Positions 1 through 64,000 of a stretch of 64,000 nucleotides of DNA are shown here, one piece after another. Below the pieces are notes generated by a model. It ran no database searches and had not been told where the DNA came from. It was given only the letters and a program-made list of their open reading frames with translations. The stretch is from Pavona decussata (taxonomy: Eukaryota). The DNA lies in contig CDRNST010000122.1 of assembly GCA_977016875.1 (NCBI GenBank), positions 1,736,001 through 1,800,000 of the forward strand. Direction: 5' to 3'. The position numbers and the translations under genes are program-made. Position 1 is the stretch's first letter. Every line of letters begins with the position of its first letter.

Positions 1-1285
1 GTGCTCTTCGGTACATATTGTAAGTTAGGAAAATTAGTTATTCCAGAGAAAATATTAAACAAACAATTAACGAACTCATAAAATGATCCTTGTTTCCTTC
101 GCGACACAAAAAGTTGAAGTCGAAACATACCACGAAGTTTGCCTTATAAAACAGAGCCTTGTTCCGAACTAGACCAGTTAAACACAACGTATGCAAATGG
201 TAAATTTCCAAGCTGGCTTTGAGAGTAAATACAATAATTCACTCTCACTGTAATAACGATGCTGGAATTAAACTCTACAGTCTGGCTATCGACTTTATTT
301 AGCTTAACTTTACCCGTTGACGTTCAAAAGAAATTTAAACTCGCTTAGATAGTTTAAACAAGTCTGTAATACAAGAATTGTTATCAGTAAATGGTTCAAT
401 TTTGTCGGTGTTTTAAACCTCGCCTGGACAACAGATTTCTCCGAGAAAGAATGCCAAAGTTATGGTGTTGTCAGCAAGAAGTATTTACCTTTACCGCCTT
501 ATGTGACTAGAATATAAAGCAAGCTATCTATTGCATCCGCCTCTAGTCAGAATGACAGGCTTTATAGCGCGCGTGTGTTTCGACCACAACTGTCACTTTC
601 ATTAACAGGTTTTTGAATGGCTTTACGAATTCGGTTGACGCGCGTGCACTTTATTAAGTATTCGAATTTCTAAAAATAATTATGTTGTGTTCTATTTACT
701 AGATTTGTTGAACAAGCCTTTAAATGCTCCCAATAATTTTATTTAGCCCTTCGGCATATTACTGCAATCATTTATTTTTGTGGGTGTAATTATTTCGGCA
801 GACCCTCGATATGCGAAAAATTATCAACTGCGAGTTCGCTTAGCGGCAGGTGCGACGTATACAAAGGTTTCTATGGTGACGAGTCCCCGATACGTCATAT
901 AATCTTGACACCAAATAACCTTCGTTTGTAAAGTATAAAGTTGCAACTGAAGTGTGAGAGAAGATAAAATCGAGAGAAAAAGAAGCTTGAGTCCAAGAAA
1001 AGAGGTCTTTTCGGCTTTGCTGAAAATCACGTTGTGGCACGCCCGGCCTTCGGTGAGAACCTAAGTGGATAATCGGATTGCGATGTATTTTTAACAACTT
1101 GGAACGACTGTCTGTAAACCATGGAGCGGACTTTTAATTTGTTTGTTGAAACACCGTGGAACAGGAAAACATTATTGATTGTGTGATTGTTCTGGCCATC
1201 AGCGACAGAAGAGGAAGAATCCCTAGTTCAAGAAAGTTCCTTGGCAAAAGCATTTTAAAAATGCAAATTCGACTTCTTTGCCACG

Positions 1286-1504
1286 ATGAAATCAAGCGCA
1301 AGTTTTAGAATAGCATCGAGGTCTTCGAATCTTAGCACGAAAATCAGCAAGCAGAATTTGAATCATAACCCGTCGGAGGCATCTATAGATGGAATATCCT
1401 TTCATTCGAGTTCAATTGAATCTCAAACATGTCACAACTTCGAGCCGATACCAAACGGATACCTGGGAGAACCTTTGGAGGATTTCGATTCCCCGCAAAC
1501 AAAC
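1286..1504 (+). CDS. Nav2: Nav2 coding exon 1 (cytoplasmic N-terminus)
   Basis: Ends in [10 protein letters not shown], the conserved Nav PLEDxD motif; donor GTAAGT at 1505. Start codon inferred. Confidence 0.85.
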
Positions 1505-4500
1505 GTAAGTTAAATAATTGCTAAATATCGATCTAAAGTGAATTTTAAGTTAGGTATACTTTCCGGCTTTATTGTAGTCAGAAAATTACTCGGTTGACAC
1601 TGAAAAATGACAACGTAAAAATTATTCCTGTGGTCATAATAAGTAATCGAGTCGTAAAATATCTGATGCTATTTTTGCTTCCTGCGAATCAGTTACATCC
1701 TATTTTAACCCGATTTAACAACATCTACCGCCGCCAATCGTCCCGAATTTTCTGACGCGAGATCTCCCAAATATACAATTCGCCGGATCAGTTATGTTTT
1801 GTATTACAGAAAAGCTTGCTACAAATTAGTTTCGAGGGAAATTGGAAAATGATCGAGAGAAGACTAAAATTACATCGTTTTTGATCTGCGATCGTGGCGA
1901 AGATACCGGCATAATTTTAGTGGCGCATGATTTGACATGTGAAGCTCAAAATTAATGTCACATAATTTGCACGAATTTGCTGAATCTTCCTTCTTATTAG
2001 CTTTAAAAAAAATAAACAGTGTTGGATGAAAATTGATTTAAAACAGAATCGCAGATTACCCGCAAGGATATTTAAGTGCCACATATGTCGGTTCAAATTA
2101 TTTTCTCTGAAGTCAAGGAATACAAGTTTTCAAGATTTTTCGCCTTTCCTGAGATCTTGGCTTCGAATCTTCATAGAGCCAGGAGGCACGGGTTAGATAT
2201 AAGGATGTTAACTAAGTGTAGTGAGTATCCAGCGATTTTATTATGTAACATAATATTACTTTCTTTTGAACCAACACGCAGAATTAATTGGACAAATCTC
2301 TGAGGAGTTCGAATATCTTGGCAAAAAGGCTTCTTTGCGCCGTCTAAAATTTTCGTATTACCATATTCTAAGTGGAAAATTAAACGTGTTTGCGTTTTTC
2401 TTGTCCTTTCGTTTTCAAATGTTAAACTAGCCAGTAGCTACTCAAACGCTTATTTAGTTTCTTCTTTGGCTTAAAATAACTGTTTATTGTTGGTAAGGAA
2501 ACACATGTCACCGTGTGCCGCAATTTAAATATTTAAGTATTCTGCCAGACTCTGACTGAAATTATTATGAAAAACTAACACTCCTTTGCTCTTAACCCTC
2601 AAGTTTTTCCTAAGAGATTGGATTAAAAATACAAGTTTGTACTTTTTTCGAAGGTTATTGTTAACACACATCAAAGCTTCAGCAAAAAGCACGAAGAACG
2701 GAGTTGAAAAAATCGCCATCTTCGTCTCCACTAAGGCTGTTACATAAAACAATTGGAGAAATATATCATTCGAACCGGGGATTCACATGCAAATAAATAT
2801 AACTCTGTAAATTTTTAAATATTTATAAGCGGTACATGCAAAAACGATGACCCTTTGCACTCGTCTGATACTGTATAAAATAAGCTCGAAAAACAGCATG
2901 CAATTCCCTTCCAACAAACACGACTTTCAACATATTATTTTTCTGTTTGATCTATACGTATTACGTAGAACTTAAAATTTATTTTCTGCACACTTTGCTA
3001 TTCAAAGCACACCTGGGGCTCTTAAACAAGCGATACAAATTATAAGTGGTTTGAAGCTTGAAATGTCAAATCAAGTAAGCAAGCATTTCTGTTGTTACAT
3101 CGCTACAGTTTCGCGAGCTGTTTCCTAAAAAGTCGTTTCCAGTACACTAGAGCATATGAGAGATAATTTGGCCTGTTGTCTCCCACAAAATGCCCTTGCG
3201 TGCAGATTTGAAGTCATTTTTTCTGTTTTAGTCTGTTGTCGGTTTTGGGGGGCGGAAAAAACTACATGTATGCAAGAATGTATCCTCCCAAGTCTGTGGG
3301 ATGTGTATGAATGTGTGGATTTTATGATTTAGAACAATTTCTTGCATGCTTTTTATGACCAGTTCGTTATTCTAATTTTACAAGTCTGTTCATTTGTTTT
3401 ACTTAAAATATTTTAATGATTTTTTTTACCTCGAAGAGAAAACACGAGATTAATAAACTAAACGCAGTAAAGGGCCAAAAATTACTGACTTTGTTACTTA
3501 GCCAACTACCTACTCGGAAGTGAATAGGCGTGACTATGCACTTTGAAATGCATAACTTTTAGATTTATTTTACGAACGCTTTAAGGCAACAATACGGGTC
3601 GGCTTGAGCAGAACGTTTGTTTGTACCACGATAATCGACACAATGCCCAAATACTCTAAAACTCTTGCTTAGTTGTTTTATTATGTCTCTTTTTTATCTC
3701 TCCTCTTTCGTTATTTCATTGTCTCTCTTTCCCTCCTTTTTGGGCTTAGCGAACACTTAATAATTTTTTGTTGCAAATAGCAACAACCACCTGCGGGTTA
3801 ATGTATTCCCTTTCGTTATTTCTTAATTAATTCTATTTGTTGTTTGCTTGCTTGCCTGTTTGTTAAAAAAATAAGACCTCTACTGCCATTCATTCAGAAA
3901 ATTAAATTGGCCACAACATTCGTGAATCGAGAAAATAGTCCAACGCACGGTAAGACAAACCTTTTTCAACGTTGTGCCAGGGCGCCCTGGTTGTGCTCAG
4001 TCATATCAGGTGTTTCCAGTTTGTTGGCATCGCTCAAACATTTAAATTTCTTTCAAAAGAAAGCAACGCACGCACACGCACACACACACACAAAAAAACG
4101 TTTTGTTTCAATGTGGAAAAAACTGAAAAACTAAAGAGGCAGAAACCCCGCCCTATCTGGCTATGAATTACCAATTTTCAAGCGTATGTTTGATCTTTTT
4201 CTAGCTTCTGATTAACATGCGTCGGTCGCGGTAGTGCAATTCCATGTTCTGGATTTCGTGCTACGTACTTACGCAGCTTTTTGTTGTAATCATGTTTTTG
4301 CCTGGTTAACTTTGCGCGAACTCCTTACAATCATAGCGAACAGTGGGAAAAGGTTGAAGACGTTTTGCAAAGGTTAAAATGACCATTTTTGTAAAACCCA
4401 GGATCAATTTGAATCAATCAACGTAGAGTTTCCATCCATTTAGCTTTTGTATATTTCGTATACAAAAGACTTTTAAAACTTATAACACTCCTTGCTTCTT

Positions 4501-5646
4501 TTTTTTAGTTCTAAGCAATGTAATATAAACTTGACTTTACTGTTGTTTTGGCTGAAAATATTGCTTAAAGTAGAAAGATCTTATAGTTAAAAATGACGAA
4601 CTAGTTGACTTTGGAAATATTTTACAAACATGGCCTCTATAATTGAATCTTTTTCAGATAGTGCATATCGTTCGTATAAACGTAAAATACAGTATTTTTA
4701 CATTTGAAACTTATTTGTGCGAGCTGCTTTCAGCTATACTTTAACAATAAGTAGCATCTCATCTGCAAAATGCAACAGCTACAGCTACTTGTAATATTAA
4801 GCAAAATAACGTTGCAGATGAACAACAGAATAATTTTAATTTTTGCCGAGTTTCCTGACTCTAATGCTCTGGCCCCAGTTGTTCAAAGGCCGGATAACTT
4901 TATCCGCTGGATAAGGCACTATTCAGGGTCTAAGATAGACTTCATGTTCAACGCTGTCCAAGGTTTTCGTACACTCCCAAACTTAACTGTGGTTAGAGTG
5001 TGCATATTCGCTTGTACAAGAGGAAATACTGAAATCTTTTCCCAGATTGAAACTGTCGGATAGTGACTTATCCACAGGATAAAGTTATCCGGCCTTTGAA
5101 CAACTGGTGCCTGATCATTTCCGTCGCTATGCTTTTGTTAAAAAAACGTTTTTGTTTATTTCATAACTGTCGTTGTGCTAAATTCAAAATAATCAAAGCC
5201 AATATCAAAGGAAGACATTTCTGAAAAATTTTGCTTATCGAAGCCAGGAAAGTATCATGAAATACCACAATTTGCATTTCCTTTCAATTGTAAATGTGAT
5301 GCAAATGTGGCGTCTCCTGATCACAATGAGGGAAAATAGTTTACACCTAAGTCTCATTTGACTGTCTTAACGTATTTGTGTTTGCTTTTTTCTCTTTCAG
5401 ACATTTCTAATTATAGCTTCTCGCCTTGGAAGACAATGCGTGTTTAGATTTAGCAAGGAGAAATCATTATACTTATTTGGACCATTAAATGCAGTGAGGA
5501 AGGCGATAATTATACTTATTACAAATCAGTATCCTTTCATTTATTCTAAGAGTACCACCGCCTTGATAGCTATGCTGTGAGGATGTACTGTTATGTCATC
5601 GCCATCATTAGTTACCCTTCTAATCCAATAGGATCTAATGCTTCAA

Positions 5647-5706
<60 letters not shown>

Positions 5707-8700
5707 TATCATCATCTTTATTTAAACACGGTATCAGAATCATTTACATGTACAAGAAAAAAGGTCTGCCTTTGAGCCGTGCTAATTAATATGTCATCGC
5801 CATCATTAGTTACCCTTCTAATCCAATAGGATCTAATGCTTCATCATCATCATCATCATCATCATCATAATCATCATCATCATCATTATCATCATCTTTA
5901 TTTAAACACGGTATCAGAATCATTTACATGTACAAGAAAAAAGGTCTTCCTTTGAGCCGTGCTAATTAATATACTGTAACTTAAAATTACAGTTACAGTG
6001 TTTTCGAAACATACCCTAAAATGTACTCTATAGTGAAGGCTACATTAAGCAATCTTCAAATTAGGTTAAGGAATGTGCAAATTAACTGATGCATTTCTCA
6101 AGTTGTAGGAGTAGACATCTGATTCTTTAGTGACAATTTCTCTAAGATATGATGGGGAAGTATTATTGACGATTTCGTACATCAATATGGCGAGCTGTCT
6201 TGCTCTTCTATGGTCCGACCATCTACCAAGAAAAGGCATGTCCTCTGTGTGAAGCTTAGATACACTGACAGCAGCAGATCTTCAAACAGTCCTGATGATC
6301 AAGCACACAGACGCCTTCTTGAAATAGTCAGGAGTTGCTACTGAGGCCAGATCTGCTGGCAAATTGTCCCACTGTTTGGCAGTTCTTTGGATAAAGCTAT
6401 GTTGTTTACTGGAATAAGCTTATTTTATAGTATAATGTCCTTAACTTGACTACAGATTTTTTGAATTTTTTATACTTCTTACCATAATTGTCAATTGTAT
6501 TTTTCTTGCTTTAAAGAATGCACCAGAGGAACCAGAGTACGTATACGTTTTTCATAAATGAATAAATAGCTTTTCTGTGAAGCCAATTAATCAAATCTAC
6601 ATCAGTTATTGAACTTTCCATGTTTTTGTTTGTTGTACTAGGTATGTATTTGCTGCAATTTACACTGTCGAAATGATTCTGAAGATTATAGCGAAAGGAT
6701 TTTGTATGCACAAATTTGCCTATCTTAGAGATCCATGGAACTGGCTAGATTTTGTTGTTGTAATTTTGGGGTAAGTTCTGCATTTCTGTTCCTTGTTTTA
6801 TGTAAATCACTGTTTTTTCATGAAAACGATCCACTGGCTTTGAATCGTTAATTAATTATTACTCCCAACTTAGTTAACGTTAAGTAACGCTGGTCGATCT
6901 TACTAAAGAGCTAGTAACCATAAATGAACACTGAACACAGAAACAGCAAATGAAAGATGAATAAATTAATATAAGGCGCATGTTTCTGTGGTAGGCGGGA
7001 AGACGTTTGGCGTTAATCTCTTGCAGGACTGAGATTCGCTGGTGCTGGGCAACATAGTTCTTTTTTTCTAGGCTTTGTGGTTTACTGATAAAGAGATGGA
7101 CACTGGAAATGTGCTCAAGATAGACCTGCAAAGAAAGATAGTTGACCGTCCTTTCGATTGCTTCTGAAACGAGATGTGGATTCGTATCCCACTCCTGAAA
7201 CCATGTCGATTCGGATATAGAGACGATGGCCGTTTAATTGTAGTTTAATGGAACCAACAATCACTTTAGAGTCGAGATAGAGCTTAGCTAAGCTTAAACC
7301 ATACCTATATTACAGTTCAATGATAGTTCTACAAGATCGAGTCGTGTTTTCGTGCCTCTTTGGCTATCAGTTAATTAATAGTTGATTTTGTGGACTAACT
7401 GTTAAACTGTGGTAGCGGCTTTACATTGCAGCTTCCTTTTTCTCAGTGCATTGTTTAATAATGCGTTATCTCTTCCAAACAGATATATAACTCTTATACC
7501 GAACGTCTACAACTTATCAGGAATCAGGACGTTTCGAGTTCTTCGAGCACTAAGGACTATTTCAACAGTAGAAGGTAAGAATTGTAATGGAACTGAAAAC
7601 TAAGAAATCAATGTTCCCATGTCATTGAGACCGAGTTAGGAAACTTTTCCCAGAAGAGAACTTTGTTTTTTCACCAGCATTCTGAGGCGATTAAAGACTT
7701 CTAAACAGGATCAACACGTCTTTTTTTTCAGTTACCCAATTTACCGCAAACTTCATCGAAACTTTGTTCTTTGCAATGCTGTATCATCGTAACTTAACAC
7801 GTGATTCAAACATTTTCCCTCTATCATCAGGCAAATCGCTTGCCCACCCCCCACCCCCTGAGATGAACTTTCTATCTCTTTTGTTTTTGTTTCAGGTTTA
7901 AAAACAATGGTCAATGCCCTTCTCAAGTCCATGTTGATGTTATCTGATGTGTTGATTCTGACGTTATTTTTTCTGTGTATCTTCGCTTTGGTTGGAATGC
8001 AACTTTTTGTTGGACAACTAAGAAATAAATGCGTCGCTTCACCCCCTTCGCCTGGTTCAATTAGCTACAACAAATATATCGCCAACGAAAGTAAGTACAA
8101 GTTGTAACGCCTTGAATCCCAGTCTATTGTCAAATCCTTCTTAGCTGATCGCTAAGCAGTGAATAGTTTAGCCTTGTCCTTGAAAAGAGTTTGCATTTGT
8201 AACATTAGGGCTGTAGTGATTGACATGTCACAATCACATGATCAATCAGTCGATCACGAAGCGTTAAGGTACATAGATACTTGTTAACAACACTGGCACA
8301 ACTTACTGCCCTCTTAAAAATTGTATGTATGTACTAATATGTGTTCAAGAGTTATGTTGCGTTTTTACCCGACAAAAAGTGAACTAGAGGCTTATTTCGA
8401 ACACTTGAGAAAAATGAGACTTAATTCCTGTAACCGCTTGGACAAAACTGTTACGAAAATTGCGTTAATGATAAATTTCACTAGCAAACGAGTTGCAAAT
8501 CTTCCTCTCTTGAATTAAAGTTGTTTTGTGCCTCCAAAACGTTCCCTTCACTTGCAATGGCATTTTCCCGAAGCAAAACGAAAAGGAGAGAAGACGGAAA
8601 ACTAGTTTTCTTAATATTTAGACGCAGGTATTTAGCGGAAGGGTTTTGCAACTGCGAGTTTGATGTTTATATTTTAAGGAGTTGTGTCTAAGGTTGTAGC

Positions 8701-11700
8701 TTTTCGTGAATCTAAAGGATTATGCAACTTAATTGAGAAAAAAACTGGTTAAACTTCTTTCCTGTAGGTTTTTGGCTTAAAAGTGAAGACGAGGAACCTC
8801 TGGTTTGCGGAACTGCTTCAACTGCACTGTAAGAAAAAACATAATTTTTGGTGTCAAAGTACGGTGAATGATTTCCCTTTGTGATTCTAAATCGCGGTAA
8901 CTACAGTCTACAGGTCAATCACCGGGGATTCGTATAAAAGAATAAAGAGCGAAACGATGCACTCACCTGTTCGTAGAATGAAATAATCTTCCGAGAAAAC
9001 GTTTCGAGAGAAACTGTTCACTTGAACACATATCATGACTAAAAACTGTTGACAAACGTTACACGCTCGTTCGAAGTGTCCCCCGTTTTTCTACAGTCGA
9101 CTCCCGATAACTCGAACTTTCAAGGGAAATTGAAAAAGGTTCGAGTTACCAAGGGTAAAATTATATAGAAAATGACCTGAAAGGAAAGGAAAATTGGTTC
9201 GAGTTAGCGAAGGTTTGAGTTATTGGGAGTCGACTGTGCATTCAGCATTGAATAGGCAAGAATAGTGTGGCATTATCCTTGTTCGATCACCATCATCATC
9301 ATCATCATCATCATCTTCATATCATCACTATCATCAACAACATTCCTTCACGGGCTGCGTTCCCCATAGGGCGCGTATACCGTGGCAAACTCCCTTTAAA
9401 CCCCTCCTCATTTGTTTATCTCATCCTTTTTCTGTGACTTTTTTTCAGTAACTGTCCTGTGAACTACACGTGTTTGTCGACTGGTGAAAACCCAAACTAT
9501 GGCTACACCAACTTTGACAATTTCGCTTGGTCTTTAGTGACTGCTTTCCAACTTATAACAATGGACTTTTGGGAAAACGTTTTTAATTATGTGAGTATTG
9601 AAACATCCATTTCATCTCGTTGTTAGAGTCACTTATTTCAACTACCGAAGAAGAGTTCCTCTTACTTGGCGATTTATTTGAGAACTTAATTAAGCTGCTA
9701 CTAGCAAGGTATTCTGGCAATAAGCTTTCAGTCATGCCCGTGGTTGATGCCGATCGTGTAGTCGTTTTGTAACTTCTGACCCTGGTTACAACTCTGGTGA
9801 TGGATTATTAGAAAAATTTATAAAGAAATGTTTTTTTGTATGTTTAGTTTCTATGATAATGAACTTAGAAACCAGTCGTTTAATTTCAGGAAAGGTGTTG
9901 ACCTCATCATGATTTTATTGAGGTCGAAATGTCGCAATCAACACCTCTGCTACACCAACGTGGGACAAACGAACAATTTTGATCTATCAATCGTCTAACA
10001 TTTCATAACAACTCTTTCAACCGAAAAAAAAGCAACGTTTTCTTTCTTTCTTTTTAATTCATGCAGGTCCTTTCGTCCATGGGTTCTTGGTATGTGTTTT
10101 ATTTCATGTTCGTCGTTTTCTTTGGCTCGTTTTATCTCATTAATCTGGTGCTAGCAGTGGTGGCAGTTTCGTATCAACAGGAAGTAGTGGCAATGCAAGA
10201 AAGGGTAAGAGTTGTTGTGAAAGTACATTTAGGAGTTGTTATCTGGGGTTAAAATACGTCACACTTTAATGGATTTTGTAAATTAACAGTTCATATACGA
10301 CCATTTCCAAGTGAAATTACGTGTATTGCGTTGCGATTCTCGAATGAGACGGATTTTACGGTTGCGAGCTATCCAACACTAGAAATTGGAATCGAGTCGT
10401 CCAAGAAATGGAAGACCGCTTACAGAACAGGCCCCAGTTGTTCAAAGAGTGGGTTACTTTATCCACTGGATAGGTCGAAATTACCTTATCAACTCTTTTC
10501 ACGCAGCTCCACAGTTTGTTTAGAAACTAACCGTCTCAACACTTAAAGAAATGGACAACAATTCCCGTAAATGGATTGTCGTTTCCTGAAGATTACTGAA
10601 ATGGGAGGCCATCTCCATTACCCGAAGTAAACGCCGATCCGTGAGATGTCTGAAATGACAAGTCATTACGAGAAATGGACAGCGTGGATCACGAACTTGC
10701 GTGATAGCCACTTTACACAGTCTTGAGTATATGTGCTTGTGATTTGTCCAGCAAAGATTATTATTGCAAAGTCTTTGAAGGCAGTCGCGGTGACACAACT
10801 CTTCGTTCTATAGGATTTTCTCTTTATTTACTTTTAATTCCGCAAGGGTTCAGTGTTCATATGTTACGACACGACGGCTGGGCAGGGCAACCTTGGTAGC
10901 GACTGACTTTTTGTCTACATTGGGATGTGACTCTCTTTGCAGTTGCGGTTTGCTGCAACTACAATTTCAATTTGAATTGCGGCTGCCTCCAATGCTACCC
11001 TTACTCACCCTACGTAAAAACTTTTTGCTTTGATGCTCACATCAAAGTTTGATGACTAATATCAATTGTTTGTTTGTTTGTTTGTTTGTTTGTTTGTTTA
11101 CAGGACACAAACTATGAAGAACTAAAAGCTGTCATGTCTTCTTATTCATTTCATGGACGTGCAGTACCTAAGCGCCTTGCTGAAAGTGCAAAATTAAAAC
11201 CTGAAGCACTGGTAACAAAATGCAAAATGTCACTCTGTGTTCCTTGCTTCAAAAGCACGTCGCGCTCAAAAACTCAAGAATCGAATGGCGTTACTAATGC
11301 AAATCAGTCTGACGGAAGTCATGTGAGTTTGCGTTACTCACCAAGTGGATCTAACGCGACAGAAATGAAATCTGTAACAGTGGAGTGTTCTACGGTTTCG
11401 GATAAAAATGACAACATTGCTGCGAAGGAAGTACCAAATGGAAGTGACCTACAAATAAGGTTGACTCCTGTCACTTCTACGCCAATCCATCAGCCTCAAC
11501 CTTGTAGTGCCTCTGTAACAAAGGATGTTCAACCAGAAACTAGCGCAGCTTCAAAACCAAAATTGTTAGACGTACGGCCATCTTGGACCAGAGCGTTAAG
11601 CGTTATAAGTGAGAATGAATCAACAGACGCTGATAATCACGTTTTGAACGAAGACGATTGTAATGGCAAGAAAAAAGTTAAATTCCCTGGGAAATCCCCA

Positions 11701-14700
11701 GGGATATCACCCTTGGGAAGTCCTAGGGGATCCGTGGGATCTTTAAGGAGGTGGGAGTCTCAAGATAAAGCCGCGAAACACAGGAAGGAAGATTTATCCA
11801 GGCGGAAAAGTATTCGTAAAAAGATTTCTAAGCTGACGTTGGATCCTTTGTTCGACATGTCTATTACATTCTGCATTCTTTTAAACACTGTGTTTTTATC
11901 CTTGGAATACCACGGCATGAACGATGATTTTAGAATGGCCTTGGATATTGGAAATATGGTATGTATGGTGCAATAAAACACAGCAGCAACCGCTGCAGCA
12001 GTAGTCAGTAGCAGAAGCAGCAGCAGTAGCAGTAGTCAGTAGCAGCAGTGGTAGTAGTAGAAGCAGCAGCAGTAGCAGTAGTCAATAGCAGCAGTGGTAG
12101 TAGTAGAAGCAGCAGCAGCAGCAGTAGTCAGTAGCAGCAGTGGTAGTAATAGAAGCAGCAGCAGTAGCAGTAGTCAGTAGCAGCAGTGGTAGTAGTAGAA
12201 GCAGCAGCAGTAGCAGTAGTCAGTAGCAGCAGTGGTAGTAGTAGAAGCAGCAGCAGCAGTAGTCAGTAGCAGCAGTGGTAGTAGTAGTAGCAGCAGCAGC
12301 AGCAGCAGTAGTCAGTAGCAGCAGTGGTAGTAGTAGTAGCAGCAGTGGTAGTAGTAGTAGCAGCAGCAGTAGTAGTAGTCAGTAGCAGCAGTGGTAGTAG
12401 TAGAAGCAGCAGCAGTAGTCAGTAGCAGCAGTGGTAGTAGTAGTAGCAGCAGCAGTAGCAGCAGTCAGTAGCAGCAGTGGTAGTAGTAGAAGCAGCAGCA
12501 GTAGCAGTAGTCAATAGCAGAAGCGACAGCACTAGTAGCAGTAGTCAGTAGCAACAGCAGCAGTAGAAGCAGTAATAGTAGCAGCAGCAGCAGCAGCAGC
12601 AACAGCTGTAGCAGTAGTCAGTAGCAGAAGCAGCAGCACTAGTAGCAGTAGTCAGTAGCACCAGTAGTCAATAGCAACAACAGCAGCAGTCAATCCATAC
12701 GTCAAAAAATCATCGTCCTCTACATCAAAATCTAAAACCTCATGTCATATAAAAATGACTCTGTTCCTGTAGTAACGTGGTTTTTTTTATTATTACCATT
12801 TCAACAAGGCTTTTTCTTTACACATCTTTCAAAAAGTCTATCGTGAAATATTAGGTAAAGACCCTGTTATTGGAAAACACACAACCAGCTGTCATAAATA
12901 AACAAAATATTTTCCTCCTGGCAGGTTTTTACTTTCGTCTTTTTAATGGAGATGGTGTTGAAGCTGATCGCGTCTGGTCCTCGTGGATACCTGAAAAGTC
13001 GGTGGAACATCTTTGACGGCTTCATTGTACTTATAAGCATTGTGGATCTTATTCTGCTACTCGCAAAGATTGGGAATGGCGCTGGGCTTAGTGTTCTGAG
13101 GACATTTAGACTGGTAAGTCCACAAACATCCCAGTGAGAAATGATAGAAAGACTATACTGAGAGTTAACTAAAAGATTCTGCTGCCTCAGTTTCCTCACA
13201 GACTTGTCACTACTTTCGTTAGACTGAAGTGACAATATACACTTAATGTATGGTCCCGAGACGAAGTCGAGGGAAACACCAGGACTCGAGGGAAAACAAA
13301 ACGAACTAGTTTTCCGAGGGACCATACATTAACTTTGTTTTATATTTAGACTTTCCCTTCAACAATCACAGCAAGACAAACAAACAAACAACTGAGAGGG
13401 CAACAACTGCGGAATTGTATCCCGGTCGGGATACATTTGTATTTGATCAGGGGCACGTGACCAAGAATCAACCAATCACAGTGCTCGTTTTGTTGAGTGA
13501 AAGTCTAGGTATATAACAAGGCATATTGTTACCGTCATCCTCCACTCCGGCCCTGGATGCACCATAATTTCTTCGCCGGTACACACAATACTACCGCATT
13601 GAGTAAAGCTTTTAGTCCCTGCATGAGACTTATGCAACATTAGGGGTGCGACCAGGCCATTCATACTCTTTAAACCGATAGATTACGTGTTCTGTGCTGG
13701 ATATCCGCTATGGTAAATTTTGACGTCACTTCTGTTACAGCTGCGAGTGTTCAAACTGGCGCAATCATGGCAGACTATGAACATGTTACTCAGGACCATT
13801 GCGAGCAGTTTAGGTCAGCTTGGTAACCTCACTTTGGTACTGGGGATTATTGTTTATATCTTGGCAGTTGTCGGAATGCAGCTTTTTGGAAGGTAATTCA
13901 ATTCAATTTTTTTTCAATTCAATTTATTAAAGCACATTTTTCACGAAGGTAAGGTAAGAATGCACTAGCCCGCAAATAGCATAGGCTAATCTAGGCGGGT
14001 AGTGCAGTTGATTAGTATATATTTACAGAATATAATTTAAAGATATACCAATAATTAATGTGTAATAAGTTAAGTAAAAAATAATGACTGTCTAAATTAA
14101 AATTAAGAAAGTTTCATATTAGCTAATCATACCACTGATATTTGAAGTTTTTAATCAGTGTTGACGTCAACATAAATATCCTCTTGATCAAGAAGTTTTA
14201 GTAGTCTGGTCTGAAGGCATTTCTTAAAGGAGGCTTTAGTTTTTGCACGGAAAGATTCCGGTAATTCATTCCAGATTTTACAACCTAATCTCGAAAATGA
14301 GTGGCTCAGTTGTGTCAGCTTTGAGCATTTTATATGAAATTTGCCCGTGGATGCAGACCTGGTTCTATACGAGTGCACAGAATCTACTCGATCAAAAAGA
14401 TTTATTAGGTTCAGGGGAGCACTTTGGCTATTTGAAACCATGGGAGCTGATGGAATAATAACGACATAGACATTGCTCATCGTGTTCCATCACGAAGAAG
14501 ATCGAACGAAGGGGCATCGAATGGTAACAGGCCAGACCCAGTTATCTGCAAATTTACCCGCCGCCTTGCAAGAGATAAGGTCTTAAGCAAAAGACAAGAA
14601 GTTAGAAAGGTGAAGTATTCAGACCTTGGTCTTACTTCCGATGACACAGTCAATTATCTTGCCGTCTACGAGCATCTAACTCCAAGATTACAGAATCTAC

Positions 14701-17700
14701 TTTTTGAGGCCAAGAAATTCCAAACCAGTCATCGCTACCAATTTTGCTGGGCGAAAGGTTCTACAATCCTACTAAGGCAATCCTTCGACTCCCGTGTCAT
14801 TAAACTAAAATCCATGAGCGACCTGGAAGTTCTCACCAGCCGACATCAGAGATAAGTTTGTTACCACAACTCTTAATCTTATTCTAAGCCTCATGACTGT
14901 AATAACAAACATTCAAACTTCTCGCCAACGCAGAAATGATCTTAAAGAACTACCATATTATAATGTAACTTCATGTCTACTTACCGTCCATGGTCAATTT
15001 AATAATAGTTTGGCTAACGATTTACCCACAAAACAACTTCTAGACAAACTACCTAGTCTTTACGATTTAGATCTCTTTAACCTAAACATCAATGAAGACA
15101 TAAATCCTGATGAGAATTTTGCATACAAACAATTTCGATCTAATTATTACTCCCCGTACAAATTTTCCGAGATAAAGAGGTCCGTATCGGACTCGTCTTT
15201 ATCCTTTATACATCAGAACATTAGGAGTCTAAAAAGAAATATTGAAAATTTCCAGGATCATTTACTTCATGAATTAAACTTTAATTTTAGCGTAATAGGC
15301 CTCTCAGAAACACGGATTACCAATGCTGATGCTAATTTTCTCACCTTTAATCCTGATATACCAGGTTATTGTTTTGAATATGTCCCAACACCTCTCTCTG
15401 CCGGAGGTGTTGGTATGTACATAAAGGAAGGAATTAGCTATAAGGTAATTGAAAAAACTTCGAATGTCTCTTTTCAAGGACTGTGGATAGAACTTCAATT
15501 TCCCAAAAAGACAAATGTCATCTGCGCTATTTTGTATAGGCAGCATAACTCTCCTGAGGATTTTCAAAACTACCTTGACTCGTGTCTAGAGAAATATAGC
15601 TCCTCCTACAAACCTATTTACATTCTCGGCGACTTCAACATAAATCTCCTCAATTTCGAAACTTGTAGATACGCCAACGACTTCCTACTTTTACTCCAAA
15701 GTTATGCTCTAACCCCAGTTATCGATAAACCAACCAGGGTCTATAGCAGCTCTGCCACACTAATCGATAATATCCTTGCCAGTCAAGTTGATGATCTCGA
15801 TTTCGTCTTAAGTGGTAATGTTGTGTCAGACATCAGTTATCATTTTTCCCAGTTCTGCCTCTTGCCTGCTTATAAACTGCAATTTTCACTTACAGCCATC
15901 TGTCGTGAATATCGCGATTTTTCTTCCTTTTCTGACGATTCTTTCCTAAATGACCTGGAGCAAATTGATTGGGACAGTATAGGCCACTCGAATCGCGATA
16001 TAAACAAATCATTCTCCACTTTTTTCCACAAAACTCTCAGGGTGTTAAATAAACACGCTCCTACGAAAATTACCTCAAGGCGTAAAGCCAAACAGCAACT
16101 GAAACCTTGGATCACAAAAGGCATCAGGAGATCTATAAGTCTAAAAAACCAATTCTATCATTCGGGAGAAAACCAAAAAGATTAAGTAAAAAGCTTTATT
16201 TTCATAACTTTTTCTCGCGAAACTTACACAACACGAAGAAAACATGGAAAGGGATAAATGATTTAATTGGCCGCAGGAAGAAACCGAAACAGACAATTAC
16301 CTCAATAAGAGCACCGAACAACAAGAGAGTGATTTCTGACGCACAGGGTATATCGAATGTGCTTAACAAACACTTTGCTACCGTGGGCCATAAACTGGCC
16401 TCGGGGACGCCACATTCAAAACTTAATTTTCGTACATACCTCCAGGGGCTGTCGCCCGCAAATTCAAACTCTTTCTTCTTCGATCCAATTATACCTGCAG
16501 AAGTTAGTAATGAGATCGTTTCCTTATCATACAATAAAGCTCACGGATTATACTCATTCCCAGTTCGAATATTGAAATGCGCTAGCCACATATTATCAAG
16601 CCCATTGGCAAGGATTATGAATTTATCGGTTGAAACAGGAACTTTTCCCAATAAACTAAAATATGCAAAAGTAATCCCCGTTTATAAAACCGGCGACAAA
16701 CTTGAATGTGGAAATTATCGCCCTATTTCACTTCTATCTAATATTAATAAAGTGTTCGAGAAACTAATGTTCAACAGAATTAAAAAATTTATTGCAAATC
16801 ACAATATATTATCCACATCACAATACGGCTTCACATGGGAATTTGTTTCCACTATCTTTAATACTCTCCAAGAAGACTCAAGTGTGCACCATAGGAAACC
16901 AAAGCTCATTAGCTTGGTTTGTTCAGGTTACACCGTCCGTTTCATCCACAGGCTGAAAAGATAGAATCACATAAAACTTGTACAGCATAACAAACAGCAA
17001 CACATGAAAGTACAAGTTAATAGCTGTAATCTTAATGGCCACAGGTGAGTTCATCCACAGCCTAAAACGATAGAAACCACCTCGTATAGATAACAAACAG
17101 TACTCCAGACAAGTAGGGACCAGAGCCTTTCGTTCGAAATTAAGGTTAAGCTAATCGACGATTTCCTTCTGAGAGACTAAAGTTTGATAAATTTCTTACC
17201 AAAATTAAGTCTAGGGCGGAAATGGGAAATTACAGTGCACCAGTTGTACATATTTTCTACTGACGTACTGAACACACCACCAAATAACCGCAAATTCTTG
17301 TTCTTGTTATTTTACGTTCCAGTTCCTACACAAAAGAAAAATTTGATGGTGAGATACCTCGGTGGAACTTCGTTGACTTCGGCCAGGCTTGCATGATGAT
17401 ATTTCGAATTTTGTGTGGTGAATGGATTGAACCGCTGTACGACACCATGCGGGCGACCAGCCCTGTGTCTTTCCTGTTTTTCCTCACAGCTTTAGTCATT
17501 GGAAACTTTTTGGTGAGTTATCTGACCAATTCTGTAGTAGCCAACACAGAAGAGCTTCTCTTTATTGCTATGTACCCTTCCATTATCTAATATAACCGTT
17601 TTGCCCACACCAGGTTTTAAATCTGTTTCTTGCTCTGCTGTTGAACGCTTTCGCTCGGGAGTCTCTGCAAGAAGAAGCAGAGAAAAGAGGGGAGGCCAGG

Positions 17701-20093
17701 CCGAGCAAGTTTTATCAGGGAGTCCAGAGACTCAGTAAGGTTCTGCGCATTGGTCACATGTTTCCACGCCGGGCTCAAGTGAATCCGTCAACTGTACCCC
17801 AGATATCCGCGGATGATGGATCACTCAAATGCTCAGACAGCAAAGGTACTACTACTCTTCTAGGAAACTTGCTTTTCGTCTCGTAAATTTTAAGCTCGGT
17901 CACAAAAGGGGAAACATATACTATTCAACAAATTCACGAGAGTAGTGAAAGAGGTTGGTTTAGACAGTAGCCAATAAGAGAACTAGAATTCACAAATGTG
18001 ACCAAAGTGGACCACTCACAGAGCCGTATTTTTGGATCCCATTCTGATGACGTTTTAAAATGATTGACAAGTGAGGAGCCAATCACAAGTCAAACACAAG
18101 TTTCTTTTCGTAAAAATTTCTATGTAGGGTGGGCAGGGGTAGCCGTGGAGGCAGTCGCAATTCAAATTGTAATTGTAGTTGCAGCAAACCGCAACTGCAA
18201 ACAGACTCACATCCCAGTGTAGACGAGATTCAATCGCTAGCAAGGTTGCCCCGCCCAGGAGTCGTGCCATAACATATGAACACTGAACCCTTGCGGAATT
18301 AAAAGTAAATAAAGAAAAGATCCTGCAGAACGAAGAGTTGTGTCACCGCGACTACCTTCAAAGACTTTGCAATAATAGTCTTTGCTGGGCAAATCGCTAG
18401 ATTTATTTATCAAGCACATGTTGATACCTTCTCAGGCTGGAAAGAAAACCATATATTGGCAAGCGGTGTTGTGCAATATAAAAAAAATATTTGAAAAACA
18501 TGTGCAATTTGTGATTGGCTCCTCACCTGTCAATCAGTTTAAAACTTCAGTAGAATAGAATGCAAAAATACGGTTCTACTTTGGTCCACTTTCCACGTGT
18601 GTGAAATCCGGTTCTCTGATTGGCTACTTTCTAAACCGACTCCCTTTACTACTCACGACAAGCTAGGAACAAGATTCATTTAAGATGCATCACTGTAAAC
18701 GTAACTGAGTTGACTTTTCATTTCTACAAAATTCGGTGTCTTGGTGCTATAATTGGATTTATATTTGGCCTGTTTTTCTTCTTGCCGTGATTAGATACTC
18801 TTACTGGTTCTGCGGCCTTGTTGAATGCGGTGACAGCTTTTCAGAAGAAAGGAAAACTAAACAGAGACAGTATGAAAAGAGTAAGTATGCGCATGTCTTC
18901 AGCCTTATCAGCTGGAGTGAAAAAATCTCGTTTCAGAATCAAGCGTTTCCCTGAGGTTGCGCGGCATCCGGGAACGAGATTGCTGTATTTACTTGAATTT
19001 ATTACAAAAAGTTTGATATCAGGTTCCTTGCGTCTGAAGAGTGAACTGACAAAACCGACAGTGACCCCAATGCCTTTTTCTCAGGATTTTTAACATCCGC
19101 GAAATATGCGCAAAAGTGGTCATTGCATTTTTCACGAGATCCTACATCACGCGAAAAAAGGGCCCTCCCCAAGCCCACTTTCGTCTCCCTCCCTCGGTCC
19201 CATCTCCGAAAAAAGCGTGTACTATTCCTTGAAGTGAAATTATCGAGCCATCTTTTCAAAGCACTTGTCAATTCAAGCCCCAGAAAAACAGAGCAACACA
19301 TAATTTTACTCAGGCTGGGTGAGCGACCCAAAAGACGACCATATGCATATTCGATTCTTTTCTGCAAACTGAATCACATATTACGTTACTGAAATACGAC
19401 ATATGATTTTTCGCTGATACTAGCTACTTATTTGTTTTATTGTCAATCTATTTAGCTTTCCATTGCTATTGAAGCGGCAAATAAAGATTCCGCTACATCT
19501 AGCACCGTGCTGAACTTGGCTCGCTCGCCTGCAACATTCGCGGGCTCAGGTGCCGGTGTACACGAGAACAACTCGGGAAAGCCCGCGGGTGACCCGGCAA
19601 TGACCGAGGTTCAAGAGTGCTGTCCTTGCTGGATGAAATTCTGCACATGTAACTGCATTTCTATGTGGAAGGAGTCCAGTGGTTATCGAGCATGGCGGAG
19701 CATGCGTCATAAGATCAAGAAGCTGGTTGAGCACCGTTATTTTGAGTGGGTGATTCTAGTGATCATCATCGCTAGCAGCGTCACGCTGGTAAGAGACCAC
19801 TAGCAGCTGTGGTGTTTATTAGAAGATTGTTCCTCTTTTCTTTCAGTTCCATTGGATATCTTTCATTATTAAAAACTGCATCATTGTATAATGCAATTCG
19901 AGGGATTTGATTGGCTTAGCGGCCATGGTATATGAGCAATTATACCATGGCCGAGAAATGGCGACCATTAAATTGCCTTCTGGTCGTTCTTGCACAGCGA
20001 AATCAGTAAGATCTAGCAATATTTCTCGGTTGTTTTTAATAAAACAATTATTCCACTTGCGCTTGTTGGATATGAGATGATTATGAGATGATT

Positions 20094-20151
<58 letters not shown>

Positions 20152-23100
20152 GCTCGTGGAATAATTGTTAATTATCAAGCATACCCTTCATTCTGGTCAG
20201 CGCACTCTATTGCAAATTTGTAACTTATTAATGAAAAACCATCTTCACCCCTTTCCCCCGCCACACACACACTTATGCATGGGATATCATGGCTTGTAGC
20301 CAACAACAACGTTGTTTCTATTCTTGTCACTACAACCGTTTACATAAATGTACTTCTAGGGTCTCCGGACTGGGGACAATTAATACAAACCCTGGGCCCG
20401 GTTCCTAGGGACTGAGAAGGGATGAGGTCAAATATACCACTGACTGCTGCCTTGATTGGCTTTGGTGGCCAGTGCAACCTTTGACAGAAATGATAAACTG
20501 GATTGTTGTGCAAATTCAATCTCAGAACTCGCTATGTAGTTCAATTCCATTCTTTTTGCCTTAACATTCTTTTGTGTGACCGTGAAATTCACAAAGTGAC
20601 GAACTTTTGTCGTCGTTTCCAGGTTTTTGAAGATGTCCACCTTGACAGCAAGCCTACACTAAAGAAAGTGCTAGATTATCTAAACATTGTGTTTGCCGTT
20701 GTCTTTACTTTGGAGTTTCTCCTTAAAACACTCGGTTTGGGTTTCTTGACCTACTTCAAGAACGCTTGGAATTGCTTGGACGTGGTTATTGTTGCTGTAA
20801 GTATAAAGTTGTTTGAAAAATAAAGAGGAACAGAGAGGACGAAAGAGAGGGAGTGTGTGTGTGTCTTTCAGTTGTAGCGTGTTGATTTTACACATCTCCT
20901 TTTGTTCTGTTTCAACTTTAACTCGTAAACGTTTCATTTATCTTTCACTGTTTTGTTTTTTCATTTTTTTAGTTCTTGTTTGTAATAAACGCATTTATAA
21001 ACTAAGTATTTAATTAAAAGTAACAGCTGCCATTTGTTGACATTTTTCATTTTCAGATATCCATACTTACAGCGGTTGAGTCTGTGGACGAATTAAACTC
21101 TGTAAGAATCCTAAACTAATAATCATAGACACAATCCTTTAAAAACGTTCATTTTGTTTTCTTTACTCTAAGGACTGAACAAGTTAAATCACAGCTAGAC
21201 TAACTACAGATAAACGAATAAATATGTAGTTTAGCTTTTAAAAATCAAAACTGCCTGCTCAAGAGCTAATTTTTCCCTTCATAACGAATACATTAAAAGC
21301 AATTCAGGTAATGAATGAAATTTAAAAAATACTCGCCCAAGGATTACAGTCGTTTTGAGGTACACATCACCAAAATATAACAACAATTATCAGCGATGGT
21401 TTGGGTGGTTGTTCAAACATGCTTAAAAAGTTCTCTCGAAAGTTTCGTTTAACATTACAAAATGAACGTAGCTTCATGTTCAATAGCTTTATTTAAGCAT
21501 TGTAAACTTTCTTGTGCTCTTTGTTAACGGCGGTGTTCGAGTAAAAGCTTTTGAATATAAAACAGAACCTAATTGCCCATTTCTCCCTCACAGTTTGAAC
21601 CGGAAAATAGAATTAAAAAAACAAACAAACAAACAAAACAAAAGGCCGAGTGCTTTTACGTCCCCTGATTAACCGAGTTTGATAATAAAAAAAATAACAA
21701 TATTAACATAAATTAAGGCTAGCACCAAACAAGTGACAAGATGAAAACATTTTTTAACAATATGACGCAGTAATTTCCTGAAGAATTTTTGTTGCGTTTT
21801 CAAAACATAATGAACAAGGGCAAACACTTATGATTGATCAGAATCATAACAATCGTTTAATAACTGCCATTTTTATTGCAGATTTCCTTGGCTTCTGTTA
21901 GCAATCAAACCTCAGACGACAGTGACAATAGTTTGAACTCGTTTCGTTCCCTTCGTACATTGCGAGCTCTCAGACCACTCAGAGCGATTTCACGCTGGGA
22001 GGGTATGAAGGTAAATGAACTTTCATTTATGGTAACAACAATAACAGCAACAATTTACTTAGCGCCCTTACCATCCATCCTTAACACCAGGGCACACAAA
22101 TCAGTACTGAAGATTTGAATTTTTTCCTCTAGCCAGCAACACACTTGGCGATTTTATACGCCAATCGCCGCGATTGGCGAAAATCGCCAGGTGTGCCCGG
22201 TGCAGCGATTGCGATTTTCGCCGATCGCCGCGATCGGCGTATAAAATCGCCGATATCTGGCATGTCAGATATCGGCGATTAAATTCGCCGGCATTCGCCA
22301 AGTGTGCCCGTTCCCGCGATTTTCTATAGTCATTGCTGCGTATCGCCAGTAAAGCCAACCCATAAGGATGGGCGATTTTATCACATGAGTTTTCAAAACT
22401 GCCACATCGCCGCGATCAGCGAAAAAAATCGCCAAGTGTCCGCATCAATCGGCGGCGAAAATCGCTTGCGATTTTCGCTGGCGATCAAATTCGCCGCGAT
22501 CGGCGTATAAAATCGCCAGGTGTATCGCCGGCTTTAAGAGACGCCCAACTTGCACTTTCTATAAAAATACTGGAGTAGGACGAAACATCGAAAGAAGCGA
22601 CCCTGAAAATTGTTCAAGCGCGCATTGAAACTGGTCTTATTGTTCTTCATTGTACGAGTGATTGAACTTTTAATGCCCGAGCCATGTCGCCAGGCAAAAA
22701 CGTTTACTACGGAGAATCTGTTGAAAATGTAAATCTTCTCCGCGAAAATAGTTTGAGGAGCAGTAACAGGTCACCTTTTTACTGTGTCAACTTGTCGACG
22801 ATCCCAGGATAAGGTGCGCAATGTGATCTCTGTTTTCCCATTGTGTACTGGCAGAAGACACTTTGATCTCTCTATCCGAGTGTAAATGAGCTTTAAAGTA
22901 AGAAAAGAAACAGATTGGGTAGTTGGAGTAACCTTACGATTTACTAGCACCCCATTTACGGGAGGGATGTTAGTATCCTCGTGCTAAGAGACAACCGGAG
23001 TTCATCGCTGAACCGACTCCTGAAGTTGGCCAGTTGGCTACAAAAGTGGCTTTCAACTGCGTGTCGCAAGACGAATATTACAGTTATCACCCTAACCAAT

Positions 23101-26100
23101 CACAGCCAACGTAAAGAACACAATAAGCCAATCAGACGTTAATTGAAGCAAATACATATAGTAAGCATCAAGTTCGGGAAAACGCATGCGAACAAATTAC
23201 AATTGACTTTGATTTGACTTCTTATTGGTTGAGAAAGCGGTGCGAGAGCATTAAAGGAAAACCAAGCCAACACGAATTATTTGCATGTAACATTAAACTT
23301 AAAACCGCTCTAAAGTTTCATATAAACAGGTTAACATTGCATTTGTGTTGTTTTTCAAGGTTGTGGTGAACTCGCTGCTGTTTGCGATACCTGGTATCGG
23401 AAATGTTCTCCTCGTTTGTATGGTGTTCTGGCTTATATTCAGCATTGTTGGAGTGCAGTTTTTTGGCGGGAAATTCTTCAGATGTGTCGACATTCATGGA
23501 GAACGACTACCTATCAGCATAGTGCCTAACAAAACAGAATGCCACAGGCTTCGCTACCGCTGGGTAAATGCCAATATCAACTTTGACCACGTGCTTAATG
23601 GTTTAATCGCTCTCTTTCAAGTGGTGAGTTGGTACCTTCTACCTAATAGTCATAACGCCATATCCAAAAACTGTTTCGTTTGCCGTCATCAGGCCGACCC
23701 AATTATTTTAAAACAGCACGAAAATTTCTTATTCATCGCCTGTTCTCTTTCCTTGGTTTTTAAGTTTAATGTCTTATACACACCTTGCCTTTTCGGAGTG
23801 ATGGCTGCTCGCTACAAAATCAGGGCAGCTGCGAGGCTCGCCTAGAATTATTTAATCACTCATGATTTGTTTAAAGTTCTTTTCTCTTGTTCTCTTTCCT
23901 CTTTTTTAACGACCGCCCGAACCATTTTCCCGAGGAATAGGGTGAATGAAAAACGAAACTTTGTAAAAGATGGCCTAAAGTACAACTTTTTGAAAGAATT
24001 AATGTTGTACTTTAATTATATGAAAGCTGTGATGAGAAGCGCGTTACGGATAAATGGAAAGTCATGAGTCGAGATGGATGAGAGAAAATTGATTTATTAT
24101 AAAGTAGAACGAATTCATGAAGAATGTACTAAATTGTACGAAGACAAACATGAAAAAGGCAAAAATAAAAGTAAAAAATATTCGATAGGTGCTGTGCTCC
24201 CTGCATGTGTATAGTGAAAAAAATACGAAGACAGAATTCTTTGTTGATTGGTGATCATTGTTTTGTGGACTAAACAAATTCTGTTGTATGATTTAGGCGA
24301 CGTTTGAGGGATGGATGGAGATCATGCGAGATGCCGTTGACGCTAGAGAGGTAGGACGAATTTAAACTCCATTTTTGGAACTTTTGTTTTATTTGTAGCG
24401 GAACAGCCCTATGTAAGGGAGCTTCAATAAAATAGAGTAGATTTGTTGTCTCTTGACCGTGCTACCAATAGGCCATTTTCGAGTTGCATTGAACCTCATT
24501 ACAAAAGCGAGGCTAACTGTAAAGCTTTTCATGTGAAAATTAGTTTTGTTTGCATATGAATGAAACTAATTTCATTATAAAAACTATGTACGAAGCCTCG
24601 CTTTCATAATGAGGTTCAAAGCAACGGAAATAATGGCCCATTCCAGTTCAGCCAAATCCTATCAATTTATGGAGTGTTTGATAAGCAACCTCGGCTTTTG
24701 GCCGTACTCTGTCTTTACTATATCTTCGCTGTGGTTGCTTATGATAGCTTCGTTGCATTTATGTGAGTTTTACAGTTTAATGCCGACCTTTGTTTCTCCT
24801 TCTTCAGATTGATGAGCAGCCGGAGAGCCAACACAGTTTTGCGCCTTATTTCTTCTTTGTAATTTTCATTATCGTTGGGTCCTTCTTCACTTTGAACCTC
24901 TTTATTGGAGTCATCATTGACAACTTTAATCGGCTCAAAAAACAGGTAAAAACAAATTAAACGAATGAATCGTATAAGAATTGATAACGGGTTTTGCTGT
25001 GATTTCTGTGTTCAACATTAACATTTAAACTGAATTGAAAGTTGCTGTGATTTCTGTTTCAACATTAACATTCCCATCTCATCAGTTGTACTTTCTGACA
25101 GCACTTGAACCAACCAGAACAATCATATGAAATGAATTGAACATAAAAATCCACACGCTCTTGTTTTTTCTTATGTATATTTTCTGTTGATAATAGCGCA
25201 GTAACTTGACATATTCTCCCCTGACTATTTTTTCCTGTAGTACGAAGACAGTGGGGCGCTCGATATTTTCCTAACACCATCCCAGAAGGCTTGGTTCAAC
25301 ACTCTGAAAAAAGCTGCCAATAAGAAGCCCAAGAAAATGATCAGCAGGCCACAGGTCAGTGCCTAATTCCCTTTTAGTTAGCAGTTAATAACTTTTTTAT
25401 GTTAACATTCTTTTGCACTGATGTTTAAAATCAACCGGCTACTGTTCATGAGAGCTCTTTGTATGTAGCACTTTGTGCAAGCTTTCTGTAGGCCGTGCTG
25501 ATCAAGAGATAATTACAGGTTACTTTAGATACCTCCTCACAAGTCCAGATTTCCTTGCTGTGCTAAAATTCCCCTGAATACAGGAGAAAAAACTAATACA
25601 TGTTTTGGAGGAAACCTTAAGCCTCCTCATCAAACTGAAGCCTGAAAACATCCAAAGTAAAGGTGTGCCTCACTCGTTTCGTTTTTGGAAAATATGCTCA
25701 AGACAATTTGGAAATAGAGCGGTTTACGATTGAGTGTTGTAAAACAAAAACCAAAGTAATTCCTCTGACCAATCACAAAACAGCACAATGAACCAACCAA
25801 AATTTGAAGCGAACACACGTAACCGGTGTCAAGTGCGGGAAAACGCTGCGACCAAGTCACAATTAGTTTTGGCTTGGCTTCCCATTGGTTCAAAAAATAG
25901 CGCGAACGTTCCCAACTAATCATGAGCGCAGTAAAGCAAACGCGAAGTTGCTTGGGACACTGAATTGAAAGCCATTCTATTATACAGTCTTTCAGTCAGT
26001 CTTTCTCTACTTGTCTTATGCTTCAAAGAATTACCCTGTCGCCCTGTAGATGTTGTTCTGACTGCCCAACATCTGTGGTTTGAGAGTTAAGCGAGGATTT

Positions 26101-29100
26101 GTTTTGTGTTTCAGGTGAAGTGGCAGGCTCGTCTGTTTGATGCTATCCACAGCTCAAAATTTGAGACATTTATAATGATACTGATTTGTCTGAATATGCT
26201 GGTGATGATGATCCAACATTACGGACAAAGCCAAGAGGTCGACATGACTATGAATATCCTTTTATAGTTCCACTGTGACAAGTGCATTACTGCTATATGC
26301 TAGTTATGCAATGTTTTCGAGTGGTATACCGTGAAATATCCCACGAGTGACTTGATTTTTCTTAGTATGCACACAAGCCTTTTTAAGCGAGTGTGTATAC
26401 CAAGAAAAATCAAGTCACGAGTGGGATATTCACAGTGTGCCACGAGAAAGCAAATTTCATAACTAAATTATCCCATGCCACTTATTGAATTAACACAAAA
26501 CGTCACTCTTTAATGCTTTAACAGTAAATACAATCAGTGAAAGAATATTCAACAGATTGGCAACATTTCTTGAAAGTACATAATTTTGATAAAAAAATAA
26601 AAAATATAATAGGTACTTCTCATTAAATCAACAAAAGGTAAGAAGTGTTCAGGAAAAACTCATTGACAAACTATTTGTTAGACCGCGAGAAACGCCTGGA
26701 TTTTTTTCGTGGAATATTACCCATTGCATACCGCAGAATGGTCAAAATAGTCAGCGGTGCTAGACACTGGGTTTTCAAAACGGCGACCATTAAGGAATTT
26801 ACAGCGACTAGCGAGGTCGTCTTTCCGTTGTAAGACAACTATGTTTAACATAAGTTTGAAGAAGTTTTATTTCCCTGCCTCAAAAGTGAAAAATTATACC
26901 CACACTCTGTCCTAACGTACGTACAAGCTCCGAGTAACATCCCGATTTGGGGAGATAAGCAAAGATATTGCTACGACACGCTTGTCTTTACACGCTTCAG
27001 CATTGCATCATATCAAACATTTTTAAATGCTTTAATCTGTTTTTAGTCGTAATAAAATTGTGTTCCTTAACTGCGATCCCGACTTCCTCTCGGGTCATCA
27101 CATATAATAAATCTCGTATTCACCGCATTATTTACCTTGGAAGCCTTGGTCAGGATTGTCGCTCTTCGTCTGCATTATTTTACGCAGCCGTGGAATATCT
27201 TCGACTTTACCATCGTGATACTATCAATTATTGGTAAGAATTATATCACAGTAACAGTAAAACGCATGCTCTGATTGGTTAAGCTGATCGCGTGTTGGTG
27301 TATGTGTTTGCGTACATGGATTCTTGAAGGTCCATGGATAGAAAATTGGTTGAACTTGACTAAATTGAACCCAACAGCAAATGAAAGTCGAAAAGACTTC
27401 CTACATAGGTCCGGGTCTATGTTCGTCTGAATTAAAAATGTTCGCTAACGTGAACTTGGGTCGATGACATCCGCAAGTTCAGTTGGAGCAGTTTATGTAT
27501 ACGATAGGATTTTCGTGGAGAGTTTTTGTAGCGTGGTTTTCCTACCCTGATAACCTACAACTTACAGGCAACCGAAAACAAATGGAAACAAAAAACCTCA
27601 TGGGGCTCCACGACATTCGAACTTCAGCCTTCCTGAGTACAAAGATTCGAAAAGATATCGCGTAGGCTGTCATCGCATATCTAATGCTTGAAAATATTTG
27701 TTTATTCTTGTAACAAATACCATTAAAATGGCAAACCCGAATTTACGTGAGACAGAAGCCGAAAATATACAGAGTTCTATGCTGACGCGATCCAGCATTG
27801 GAATTTTCTGCCAAATTGGTAAACAACAAATCTAGCAAAAGTTGCGAGTGATTTAAAATGCACAACCTATAGTCTGACCAGTCCGGTGTGGTGCAGTTTC
27901 CTTTGTTATACGAGGTGGTTCTAATGTTTTAGTCTTTGTAAAATCTGTGTGACTATTGAAAAGAAAGCGAGGTTACAGTTAGGGATTGAAACATTGAACT
28001 CACTCGCAGGGGGCCTGCTCCTATTCTAATCCCCGCCTCGTCCCAGGCACTAATGCATTTCAGTTTTGCGGAAAGAGCGGGAAAACAAGGGCACAGGGCT
28101 TGATGGGAAGGACACCATGCGCACCGCTTTTGCCTAAGACCAGAGACGCCTGGGAACAAGTCAGGTGTCGTCCTCTGTGGAAACTATTACGTAACAGTAA
28201 ATTTTTCGCTTAATCTATACAGGAAACTAATAGTGGAAAATATAAACCCGAAATTTCGACATGTCATTTATTTTCCTTGCAATGCCTCCTTCAGTGGTTT
28301 AGACTCTCTCTTGGGACTCGAAATTCCCTTTTGCCAATTAAGAACGTAACATTTAGAACTGGTCTTTATATCAGTATACCTGTTACACATTTATAATGTC
28401 CGCGTATACTGGTTATTTTCTAACGTTCCGTGATCCAGTTTGCGTATATTTTGTTTCAGCGCACTTCAACATTTCCGGCGGAAAAAATCAGCTTTTCTAA
28501 TGCTCCGGATAAACCTCTCGCACAATATTGTCTCAAGTGCGGAATTTGTAGTTGAACTTTGCACGGTGTAAGTGCTTTAAAACATATGCAACAGGTTTAG
28601 GGGTTTGCGGTTAACAAGAGGGTTTTAAAGTTAAAATTTCTTTCCTTTCTTTCCTTGTTTTTAAGGAAAGGTTTAGGTATAATCCCTCTATTTCGATTCG
28701 CTTGAAGTTTGATCTGTACAAGTAAACGCAAGGCGGGACTGCATAAGTCTTTAAATAAAGTAACACATGCTATTTTAATAAATTTCAAACCAAATACTCA
28801 GGCTAAATTTTAAGCTTAAAGAATATACATGATGGGGTCCAATACTTAGGTGACAAAGCATTCTTAAGAAAATAACTCTCAAAATATTACCTCATTAGTT
28901 TTTGTGGTAATGACAATTTTTTTCAATTTTGAGTGTGCCAATCCAAACAAACTTAAGTGGTTAAAAGCCGTCTAAAGTGTTAAAATAAAACTTGCACTCA
29001 GACGACACACTTGGAAATGATTTGAAGCAAGACGAGATAAACTTCTTACGGTAACCATGACTCAGTGATCTGACGCTAAAATCTGATCAGTGACATGAAT

Positions 29101-31606
29101 ATTCTTCAACGAATTAAACTCAAAATACCCTTATAATATAACTCCGACTCGCGCAGCGTTTTAAAGAATATTAAAATAGATGCGGTATGCCAACAATTAT
29201 CCTCGCTGAGCAGACTCAAACATTATAACCAACTTGTAGAATGTGATAAACAGTTGAATGGTCACAGTTAAGGATTGTATCCACAGACCCAAAAGTTAAA
29301 GCCGCCTTTTAGAGCCGTTATTTTCTCTTACTGTACCTTTGGCCCTGAAGGAGACTGCCCAAATAAAATTAGCCTTTGCCATAGTGCCAGCCCTGCAATC
29401 AGTTTGGTTTGATTTGAATGGTCACACTTTAGCAAATCATCCACAGACTTAAAAGTTAGAGTGGCGCTGTTTATTATTCTAAACAAGGTAGCGGAAAAGT
29501 TATGCTCAGTGGTTTCCATTTGAATGGTCACACTTAAGGATTTCACCCACAGACTCAAAAGTTAGAACCTCCTTGTACAGCATGATAAACTGCACCACAG
29601 GAAAGAACTGCTCAGTAGCTTTCATTGGAAAGCCCCATGCTTAAGGATCTGACAAGACTTAAACAGTTTAGCGCCACCTGGTACAGCATAATAACAGCAC
29701 TTCAGTAATTGAAGTACTGCTTAGCAGCATTCATTTCAATGGTCACATTTTAAGATTTCGTCCACTTTGCTGTCATGGTGAGTTCCGCGTGGGTGTACTA
29801 GATGTGTTCGGAGCTGTCAGGTGCAAAGTGGACTATCCCGAAATAAATATGATGATCCAAGCGAGCTGAGCTTTTCAAGTGTGCTTCATACGTATTTAGT
29901 CCTACATCTATGTTGCCAAGTGCTTTATCAAAAAGGTGTTATATATTTTATGTCTAGGACCAGAAGGAATCTTTACACATCACGCTATCTTTATTCTAGT
30001 GTAACTAAGTTAAAGCTCACGACACAAATTGTCCTAATTTGACGCGTTTGGTGTCTGCGTTCAAAGTAATATAAAATACCTTTAGGAAAGCGTGTTCTTT
30101 GTTCTTCAATGGCGAGCAGGAGAAGCGAATAGCTATTATTTGAAGAGTCTAAGCTGCGAGACGCCACTGAAAAGAGTTAAGGGGGCAATCTGGATCAGTG
30201 CCATCGAAGTTTTCGACGTCATCTCGTCTAGGTTTGAAGCAATCTGATCCAAAATGCCTCATCGAAATTCAACTAGATTAGCCCCCTCAAATGTCCCCCT
30301 TTTTGTTTTAGTTTAATTTTAAGCGCTTTTGGAGTGAAAGGGATCATTTATTAATACAAATAATCGTCTCAGTTACAATCCTATTATTTCAAAAATTTAC
30401 TTCAGTGTTCTTTGTCTTAAAATGCCAAGAAATGGATGATGGTGTTTCGCCTACATTTGTGTGCATTTATCTTATCCGTTTTTTCGTTTCTTTTTAGGAA
30501 TTGTGCTGGAATACCTCGACTACAAGTTTATCGTCACCCCGAGTTTATTCCGTGTGGCTCGAGTTTTTAGAATTGGAAGATTGTTGCGGTTTTACAGGGG
30601 CGCACGTGGGATCCGCCGGCTTCTCTTTGCTCTTGTCATCTCTCTTCCAGCGCTGTTTAACATAGGCGCTTTGTTGTTTCTTGTCATGTTCATTTATGCT
30701 ATTATTGGAATGTCATCGTTTGGTTATGTTAAAAAAACTGGAGCACTGGACGACGTGGTGAATTTTGAGACGTTTGGCAGCAGTATGTTGCTTTTATTCA
30801 GACTTTCCACGTCTGCAGGGTGGAACGATGTTCTTGAGCCATTGCTGATCCAGTCTCCAGACTGCGACGAGAAGTACCTGGGACAACCCAATGGGAATTG
30901 TGGGACACCGTGGCTGGCGATACTTTATTTCATCTCATTCATACTTCTAACTTTCTTGATCATCATCAACATGTACATAGCCATCATTTTAGAGAACCTT
31001 AGTCAAGCACATCAACAGGACGAAGTTGGAATTACCGATGATGACTTGGAAATGTTTTATGCGCTATGGGAACGTTACGATCCGGACGCCACTCAATATA
31101 TTCTTCATTCTCAATTGTCTGACTTTGTCGACAACCTTGAACCGCCATTGAGACTTCCTCAACCTAATAAGTTTGCGTGCATTCATTTGAATATTCCCAT
31201 CAAACAAGGAGACAGAATTCACTGTTTTGATGTCATGCAAGCATTGGTGCGAAGGGTTATCGGCGAAATTGAAGAGGAGGACTCTGTAGCCTTTGCCCTT
31301 ATGAAATCTAGAATGGAACATCATTTTGTCACCGCGTTCCCAAAACGCGCAAGAACTCAAACCGAAAGCACAACATTGAAAAGGATTCAGGAAATTCGCG
31401 CCGCGACGATAATTCAGCGTTCATATAGACAATACCGCTTCCAGTTAGAACTAAGAAAATTTAGGCTTCAGAAAAGTCAACAGTTTGAAAACAGCCCATC
31501 TTCTGTAACAGAAGTGAGACCCCACGGGAGTGTTCAGATTACGGTGGAGGAACAAGAGCCTGAAAACGAGTCACATGACACTATTGTTGTGATCTCTGAT
31601 GATTGA
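1286..31606 (+). CDS. Nav2: Voltage-gated sodium channel alpha subunit, Nav2-type (DEEA filter), 25 coding exons, about 1824 aa
   Basis: Manually joined exons 1286-1504, 5401-5528, 6456-6536, 6642-6770, 7483-7574, 7896-8090, 8768-8828, 9449-9590, 10067-10204, 11104-11958, 12925-13113, 13741-13892, 17323-17512, 17614-17845, 18795-18880, 19456-19788, 20623-20796, 21882-22010, 23360-23623, 24297-24350, 24808-24945, 25241-25354, 26115-26253, 27102-27233, 30498-31606 give 5475 nt with compatible phases. Four S4 segments ([52 protein letters not shown]), pore loops TMDFWE/CGEWIE/TFEGWME/TSAGWND, III-IV linker DIFLT, IQ motif IIQRSYR. Confidence 0.96.
4871..5111. mobile_element. MITE with about 55-bp TIRs
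   Basis: GGCCCCAGTTGTTCAAAGGCCGGATAACTTTATCC ... GGATAAAGTTATCCGGCCTTTGAACAACTGGTGCC; a one-ended relative sits at about 10428-10480. Confidence 0.85.
5401..5528 (+). CDS. Nav2: Nav2 exon 2
   Basis: [42 protein letters not shown]; acceptor TTTCAG; U12 donor GTATCCTTT. Confidence 0.92.
5592..5972. repeat. Tandem duplication (about 198 and 183 bp) containing (TCA)n microsatellites
   Basis: TATGTCATCGCCATCATTAG...GCCGTGCTAATTAA occurs at 5592 and 5790; copies differ mainly in TCA count. Confidence 0.95.
5641..6420 (-). mobile_element. 5'-truncated CR1/L2-type LINE 3' fragment with (TGA)n tail
   Basis: Minus strand reads [17 protein letters not shown], an ORF2 C-terminal motif; AATAAA directly before the (GAT)n tail; tail region tandemly duplicated. 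Confidence 0.65.
6456..6536 (+). CDS. Nav2: Nav2 exon 3 (DI S1)
   Basis: [19 protein letters not shown]; preceded by U12 branch site TCCTTAAC; donor GTACGT. Confidence 0.92.
6642..6770 (+). CDS. Nav2: Nav2 exon 4 (DI S2-S3)
   Basis: [20 protein letters not shown]...[17 protein letters not shown]. Confidence 0.95.
7483..7574 (+). CDS. Nav2: Nav2 exon 5 (DI S3-S4)
   Basis: [22 protein letters not shown]. Confidence 0.95.
7896..8090 (+). CDS. Nav2: Nav2 exon 6 (DI S5)
   Basis: [11 protein letters not shown]...[18 protein letters not shown]. Confidence 0.95.
8768..8828 (+). CDS. Nav2: Nav2 exon 7 (DI extracellular loop)
   Basis: [19 protein letters not shown]; phases fit both neighbours. Confidence 0.9.
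9094..9236. mobile_element. Tc1/mariner(pogo)-like MITE
   Basis: TA-CAGTCGACTCCCGATAACTCGAAC ... GTTTGAGTTATTGGGAGTCGACTG. Confidence 0.8.
9449..9590 (+). CDS. Nav2: Nav2 exon 8 (DI pore loop, filter D)
   Basis: CPVNYTC...[34 protein letters not shown]. Confidence 0.96.
10067..10204 (+). CDS. Nav2: Nav2 exon 9 (DI S6)
   Basis: [22 protein letters not shown]. Confidence 0.96.
11104..11958 (+). CDS. Nav2: Nav2 exon 10 (I-II linker and DII S1)
   Basis: 855-nt open exon ending [27 protein letters not shown]...IGNM. Confidence 0.93.
11981..12692. repeat. Compound (AGC/AGT)n microsatellite with 46-nt higher-order unit
   Basis: GAAGCAGCAGC recurs at 12014, 12060, 12106, 12152, 12198, 12244. Confidence 0.95.
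12925..13113 (+). CDS. Nav2: Nav2 exon 11 (DII S2-S4)
   Basis: [14 protein letters not shown]...WNIFDGFIV...[10 protein letters not shown]. Confidence 0.95.
13234..13515. mobile_element. Non-autonomous palindrome-containing interspersed repeat
   Basis: TTAATGTATGGTCCC...GGGACCATACATTAA and TAGACTTTC...GAAAGTCTA inverted pairs. Confidence 0.6.
13741..13892 (+). CDS. Nav2: Nav2 exon 12 (DII S4-S5)
   Basis: [50 protein letters not shown]. Confidence 0.95.
13897..14440 (-). mobile_element. CR1/L2-type LINE 3' end (ORF2 C-terminus, 3' UTR stem-loop, (ATTGA)n tail)
   Basis: [30 protein letters not shown]; hairpin CACTAGCCCGC...GCGGGTAGTG; AATAAA followed by TTGAATTGAA tail on the minus strand. 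Confidence 0.88.
14441..14855 (+). pseudogene. LINE ORF1 C-terminal part
   Basis: DIDIAHRVP...PVICKFTRR...[17 protein letters not shown]...[15 protein letters not shown], typical of CR1/L2-group ORF1. Confidence 0.8.
14893..16832 (+). pseudogene. LINE ORF2: APE endonuclease and start of reverse transcriptase, frameshifted and truncated
   Basis: [42 protein letters not shown]; canonical SDH appears as SYH; frameshift near 16180; [17 protein letters not shown] and SQYGF, then homology ends with no YADD. Confidence 0.93.
17323..17512 (+). CDS. Nav2: Nav2 exon 13 (DII pore loop, filter E)
   Basis: [32 protein letters not shown]...VIGNFL. Confidence 0.96.
17614..17845 (+). CDS. Nav2: Nav2 exon 14 (DII S6 end, II-III linker)
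   Basis: [13 protein letters not shown]...; donor GTACTA, phase 1. Confidence 0.88.
17937..18657. mobile_element. Fold-back or non-autonomous DNA transposon with about 165-bp diverged TIRs
   Basis: TGATTGACAAGTGAGGAGCCAATCACAA vs TTGTGATTGGCTCCTCACCTGTCAATCA; CCAAAGTGGACC vs GGTCCACTTT; GAGTAGTGAAAG vs CTTTACTACTC. Confidence 0.8.
18795..18880 (+). CDS. Nav2: Nav2 exon 15 (II-III linker)
   Basis: [28 protein letters not shown]; TTAG acceptor and GTAAGT donor; needed to bridge phase 1 to phase 0. Confidence 0.78.
19456..19788 (+). CDS. Nav2: Nav2 exon 16 (II-III linker and DIII S1)
   Basis: Ends [22 protein letters not shown]. Confidence 0.9.
19880..20172. mobile_element. Palindrome-ended interspersed repeat
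   Basis: AACAATTATTCCAC..GTTGGATATGAGATGA ... TCATCTCATATCCAAC..GTGGAATAATTGTT hairpin plus GGCCATGGTATA...TATACCATGGCC. Confidence 0.7.
20623..20796 (+). CDS. Nav2: Nav2 exon 17 (DIII S2-S3)
   Basis: VFEDVHL...[15 protein letters not shown]. Confidence 0.95.
21057..21101 (+). other. Candidate alternative or duplicated DIII S3-S4 exon
   Basis: Pyrimidine tract plus [24 protein letters not shown] donor; read-through gives VRILN then stop; resembles exon 18. Confidence 0.45.
21882..22010 (+). CDS. Nav2: Nav2 exon 18 (DIII S3-S4)
   Basis: ISLASVS...[26 protein letters not shown]. Confidence 0.96.
22131..22533. mobile_element. MITE with internal ATCGCCG(CGAT) repeats
   Basis: AGCCAGCAACACACTTGGCGATTTTATACGCC ... 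GGCGTATAAAATCGCCAGGTGTATCGCCGGCT. Confidence 0.85.
22830..23050 (+). mobile_element. Degenerate SINE (Nin-domain-like)
   Basis: GGAGTAACCTTACGATTTACTAGCACCCCATTTACGGGAGG resembles the conserved cnidarian SINE central domain; recalled, not searched. Confidence 0.45.
23360..23623 (+). CDS. Nav2: Nav2 exon 19 (DIII S5)
   Basis: [39 protein letters not shown]...[15 protein letters not shown]. Confidence 0.96.
24297..24350 (+). CDS. Nav2: Nav2 exon 20 (DIII pore loop, filter E)
   Basis: [18 protein letters not shown]. Confidence 0.96.
24468..24642. mobile_element. MITE
   Basis: AATAGGCCATT..TTGAACCTCATTACAAAAGCGAGGCT ... AGCCTCGCTTTCATAATGAGGTTCAA..AATGGCCCATT. Confidence 0.8.
24808..24945 (+). 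CDS. Nav2: Nav2 exon 21 (DIII S6)
   Basis: [33 protein letters not shown]. Confidence 0.96.
25241..25354 (+). CDS. Nav2: Nav2 exon 22 (III-IV inactivation linker)
   Basis: [38 protein letters not shown]. Confidence 0.95.
26115..26253 (+). CDS. Nav2: Nav2 exon 23 (DIV S1)
   Basis: [25 protein letters not shown]; followed by the AT-AC donor ATATCCTTT. Confidence 0.92.
26254..27101 (+). other. U12-type AT-AC intron
   Basis: 5' site ATATCCTTT; branch TTCCTTAAC at 27063-27071; AC at 27100-27101 restores the frame. Confidence 0.92.
26301..26465. mobile_element. Palindromic element inside the AT-AC intron
   Basis: AATATCCCAC..GTGACTTGATTTTTCTT ... AAGAAAAATCAAGTCAC..GTGGGATATT; TAGTTATG/CATAACTA ends. 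Confidence 0.75.
27102..27233 (+). CDS. Nav2: Nav2 exon 24 (DIV S2-S3)
   Basis: [43 protein letters not shown]; AC acceptor. Confidence 0.9.
29240..29765. repeat. Diverged about 105-bp satellite-like repeat family; other copies near 16870-17110, 42780-43155 and 47900-48180
   Basis: Recurrent TTGAATGGTCACACTTAAGGATTTCATCCACAGACTCAAAAGTTAGAACC-like unit. Confidence 0.85.
30498..31606 (+). CDS. Nav2: Nav2 exon 25 (DIV S4-S6, EF-hand-like region, IQ motif, stop)
   Basis: [54 protein letters not shown]; TGA at 31604-31606. Confidence 0.97.
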
Positions 31607-32127
31607 ATGGCGTAAAGCATGATGGGAAGTTAGTTATCGGGGAAACAGCGCATTTATATTTACAAGATTCAGCTCGCTTAGAGCGCGTAAAAATTTTCCA
31701 GGGTTGCCATCTTATGTGTTGATGTTTGCGATGAACGAGAGCTTGTTTTTGACAGAAAAAGTTTTGAATTTGCTATAAAATTCAGTTCAATCGTTGCAAA
31801 AGTCTCGTTTGCTGTCCTTCAGGTTGTAGTTGTAATTTTAGTTTTATACAGGTTTTTGGCAAATCAAAAACAAAATTCTGAAATCGTCTAAATGTTATTA
31901 TCTTCCTCTGATACTAACATAATTATTGGAAAGAAAGCTTTTTCGCCTTAGATTTTAATTTTTTTTCAAAAATTCCGAGTTCATCGAAATTAAGGAATTG
32001 AACTATTTTTAAACGGTGCGTTGTCACTCTCCGAGCTATAGCGTTTTATAGAAAAACATACCAAGTGAGCGTCTATCACAGTTTGTCAATAAAAAAAATG
32101 TTGTTAGATGATTTGCTAGCTTTTAAT

Positions 32128-32420
32128 GGTTTGAACCCAGTAGTCATGTCATATGTACGTAAATTATGATCATCCTGGTGAGTGGAGTCCTGAGAAGGAC
32201 TGTTTGTGGTGACATTGACTGATGTTTCGACAACCTGAGCGGAAGTCATCTTCAGAGTCAAGTGAATTGTGGAACGTCAGTAGATGGTATAAATATCTCT
32301 GGTTGTTGACCTGATTGGTCAACGAAGTCCAGATGTTATTGGTCGTTTGTCAGTAAGCCGTGATGTTATTGGCTGTGAAGACTGTAAAAAGTGATTGGTG
32401 CGTTTGGATCCGCCTTCTGT
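32128..32420 (-). mobile_element. Penelope-like element fragment (pseudo-LTR)
   Basis: Contains a hammerhead core; the minus-strand translation MTLKMTSAQVVETSV.. is a pattern I recall from spurious ORFs in this repeat class. Confidence 0.7.
32215..32261 (-). ncRNA. Minimal type I hammerhead ribozyme motif (cleavage triplet mutated)
   Basis: Minus strand: TTGACT-CTGAAGA-TGAC TTCCGCTCAGGTT GTC-GAAAC-ATC-AGTCAA; stem I TTGACT/AGTCAA, stem II GAC/GTC. Confidence 0.7.
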
Positions 32421-34413
32421 TTGTCAAAAGTACGTGGGTCGGAACAGCAGCAATTTTGGTTTCATCCGTCGCGTCTTCCTCTGCAAGAGTAGCGGCGCGT
32501 TTATTTATTGCGATTTTTTTTAAAGCAAGATGATAACTGAATATTAATAAGGGTGCATTGTTCTGCATGGTACGATTCCGGAATAGGAATCCACGGAATA
32601 GACCTGTATTCATGTTTTTTAGGGACCTCTTCTGTTTTTGGAATGAACAGAATAGTATTCCGTTCATTCTGACCCTAATGAATGGAATAGAGTTACTAAG
32701 AATAACAGAAATTGCGTTCTTTTGGTGAGGTTTACAGGCCAGTAATGGGAATAGGGGGAAAGTGATATTCCTTTCCTGATAGCTAAAATTGTTCCAAAAG
32801 AATGCGCCCTGGCTACGTTTGCGGTTTCATTCCCCTGAGCAGTCACCTTGGTCAGCATTACCAAGTTCGGGCTATTTACAGACCTCGGCTATCGCCTGCT
32901 ATGATGACTGCCATGCATCAAATCGAGTATCAGGGATTTTTTCGTTTTTCTGCACCTGAGCTGAGCTGTTCAAGAAATTGAAGTGTTACATCAAATGGCT
33001 GTCTCGAATTGCCTTAATTTGCTGTGTTTTCATGATTTAGCTCGTTATTTCGTAGTTCTAATTATTCATCTCTAAAAATGATACTAAATAACTATTGTTT
33101 AAAATATTTTGGGGCAACACAATTAACCCCTGGTTTTCGCGTCGCATCACACTTCATTGGGACGAAGGAAATACTTTGTGATAGCTGTCGGTCTCGCCGA
33201 CTAAGGTAAAGCAAGGCTCCAATGCTGCATTCCACTTTCTACATTTTCTTAATCTTCTTCTTCCTCTTTTTTTTTTAATTTGATTTTTTGGTCCGACTAC
33301 GAACCTCGGTAAAACTTAGCTCTGGCTACTAGCCTTTTCGCCAGTGTACCTGTGATTAAAACAGGGTACATGGTTACTTGTAAACGGTAAAGTAATTTTT
33401 TTTGACATGTTCCCGAAGGTCAAAATACTTGGTGCAAGTTTGAACACCTAGTAGCTTGGATTGATTTGAGGAGATTACCAAGCTTAACATTTTTCATAAA
33501 AAAAGAGATAATCGGCGTTTCTTTTAAAGTGATTTTTTTTCTCCAGGTGTCTCGTCGCTTCCGCTAGTAGAGGCGAACTGTCTGTTTTTATATTGTTATT
33601 ATTTTTATCGTAAACGATTTTGGCGTCTCTTCTGTGAGATTATTTGTTAGCTGCGGTTTCCAGTAATCTTCATCTTTCTCTTTCGTGTTGTTCGTGTAAG
33701 CAAAATGCTGTCAAATTACAGCATATTAATGGTGATGTATGGTGATCCGGATTTGCCACTTGTACACTCCGTATCTTTGTAACAACAAGAAAACATTCCT
33801 GAAGCTAAAAATATTGCGCAAGTTTGCGATGCAAATTCAGTAGATTGTGTCGAGGAGCTTTTAGATAGAGAAGCACGCGATCAAAAGAGGCAGAGTTCAG
33901 TAATCGGGTGAGTAGTGAAACAGTTTTTAAATAACACTAAGCTAATAGATCCGATTTGATAGATCACCTTCGCATTATTCTAAAACCGCTGCGGTTAATA
34001 AGCGTTTCGTGTAAGCTACTCCCCAGTAAAGGCTGGCAGAAAACTTATGAAAACAACTTGTGTCAGGAAAGTAACGTTGGTATAACTCAATTTAACTATA
34101 CGAGTTTAAGGCGTCTTAGTGTGAGCAAGACAAACCTCCACATTGGTTTCATCAGGATACGCGGAACCAAATAAAATCCAAAACAGGGAAAAAACTAAAA
34201 TAGTTAAAGCCCCTATATCCTATTTCGGAATAAAACAACCCAACAACCAAAGCTTTCACACCAGATGCAACTTACCTACATACATTATGGCAAATAAACG
34301 CTCGCGATTATTATTATTTAGGAATTTGAAATTTACGCGAATTGAAGCCCATAAGCAGATACTAAAAATCCCAAATTAGAGAACTAACATCATCGTGGGA
34401 ACACCTCTTGTAC

Positions 34414-34482
34414 AAATATCCTTGGCATCGGAGACATTTTCTTCCTGGGAGGAAGAAAATGTCTCCGATGCCAAGAATATTT
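34414..34482. repeat. Perfect 26-bp inverted repeat with 3-nt loop
   Basis: CTTGGCATCGGAGACATTTTCTTCCT-GGG-AGGAAGAAAATGTCTCCGATGCCAAG. Confidence 0.95.
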
Positions 34483-34704
34483 TCTCCGGACATGATATGG
34501 AAGAAGTGAATTTCAGAGACAAAAAGATAACTTGAAGTGTTATAAGAGACTGAAGTGTGCTAAAAAGACAATACTATCTATGCAGGGCAAGATTCAGAAT
34601 GTTGAGTATAAAAGAAAGAAATTAGCGGAGCTTTCTAGAACAATTTATATGTTATGTAAGGATGCCCCCAAAGGTACAGGCATTGCCGTATGCACATTGC
34701 CCCC

Positions 34705-35100
34705 ATCCCACACATTTCCCGTATCCCCTACTTTCCCCGCTATATCTCTTGTATTCCCCTCCTTCCCTGTACTCCCTAGGAGGGTTAATGGTTTCTTATC
34801 TCCTACATCCCCCTATCTCACACATTCCCCGTATCCCCTACTTTCCCCGCTATATCACTTATGTACCCCGTCTCCCCTTTTACTCCATAGGAGGGTTAAT
34901 GAACTCCTATCTCCTACATTCCCCTACCTCACACATTCCCCATATCCCCTTCATCCCCCTACCACACACATTTCCCGAATGATCGTATCCCCTACATTCC
35001 CTAGATGTCATGTATTTCCCGCCACCCCTGTTACTCCCAGGGAGGATTATTAAGCTCCTGCCTCATACAATCTCCATATCCCTCTTTCCATATCTCTCCT
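34705..35100. repeat. C-rich about 110-bp minisatellite, about 3 diverged units
   Basis: CACACATTCCCCGTATCCCCTACTTTCCCCGCTATATC and TAGGAGGGTTAATG repeated. Confidence 0.85.
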
Positions 35101-35279
35101 AAATGCCTCCTGACTGACAAGTTCCCAATAACCCCCCCCCCCCCCCAACCAAGTTGCACATTCTCTATATCTTTCACATGCCCCAGTTTCCGTTCATTGT
35201 CAGACCAACACCTCTAATTCATCCTTCGAAAAATATTTGTTAAAGCTATAAAGGCAGCTAAGAATGGTAAAGATATTAA

Positions 35280-36602
35280 GGTGGGGGTTCACCTAAAAGC
35301 CATTTTCACGCCGCTTAAAATCGGTCAAATGAAAATATCTTGTTTGCATTTCAAGCAATACAAAAACCCTCCATTCATAGCACAAATTAATGATTTGGGG
35401 TGTTTTATGAATTTTTGGGTGATTTTTAGGTATATTTGGAAGGAAATAATTTTTCTTGAAGGATTGGTAAAATTAAAAGAAATAAGGAATGTTGAAGATT
35501 TAGTGAAGTTTTAAAATTAGAATTTGTAGTTAATAATTAATAGACGGATACCCAGTTAGTCCACTAGCAACCTGGGGTGCTCTTGCGTGGTTGTCGACTG
35601 TCTGTTAGTGTTCCAAAAATCATTTTCTTTCTTCTATCCATTCTTAAAACTCTTCAAATTTCACTCAAATTCAGGTAGAGCCCCACCTTAAAGGGGGACA
35701 AGAACATACCTTTCTTAACATTTAAATCGAATTTACAGTGGCAGATATATCCATCTGAAGTAGATACAAGTTAAAACGCGCCTTTTAACATGTTAATATA
35801 ACAATGAAAAAAATTAAAAATAATTTGAGCAAAATGCTCCCCCGTCTCTGCTCCCCCCTACCCCCTCATTGGGGTAGAGTTACTGGGCGCAGAGTCTCTG
35901 CAGAGTCCCACCCTCACCGGTCCACCCGCCGAGGGAGCTCCGAAAACCTGATGATGCTGAAAACATTATATATAGGACGCGACAGCGTCTTTCCCTCCCA
36001 TGTGGGACACATTTTCTTAGACGTGCACGAGGCACGGCCTCGTTTTGGTGCGAAGCTTGTTTTCGTCCTATAACGTCATAAAATCACTTTTTTCGTTCAC
36101 AACTCTGACAGAAGTCTTGAACGCGTAGATTTCTTGACATCTTTTAGGTTGATGTCGATTACATCAAGGATTTTCTTGAAAATGTTCGTCTTAAGGTGGG
36201 GGTTCACCTAAAAGCCATTTTCACGCCGCTTAAAATCGGTCAAATGAAAATATCTTGTTTGCATTTCAAGCAATACAAAAACCCTCCATTCATAGCACAA
36301 ATTAATGATTTGGGGTGTTTTATGAATTTTTGGGTGATTTTTAGGTATATTTGGAAGGAAATAATTTTTCTTGAAGGATTGGTAAAATTAAAAGAAATAA
36401 GGAATGTTGAAGATTTAGTGAAGTTTTAAAATTAGAATTTGTAGTTAATAATTAATAGACGGATACCCAGTTAGTCCACTAGCAACCTGGGGTGCTCTTG
36501 CGTGGTTGTCGACTGTCTGTTAGTGTTCCAAAAATCATTTTCTTTCTTCTATCCATTCTTAAAACTCTTCAAATTTCACTCAAATTCAGGTAGAGCCCCA
36601 CC
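35280..36602. mobile_element. Composite-like TTAA-specific element: two identical 408-bp direct repeats around a 499-bp spacer (Kolobok/KolobokP-like)
   Basis: 35280-35687 matches 36195-36602; each copy is TTAA-GGTGGGGGTTCACCT...AGGTAGAGCCCCACC-TTAA; identity stops at the TTAAs. Confidence 0.8.
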
Positions 36603-39600
36603 TTAATTACGGCTTATCAGTGTCAACAACTTTTCTCTTAGCTTTGCTCAAAAGGAGACAATTTTCCGGCATTAGACTGACACCAAATATCGCCGTAATT
36701 TTTTAAAATCCGATTAACACTCAGTCACATCATTGGCTGAGTTCTAAGTGGGAGAACTAATCAATTAAATGTGGTGTGATATGTCTAGAACAGAGTTGAG
36801 ATTGCATTCAAATCAAATAATTAAACAGATAGATTTCGGTATCACAAAAATCTTTACGTGCCTGGAGGACGTGAAAGTCCGTTATGTCAAAATCTTCTTC
36901 ACCTTCCTAAAGAAGAAGAGTGGAGGGAGTAACACTCCTTTACACAAGCAGCAGACTGCTTTTCACCGCGGAGAAAGGACAGAGACCTGATTTGCTAATC
37001 TTGCCACTGTCTTTTTCCTAAAAGTCCGCCGTAGATTTTTTTACATCATCTGGTCTTGCTTTTCCCCTGGTCAAGATCTTTGTGACAGACACTGTACTAC
37101 GGCTGCGCCAAGCCTACTATAAAGCAGCTGTATAAATCTCTCATCGGTTTTGCTGTGTTCATGACTTTTAATGAACTAGAGATCGAGGGGGCTATCCAAA
37201 CAGGGTGGGAGGTAGGGTGCTATAAATGTACTGTGAGACTCATTTGTTTAACCACGCGGGTGCTTCTTACAGATCCTTCAAGAAAGTGTAAACAATAAAA
37301 TATTTTAAGTAATATACAATCGATTAAAATAGGCTTCATCTAACTGTCTACCTAACTAATTAACCTGCTTTATCGGGAAGCCATGCGAAAAAGAAAGGAA
37401 AAATACCTTCAACAGAAAACGTGGCTCGCCCTGTAAAGGCGGTAAATCTTTAAGGGGACTACCTTACTATTCAGAGTAAAACTCTTTCAATTCCACAGCA
37501 TGGCCCCACTATAACTAAAGGTTCTTTTACAATAATTAATCAGTATGGGGCTATCAAGCTTACAACCACTATCTCTTAATTCGTAGGTCAAGGTATCGAA
37601 ACGATAAACAAAGCGAGAATTGAGATTTCTGGAACCTTGCCACCTACTATATTACACACCAGCTAGCATAACCGCCTTATCAACAGAGAAAATATTAATT
37701 AAAGTCGTGGGCGACCATATTGAGTGCCAATGTTGATAATGTGTACAGGAGTTATACATTACATTAGTCGCCTATGTAGATCATTTGTTAGTCGTTTCTC
37801 GGTTGTTCCCCTGTCTTCTTCATTCCCCTATCCACTCTTGCCCCCGTTGAAATTCCCTGTACCTTTCAAGGTGCCTAAGGTTGAATCTCAATATCTCAGA
37901 AAAACAAAAATGTTTCAAATTCAGCGGAAGACAGATCACTGAAACAAGTGAGTGAAGGAACACTGATTTCGTTTCGACCTCCAACAAGCGCGAGTTAAAG
38001 TAGCTCGTGTTATTGAAATTTTACACAAGCCGACACTTGACTGAAAGCTCACACACCAAACAGAGCCGCCGTCCACAAATATTTGTGGAACAAAGCTAAG
38101 GCGATGACATTAACTTCGTGTTCTATTTTGGATAAAGTTTTCTTACAACCAGCTACAATAGCTTCCTGATTTAGTTTGTGGGCTTAAATTGCAATAAAAA
38201 CATAGTTATTTTTGTTTTTATATATTCTTACTGGCAGCCAATCATAGTTTCCAAATGGATTATTGAAAATTACTCTCCAGCTGATGTTTTTTTGTTCGTA
38301 GTTTTTATGGCGTGGGTGTTTGAAAGTTAATGCGCACGGCGTTAAGAGGTCCGATATAAGGCGTCCGTTTTGCCCGCCGGAATTTACATTTCAAGGATCG
38401 TTCTGGACGGGAACAAGAACGGATATCGCTGTATTTTGCGTTGTGTGCAGTCATATGTGACTTGTCAGACAAAAGAAACCCTTCAGTCGAAAGGTAAATT
38501 CAGGAAATTGCGTTGAGACCCGCTATAAGAACGGATGAGAAACTTCAAGATCAAAAGTCATTGGAATTTCTGTGTTGCGTGCCAGCCGCTAAAACAGCGC
38601 AAAATACAATGCAACCAGATGCGCCAGTTCAGATAAAGTCGTGAAGTGCAAGAGGGTTGCATGCCAAGATGAGCCAAAACTATACTTAACTTCCAATACT
38701 TATATTAATTAGTTTATTTTCATGGAACAGTGCAGCTAAAACATTTCATATTGTTTGGATGATGTTCTTCGTCGATGTTGGACGGGTAAAACTAAAAAAT
38801 AAACCAAAAACACACTGTTTCTCGAGGGAAATATTACGAGTGGGAAAACTTGAAAACAGTTCAGGCGGAACTTTTGAGTTTTACGGAAATAAAAGTAAAC
38901 TTGCGCGCGCATCACATTTAGATTTCACATCATTTGTGCTGCTGACTTTAGATGAACTTTGATAAATTGGTTCAATGTTTATTTGTTCAGTTCGTAAAAT
39001 AAAAGGGCATACACTACAAAAAACGTGTTTGATTTGATGTGAGCCGATGATAAATGGCTACTGAAATATTTACAGTTCCTTCTTGTTCCAATCTTCTAAT
39101 GTCCATCTTTCAACAAAACTGACCTCGCAAGTTTCTAAACTTAATATCGCGTGTCCTCTTCGGTGAGAAAGCCTTTCACACCTTGAGAAGTCAACTAAAT
39201 TCCTATTGTCTGTATTTCACCTCAACAAAAAAACACATTTGATATAATCTTAACTTGACGACCGATAGGATAAGAAAAAATTTGACGCTTGTATTTTGGC
39301 GTGCGAAGAAAGCGCGGTTTCTTTTAAGATTTGATGAGTGCTTTTGAGTGCGCAGCCCCGTAAGAACACCACTCGACACTTTAAGAAAATGATGTCGGCG
39401 ATTCCAGACGTTAAATGACGTTAATTGCCTCCGTTATTGCCCTCTTTTGTGCCTTCTAGACAAAAAGTATTTTAGGTATGCTTTCTGACGTCAGTTTTAA
39501 TACTGCGTAAGAGTGTAGTAAAAGACTGATGTGAGTCAGTCTTGTCGTAAGCGGAACATAACAAGCATTGCAAGCTTGACAGTCTAATGCGCTGATTTCA

Positions 39601-41070
39601 AGCAAAGAAAACTGTGGAAAACTGAAGTGAATTTCGTTGGTGAGTACAGTACTGCGATATTTTAAGTCAAGTTACTTATTCAAACCATGTCGCAAAGAAA
39701 GGGCTATCGTTTGTCTGAAAGAGAAGTAGTTTCGCAAGATGACTGCGTAAAACTGCGCGAGCAGTATAAAAGAAGTAAAGACAGATCTTCTTGACCAGGT
39801 TTTTTCAGACCACAGAAACAGACCATTGAAAAGCGATGAAGTTACTGTTTTCTCTGAGCAACAAACAACGACGTCTTTGTTCCAAAGAAACAAGGCGATA
39901 GATGAGGATTCAGCCTAATTAAATGTTTCAGCCTGTACATCTGTTACATTTTTCGTAGGCAAAGTAAGGCCTTGGTTGTCAAACTGTTGGCAGAAATCGC
40001 GCGAGAACCTCTCTTCAGTTAAGTTCATGAATTATTCACTTTTTTTTCGGCTACGTTGACATCGATCAGCTTTTATTAAAATATCAAAGTCTCACGGTGA
40101 TGTAACAGTTTGACTTTCACATCGAAAACAAGCACAACTTAAGAACACAGGTTATCATATTCTTTTGTGTTTCTATACAATGCCCCCGGAGGCAGTGTCC
40201 TTTGTTGACGTTTCATTGTTTACGTTTGTTTTTCTCGTCTCAGCTCATTTGCTTCGCAGCCCCTTTCCCAATATTTGCAATTTTCGGTTCCTTTTAAGGC
40301 GGAGAAAGCATTTGATATGTCCAGTTAACATAAAGTTTGTTTCTAATTAGACCTTTATCTGATATTTGCATAGGCAGGCTTTAAAATACACAGTTGCATA
40401 ATTGTTTAATTCGATCAATTTTTGAAATTTTTATCCAGTGTAAGTCGACGATTGTTTGACCTCTAAATGGAATTGTATTCCTTTGGGGAACTTTTATCCG
40501 TCTTTGCAAGTCTTTGAAAGATTAGCCTTAACTTAAGTTTGCATACGTGCATTCCCAGTGAAGGGTTGATCAAGTGCTGAAAACACCAGCGAAAAGGCAA
40601 GGGGATCGGAAGCGATACAACAGCAGATAGATAAAACAGAAACATCAGAAACATCTCGCACGGTTGCATTTGTAAAGGCGCAGGTAATGTGAAAGTAATC
40701 GACGAAGCTCGTATGAATGAATGATCTTAATTAGGTGTAAGATATAAGCGATATAAGTTCCATTACATACCAAATACGTTAACTCAAATGTTTCCTGAAA
40801 ATGTATTTATACTGAGAAGTTCAAAGGCCGTAGTAGAGACAAGCTAAACAATTTTAATATCTTTAAGTTAGTACAGTGAACTCTGAAAGCGGAGGCGGAC
40901 ATGTTTGGCTGGCCCCAGGCGATGTTTGTTTGTAAATTAAAGCTCTTTAAGGGGGGCCCGGCCACAACGCCAGATTGCGTGCACGTTGTAGGCGTTTTGT
41001 CTGTAACTTAACTCAAGGTACACATCAAAACGTACAGAAAATTTTCTCTGAGGTGAATAACCTTGGGACC

Positions 41071-41220
41071 AGCCTTCCTGTGTCCTTGTGTTAAGCGGGA
41101 ACCTTCCTGTGTACCTTGCTAATTAGTCGCACCTTTCTGTGTACCTGGTCTTCAGCGGTACCGTCCTGTGTACCTTATATGCAAGCTGTACCTTCCTGTG
41201 TCTTGCGTTCGCGTACCTTT
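41071..41220. repeat. Diverged 29-30-nt minisatellite with core ACCTTCCTGTGTACCTT
   Basis: Cores at about 41072, 41101, 41131, 41160, 41190. Confidence 0.8.
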
Positions 41221-44200
41221 TGTTGAGCAGTACTTTTGATCTGTGAACTGTACTTTCCAAAGAAAATCTTTAATCGGCCTTGTTCTCTGGCATTTGTTCA
41301 AAGCTCTACGGGATAACATAAAAGAAAATCTTAAGTATTCACTAAGCTTTGATTTGGCACCGACGACAAGCCGCCTCATTTATCAACGTGAACTGACCCA
41401 AGTTTTAATTAAATCCTTTGCACCATTAAAATGGCGCTGGACGAGAGTCAAAAATAACAACACGCAAATGATAACCAAACAGGCTCTGTTTTAAGCTTTC
41501 AAACTCTTGACAGTGCTCTAGAAACTGCAGAGACAAAGTAAGTAAAGTGTTGATTTCTTTTTGCTCTGGCGCGCTTTCGGGACTTCGTGTTACACAGTCG
41601 GCTAATACAGTCTGATGTTAATTTACTCACCAAAAGATTACAGTTTGAGATCAACACACACTACGTTAGATTTAACATTGGAGTAATTAAGTTGTTTAAG
41701 TTTCGCTATCACAATGGTTTTATTTCTAAGGTAATACGTGTCATCAGATCACTGTAGAGAACCTATTAACATTCCAACACCATGCGCTTCCGGAAACTCC
41801 ATTGAAAAGGGTGCCGCGGGTCTTTTTCTGTATTTACTAAGTCATCTGCAGAAAACTCCCCATCTCAGTCGATGTCAAAGGGTGCAATTGCCTGCAAAAC
41901 ATTACCACACATTTTCAAAATTGCTTTTGGCGAAAAAACGTGTTTCTAATTGTGCATGTGTCTATCTTTTCGTTGTTGTATTTGTACCTTAAAACTAATG
42001 CCATCGTGATTAGGAATACGGATGAACACTTTTTGAAAATGATTACAGGCTACTTTTTTTCCCGAGAGACAAAGGAGGCGCAATTGTCATTGATTTGCCA
42101 ACGGCGTGTGGAGTGGCTTTAGTCGGTCATATTTGTTGCAGGTGGAGTTAAAGGGTTGGTGAGGTGGCCTACCTTTGAATTCACGCCTCTGTAGGGTCAG
42201 GGTTTACAGAAAGTGGATTTTCATTTGCTAGATTACCTCCAATTTACGCTCGTAGTTACCAAGTGGGAGTTTTCTACAACCATTTTAAAATAAACTAAAT
42301 TTAAAATATGTGATCCCCTATGCTTCGCTAAGAAACTATTTCACCCAAGCTGTTTTAATCTAAGCTTAACTGTACTCTAAACTCTAAAGATTAACCCCGG
42401 AGGATTTAAAATAACTAAAATCGCAAAATAAGCGGAATATGTTATTATGATTATTAGACTAAACTGTTCTTAATCGTAAAACGATTTCTTTGATGCCAGT
42501 TCATAAGTCAATCCGTGACTGTATTTCTTGCCTCACGGTGCGCCTTTAATACTTAGAAAAAGAAACATTTCTTCCTAACGTACGGAAGTGCAAACTAAGT
42601 AACGGTTTGAATTTTTTTAAAGAAAGAAAAAGGGGAGAGACAGAGATAGAGAGAGAGAAACAGAGAGGAAAAGGAAAGGAAAGGAACTAACAATATTGCA
42701 GGCCAAGAACTGCCCAATAGCTCTTATTTGAATTGTCTTACGTGCAGACACAAAAGCTAGACTGGCCACCTTTGTGTTGTATAATAAACAGTACCACAAT
42801 GAACTCTTGTTAGCGTCTATTTGAATGGTCACTCCTCAGTATTACATACACAGAGTGAAAGGTTAGGGCCACCTTGAGCATCCGATGCAAAGCACAAGTT
42901 AATCAACTGATTTCATTTGAACTGTCACGCTAATAAGGATTTCATTCACGAACATAAAAAGGTAGAACTATCTTGTACAATATCCCAAAACGTTTTACAG
43001 GAAGTGCTACTCAGTAGCTTTCTTTTCAACTGTGGTTACAACTTGGGATTGTGCCACTTAAGACTTAAAAGCGTTAGAACCGCCATGTTCAGTACACTGA
43101 AAAGTACTGCCAGTAGCTTTCATTTCAACGGTAATACTTTAGGATTTCATCCTTAAACCAATACGAAATTTAATCAGATTACGTGATTTAACATTCGAAA
43201 AGCATGTTAACAATTTTTAAGCCATTTTACAGAAACACATTGATTTCAAAATGCCACATTGTGGATTAAGAAGTGTAAAGTACAGGTCAAGTGTGGAAAG
43301 CACTTGCTGGGGGTAAAATATATATACTCCTCAGAATGCTTGGTGGGGGTGCACGGCTCCAGGTTCTCCAAATCCTGTTGTTGTTTTTAATTTTCCCCTT
43401 GTTCGTTTGAGTCAAGAAGTTTAGTTCCCTCAAAAGGCACACCCAGTTTCAGCTAGAAGGTAAAACCTTGCCCAATTCCACACAAAATGACTGATAATCT
43501 AGATTCATTTTCAAAAACCAGAACGGCTTAAAAACTGTACTCCTATGGGTTGTACACATTTGTATAGCTTATATAGCGTAGTATCCCCTCCAGTCAGATG
43601 TCCTAGCGAGGATGTCAAAACGTGCGTAAGCAAAGACGAAAGAAAAATGCTGCTTATAATTTTTTGGACTGAAACCAGTAATTTTCTCGGGTTTACGGTC
43701 ATTTAATATACACTCGTTTTTAAAGGTCTTGCACTTAACTACACTTGTGCTCATGATCGCACGTACGAGATTTGGCACTCAACGAGTTAGGCAATTTCCG
43801 GTGGATCTGAAGATAAAGATTAATGCGATGACTGAGTTAAGAGTGGCCATTCAAACGAAAACCACTGAGACCTTTGCTTGGAAGCTGTTTGTTTTTAAAA
43901 ATATCTTTCAGGTCTTTATCAGTGTATAGTTGCACATGGGGAAGGGTCAAATTCTTTATATTCAACTTGTGACCAAATTATCCGATTTTCGTATTCTCTC
44001 ACGTACGCTAATTGACGTACCCGTGACGATGCAATATGTCTCTAAATGCTTCTTCGTATTTGGCTAAAGTTGCAGACACACGCACGTACACAGCCACAGT
44101 TCAAACATTGGTAGATCTTCTAGAAGAAAAAAAGAAGTAAATTTTATGAACGCGTTAGACAAATTAGGGTCTTTCTTTTCTCTGAGTGACGTTCAGTTCA

Positions 44201-47200
44201 GAAAGTTGTAACTATTGCATTCTATGTTAGATTTGGTGGTTACCTACATCGACTGATTATCTGGGGCGCACCGCAAAACGGCTGTTGTCAACCCCTTGCC
44301 CATCATGTAATGCTTTCAGCGCGCGGGAAAAGTTGCGCCAAGCAATATTAACGTCATGTGAAAACGCAGGGAAAGTCACCTCCTATCTTGGCTATTAGTT
44401 CACTGATATCCCGTGTCCGAAAGTAACGGCCCGAGGGCTTATGAACGTTAATTGAAAATTTTGATCCATGGCTTGACCAACGCAGTTGGACAGTAACATT
44501 CCTCTCATTAAGCAGTTCTCGTTGATTCCGGCCGTTTCTGTTTTTCATGGTGGTTTGCAGCGAGGTCAAGAAGGGAGGTCTCGTTACATAACCCTTTTTA
44601 TTTCATAAAATTAACCTTTGTGCCATATAGATGGTTCTACCTTTTAAATTAATGCTCTTAGCAGTGTGTCCATTCAAAGAAAACTCCTGAGCAAGATGTT
44701 CCTGTGAGCGATTCGGGATTTTCGGGTCAAGTTCGATTCGGGATCTTCTTGGGACTAAAAGGATTTGAAACATTCCGAAACTTGTTCAACCGGTATTTAG
44801 ACTTTCGAGAAAAGGCCTACAAGGACAAGAGAAATTAAAATTACCAGTTTTAATTTATAAAATATTTTAGTATACTTACAGCAATTCAAAAGCTTCATCT
44901 CAATTAGCATAACGCTGACAAATCTGGTTTATGCCGGATAAAATGTGGACAAAATCCAAAAACATGAAAACAGTTCGTAAGAACATTCTGGTGGTGCTGT
45001 GTGCGGTAACGTTTGAAGCTGTTGCTTAGAAAAATGCTGCATAAGGTCTTTCACCTACGGTTTCTGAATGCACAGCTGTATTTGATTTCGTGGACAACAA
45101 CTAACAACTTTAAAAGGTCGGGCAGACTGTTGATACTATATCGAGAAGCTACCGCGTGGATGAATGAATAGTTACAGTGCGCCATGAGTAAGTTATTACT
45201 AAAAACAAATGTTAGCAAACTCCTGGACGTTATTTCATATGTCTTTCGACTGCTTTGATTCTAACTTTTTCAAAGTTCTTAACAGATTTTTATACGTGAA
45301 TTGCAATCCATACATTCGCTCTTCAATTGAGTTTCCGCCGCCGCCGTCATCGTTTCAAAAAATCAATTCGGGTTATCGTTCTGTAATCAAAAACCATCTC
45401 GACCTGCTGTATTACAAATGTGGTGAAATAATATCATTTATAACAATGTTCTATTCATCTATGAAGATTGCTCGCATACTCAGACTTTGTTGTATCATCA
45501 GTATCCTGTCTATATAAAGGACGGGGAGGGGTGGGTGGAGAGGGGGACGAATCTTATTATGTTATGTGTAACATAGGATATGCCCTTGTTCACTGGTAGA
45601 AAAATGCCATATCGTTTCTAAAATTAAATTAAGGTTCGAGTTTTGACCATTTATTCTCACAAAAAATCCCAGGGATATTCTTTTCTCCCCCACCCCACCC
45701 CCGAAGCTTGAACGCTAAGATGTGATAAGGTGTCGTTTGTATTAAACGCCCTCTGGCTGTGCCACATGTACGTTCCACGGATTTCAGTGTAGTGTAGTGT
45801 AACACTGTTACTCACTGGAATTCAAAACGGTGTATACAAGAAAGACTCAAGCATCCAAATACATCCTTTGCTAGGTACGTCATGAATCGACCTGACACAT
45901 TTACGAATATGGTAACAATACTTCTATCAAATGTAAACGTAGACCTGCCTAGATTTTATGTCGAGATCGATGCATAACACTTATACCTCTTGGACAAACA
46001 CCTTTGAGCTATTAATATCACAAATTTAAAACCCGTTGATGTAAAAAGACCTTTTTCAGATTCAGTGAACGTTTCTCATCTTCTGGCTTTAGCTGAGAAG
46101 CTAGTTTTTCGCGAACACATGTTCTAGGGTCGTTAGAATCTGTCGTCATTACAATATTTCTTTGTTGCCCTTTCGACAAGTGGTTCCCCACAACACTGCA
46201 TATTGTTTGCATTGTACCGTACTCTTCTTTTCGCATATTGCCTGAACCTTTGCCTCATGGTGTTGTGTCAACCTTGACAAAATGCATTGTTTCCAATCTT
46301 CCTTTTAATTTCTGTAGACTGGTGTGGGGTCTTTAGCGAAGCTAACAGTAATAAAGTTAAATGGGTCGTATATAAATATAACCTAGCTGTGGATGAAATC
46401 TTCAGTACAATTGGACCATTGAAAAATAAACTCTCGGTTGAGCAGTACTTTTCTGTCTCAGTTGTGTTCAGTTAAGTTTACTGAACAGGCTTATATTTGT
46501 ATTTGTTTTGTATTGGTTGCGATATGGTTTGCATTTTCAAGTGCTTTTTCGAACAGAGTCCAGCTTATCTTCGTAGATTTTGAATGTAAACTGGCAATTA
46601 CCCTCCTGTGCTAGAGAAAGGCAGGTGTTATTAATCTAAGTAAGTAAGTAAAGTGGAATACAGTAACTTCATAGGCCAATTGAAAGTTAGATTTGTATAA
46701 TTGAAAGGTAAAAAGTAATTTGCCGACAGTAATGAAATCATATCCATTTGCTTATGCCTCTCGCCTCTGGCACTGAGGGCTGTATTCAATCTACGGAAAT
46801 GCCTTTGTTAGACAAGATGATTCACCGCGAGCGAGAAGCAGTCAATACTCTATCTAAATCTAAATGGAACAAATGTGCTGAAATGTCATCGCAGATTAGT
46901 TTGATACACAGATGTGCCAAGCACTGTGTGAGACGGCGACGGAGTGTTGTGATATGAGCGTACCTGAAAGTATTATACTATATTCGCGTTTTTGCTGTGA
47001 TCCGAAACAGGTCACTGTTTTCCCCTCAACTTGAGGTAATTATTGGCCGGAAATTAAAAACTAAATTTAGTTAGAGATATCACTTGAAATGTGAGTGAAG
47101 TTCATTTGAGTAGATTTTTTGTGTGTGTGCGTTTCAGGCATTGATTTCCACGACAAGTGACCAAACAGACGTTGCAACGCAAGTAAATACTTTAAAGGTA

Positions 47201-50200
47201 ATATCTTTCACGGGCGTTAATTGCTCTTACTATTCAGAACTGTGATCTGATTGAATAGTTTAGTGAGTTGATTAATGACGTTATATGGTTGAGAAGATTA
47301 CAAAACTAAGAGAGTACTGGCAGTCATAAAACGACTGAAAGAAAAGTTAAAATTGCTTTCTAAGTTTTGTCCACGCAGTTGGACATCTTAGATGTAGGTG
47401 GACAAGAATAGCTATTTAAAAAGTTGAAGAAAACAACAACATAGTACAGTCTATCCAGTATGTCTGATACATGATACGTGGAATCACGAAAAATTTGCAC
47501 AATGCGTGGGTATAGAGAAAATTTATTTCACCTTATCAATACACTTCAGTCGCGAGGGCAGAGGGACGTACTGCTTAGCTGTACGAGTGAGACCCATTTA
47601 GGGGCGGTGCACATCTTGTATGCAAATCCTCTTAAACTGTAGATCATTGTATTCCAAAACCGCACGCTCAATATCCCGGATTCTCCATTCTTAATATCCC
47701 GTATGCTCAATATCCCAGATTCAGTCTGTTCTTATTATCCCGTATACCTGTAATCATTCCTAAATGTTCCGTGCCCCTAGAACATTTTGCCCAATATCTA
47801 ACAGGCCTTCATGAATGACTATCCTAAATGGTTTCATCTACCAACTCTAACTTTAAGGTGTACATAACGAATAAATAGTATGACATGAAAACGCTGCCCC
47901 GGAAACAGCTTTCATTTGAATATTCTTGATCACACTTCAGTTTCTCGTTCTCAGACTTAGCAGTCAGACGTTGTACAGCGTAATAAACCGCACCACAGGA
48001 AAGTAATGCCCAGTAGCTTTTATTTGAATGGTGGCACTTAATATAGGATTTTATTCACAGGCTCAAAAATTAGAGTCACTTTGTACAACAATTAGCACCA
48101 CTCCACAGTACCTTTCAGATTTTAGTATTTCGTCCACATGACCCGGGCATAATAACCAGCACCACAGAAAAATACTCCTCAACAACTTCGATATCACAAA
48201 GAGAACCGCCCGGTCAAAGTTTGACTGTTGTTGATTTTTACTGCAGAAAGACGTAACAAGGCAGCAACTGAGAAGAATATTAGAATCGGATCTTTAAGAT
48301 GATCAATCCAGTTGCATTTGTATTGACGTTCGCCATCGTAATTTGGTGCTCCACAGAAGGTTAGTTTAAAACGTTACATATCTATCGTAACAGAATAGAA
48401 TCATGATAAAGGAAAGAGAGAAAATTGGGGCGGAAGGTCACAGATGAACACAGACGAACAAGGACAGATTTTTGGACGGCAGGAAATCTGAACTGCATAC
48501 CTTGAGTTCAGTTGTCGATGATCATCGTCGTAAAATCAAGAGATATTAAAGATTATAATACATTCCTATTTAAAGTTTGTTTCCCCGCTTAAAAGGTGCC
48601 TTGACTTTAAGCCTTTTCCGTCGTTCAAACTTCGGACAAAACTAAATGTTTGTACAAATGAAGCTAGCCGGCGACAAAATGTCTAAACATTGACCTTACT
48701 TTCTCTGATTAAAATTATGGCAACATGGAGCATCAATCAATTAATAGCACGGCTGTTCAAAAAAACATAATATTTTTCAGCATATCCTAACCTCAGTCAA
48801 ACTGGAAACAGTTGTACTATGATTCAGCTGAATGCGTCATTTGCGTGTGGTGAATATATGTAGCAGTGTTCTTTTAATGTAGAAGAAGATAATTTTGGCT
48901 GGACAAAACTACTCATTTACTTGCGTTATAAGTAGATTTTAAGAAACTCTTAGGGGTCCTTAGGGGACTGCTACAGGATGCTTCAACCTGAAATCCGCCG
49001 TAAATCCGGAAATCGTGTATCTTGGGAAAAAGAACTTTGCGATCGCCTGAAAAGTGTGCCAAAGAAATGTCCGAAACCTCCAAAATGTCCGAATAATTTC
49101 GAAGTTAACTAAGCAAAGAAAGGATTATAAGGTTATGTTATCACCCTGTAAATCAATTTGATTAACCACTTCCCCAACGGCACGTGTTTCAGCATTACGA
49201 AATTAGAGCGCTGCTAATTCGATAGATAGTTGTTCCCGGAAAATCACCTCACCTGTGTTCTTCGATTGGGGAAGGTTTAAGCCTGTACGCATTCTGTAAC
49301 TCTTGTTCTTGAGAATTAACTTCTGTGGATTTCTTCTGGTTAAAACATTGGGATCTTTGATCCCCTCCCTCCATACTATGTTTGAAACGTTTTGCACCAT
49401 TGGTAATTTTTTTTTCCTTGTTTACCCTTAATAGACTTACATGAAAGGGGGTTTGGCTGGGCTAACTAATACACGCTTGAATAAAAGCCGAAGTGAAAAG
49501 TTTTCTCCAGCTGGTTGTTATCTCAGTTTAGTTCAATCTTCCTTGTCTCCTGTGCGTTATAAAGACACAATTCTTCGTGTACACCTGTCATCAATTCGGG
49601 ATTAACTCCAGAGTGGCGCAGCGCGTGTAGCTTGTGGGGGCTTTGACGGTTTCAATTGCATCCGCTACTTGATCTAACGTATGGCAGACGTGACGCGATA
49701 ACAGCTACTCCAGTGCAGTGCGGCGGAATCCATTTAAGCCTCATTTGTAATGTGCAGAATAAACCACATTCCGTGACTGTGTGATGCCGCAAGAAACTGG
49801 AAACTTTTAAATTCGGAAATACATCAACCGATTACAGACACCGTTGGAAAGACACCAAACCAGACATAGCGTATTTATCATAACACAAGAAAACCCAGTA
49901 AGGATAACAGTCAAGTGGTTCTGCACCAAACGTGCAGATAGGTCATGCAATACGCCTTTTGACCCTCTTTCCAGAAAACTTACAGATGTTCTAATGAAAT
50001 CATAAACTTGGGTCAGTTCCGTTTGAAGTCAGACAAACGCGAAATCTTTCTATCGCCCCTTTATCATAGTTCTCTTCCTTGATTTCCACACGCGTATCGT
50101 GTTTGTGGTTTATTTTTTTTTTTTTTCACTTATCCCAAGAGCGGTCTCTTTCTTATCCTCGTTAGTTTAAACATTGATCTCTTGTCTCCTGATAATCTCT

Positions 50201-50545
50201 TGTCAATTTAATTGTCTTAATTCTAATTTTGTAGTGATCCGTGAATTGCTTGCGGGTGTCCACGTCCGGTTTTTAAAACACCCAAAGAGTTTTTGGAGCC
50301 CGCAACTATTTTTCAAATCCGTTTTCTACCAATTAATGGTAGTTTTCCGTGCAGACTTGCCCACTGTGTTTCTTAATCTTATCAAATTTCAGTTAAAGTT
50401 TTATCTTTCAGCATTAAAAAAAACTGAATTTCTAGTAATGAAAATTGTCCGTGCAATATGTTTTTTTGGTTGCCTTAAAAATGATTTGGGCCCGGTTTGG
50501 AGAAGCGTACGCGATTTGAAGTTTGTGGGTATTACCAAGCATTTT

Positions 50546-50765
50546 TGACACGACCCGGTCATTGTATCAAAGCGCAAATAGGTGTAAATTTATAGTCCTA
50601 AATTTGCTACATATTTGCTCCAGTTGCAAAGTTAAGTATTTTTTCGTCCAGTGACACGACCCCGTCATTGCATCAAAGCGTAAATTTCTGGCAATTTTAG
50701 AGCCCTAAATTTGCTACAGATTTGCTCTAGTTACAAAGTCGAGTAAATCCGTTTTCTCGCCCAGT
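50546..50765. repeat. Diverged 106-bp tandem duplication
   Basis: TGACACGACCC..TCATTG.ATCAAAGCG and CTAAATTTGCTACA.ATTTGCTC repeated from 50546 and 50652. Confidence 0.8.
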
Positions 50766-51137
50766 GTCATGATAAACATGACGTACTCTTGTGATGAGTT
50801 CATCTGATTTTGTTGTTGTTAGTAAAACATGGGCATAGCGGTATTAAAATGTTCAAGTACTTTCTCTTGCCTATCTCTTGTAATCTAACGCCCGGCTAGA
50901 AAACGGTAGGCAATATTCGCTAATCAGCCATAAGTACTGTACTTTGTACTCGAGGGTCGTTCTCCGCATAGCTAATTTGTAACTGACCGGGACCGGGGGC
51001 GGATTACTGCTAACATGCCACACTACACGGTTCGCGAGGTTGTCACTGGTATAAAAACAGAGGCAAAGACAAAGATTAATCGCAGCAGTCGATCACAACC
51101 ACAATCGTTCTCTTCGTCAGGTAGAATGGAATGGATA

Positions 51138-51310
51138 CAGTCGGACCTCTATTAAGTGGCCACCCTCCATTAAGCGGCCACTTTCCAAAGTCCCGAATTA
51201 CTATTTTGTCAGTAAAGTGCTGTATTCGATACCTCTATTCAACGGCCAACCTCTATTAAGCGGCCAGTTTTCAAAGTCCCCAGGGTGGCCGCTTAATAGA
51301 GGTCCGACTG
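51138..51310. mobile_element. Tc1/mariner(pogo)-like MITE with TA target duplication
   Basis: TA-CAGTCGGACCTCTATTAAG ... CTTAATAGAGGTCCGACTG-TA. Confidence 0.9.
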
Positions 51311-51816
51311 TATGTTAAGGCTTTTGAAGATTCGAAGGTTGCTGCCTTCAGATTGAAAATTAATTTCTAAGTCTTCACCATCACTTTTTTCGCCTGGGGA
51401 ATAGGGTGGGTTGGGGAATGAATAGGGCTCCTCCCATTTACCCTTAACAACCCCTCCCCCACCCGCTCTTCTTTATTTAATCACCGCGCGGCTCCTTCTA
51501 CTTAGATTGCTGTTCGATTTCGTTGGAAATAGACCCATACCATACAGCACTCAAAAATATTAATTCACTATGGGCCATTGCCTTGCTTTTCAAAAAGAAA
51601 AAAAATTATCGAGCCACACGTTTGTATCCTTCATTTCTTTTACCGTTAGTTGGCACATACTCGGATTTAGCAGTTCCTTCGGTCGCATAAATACTTGGTG
51701 ACCTCTTCGGGAACTTTCTGCCGCCCGTAAGAACTACGGGGGGGCCGATGTGTAGGTTATTTTAAAATTCGCAGTATGACATGGGGCGCCTCGGTAAGGC
51801 GGCGCTTCTCTCTGTT

Positions 51817-52629
51817 AATTTTTTTTTCTGTCGCGTTTTCATTCATAAGTTGTTTTTCCGTTAACCTGGAGCAAGGTTCTCCATTTATGCAGGCGACAGG
51901 CGATTTTCACTACTTGTAAACAACACCTTAGCTGGAACTTTGACTTAAACCACTAAAAGATATGTGAAAGATCTGAAGAATTTGGGCTGATTTTCCACCT
52001 ATTCTCAATTTTTCTACTCCAATTCTATCTGAAGACGAAAACCCTACTGGAGCGGCTGACCTTTGCTATTCAAAAACGTTATTGGAATTTTTTTTTCTGT
52101 CGCGTTTTCATTCATAAGTTGTTTTTCCGTTAACCTGGAGCAAGGTTCTCCATTTATGCAGGCGACAGGCGATTTTCACTACTTGTAAACAACACCTTAG
52201 CTGGAACTTTGACTTAAACCACTAAAAGATATGTGAAAGATCTGAAGAATTTGGGCTGATTTTCCACCTATTCTCAATTTTTCTACTCCAATTCTATCTG
52301 AAGACGAAAACCCTACTGGAGCGGCTGACCTTTGCTATTCAAAAACGTTATTGGAATTTTTTTTTCTGTCGCGTTTTCATTCATAAGTTGTTTTTCCGTT
52401 AACCTGGAGCAAGGTTCTCCATTTATGCAGGCGACAGGCGATTTTCACTACTTGTAAACAACACCTTAGCTGGAACTTTGACTTAAACCACTAAAAGATA
52501 TGTGAAAGATCTGAAGAATTTGGGCTGATTTTCCACCTATTCTCAATTTTTCTACTCCAATTCTATCTGAAGACGAAAACCCTACTGGAGCGGCTGACCT
52601 TTGCTATTCAAAAACGTTATTGGAATTTT
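51817..52629. repeat. Three essentially identical tandem copies of a 269-bp unit
   Basis: CTGTCGCGTTTTCATTC at 51828, 52097, 52366; AATTTT microhomology at the junctions. Confidence 0.97.
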
Positions 52630-53628
52630 AATTATCTCATCGGTGCAATAATTTCTGAACAACACTATTCTCAGAGAGAAAGTTCCCTCAATATTACGAA
52701 GGTGTTTTGCGACGACAGCCCCGCACCTATGTGAACCGCTAATGATCTATACAAGGTACTAGCCTCCCACATTTTTCTTCTCTTATTTTGGCACATTTTC
52801 GTAATTTTGGTTTATTTTTGTTAAGGATTATTCAGCGTGGTTTTGATCTTGTTAATCGGGTGTAATACTCAATTTCAAGCGCTTGAAACGGGTCAGCGAC
52901 GGAAGCCGGGATACATGTTATCCGCAAACTGAGCCGAGCGTTCCAGGAAGGCGGCTATTAGCGTTTTAGCTTGCTGTAAAGGAAACCACATTATGATCAA
53001 ATGCACCTTGTCTGGTGACCTTTGCTGCCAAGTTTTTATTTTGCGTGCTGGTTTCTTCCATATGCTGTGTTCCTTATTTCTGTTTTTCCGCATTTAGGTC
53101 AGGCAAAGATCCTGTTTTTAGTAATGAGAACACTACAAGAAAACTATCTTGTTGTTGATTGATAACTTGCCTTAATCTACTGCGGAAATTTAGTGCCATT
53201 TTATAGCTTGGGTGTGATCTGTCTATTGACCCCATGTGTGGAATAAAACATGCTGAAGAAGGAGAGAAGCGAAAACAACCGTTTGTCTTCGAAAGAAAGG
53301 CTTTTGTACCTTTCCACAGATGTTTGGACGCGGTAGCAAAATATCTCCGAGCTTCATACCAATTTCACACTTGCGTGTCATGAATTGCTTAGCTATGTAA
53401 ATGGTCTGTGTACAGTTTGGGTGACGCCGGCACACGAACCTTATCACGTGATAGGTGTTAAGCTTTGTCTGCACCTATCGTACAAACTGTAAACGCGAAA
53501 ATCTGCGCTTAAATTCATGCTGAGATGAATTGACGTGACCCTCTCTTGCTGCGCACAGCCCTACTAGAATCGGAAGTAGCTGTCATTTCACCGTCACTTG
53601 TGTCTGCCTGTCAGCTCAATGCCAGTGT

Positions 53629-53817
53629 TATAAAGGCGGGGGTATATAAACTCGCAATCCCGGTAATCCATTCAATGCTTCAGTGTACGTCAGACGTGAA
53701 ATCTACTCAAGCGATTTTGGGCTTTGACTGAAGGGCCAAAAATGCACTTGAAATGTACTCGACTGTTGAAGGGAGTGCTGTTGGCTGTGATATCTGTTCA
53801 CATAGCAAATGGTACGT
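53629..53817 (+). promoter_or_regulatory. Candidate TATA promoter and first exon of follistatin
   Basis: TATAAA-GGCGGGGG-TATATAAA, Inr-like CCATTC/TCAGT 25-35 nt downstream, donor ATG|GTACGT at 53812. Confidence 0.4.
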
Positions 53818-56800
53818 GCACGTGTAACTAGTCTTTGCAATTTGTTTTATGAATCAAGCGGTGTGCGTCAACAACCACGTCCGAACGTGTTTTACTTTTC
53901 CACGTTAGTCTCTTTGTACAGATCTTTCGCATGACGACTTTGCGCGTTTCCAATTCTCGTTTAGTTCTCGTTGACACTTTTAGTTCCCCTAGAAATGGCT
54001 GCTTTTGTTTATTATCCGGTTTAGTGAAGGTTTTTAGAAAAAAGAAAACGTAAAGTAAACTCAAGCATTCCGCACCATATTAAGAAAATCCTCGCCTCTC
54101 TTGGGTTCCTTTTCCTCTGCTGCAGAGGTACGTTCTCTGAATTTTCAGACTGAATATAAACCACGCTGATAGTTCAAAGAGTCTCCTGCGTGCGCGCACA
54201 CAGGGAAAAGAAAAACGTCTGGCACGTTTTTTTTTTGTCACGAGAAGACCATATACGCCAGTTTTAAAGTGGGTTGTCCTATATTTAACTTCGCTGTAGT
54301 TGTGTTTCAAATTTCCTTGAGAATTACAACTTAATTCGGGCATTTAGTCAGTACAAATTAGGTAAAATGTTGTAGCGTTTAATGAAGAAGGGCTTGATAT
54401 GTAACCTTCTTGGTGCGTATAAACTCATTTCACATGTGCGCACTTTTCAGCGTCTTTCAGTAATCAATGTAAAAACATGCCGGTACATTTTTTTTCACTA
54501 GCAATCTGCGAAAGCGTTTTCGAGCAATCCCATTTTTCTAGATACTAATGAAGCAGCAGAACGTACTGCCATGGCTTTGTTGGCTGATAAAATCGTGTTT
54601 TCTGTTTTTTGACGGTGATCAATGTGTCTATTCCCTTTGTGCGTGCTATAAACCAGAGCTGTCGCTTTTTAAGCTTTAGAAGATGTTGATTTTTGGGCCT
54701 TTTTAGAGGCAAATGTGATACAGTTTGCGTCTCGTCTCCTCAGCACATTAGTTTTATTACAAAACTATTTTTGGCCCCCAGGTTTGAATTGTTTTTTAAA
54801 TTACCAGACATAGCAAGAGATAGACGATATGGGCCGGGGGAATGTGTAATTACAAATTGAGCCTCCAAGCACGGCCCGGGGGTACTCCTCGAAATCCCTC
54901 ATGGGAAATCCTGACCCAACACGCTATATATCTTTTGTCACCAGTCAGCAATTTCAGACCAATGTGGTTCACAAACCATACTCTTAGGCACGGCATAGCC
55001 CGGAATAGGCCGCACCCAGCGTCTTTTTATTTTTTCATATTTGTTTGTTTAGCTCCCGGCTTAGAATCAAGCAAAGTATTTCCAAAACAATCGATAAGAG
55101 CATGTAAACATTTAAAGAAACAGATTGACCTTGGCTTGGCTTGAGATCAGAAGGAGAGTGCTTGCTTTCTTCCGTGGAAATTTAAACGGTGACAATTTTA
55201 CCTGTAGTTTTGAAAGGGGCGCATGAAGCGAACCGCAGGATGGCGTTTTATATTTCATCATTTAAAACAAGGGTGTCCTGTAGAGGCATTAAAAAGAAGT
55301 CAGGTTATCGATAAAAATCGCAGAGCACGCAAGCAGTGTTTCGAGGAGCAAACAATAGAGTTTGTTTCGGTCATTGTGAACTTTACCCAGCGCTGGACTG
55401 GCGCGCGGACTGGATACTAATCTGCGTCGTTGGTCGGTTTTATCTCGCTGCCAAGTAACCCGCGATCCAAGAGAAAGAAACATTGTTACACAATCAGTCC
55501 CTGAATATATAGTGGACACTCTTTCAACCGTACACCAAAACGTTTAGCCTAACCCTCAAAAGGTGGCAACAGGCTCGAAGTGGTTTGGGCTGGAGTGGTC
55601 CACTACACGTCAAAAGAAGCAGCCTATTTCATTTTCGAATCTTTCTTTCTATACCTTCTGAGGCCGGAAATTTTAACTTGTTTAAGTTTGACAACTGTTC
55701 GGCTATAGACGTTTTTTAAAGGAGAACACCTCCCTGTCTTTGTTTTTTATATTGCCAACCAATTGTCAATTGTCCTTGAAAACAAATCAAATAAAACAAT
55801 GTTTTATGTCCTCGACCTTAGATTAGATTAGATTCACCGGTTTTACGATTCATCGTTTCTGTCTACTCGACCTTTGCGTCCACAACGTTTGTTTTCCATA
55901 ACTACTGGTACGTAGATAAAAGGGAATATGCGTTTGTGGGATCTTTGATCTTAACTATTAGGAGCCCAACTCAACGAAAACATATATGAATGCAAAATAT
56001 TTAAATGGCGTTTGATGTGTTCTCAGATCGTTTGGTGGCCTTTTTTAAAATGGCGAATTCGTGTAATCTAACACGGTGCCATCTGCTTGGTGAAAATTGA
56101 AGTCGCAGATAGTTTTCGGAAGTAGAATTCTTATTCTCCAAGTGGCCTTCCGAGAATGTTAACTGTCCTAATTTAGCACCTTAAATGGTATTTTTGTCGC
56201 TCCAAAAACAGAAGGAATTATTTTTGCAGTGCTGCGAAATGTGTTTGGATGACCTTTTGCCAAAAGAAAATTCCAGGTTTCCATCATAATTTTATTTCCC
56301 AGTAAGTTCTGAGGTCGCTAAGGCCTTTCGAATAGATAATTCACCAAAACCAACGATTGATTGCTCCTGAAAGAACTGGACAAAGGCGATTAAAAAAATC
56401 ATATATAGTTAACCAGTTTAAAGCAATACCGAATATAACATTCGAAAAACAAATCAAGGAATGGTTAGATCAAAGAAATACTCAGACACGCCGTTGACGG
56501 TGACCTTGAAACATTGAGGCTAATTTTTCTCAAGCCGCACAAGTTTGGAATCGTAGGTGGTAAGTGTATTCAGTTTTGAAGTGGTTTTGAATTTCTCGAC
56601 GCCGATCAACGTTGTTGTGAACTTGTGGTTGTGTTTCACTAACACAAAAAAATCTATTTTTGGATAGATGCCTAGCTGGTTGTTTTCCTTTTTTTTTTTT
56701 TTTTTTTTTTTTTAAGTCCATCGAATAGCCAGATTGGCCGTAAGCTGTTCGCCAACTAATCCAAAGATTTTTTTACTTTCTGCGGGAATGCCATTCCCGC

Positions 56801-57265
56801 ATAAAGTAAAAAAATCTGTAGTTAATTTACAAGTGGGAAAGCTCCTGTTTTTTTTCCCACAGTTAGCTTATTTCAGCATGTAAACAAACCGGAAATAATC
56901 TTTCATGGCACACAGCTTGTTATTTTGGTGTAGGATAAAGCTTAGTGGTGGAAACTATCAAGTTATGTTTTGTCTATCAATGCTTGTTGACAACGGAGAA
57001 GATTAACGAGTCTTACAAGAAAGACTCTGGGTAAGATGCCACAGCGTCTAAAATCGTCGTTTTTCCGTTCGCTTGTAAATCTCGCTGCTGGAACCTCGTT
57101 CGCAAAGAAATTTCTTAGCAATGACGTCTTAAACACTTTTCTGCAATATTCGTTGCTGCGAAGAAAACAAAACTAAAACTTGTAAAATGCATATTGTAAT
57201 CCAATTGATATAAAGAGTATTAGGGGAATGGTTGATTAGGTTGTCGCGCGACAAGTTTCAAGAAA

Positions 57266-60200
57266 ATGTTGGCCGTATTACTTGGCCTTGGTTGCATCGT
57301 TTTCTATCTTTTGTCTAATGAAGCACAAAATAGGGTAAACTTAGCAAATGGGATTAGTAATTCCAAGGATCCGTCAAAATTTTCTTCCTCATAAAATACT
57401 CGATGTTTAAGCTTAGGTTGCCGCGTTTGATTGGCCCTATTCCGAAATGAGAATACATACAATGGCGACGTAAGAGGTTTTTGGAGTTGCTAAAGTACAA
57501 AATAGCTCTTAAATCCTCGTGTATCAGTGAAATTTTGCAGAAATGTCTTCCCAAATTTACTTTAAAAGAGAAATCTAACAGCTATTCCGCTTATTCTTAT
57601 TCCGGAATACGGTCAATCGAACGCAACTTGATTTCGTTGGTCGCAATAGAACAGAATGAGATGCCGGTCTCATACTAAAGGCTGTACATATGAAAAGGAT
57701 AAGGGTTCGTGGTTATGAAAATACCCCCAAAAAATGCTTTACTAAACCAGTAAAATTAACCCTCAGATCTTACTCCGCAAGTTATCTCGATTGTCCCTCT
57801 TCAGTGATACGAGTTATTACGCTGTAATATTAACATCACTGGTTGATTTGTTTCTAGGAAGGCGGGTGTGCTTTAAGGAGCAGTCTGATAACGGCAAATG
57901 TTTATCCCCAATCAGAGAAAGCCTTATTGAGAGACCTTCCCAGTTCATTTCCGGGGATTGCTGTTTGTTTTCAAACGCAATGTACTACGCCGACACTAAC
58001 ACTTCGGAAGCCCAAATACGATTTTTTGGAGTTCAATGCTCGCTGTGCACGAAAAATCAAACTGGTAAGCTTTAACGACGACATAGGCTCATACCCTTAC
58101 TCTAACCAATCATAGTAACCATTTTGTAGTCCAACCTGTAACTCAGATGCAAAGTTTAACTTCCATGCACTCCCCTGCACTTGCGACCGTTTGCATGTTT
58201 TCCTTGCGTTGCAATTTCTATTTTGCACCCATTGCTTGTTTGCCTGCCCCTGAACCGATTGCCTTTTATGCACTTGCATCGGTTGCATGTTTTCCCGCGC
58301 TTGCACTGGATGCGTGTTTTCTTATGCCTGCACCAATTGCATGTTTCCTTGTGCTTGCACCAGTTGTATGTTCAACCGCACTAGGTACTTGTTTTCCCTT
58401 ACTCGGTACAAGTTAGTTTTTTCCCCTGCTTTAAACCGGTTTCATTGTATTCAGCGCTAGCTGTTTGTATCAGCGCATGTTCTCATGAAGCTTGGTCCAG
58501 CGCTTTGTGCCGGTCGCATGTTTTCCCGCGCTTGGTACCCGTTACATGTTTTCCCGCGCTTGATACCAGCTGCACGTTTTTCTGCGTCTGTTTTCCCGGG
58601 TTCTCCATGAGTTTCTTAGTTTAGGACGCTAATAAGATTCAAAAGGAGTGGTTTGGCCCAGTGGCTTTTGGTTTCCGAACTGAAGGATGTGTTGGGTGTC
58701 TGAATCAAACACTCTCGAAGAAATCGCTTAAACCGAAGTTAATATTATTGCTTTCTTTGTTTTTTAAGCTTATAGCATGAACCCGTGCGAGGGGAAAGTT
58801 TGCCCCAGGGGAAAGGTGTGCAGGGACAAGGGCAATGGTAGGACCAAATGCGTCTGTCATGGTTGCCATGGCGATCGAGCGTACCAACCAGTGTGTGGCA
58901 CAAATGGCGAGACATACGACAATGAATGTGCTCTCAAGAGGAAGGCATGTCGGGAAGGCAGGCCAAACGTTGAAGTGGCGTATGAAGGAAGATGTCGAAG
59001 TAAGTGAGCAATCGATGCATTTGTGTTGGAACTTTGGGGTGGGATAGCTTTTTTCTACTGCTTGTTGAACGTCAGTTTGTTCCCTAGCCCTTCAAAGTGT
59101 GAACGTGGTTTCTTCAGCTCGTCATTTAGGTGATTTGGGTACATAACTTTTCCCGTGTTTTGTACCAATTGTGCACTCAATTTAATGCCATTTCTGGTTG
59201 GCTAACAAGTACTCTGTTATGGTTACCAGAACTGACGCACTTAGCGAATAGGAAACGTCTCCTTACCCAACCTTATGATCATGTAAGGAAAAGCTTCTCG
59301 TAAGCATTCCAACTCATATTGTGTGCTTTCTTCCAGCCGGGTGCGCTGACGTGGTTTGTCGTAGAAACCGCACGTGTATGATTGATCAATACCAGAAGGC
59401 ATACTGTGTGGCGTGTGTGGACTGTTCTAAATATGCGAGGAAAGGTGGCCCTGTGTGTGGAGCAGACGGTTTACAGTATGACAGCAGCTGTCACCTCAGA
59501 ATGGAAACATGCAGACAGGGGAAAACCATTGGCGAGGCGTATAATGGCAAATGTATTGGTAAGTAGAAAGTCACTTGGTCACTTGGTGAGACCGTAACCA
59601 GTGTTGTCACGCAACACTTGTCACCCGTCGGTAGCCTTTGTTGGCGTCGTAACGCAACGCTTCCCGGTATTGACGGTCCAAAACCCGCCTCAACTGAGTT
59701 GGTTGAGGCTTCGTCTACAATGATACGGTTTTCTAAGCGCCCCGGTCCGTTTTCCGAGACCCATCGAAAAGCTTCGCGCCCACAGTAGCGTTTTCCTCTG
59801 TCCACAGTAAAACGCTCGAATACGCTGAAACCGCTACGACGCCTACGAGAGATGCTACAACAGCCATCAGCGCATACGACAAATAGACGCGCTCACGCCT
59901 GAGGTTGTGAAATTTCCTGCGTCAGCGTTTTCAAAACGCTCCATTTTTGCTGTCCATACCGATATATACGATACGGCTCTGTTTTCAAACGTGTTCCCTC
60001 TGAAAAGCGTTTTCGAATGTGCGTGCCAGTTTTCCCATGCTTTTCTTGTAAAAGTTCTGGGGGGAAGTTATTAAAATATCAAGAAAATTCACGTAGGGTA
60101 ATCATATCCTTAATTCTCATGACCTCAAGGCTTGAAAAAGCATTGATATTACAAAGAGAAAGTTGATGTTGATCACCATTAGGGCTTATGGGGTTAATGA

Positions 60201-61965
60201 AGCTTCAATAGTATCTGTAAAAGAAAAAGCTTTCACTCTTGTCAGTATTCTAGATTAAAGGGGAAGTATCACGGGAATCTGGTGTTGTATGAAAAGCTTC
60301 AAAATGTTTTTATTTAATCAACAGAAATCTAAAAGTATTGCTCAAATTTGTTGTAAATTATCACCCCAGTGTACTAAGACTATCCATGAGTGTCTCTGGC
60401 CACAGATGGACTGGGTTAGAATGGACTGCAACTTGAAAAACGTTAGGGAAACTGTTTTCAAGTTCTCGCGTTTTCGTTCCCAAAATGCACTAGAGCAGGT
60501 CATGACTCGTTCTTTTTAAGAATTCAGTTGATGTCTTTTTCTTGATGTTCTAGAATTATTTTGTAACTAAGAGAAGGCGTTGTCGCACCATTTTCACGAT
60601 AAAAAGGTCAAAATCCCAGTTCCCCTTTAACACTGGACAAAGCTTTGGGAACGTAAACCCAGAGCCGCGGCGCCAGGGATCAGACCTAATCGCACTCTTC
60701 ATATATATGGTCACACTTTACCGACCTTTCTTTGCGTGGATTAGGCACGTGAAACGTTCAAGCAATGAAAAACTTTCTGAATCCAATCTTAATGTTTGAG
60801 ACTGATAGTATTGATTCTTTTTCCATTAGCAAATGCAACATGCGACATTATCACATGCGACATGACGAGTGACTCTTTCTTCGACCCCTCGGTGAGGCTG
60901 ATTAAAAAGAAATGTGTGCAGGATGACGCTGGGAGACCGCGCTGTGTCACGTGCTCATGTGAAGGATCGGACGCGTTAAGTAAGAATTCTTGGTCCACGA
61001 TAGTCTGTGGCAGCGACAACAAGACTTACGTGGACTACTGCAGTTTAAAAACTCAAATGTGTACGACAAAGAGGTTTATTGATGTCAGACACCCCGGTCC
61101 TTGCAAAGGTACATAAAAAATTAAAATTCTTAGAGCCTGTCGAAGAGATAATGCAGCTTCTCTTTGGTTGATTTGGTTATTTTTAGCGACCATTCTTTAG
61201 CTTAATTTTTACTCTTCTTATATGAATCATTGCAGCATTGTAACTTTTAGATTTACTATTGTCTTGACGTATAACCTTGTAAATTAATTATTATTGTCAC
61301 TGAAAAGCCCTTTTCTGGGAGTTTCGTTAAAGTACTATACGTTTCGGCGCACACGAACGACTCAAAAATGCCACCATCACCAGCATCCTCTTCAGTTTTC
61401 TCGTCACTTCGCTTCCAAAACTTTGCCCCCTCGAGAACAATCTGCCGCCAGCTACACATTCCATCGTGAAGCTCACTGCCTAAACATTTTCATTAGAAAG
61501 CGCGACTTCCACACCATACCTTCCATGTTGCTTTGAGCTTCCTCAACCTTGACGTTCTGTAAGCAGACCACATCTCACAGACCACGTACTTGTATTTCTA
61601 TTGTATGTTATTGAAAAGGCTTCCTTCAGTTGCCCACAAGTATACACAGGTGATATTTTGTGCTGTTTTCCTTAAAAGAGCATAATCGCCTAATACGAAC
61701 TTTTGATTTTTCAGGTGACGTCCTCCTAGTGCCACAAGACGAACAAACGCCATCTCAGGGTGGCTCCAAGCCCTGCGACCAAGAAGACGTGACCATGTAC
61801 TACGTCACGATGAAACAGTTTGTGGGTATTTTGAAGAACGATTTTGGGATCGAAGTGACACCACCACCAAAACATAAAAGGCGTAAGTTTAGGGATAAAA
61901 TCGTGTTAGTAAAGACATTGATAAAATCCCTGTCAAAGAAGTGGATTAAGATAAGCCAACAGTAA
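57266..61965 (+). CDS. FST: Follistatin (N-terminal domain, 3 FS [FOLN+Kazal] domains, basic tail); 5' exon uncertain
   Basis: Phase-1 exons 57858-58064, 58769-58999, 59337-59558, 60830-61108, 61715-61965 join in frame; cysteine pattern and FS2 motifs CMIDQYQKAYCVAC and YDSSCHLRMETCRQGKTIGEAYNGKCI match follistatin; hydrophobic ATG-initiated segment at 57266 is a candidate signal peptide. Confidence 0.9.
57858..58064 (+). CDS. FST: Follistatin N-terminal (TB-like) domain exon
   Basis: VCFKEQSDNGKC...DCC...QCSLC, the six-cysteine pattern of the follistatin N-domain. Confidence 0.85.
58150..58590. repeat. Diverged about 30-nt minisatellite
   Basis: Recurrent (TT)GCATGTTTTCCCGCGCTTG(CACC). Confidence 0.85.
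58769..58999 (+). CDS. FST: Follistatin FS1 exon
   Basis: PCEGKVCPRGKVC...KCVC..C..PVCGTNGETYDNECAL..AC..VAYEGRC. Confidence 0.95.
59337..59558 (+). CDS. FST: Follistatin FS2 exon
   Basis: CADVVCRRNRTCMIDQ...PVCGADGLQYDSSCHLR...AYNGKCI. Confidence 0.95.
60259..60626. mobile_element. Kolobok-like non-autonomous element
   Basis: TTAA-AGGGGAA ... TTCCCCT-TTAA. Confidence 0.65.
60830..61108 (+). CDS. FST: Follistatin FS3 exon
   Basis: ATCDIITC...KKCVQDDAGRPRCVTC...VCGSDNKTYVDYC...HPGPC. Confidence 0.93.
61715..61965 (+). CDS. FST: Follistatin terminal exon (basic tail)
   Basis: TTTTTCAG acceptor, phase 1, open to TAA at 61963-61965. Confidence 0.75.
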
Positions 61966-62994
61966 AGACGGATTTTATTGTGAACATGAGGTTTGGAAAA
62001 TTCTACCTGCTTTGTCCAGATGAAGTGCAACTTTGTGTTCAAGTGAATGTAACTGGCTTTTTGCCAATATATAGTAAATACTAATTTTTGATGTAAGCTG
62101 TTCTGAATTGAAACGATATGTGGATACCGCTGGATACGGTACCGACTGCTCAGTACTGATCGGTATTGATAGTCAGTTCTTGTGTGGCCTTTTCAGAGAA
62201 AGCAAGCAGCTCAGTTTACCAGGTGTAAGCAGAGGTTTCTACGTCAGTCCTGTTTAAAAGCTCAATTTCTGCCTCCTCCTCCGGGGGAGTGTGGGGGAGG
62301 GGACGGGGGGGGGGGGGGGGAGGAGCGCGGACACATTTACGAACAGCAGTGCCCGTCGTCGAGCAACCTCTGCTTTCAGGTTGGCTAAGTTTTAATGTGA
62401 CGTATCTTAAAGACTGAAGGTTTGCTGCCACTCACTAGAACGTATAGTTTATAGCTTGTTACAGCGCGTATTCTGCTATATATAGTTAAAGGGAAACTGT
62501 CATGATCGGCGCGTGCGCGAGTTTTAATCCAAATTTTTATTCCGCATTTAATTGCACATTTTCAGTTTCATAATGACGTTTATACCAAACACACTGAAAT
62601 GAAAATGAAATTTCGGAATCATTGTGTAAAGAGGATTTCCGTCGAGTAAGTTTAGATCTTTATTTTTCATTCAGAAAAGTTGACCCCTGAAGATACCAAA
62701 AAGGGAAAAAAACAAGAACAGTTTGTTTTTTTCGCTAGCCCAGGCTTTGTGCCACAAATTTTGTCCAAATTGTGCGATCGTTAGACAAGAAACTTTACTC
62801 CACATATCTCTCTACGAAGTTGCGTAAATGGGTAGTCAATTCTATCCTAGGGGTGGGGGGATGGGGAAAATAGTCATATAGACATCAAGTGAAACTGAAT
62901 CTTGACGTTAGAGCAAACCATCATTTGTTTTCAACACTGTTGCTTTCAGCCTCTCAGTTCGCGCTCATTTCAAGTATTTTCCAGGAAAATAAAT

Positions 62995-63225
62995 TTTACA
63001 ATAACTGTCAAAATTCTCGCGCACTGATTGGCTCTAAGCTGTTGTCTATAAGATACTAGACAATAAAAATGACGTCAGATGTAACGCGCGCGCTTTCTAA
63101 ACGGAGAATAAAACCAATTCCGCTCGTATTTTTCCATGTTATTGTAAAAAAAAACAAATCGACGGCAGTTTTCTATGGTCTATACTCTCATAGCCCATAG
63201 AAAACTGCCGTCGATTTGTTAAATA
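62995..63225. mobile_element. Palindrome-ended interspersed repeat
   Basis: AACAAATCGACGGCAGTTTTCTATGG ... CCATAGAAAACTGCCGTCGATTTGTT. Confidence 0.65.
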
Positions 63226-64000
63226 CATTAAACCACCTTTACAAGCTGCCAACTCTCGGTTAGAGTAGATATAGTTCTGAACATAGGTAATTAAAGGCTA
63301 TGGTTATGAAACCTGACAAACTTCTTCGTTGTATGTTTTTGTCATGCCTTTTTGGCCTTGACCTTGCACAAATAACAATAGAATTTGGAATGCGTTGGAG
63401 CAATTGACCAATCCAAACGTTTTTGTTAAGATATTCAACTGTGGTGTGAACGTTAAAACAAAGTATTGTGCAGGGTCGCGGCCCTTCCAACATAAATTGC
63501 GGCACCATTGTTTTCATGGCAAGGTTTCCTAACCAGTCCCTTAATTAATTATGTTCTGAGCTTAATATGTAAACAGCGAGTTTGGCGAGTATAATTTTAT
63601 TCAGTTTATTTGCATACCGCATGACACTGTGAGCCATTGTTTAATAAGCTTATATGATATTCTGCAATTTTTGATCATGCGCCTTGTTTACTCAAGCGAT
63701 TTTTTTGCGATTTTAGAAGCCACTTTTGCGGAGATTTTTAAGGACGACTTCAAATTCTCTGTATCAAGTATTAGCAACTGAATTTCGTGTGATTGTGATG
63801 ATCGAAGAGCATGTACTTTACCCTGCGATAAAAGTCGCCTGGTCGCAGGGGGGTGGGAGGAGTGGGTGATTTTGGTTATGACCCAAGAACTTGTCAACCC
63901 CACCCTCCTCGGAGGCTCATATTTTTCTCACCGTATGCGCTATGTCACTTATAAGAATCTCCCAAATCACTGCTAATCGCTGTGAAATCGCACAGGAGAT

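Follow-up and report, generated by a model that had tools for sequence, protein, structure and literature searches.

A segregating, probably non-autonomous composite DNA transposon with KolobokP-like architecture and strict TTAA targets

Results

The window, i.e. the whole stretch of 64,000 nucleotides that was analysed, covers positions 1,736,001-1,800,000 of contig C122 in a 602-Mb assembly. It contains two long terminal direct repeats (LTDR, or A) on either side of an internal segment (INT, or B), with TTAA at every boundary (Table 1). A sodium-channel-type gene has its last exon 3.7 kb upstream of these features.

Table 1. Features of the LTDR-INT-LTDR unit, in coordinates of the window
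Feature	Position	Strand	Observation
Left target-site duplication, TTAA	35276..35279	.	Empty allele with one TTAA, joint 35275->36603, 4 nt common
Left LTDR (A), 408 bp	35280..35687	+	100% identical to 36195-36602
Left LTDR inverted ends, imperfect, 5'-GG...CC-3'	35280-35294 and 35673-35687		MITE-like unit
Internal TTAA, left LTDR/INT boundary	35688..35691	.	28/28 LTDR>INT junctions in sequence are TTAA
INT (B), 499 bp, non-coding, AG start and TC end	35692..36190	+	Missing from the empty allele
Internal TTAA, INT/right LTDR boundary	36191..36194	.	34/34 INT>LTDR junctions in sequence are TTAA
Right LTDR, 408 bp, inverted ends 36195-36209 and 36588-36602	36195..36602	+	Same as left LTDR, rare C274 included
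Right target-site duplication, TTAA	36603..36606	.	Identity break, empty site and TTAA-flanked family insertions

The whole unit, LTDR-TTAA-INT-TTAA-LTDR, measures 1323 bp, and a repeat search of the window returned the LTDRs as a direct repeat with a start-to-start spacing of 915 nt. Comparison of 35276-35691 with 36191-36606 gave no mismatch over 416 nt (408 nt without the bounding TTAAs), and the identity extends for 0 nt beyond the TTAAs on either side. All four LTDR ends adjoin a TTAA. Both copies have inverted arms of 22 nt (TTAA plus 18 nt) with 82% complementarity; when the TTAA is left aside, 12 of 15 positions are matched between the two ends (GGTGGGGGTTCACCT versus GGTGGGGCTCTACCT). 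The 26-nt left end of the LTDR occurs twice in the window, for 0 occurrences expected by chance. The first-pass annotation had described two identical 408-bp repeats bearing terminal inverted repeats (TIRs), with TTAA at all four ends, and had noted that the identity stops at the TTAAs, so that no simple tandem duplication is involved; both statements are confirmed. It had also seen no recognisable transposase in the 499-bp spacer, the longest open frame of which has 94 codons from stop to stop (89 amino acids with a start codon). Neither INT nor LTDR gave a match in Pfam, against which the open frames were searched, or in Rfam, and on this basis INT is not taken for a coding remnant or an RNA gene.

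Logan contigs, not reads, were available for three other samples of this organism (X20, X22 and X23) and were aligned to positions 34300-37600 of the window. In each of the three, contigs connect 35275 straight to 36603 and omit the 1327 nt in between, 4 nt fitting either side. The empty allele reads ...GATA TTAA TTACGG..., with a single TTAA, and is devoid of the spacer and of both repeats. In X22 the empty site is spanned by one contig of 2490 nt, with the same depth as the flanks, and in X20 and X23 further contigs end at 35279, as expected at the branching of two alleles. This joint in other samples indicates that the whole unit is one insertion and that it is polymorphic. Since the empty allele does not contain INT, this segment is not local DNA caught between two separate hops. 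One TTAA site has received the whole unit and was duplicated, and the presence/absence polymorphism persists. The summed contig depth over LTDR and INT was very high in all runs, such a sum not being equivalent to a copy number.

A genome search returned many 100% identical copies of LTDR and INT in the same genome. Their arrangements were taken from 65 loci with readable sequence, and a genome-wide census was made from exact junction and end patterns. Five arrangements occur at the 65 loci: A alone, A-B-A, A(BA)n at a period of 915 nt, B-A and A-B. Genome-wide, there are 89 exact LTDR left ends, 40 exact LTDR>INT junctions and 49 exact INT>LTDR junctions. INT has 40 matches in the genome at an identity of at least 98%, and an LTDR adjoins each one for which sequence is available. 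At 12 or more loci besides the window INT lies between LTDRs. At least seven monomers (A-B-A) were found, on C122 (the window), C148, C203, C10, C56, C185 and C343, together with at least five (LTDR-INT)n-LTDR arrays of period 915 that comprise two INTs each on C49 and C51, three on C93, four on C157, and 16 INTs with 17 LTDRs on C276. The youngest subfamily includes about 42 solo LTDRs, 13 of them seen in sequence and flanked by TTAA. INT-LTDR forms with a free TTAA end are present on C15, C47, C114, C125, C251 and C403, and LTDR-INT forms with a free TTAA end on C421, C82 and C331; in all nine footprints of these single-LTDR forms the TTAA at the free INT end is intact. A run of INT-TTAA-INT-TTAA-INT is located at C49:104190/104693. 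The same INT has been carried between LTDRs to many loci. TTAA is found on both sides of the 25 independent insertions seen in sequence (25/25), whose flanks are unrelated, and no wider target consensus beyond TTAA was detected among these 25. The internal junctions in sequence are likewise TTAA in 62 of 62 cases.

Related repeats form arrays as well. A sister subfamily whose LTDR starts with AAGGGCAATTCACC has an array on C6 with a period of 922-923 and at least nine units, and another with the LTDR start GGCGGG has an array on C46 with a period of 914 and 15 junctions, both being known by coordinates only. Sister LTDRs start with AA or GG. A metagenome scan with the right LTDR end gave four contigs, each with a diverged solo copy, and in a coral-metagenome run the unique flanks of the element are present at about 97% identity.

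The distribution of rare variants informs on the descent of the copies. LTDR position 274 is A in nearly all other copies and C in both LTDRs of the window; C274 was also found in a solo copy on C110 and in a rearranged copy on C88. In agreement with this rarity, the majority state of the sample contigs at this site is 35553 C>A. The monomer on C203 has T152C and T222G in both of its LTDRs, and the copy on C88 has T244A in both. These common rare variants indicate that the LTDRs of one unit represent one donor lineage. In the C157 array three private changes are common to all four INTs, and in the C276 array A283G is present in all 16 INTs, plus two further single changes. The common private variants mean that the (LTDR-INT)n-LTDR arrays are built of units copied from each other. 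The divergence between loci is at most about 0.6%, which makes the family very young. Polymorphism of the insertion, together with a divergence of 0.6% or less between copies, suggests that the family may still be active.

Kolobok transposases are DDD/E enzymes with a C/DxxH signature. Longer copies encoding a DDE transposase along with a His-Me finger nuclease, which the first-pass annotation had suggested to look for, were found neither among the 65 loci nor among the four metagenome contigs. A genome search with PF05551 (I-PpoI-like nuclease) gave no candidate, its controls being equally blank. With a wider end pattern, no LTDR pair 2-10 kb apart was found among 100 of the 540 ends matched. 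At three places (C49:903300-904300, C67:4563300-4568000 and C180:1474000-1479200) an LTDR>INT junction lacks a corresponding INT end in its vicinity, and longer INTs may be present there. The other expectations of the annotation are borne out: the same repeat-spacer-repeat unit recurs at many unrelated TTAA sites, solo repeats are frequent (about 42), and the predicted empty site is present in contigs of three other samples. As an observation that would speak against a single unit, it had named empty alleles in which the spacer is collinear with the flanks; the empty allele contradicts this, since the spacer is missing from it.

Discussion

We consider it highly probable that the 1323 bp described here are a monomer of a composite DNA transposon that is very young, non-autonomous and TTAA-specific, with the layout LTDR-TTAA-INT-TTAA-LTDR, the architecture that was published as KolobokP. 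KolobokP elements are organised as LTDR-INT-LTDR, with inverted ends of 11-18+ nt within each LTDR (Kojima and Bao 2022, Mob DNA 13:24, PMC9587614). Their termini are RR/YY, the feature that separates Kolobok from piggyBac, and their autonomous relatives encode a DDD/E transposase together with a His-Me finger (His-Cys box) nuclease (PMC9587614). Solo LTDRs and (LTDR-INT)n-LTDR multimers were reported in the same paper, as were an excess of INT-LTDR over LTDR-INT forms (in one clam family, 40 versus 6), solo INT, and INT-INT junctions in which the terminal 4-mer is present once (PMC9587614). The coral element presents the LTDR-INT-LTDR organisation with short inverted repeats in each LTDR, 5'-RR...YY-3' termini (the LTDR starts with GG and ends with CC), an outer duplication of 4 bp and a short non-coding INT. 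As in KolobokP, solo LTDRs are numerous, multimers are present, INT-LTDR is commoner than LTDR-INT, and INT-INT junctions contain one 4-mer. The TTAA target, seen in 25 of 25 insertions and as the single TTAA of the empty site, is that of Kolobok. From the RR termini, the TTAA and the LTDRs with their own TIRs, the first-pass annotation had already pointed to Kolobok and KolobokP, and the anatomy indeed matches the published one (PMC9587614); its proposal of a young non-autonomous LTDR-spacer-LTDR element is sustained by the recurrence of the unit, the solo repeats and the empty site.

Several properties distinguish the coral element from KolobokP as published. In the available part of Table S1 of PMC9587614, the main values for the LTDR are 445-480 and 647-688 bp (about 450 bp and about 660 bp), and 415 and 441 appear there just as the second number of a pair, whereas the coral LTDR, at 408 bp, lies outside both of these length classes. 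The coral monomer of 1323 bp is also shorter than the shortest element in that part of the source, with 1463 bp for KolobokP-N1_CorFlu, the LTDR of which has 473 bp (PMC9587614). Targets of KolobokP are duplicated over 3-5 bp with no strong preference, and excision of an LTDR usually involves the loss of 1-5 flanking bases (PMC9587614), whereas the target of the coral element is always TTAA and the loss of an LTDR is seamless. The published hosts belong to seven phyla, with molluscs among the animals and without Cnidaria (PMC9587614); the host here is probably a stony coral, and its phylum is probably new for this kind of element. A KolobokP-type design in corals was not reported in the literature searched, and a text search of the supplements of PMC9587614 did not find the LTDR ends in the consensus sequences that are given there in text form. 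The element is a new, very young and segregating member of the kind described in 2022, with some atypical properties, and not a new kind. Support for the KolobokP label comes from anatomy and behaviour and not from proteins; because no autonomous copy with transposase and His-Me nuclease was found, membership of the lineage is putative. Tentatively, and with some doubt, this could be the first KolobokP-type composite in Cnidaria, or an independent re-invention of the design that started from an ordinary Kolobok MITE with TTAA; in either case it would be active, strictly TTAA-specific and seamless in LTDR excision.

Other mobile elements resemble it in part. With canonical Kolobok MITEs it shares the TTAA duplication and the GG...CC ends, and its solo LTDRs behave as an ordinary MITE some 400 bp long would. 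However, to our knowledge ordinary MITEs do not flank a fixed internal segment with two direct copies, nor do they form regular arrays, and the coral element does both. As in bacterial composite transposons, the DNA between two mobile end modules, whatever it is, moves with them, but the LTDRs encode no transposase, whereas IS elements do. TRIMs (terminal-repeat retrotransposons in miniature) also form tandem arrays that share end repeats; unlike them, the present element is of the DNA type, has TTAA and inverted ends for each repeat, and shows no sign of reverse transcription.

The mobiliser of the same composite non-autonomous element might be a piggyBac-type transposase instead of Kolobok. 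A strict TTAA target combined with seamless excision is classic piggyBac behaviour, and the coral element displays both, like piggyBac-derived MITEs: TTAA is strict in 25 of 25 insertions, and the loss of an LTDR is seamless, with TTAA restored in nine footprints. The genome furthermore encodes piggyBac-type transposases, one open frame (PF13843, 1.5e-42) being located 0.6 kb from the C93 array. Such a neighbour is however seen at one locus only, and the combination of LTDRs, solo copies and multimers has been described only for KolobokP; we know of no LTDR or multimer forms of piggyBac. The ends of the element are GG...CC, not of piggyBac type, and this also distances it from piggyBac-derived MITEs, as RR/YY termini set Kolobok apart from piggyBac (PMC9587614). 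We regard piggyBac mobilisation as improbable, and keep it as a minor rival because strict TTAA and seamless excision are piggyBac traits too and the genome contains piggyBac transposases.

If the mobiliser is Kolobok, as we favour, the following scheme can be proposed. A transposase supplied in trans, most likely from the Kolobok superfamily, would bind the LTDRs at their short inverted ends. Either both ends of a single LTDR may be paired by it, or the outer ends of two, in which case the whole unit would move. Cutting out a single LTDR would yield INT-LTDR or LTDR-INT with TTAA intact. The intact TTAA observed in the one-LTDR forms is what precise removal of an LTDR from a monomer would leave, and the INT-INT run fits precise removal of an LTDR inside an array. 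The TTAA-flanked solo LTDRs could have arisen by movement of an LTDR on its own, or by recombination within a monomer between its two LTDRs. Unequal exchange between LTDRs may lengthen arrays in place, and excision of monomers from arrays would account for the rare variants common to both LTDRs of a unit. For KolobokP, unequal crossover, circles (circular LTDR-INT) or nuclease-induced exchange were proposed (PMC9587614), and a circular LTDR-INT intermediate could thus be the alternative route of array growth.

This route can be extended to the point that the 915-bp LTDR-INT spreads mainly as a circle or a rolling-circle concatemer, arrays and monomers being excised from concatemers and inserted ready-made, and not grown in place. 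The private variants common to array units, the rare variants common to the LTDRs of a monomer, the exact TTAA at 62 of 62 internal junctions and the very high summed contig depth over LTDR and INT in all runs would be in line with it, and a circular LTDR-INT intermediate was raised in PMC9587614. However, unequal exchange in place, followed by excision of monomers from multimers, accounts for the same data without an added step, and summed contig depth is not copy number. We hold spread by circles to be very unlikely. Least credible of all are two independent MITE insertions 499 bp apart, a local tandem duplication or an assembly artefact: each LTDR does have TTAA on both sides, as separate insertions would, but local hops around host DNA are ruled out by the empty allele devoid of spacer and repeats, by the presence of this spacer between LTDRs at 12 or more loci elsewhere and by the rare C274 common to both LTDRs of the window and missing in nearly all other copies, and a duplication or artefact by the identity that stops exactly at the TTAAs and the recurrence at many loci.

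It was only in 2022 that composite-like DNA transposons were described in eukaryotes, on the basis of consensus sequences that represent mostly older copies (PMC9587614). The coral family has been caught young: its copies are near-identical, an insertion is segregating, and all the proposed intermediates can be seen, with clean junctions. It lies outside the published host range and outside the length classes in the available part of the published tables. The youth of this segregating family and its clean intermediates make the published models of LTDR excision, unit transposition and array growth directly testable. The LTDR-INT arrays also account for a dispersed 915-bp 'satellite' in this genome. 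If the family is indeed a cnidarian KolobokP-type composite or a re-invention of one, it would offer a tractable natural system to study how LTDR pairs stay alike, and to separate unequal exchange from a 915-bp circular intermediate in the building of arrays.

Arrays, sister subfamilies and INT runs

The element consists of a pair of long terminal direct repeats (LTDRs) around an internal segment (INT). Two sister subfamilies share the 3' end of INT and differ in the start of their LTDR (AAGGGCAATTCACC versus GGCGGG), a comparison made on coordinates only, and each has a regular array in the genome of the window. Another locus, on contig C49 (104190–104714), presents two INT-TTAA-INT junctions located 503 nt apart, likewise known by coordinates only. 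Their spacing implies three consecutive INTs with no LTDR among them, a pattern that seamless excision of LTDRs from an array might leave. Elsewhere in the same genome, several groups of places have an INT-like 3' end, a TTAA next to it and, beyond that, one flank common to the whole group. These insertions were later duplicated within larger repeats or segmental duplications.

Features of the element family and of the window
Feature	Location	Strand	Remarks
Sister array, LTDR start AAGGGCAATTCACC	C6:4022224-4030102		Regular, period 922-923 nt, at least 9 units; coordinates only
Sister array, LTDR start GGCGGG	C46:6413318-6426135		Regular, period 914 nt, 15 junctions; coordinates only
INT-like 3' ends with common flank	C164, C169, C192, C448; C35; C85; C228		10, 3, 2 and 2 places
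piggyBac-type transposase open frame	L021:2485-3408; L034:2988-3497	-	PF13843 at 1.5e-42; zf-Tnp_2 finger
Older solo LTDR relative	L028:1914-2320		83% identical; perfect 18-nt inverted ends GGGGGGATTACACCTAAA
Metagenome LTDR-like MITEs	L066:2312-2656; L068:2934-3164; L069:195-528; L067:12-33
Last exon, voltage-gated sodium-channel-type gene	Window 30461-31606	+	Ion_trans and IQ motif
Open frames, 430 and 285 aa	Window 14893-16964	+	In the stretch read earlier, from sequence alone, as a putative CR1/L2-type LINE

A piggyBac-type transposase is a minor rival to Kolobok as the mobiliser, and about 0.6 kb separates the end of an open frame of this type from that of the LTDR-(INT-LTDR)3 array on contig C93. 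Both flanks of this array have a short repeated motif in common.

Abundance and surroundings of the element

Over window positions 35188–36630, the summed contig depth of LTDR and INT is about 1000 times that of the flanks in X20, X22 and X23 (other samples of the same organism) and in the coral-metagenome run X1, a ratio that is not a copy number. The assembly may underrepresent the arrays. About 10–28% of the stretch's words are present in several other organisms and metagenomes; one of these, X1, combines a high depth of the element with partial flanks of about 97% identity. Immediately upstream of the element is a C-rich tandem repeat (34687–35134; about 4 units of about 110 nt, 82–92% alike) with a 34-nt length variant at 34920–34953 in one sample, X23. 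A near-perfect palindrome (34414–34482; arms of 33 nt, 97% complementarity, loop of 3 nt) has two variant contigs in the coral-metagenome run.

Older and diverged relatives

A young LTDR is inserted, in inverted orientation, exactly at the flanking TTAA of the older solo LTDR. Public metagenome contigs contain TTAA-flanked LTDR-like MITEs of about 230–345 nt, whose aligned parts are 75–86% identical; related organisms thus have the LTDR lineage in the form of ordinary MITEs.
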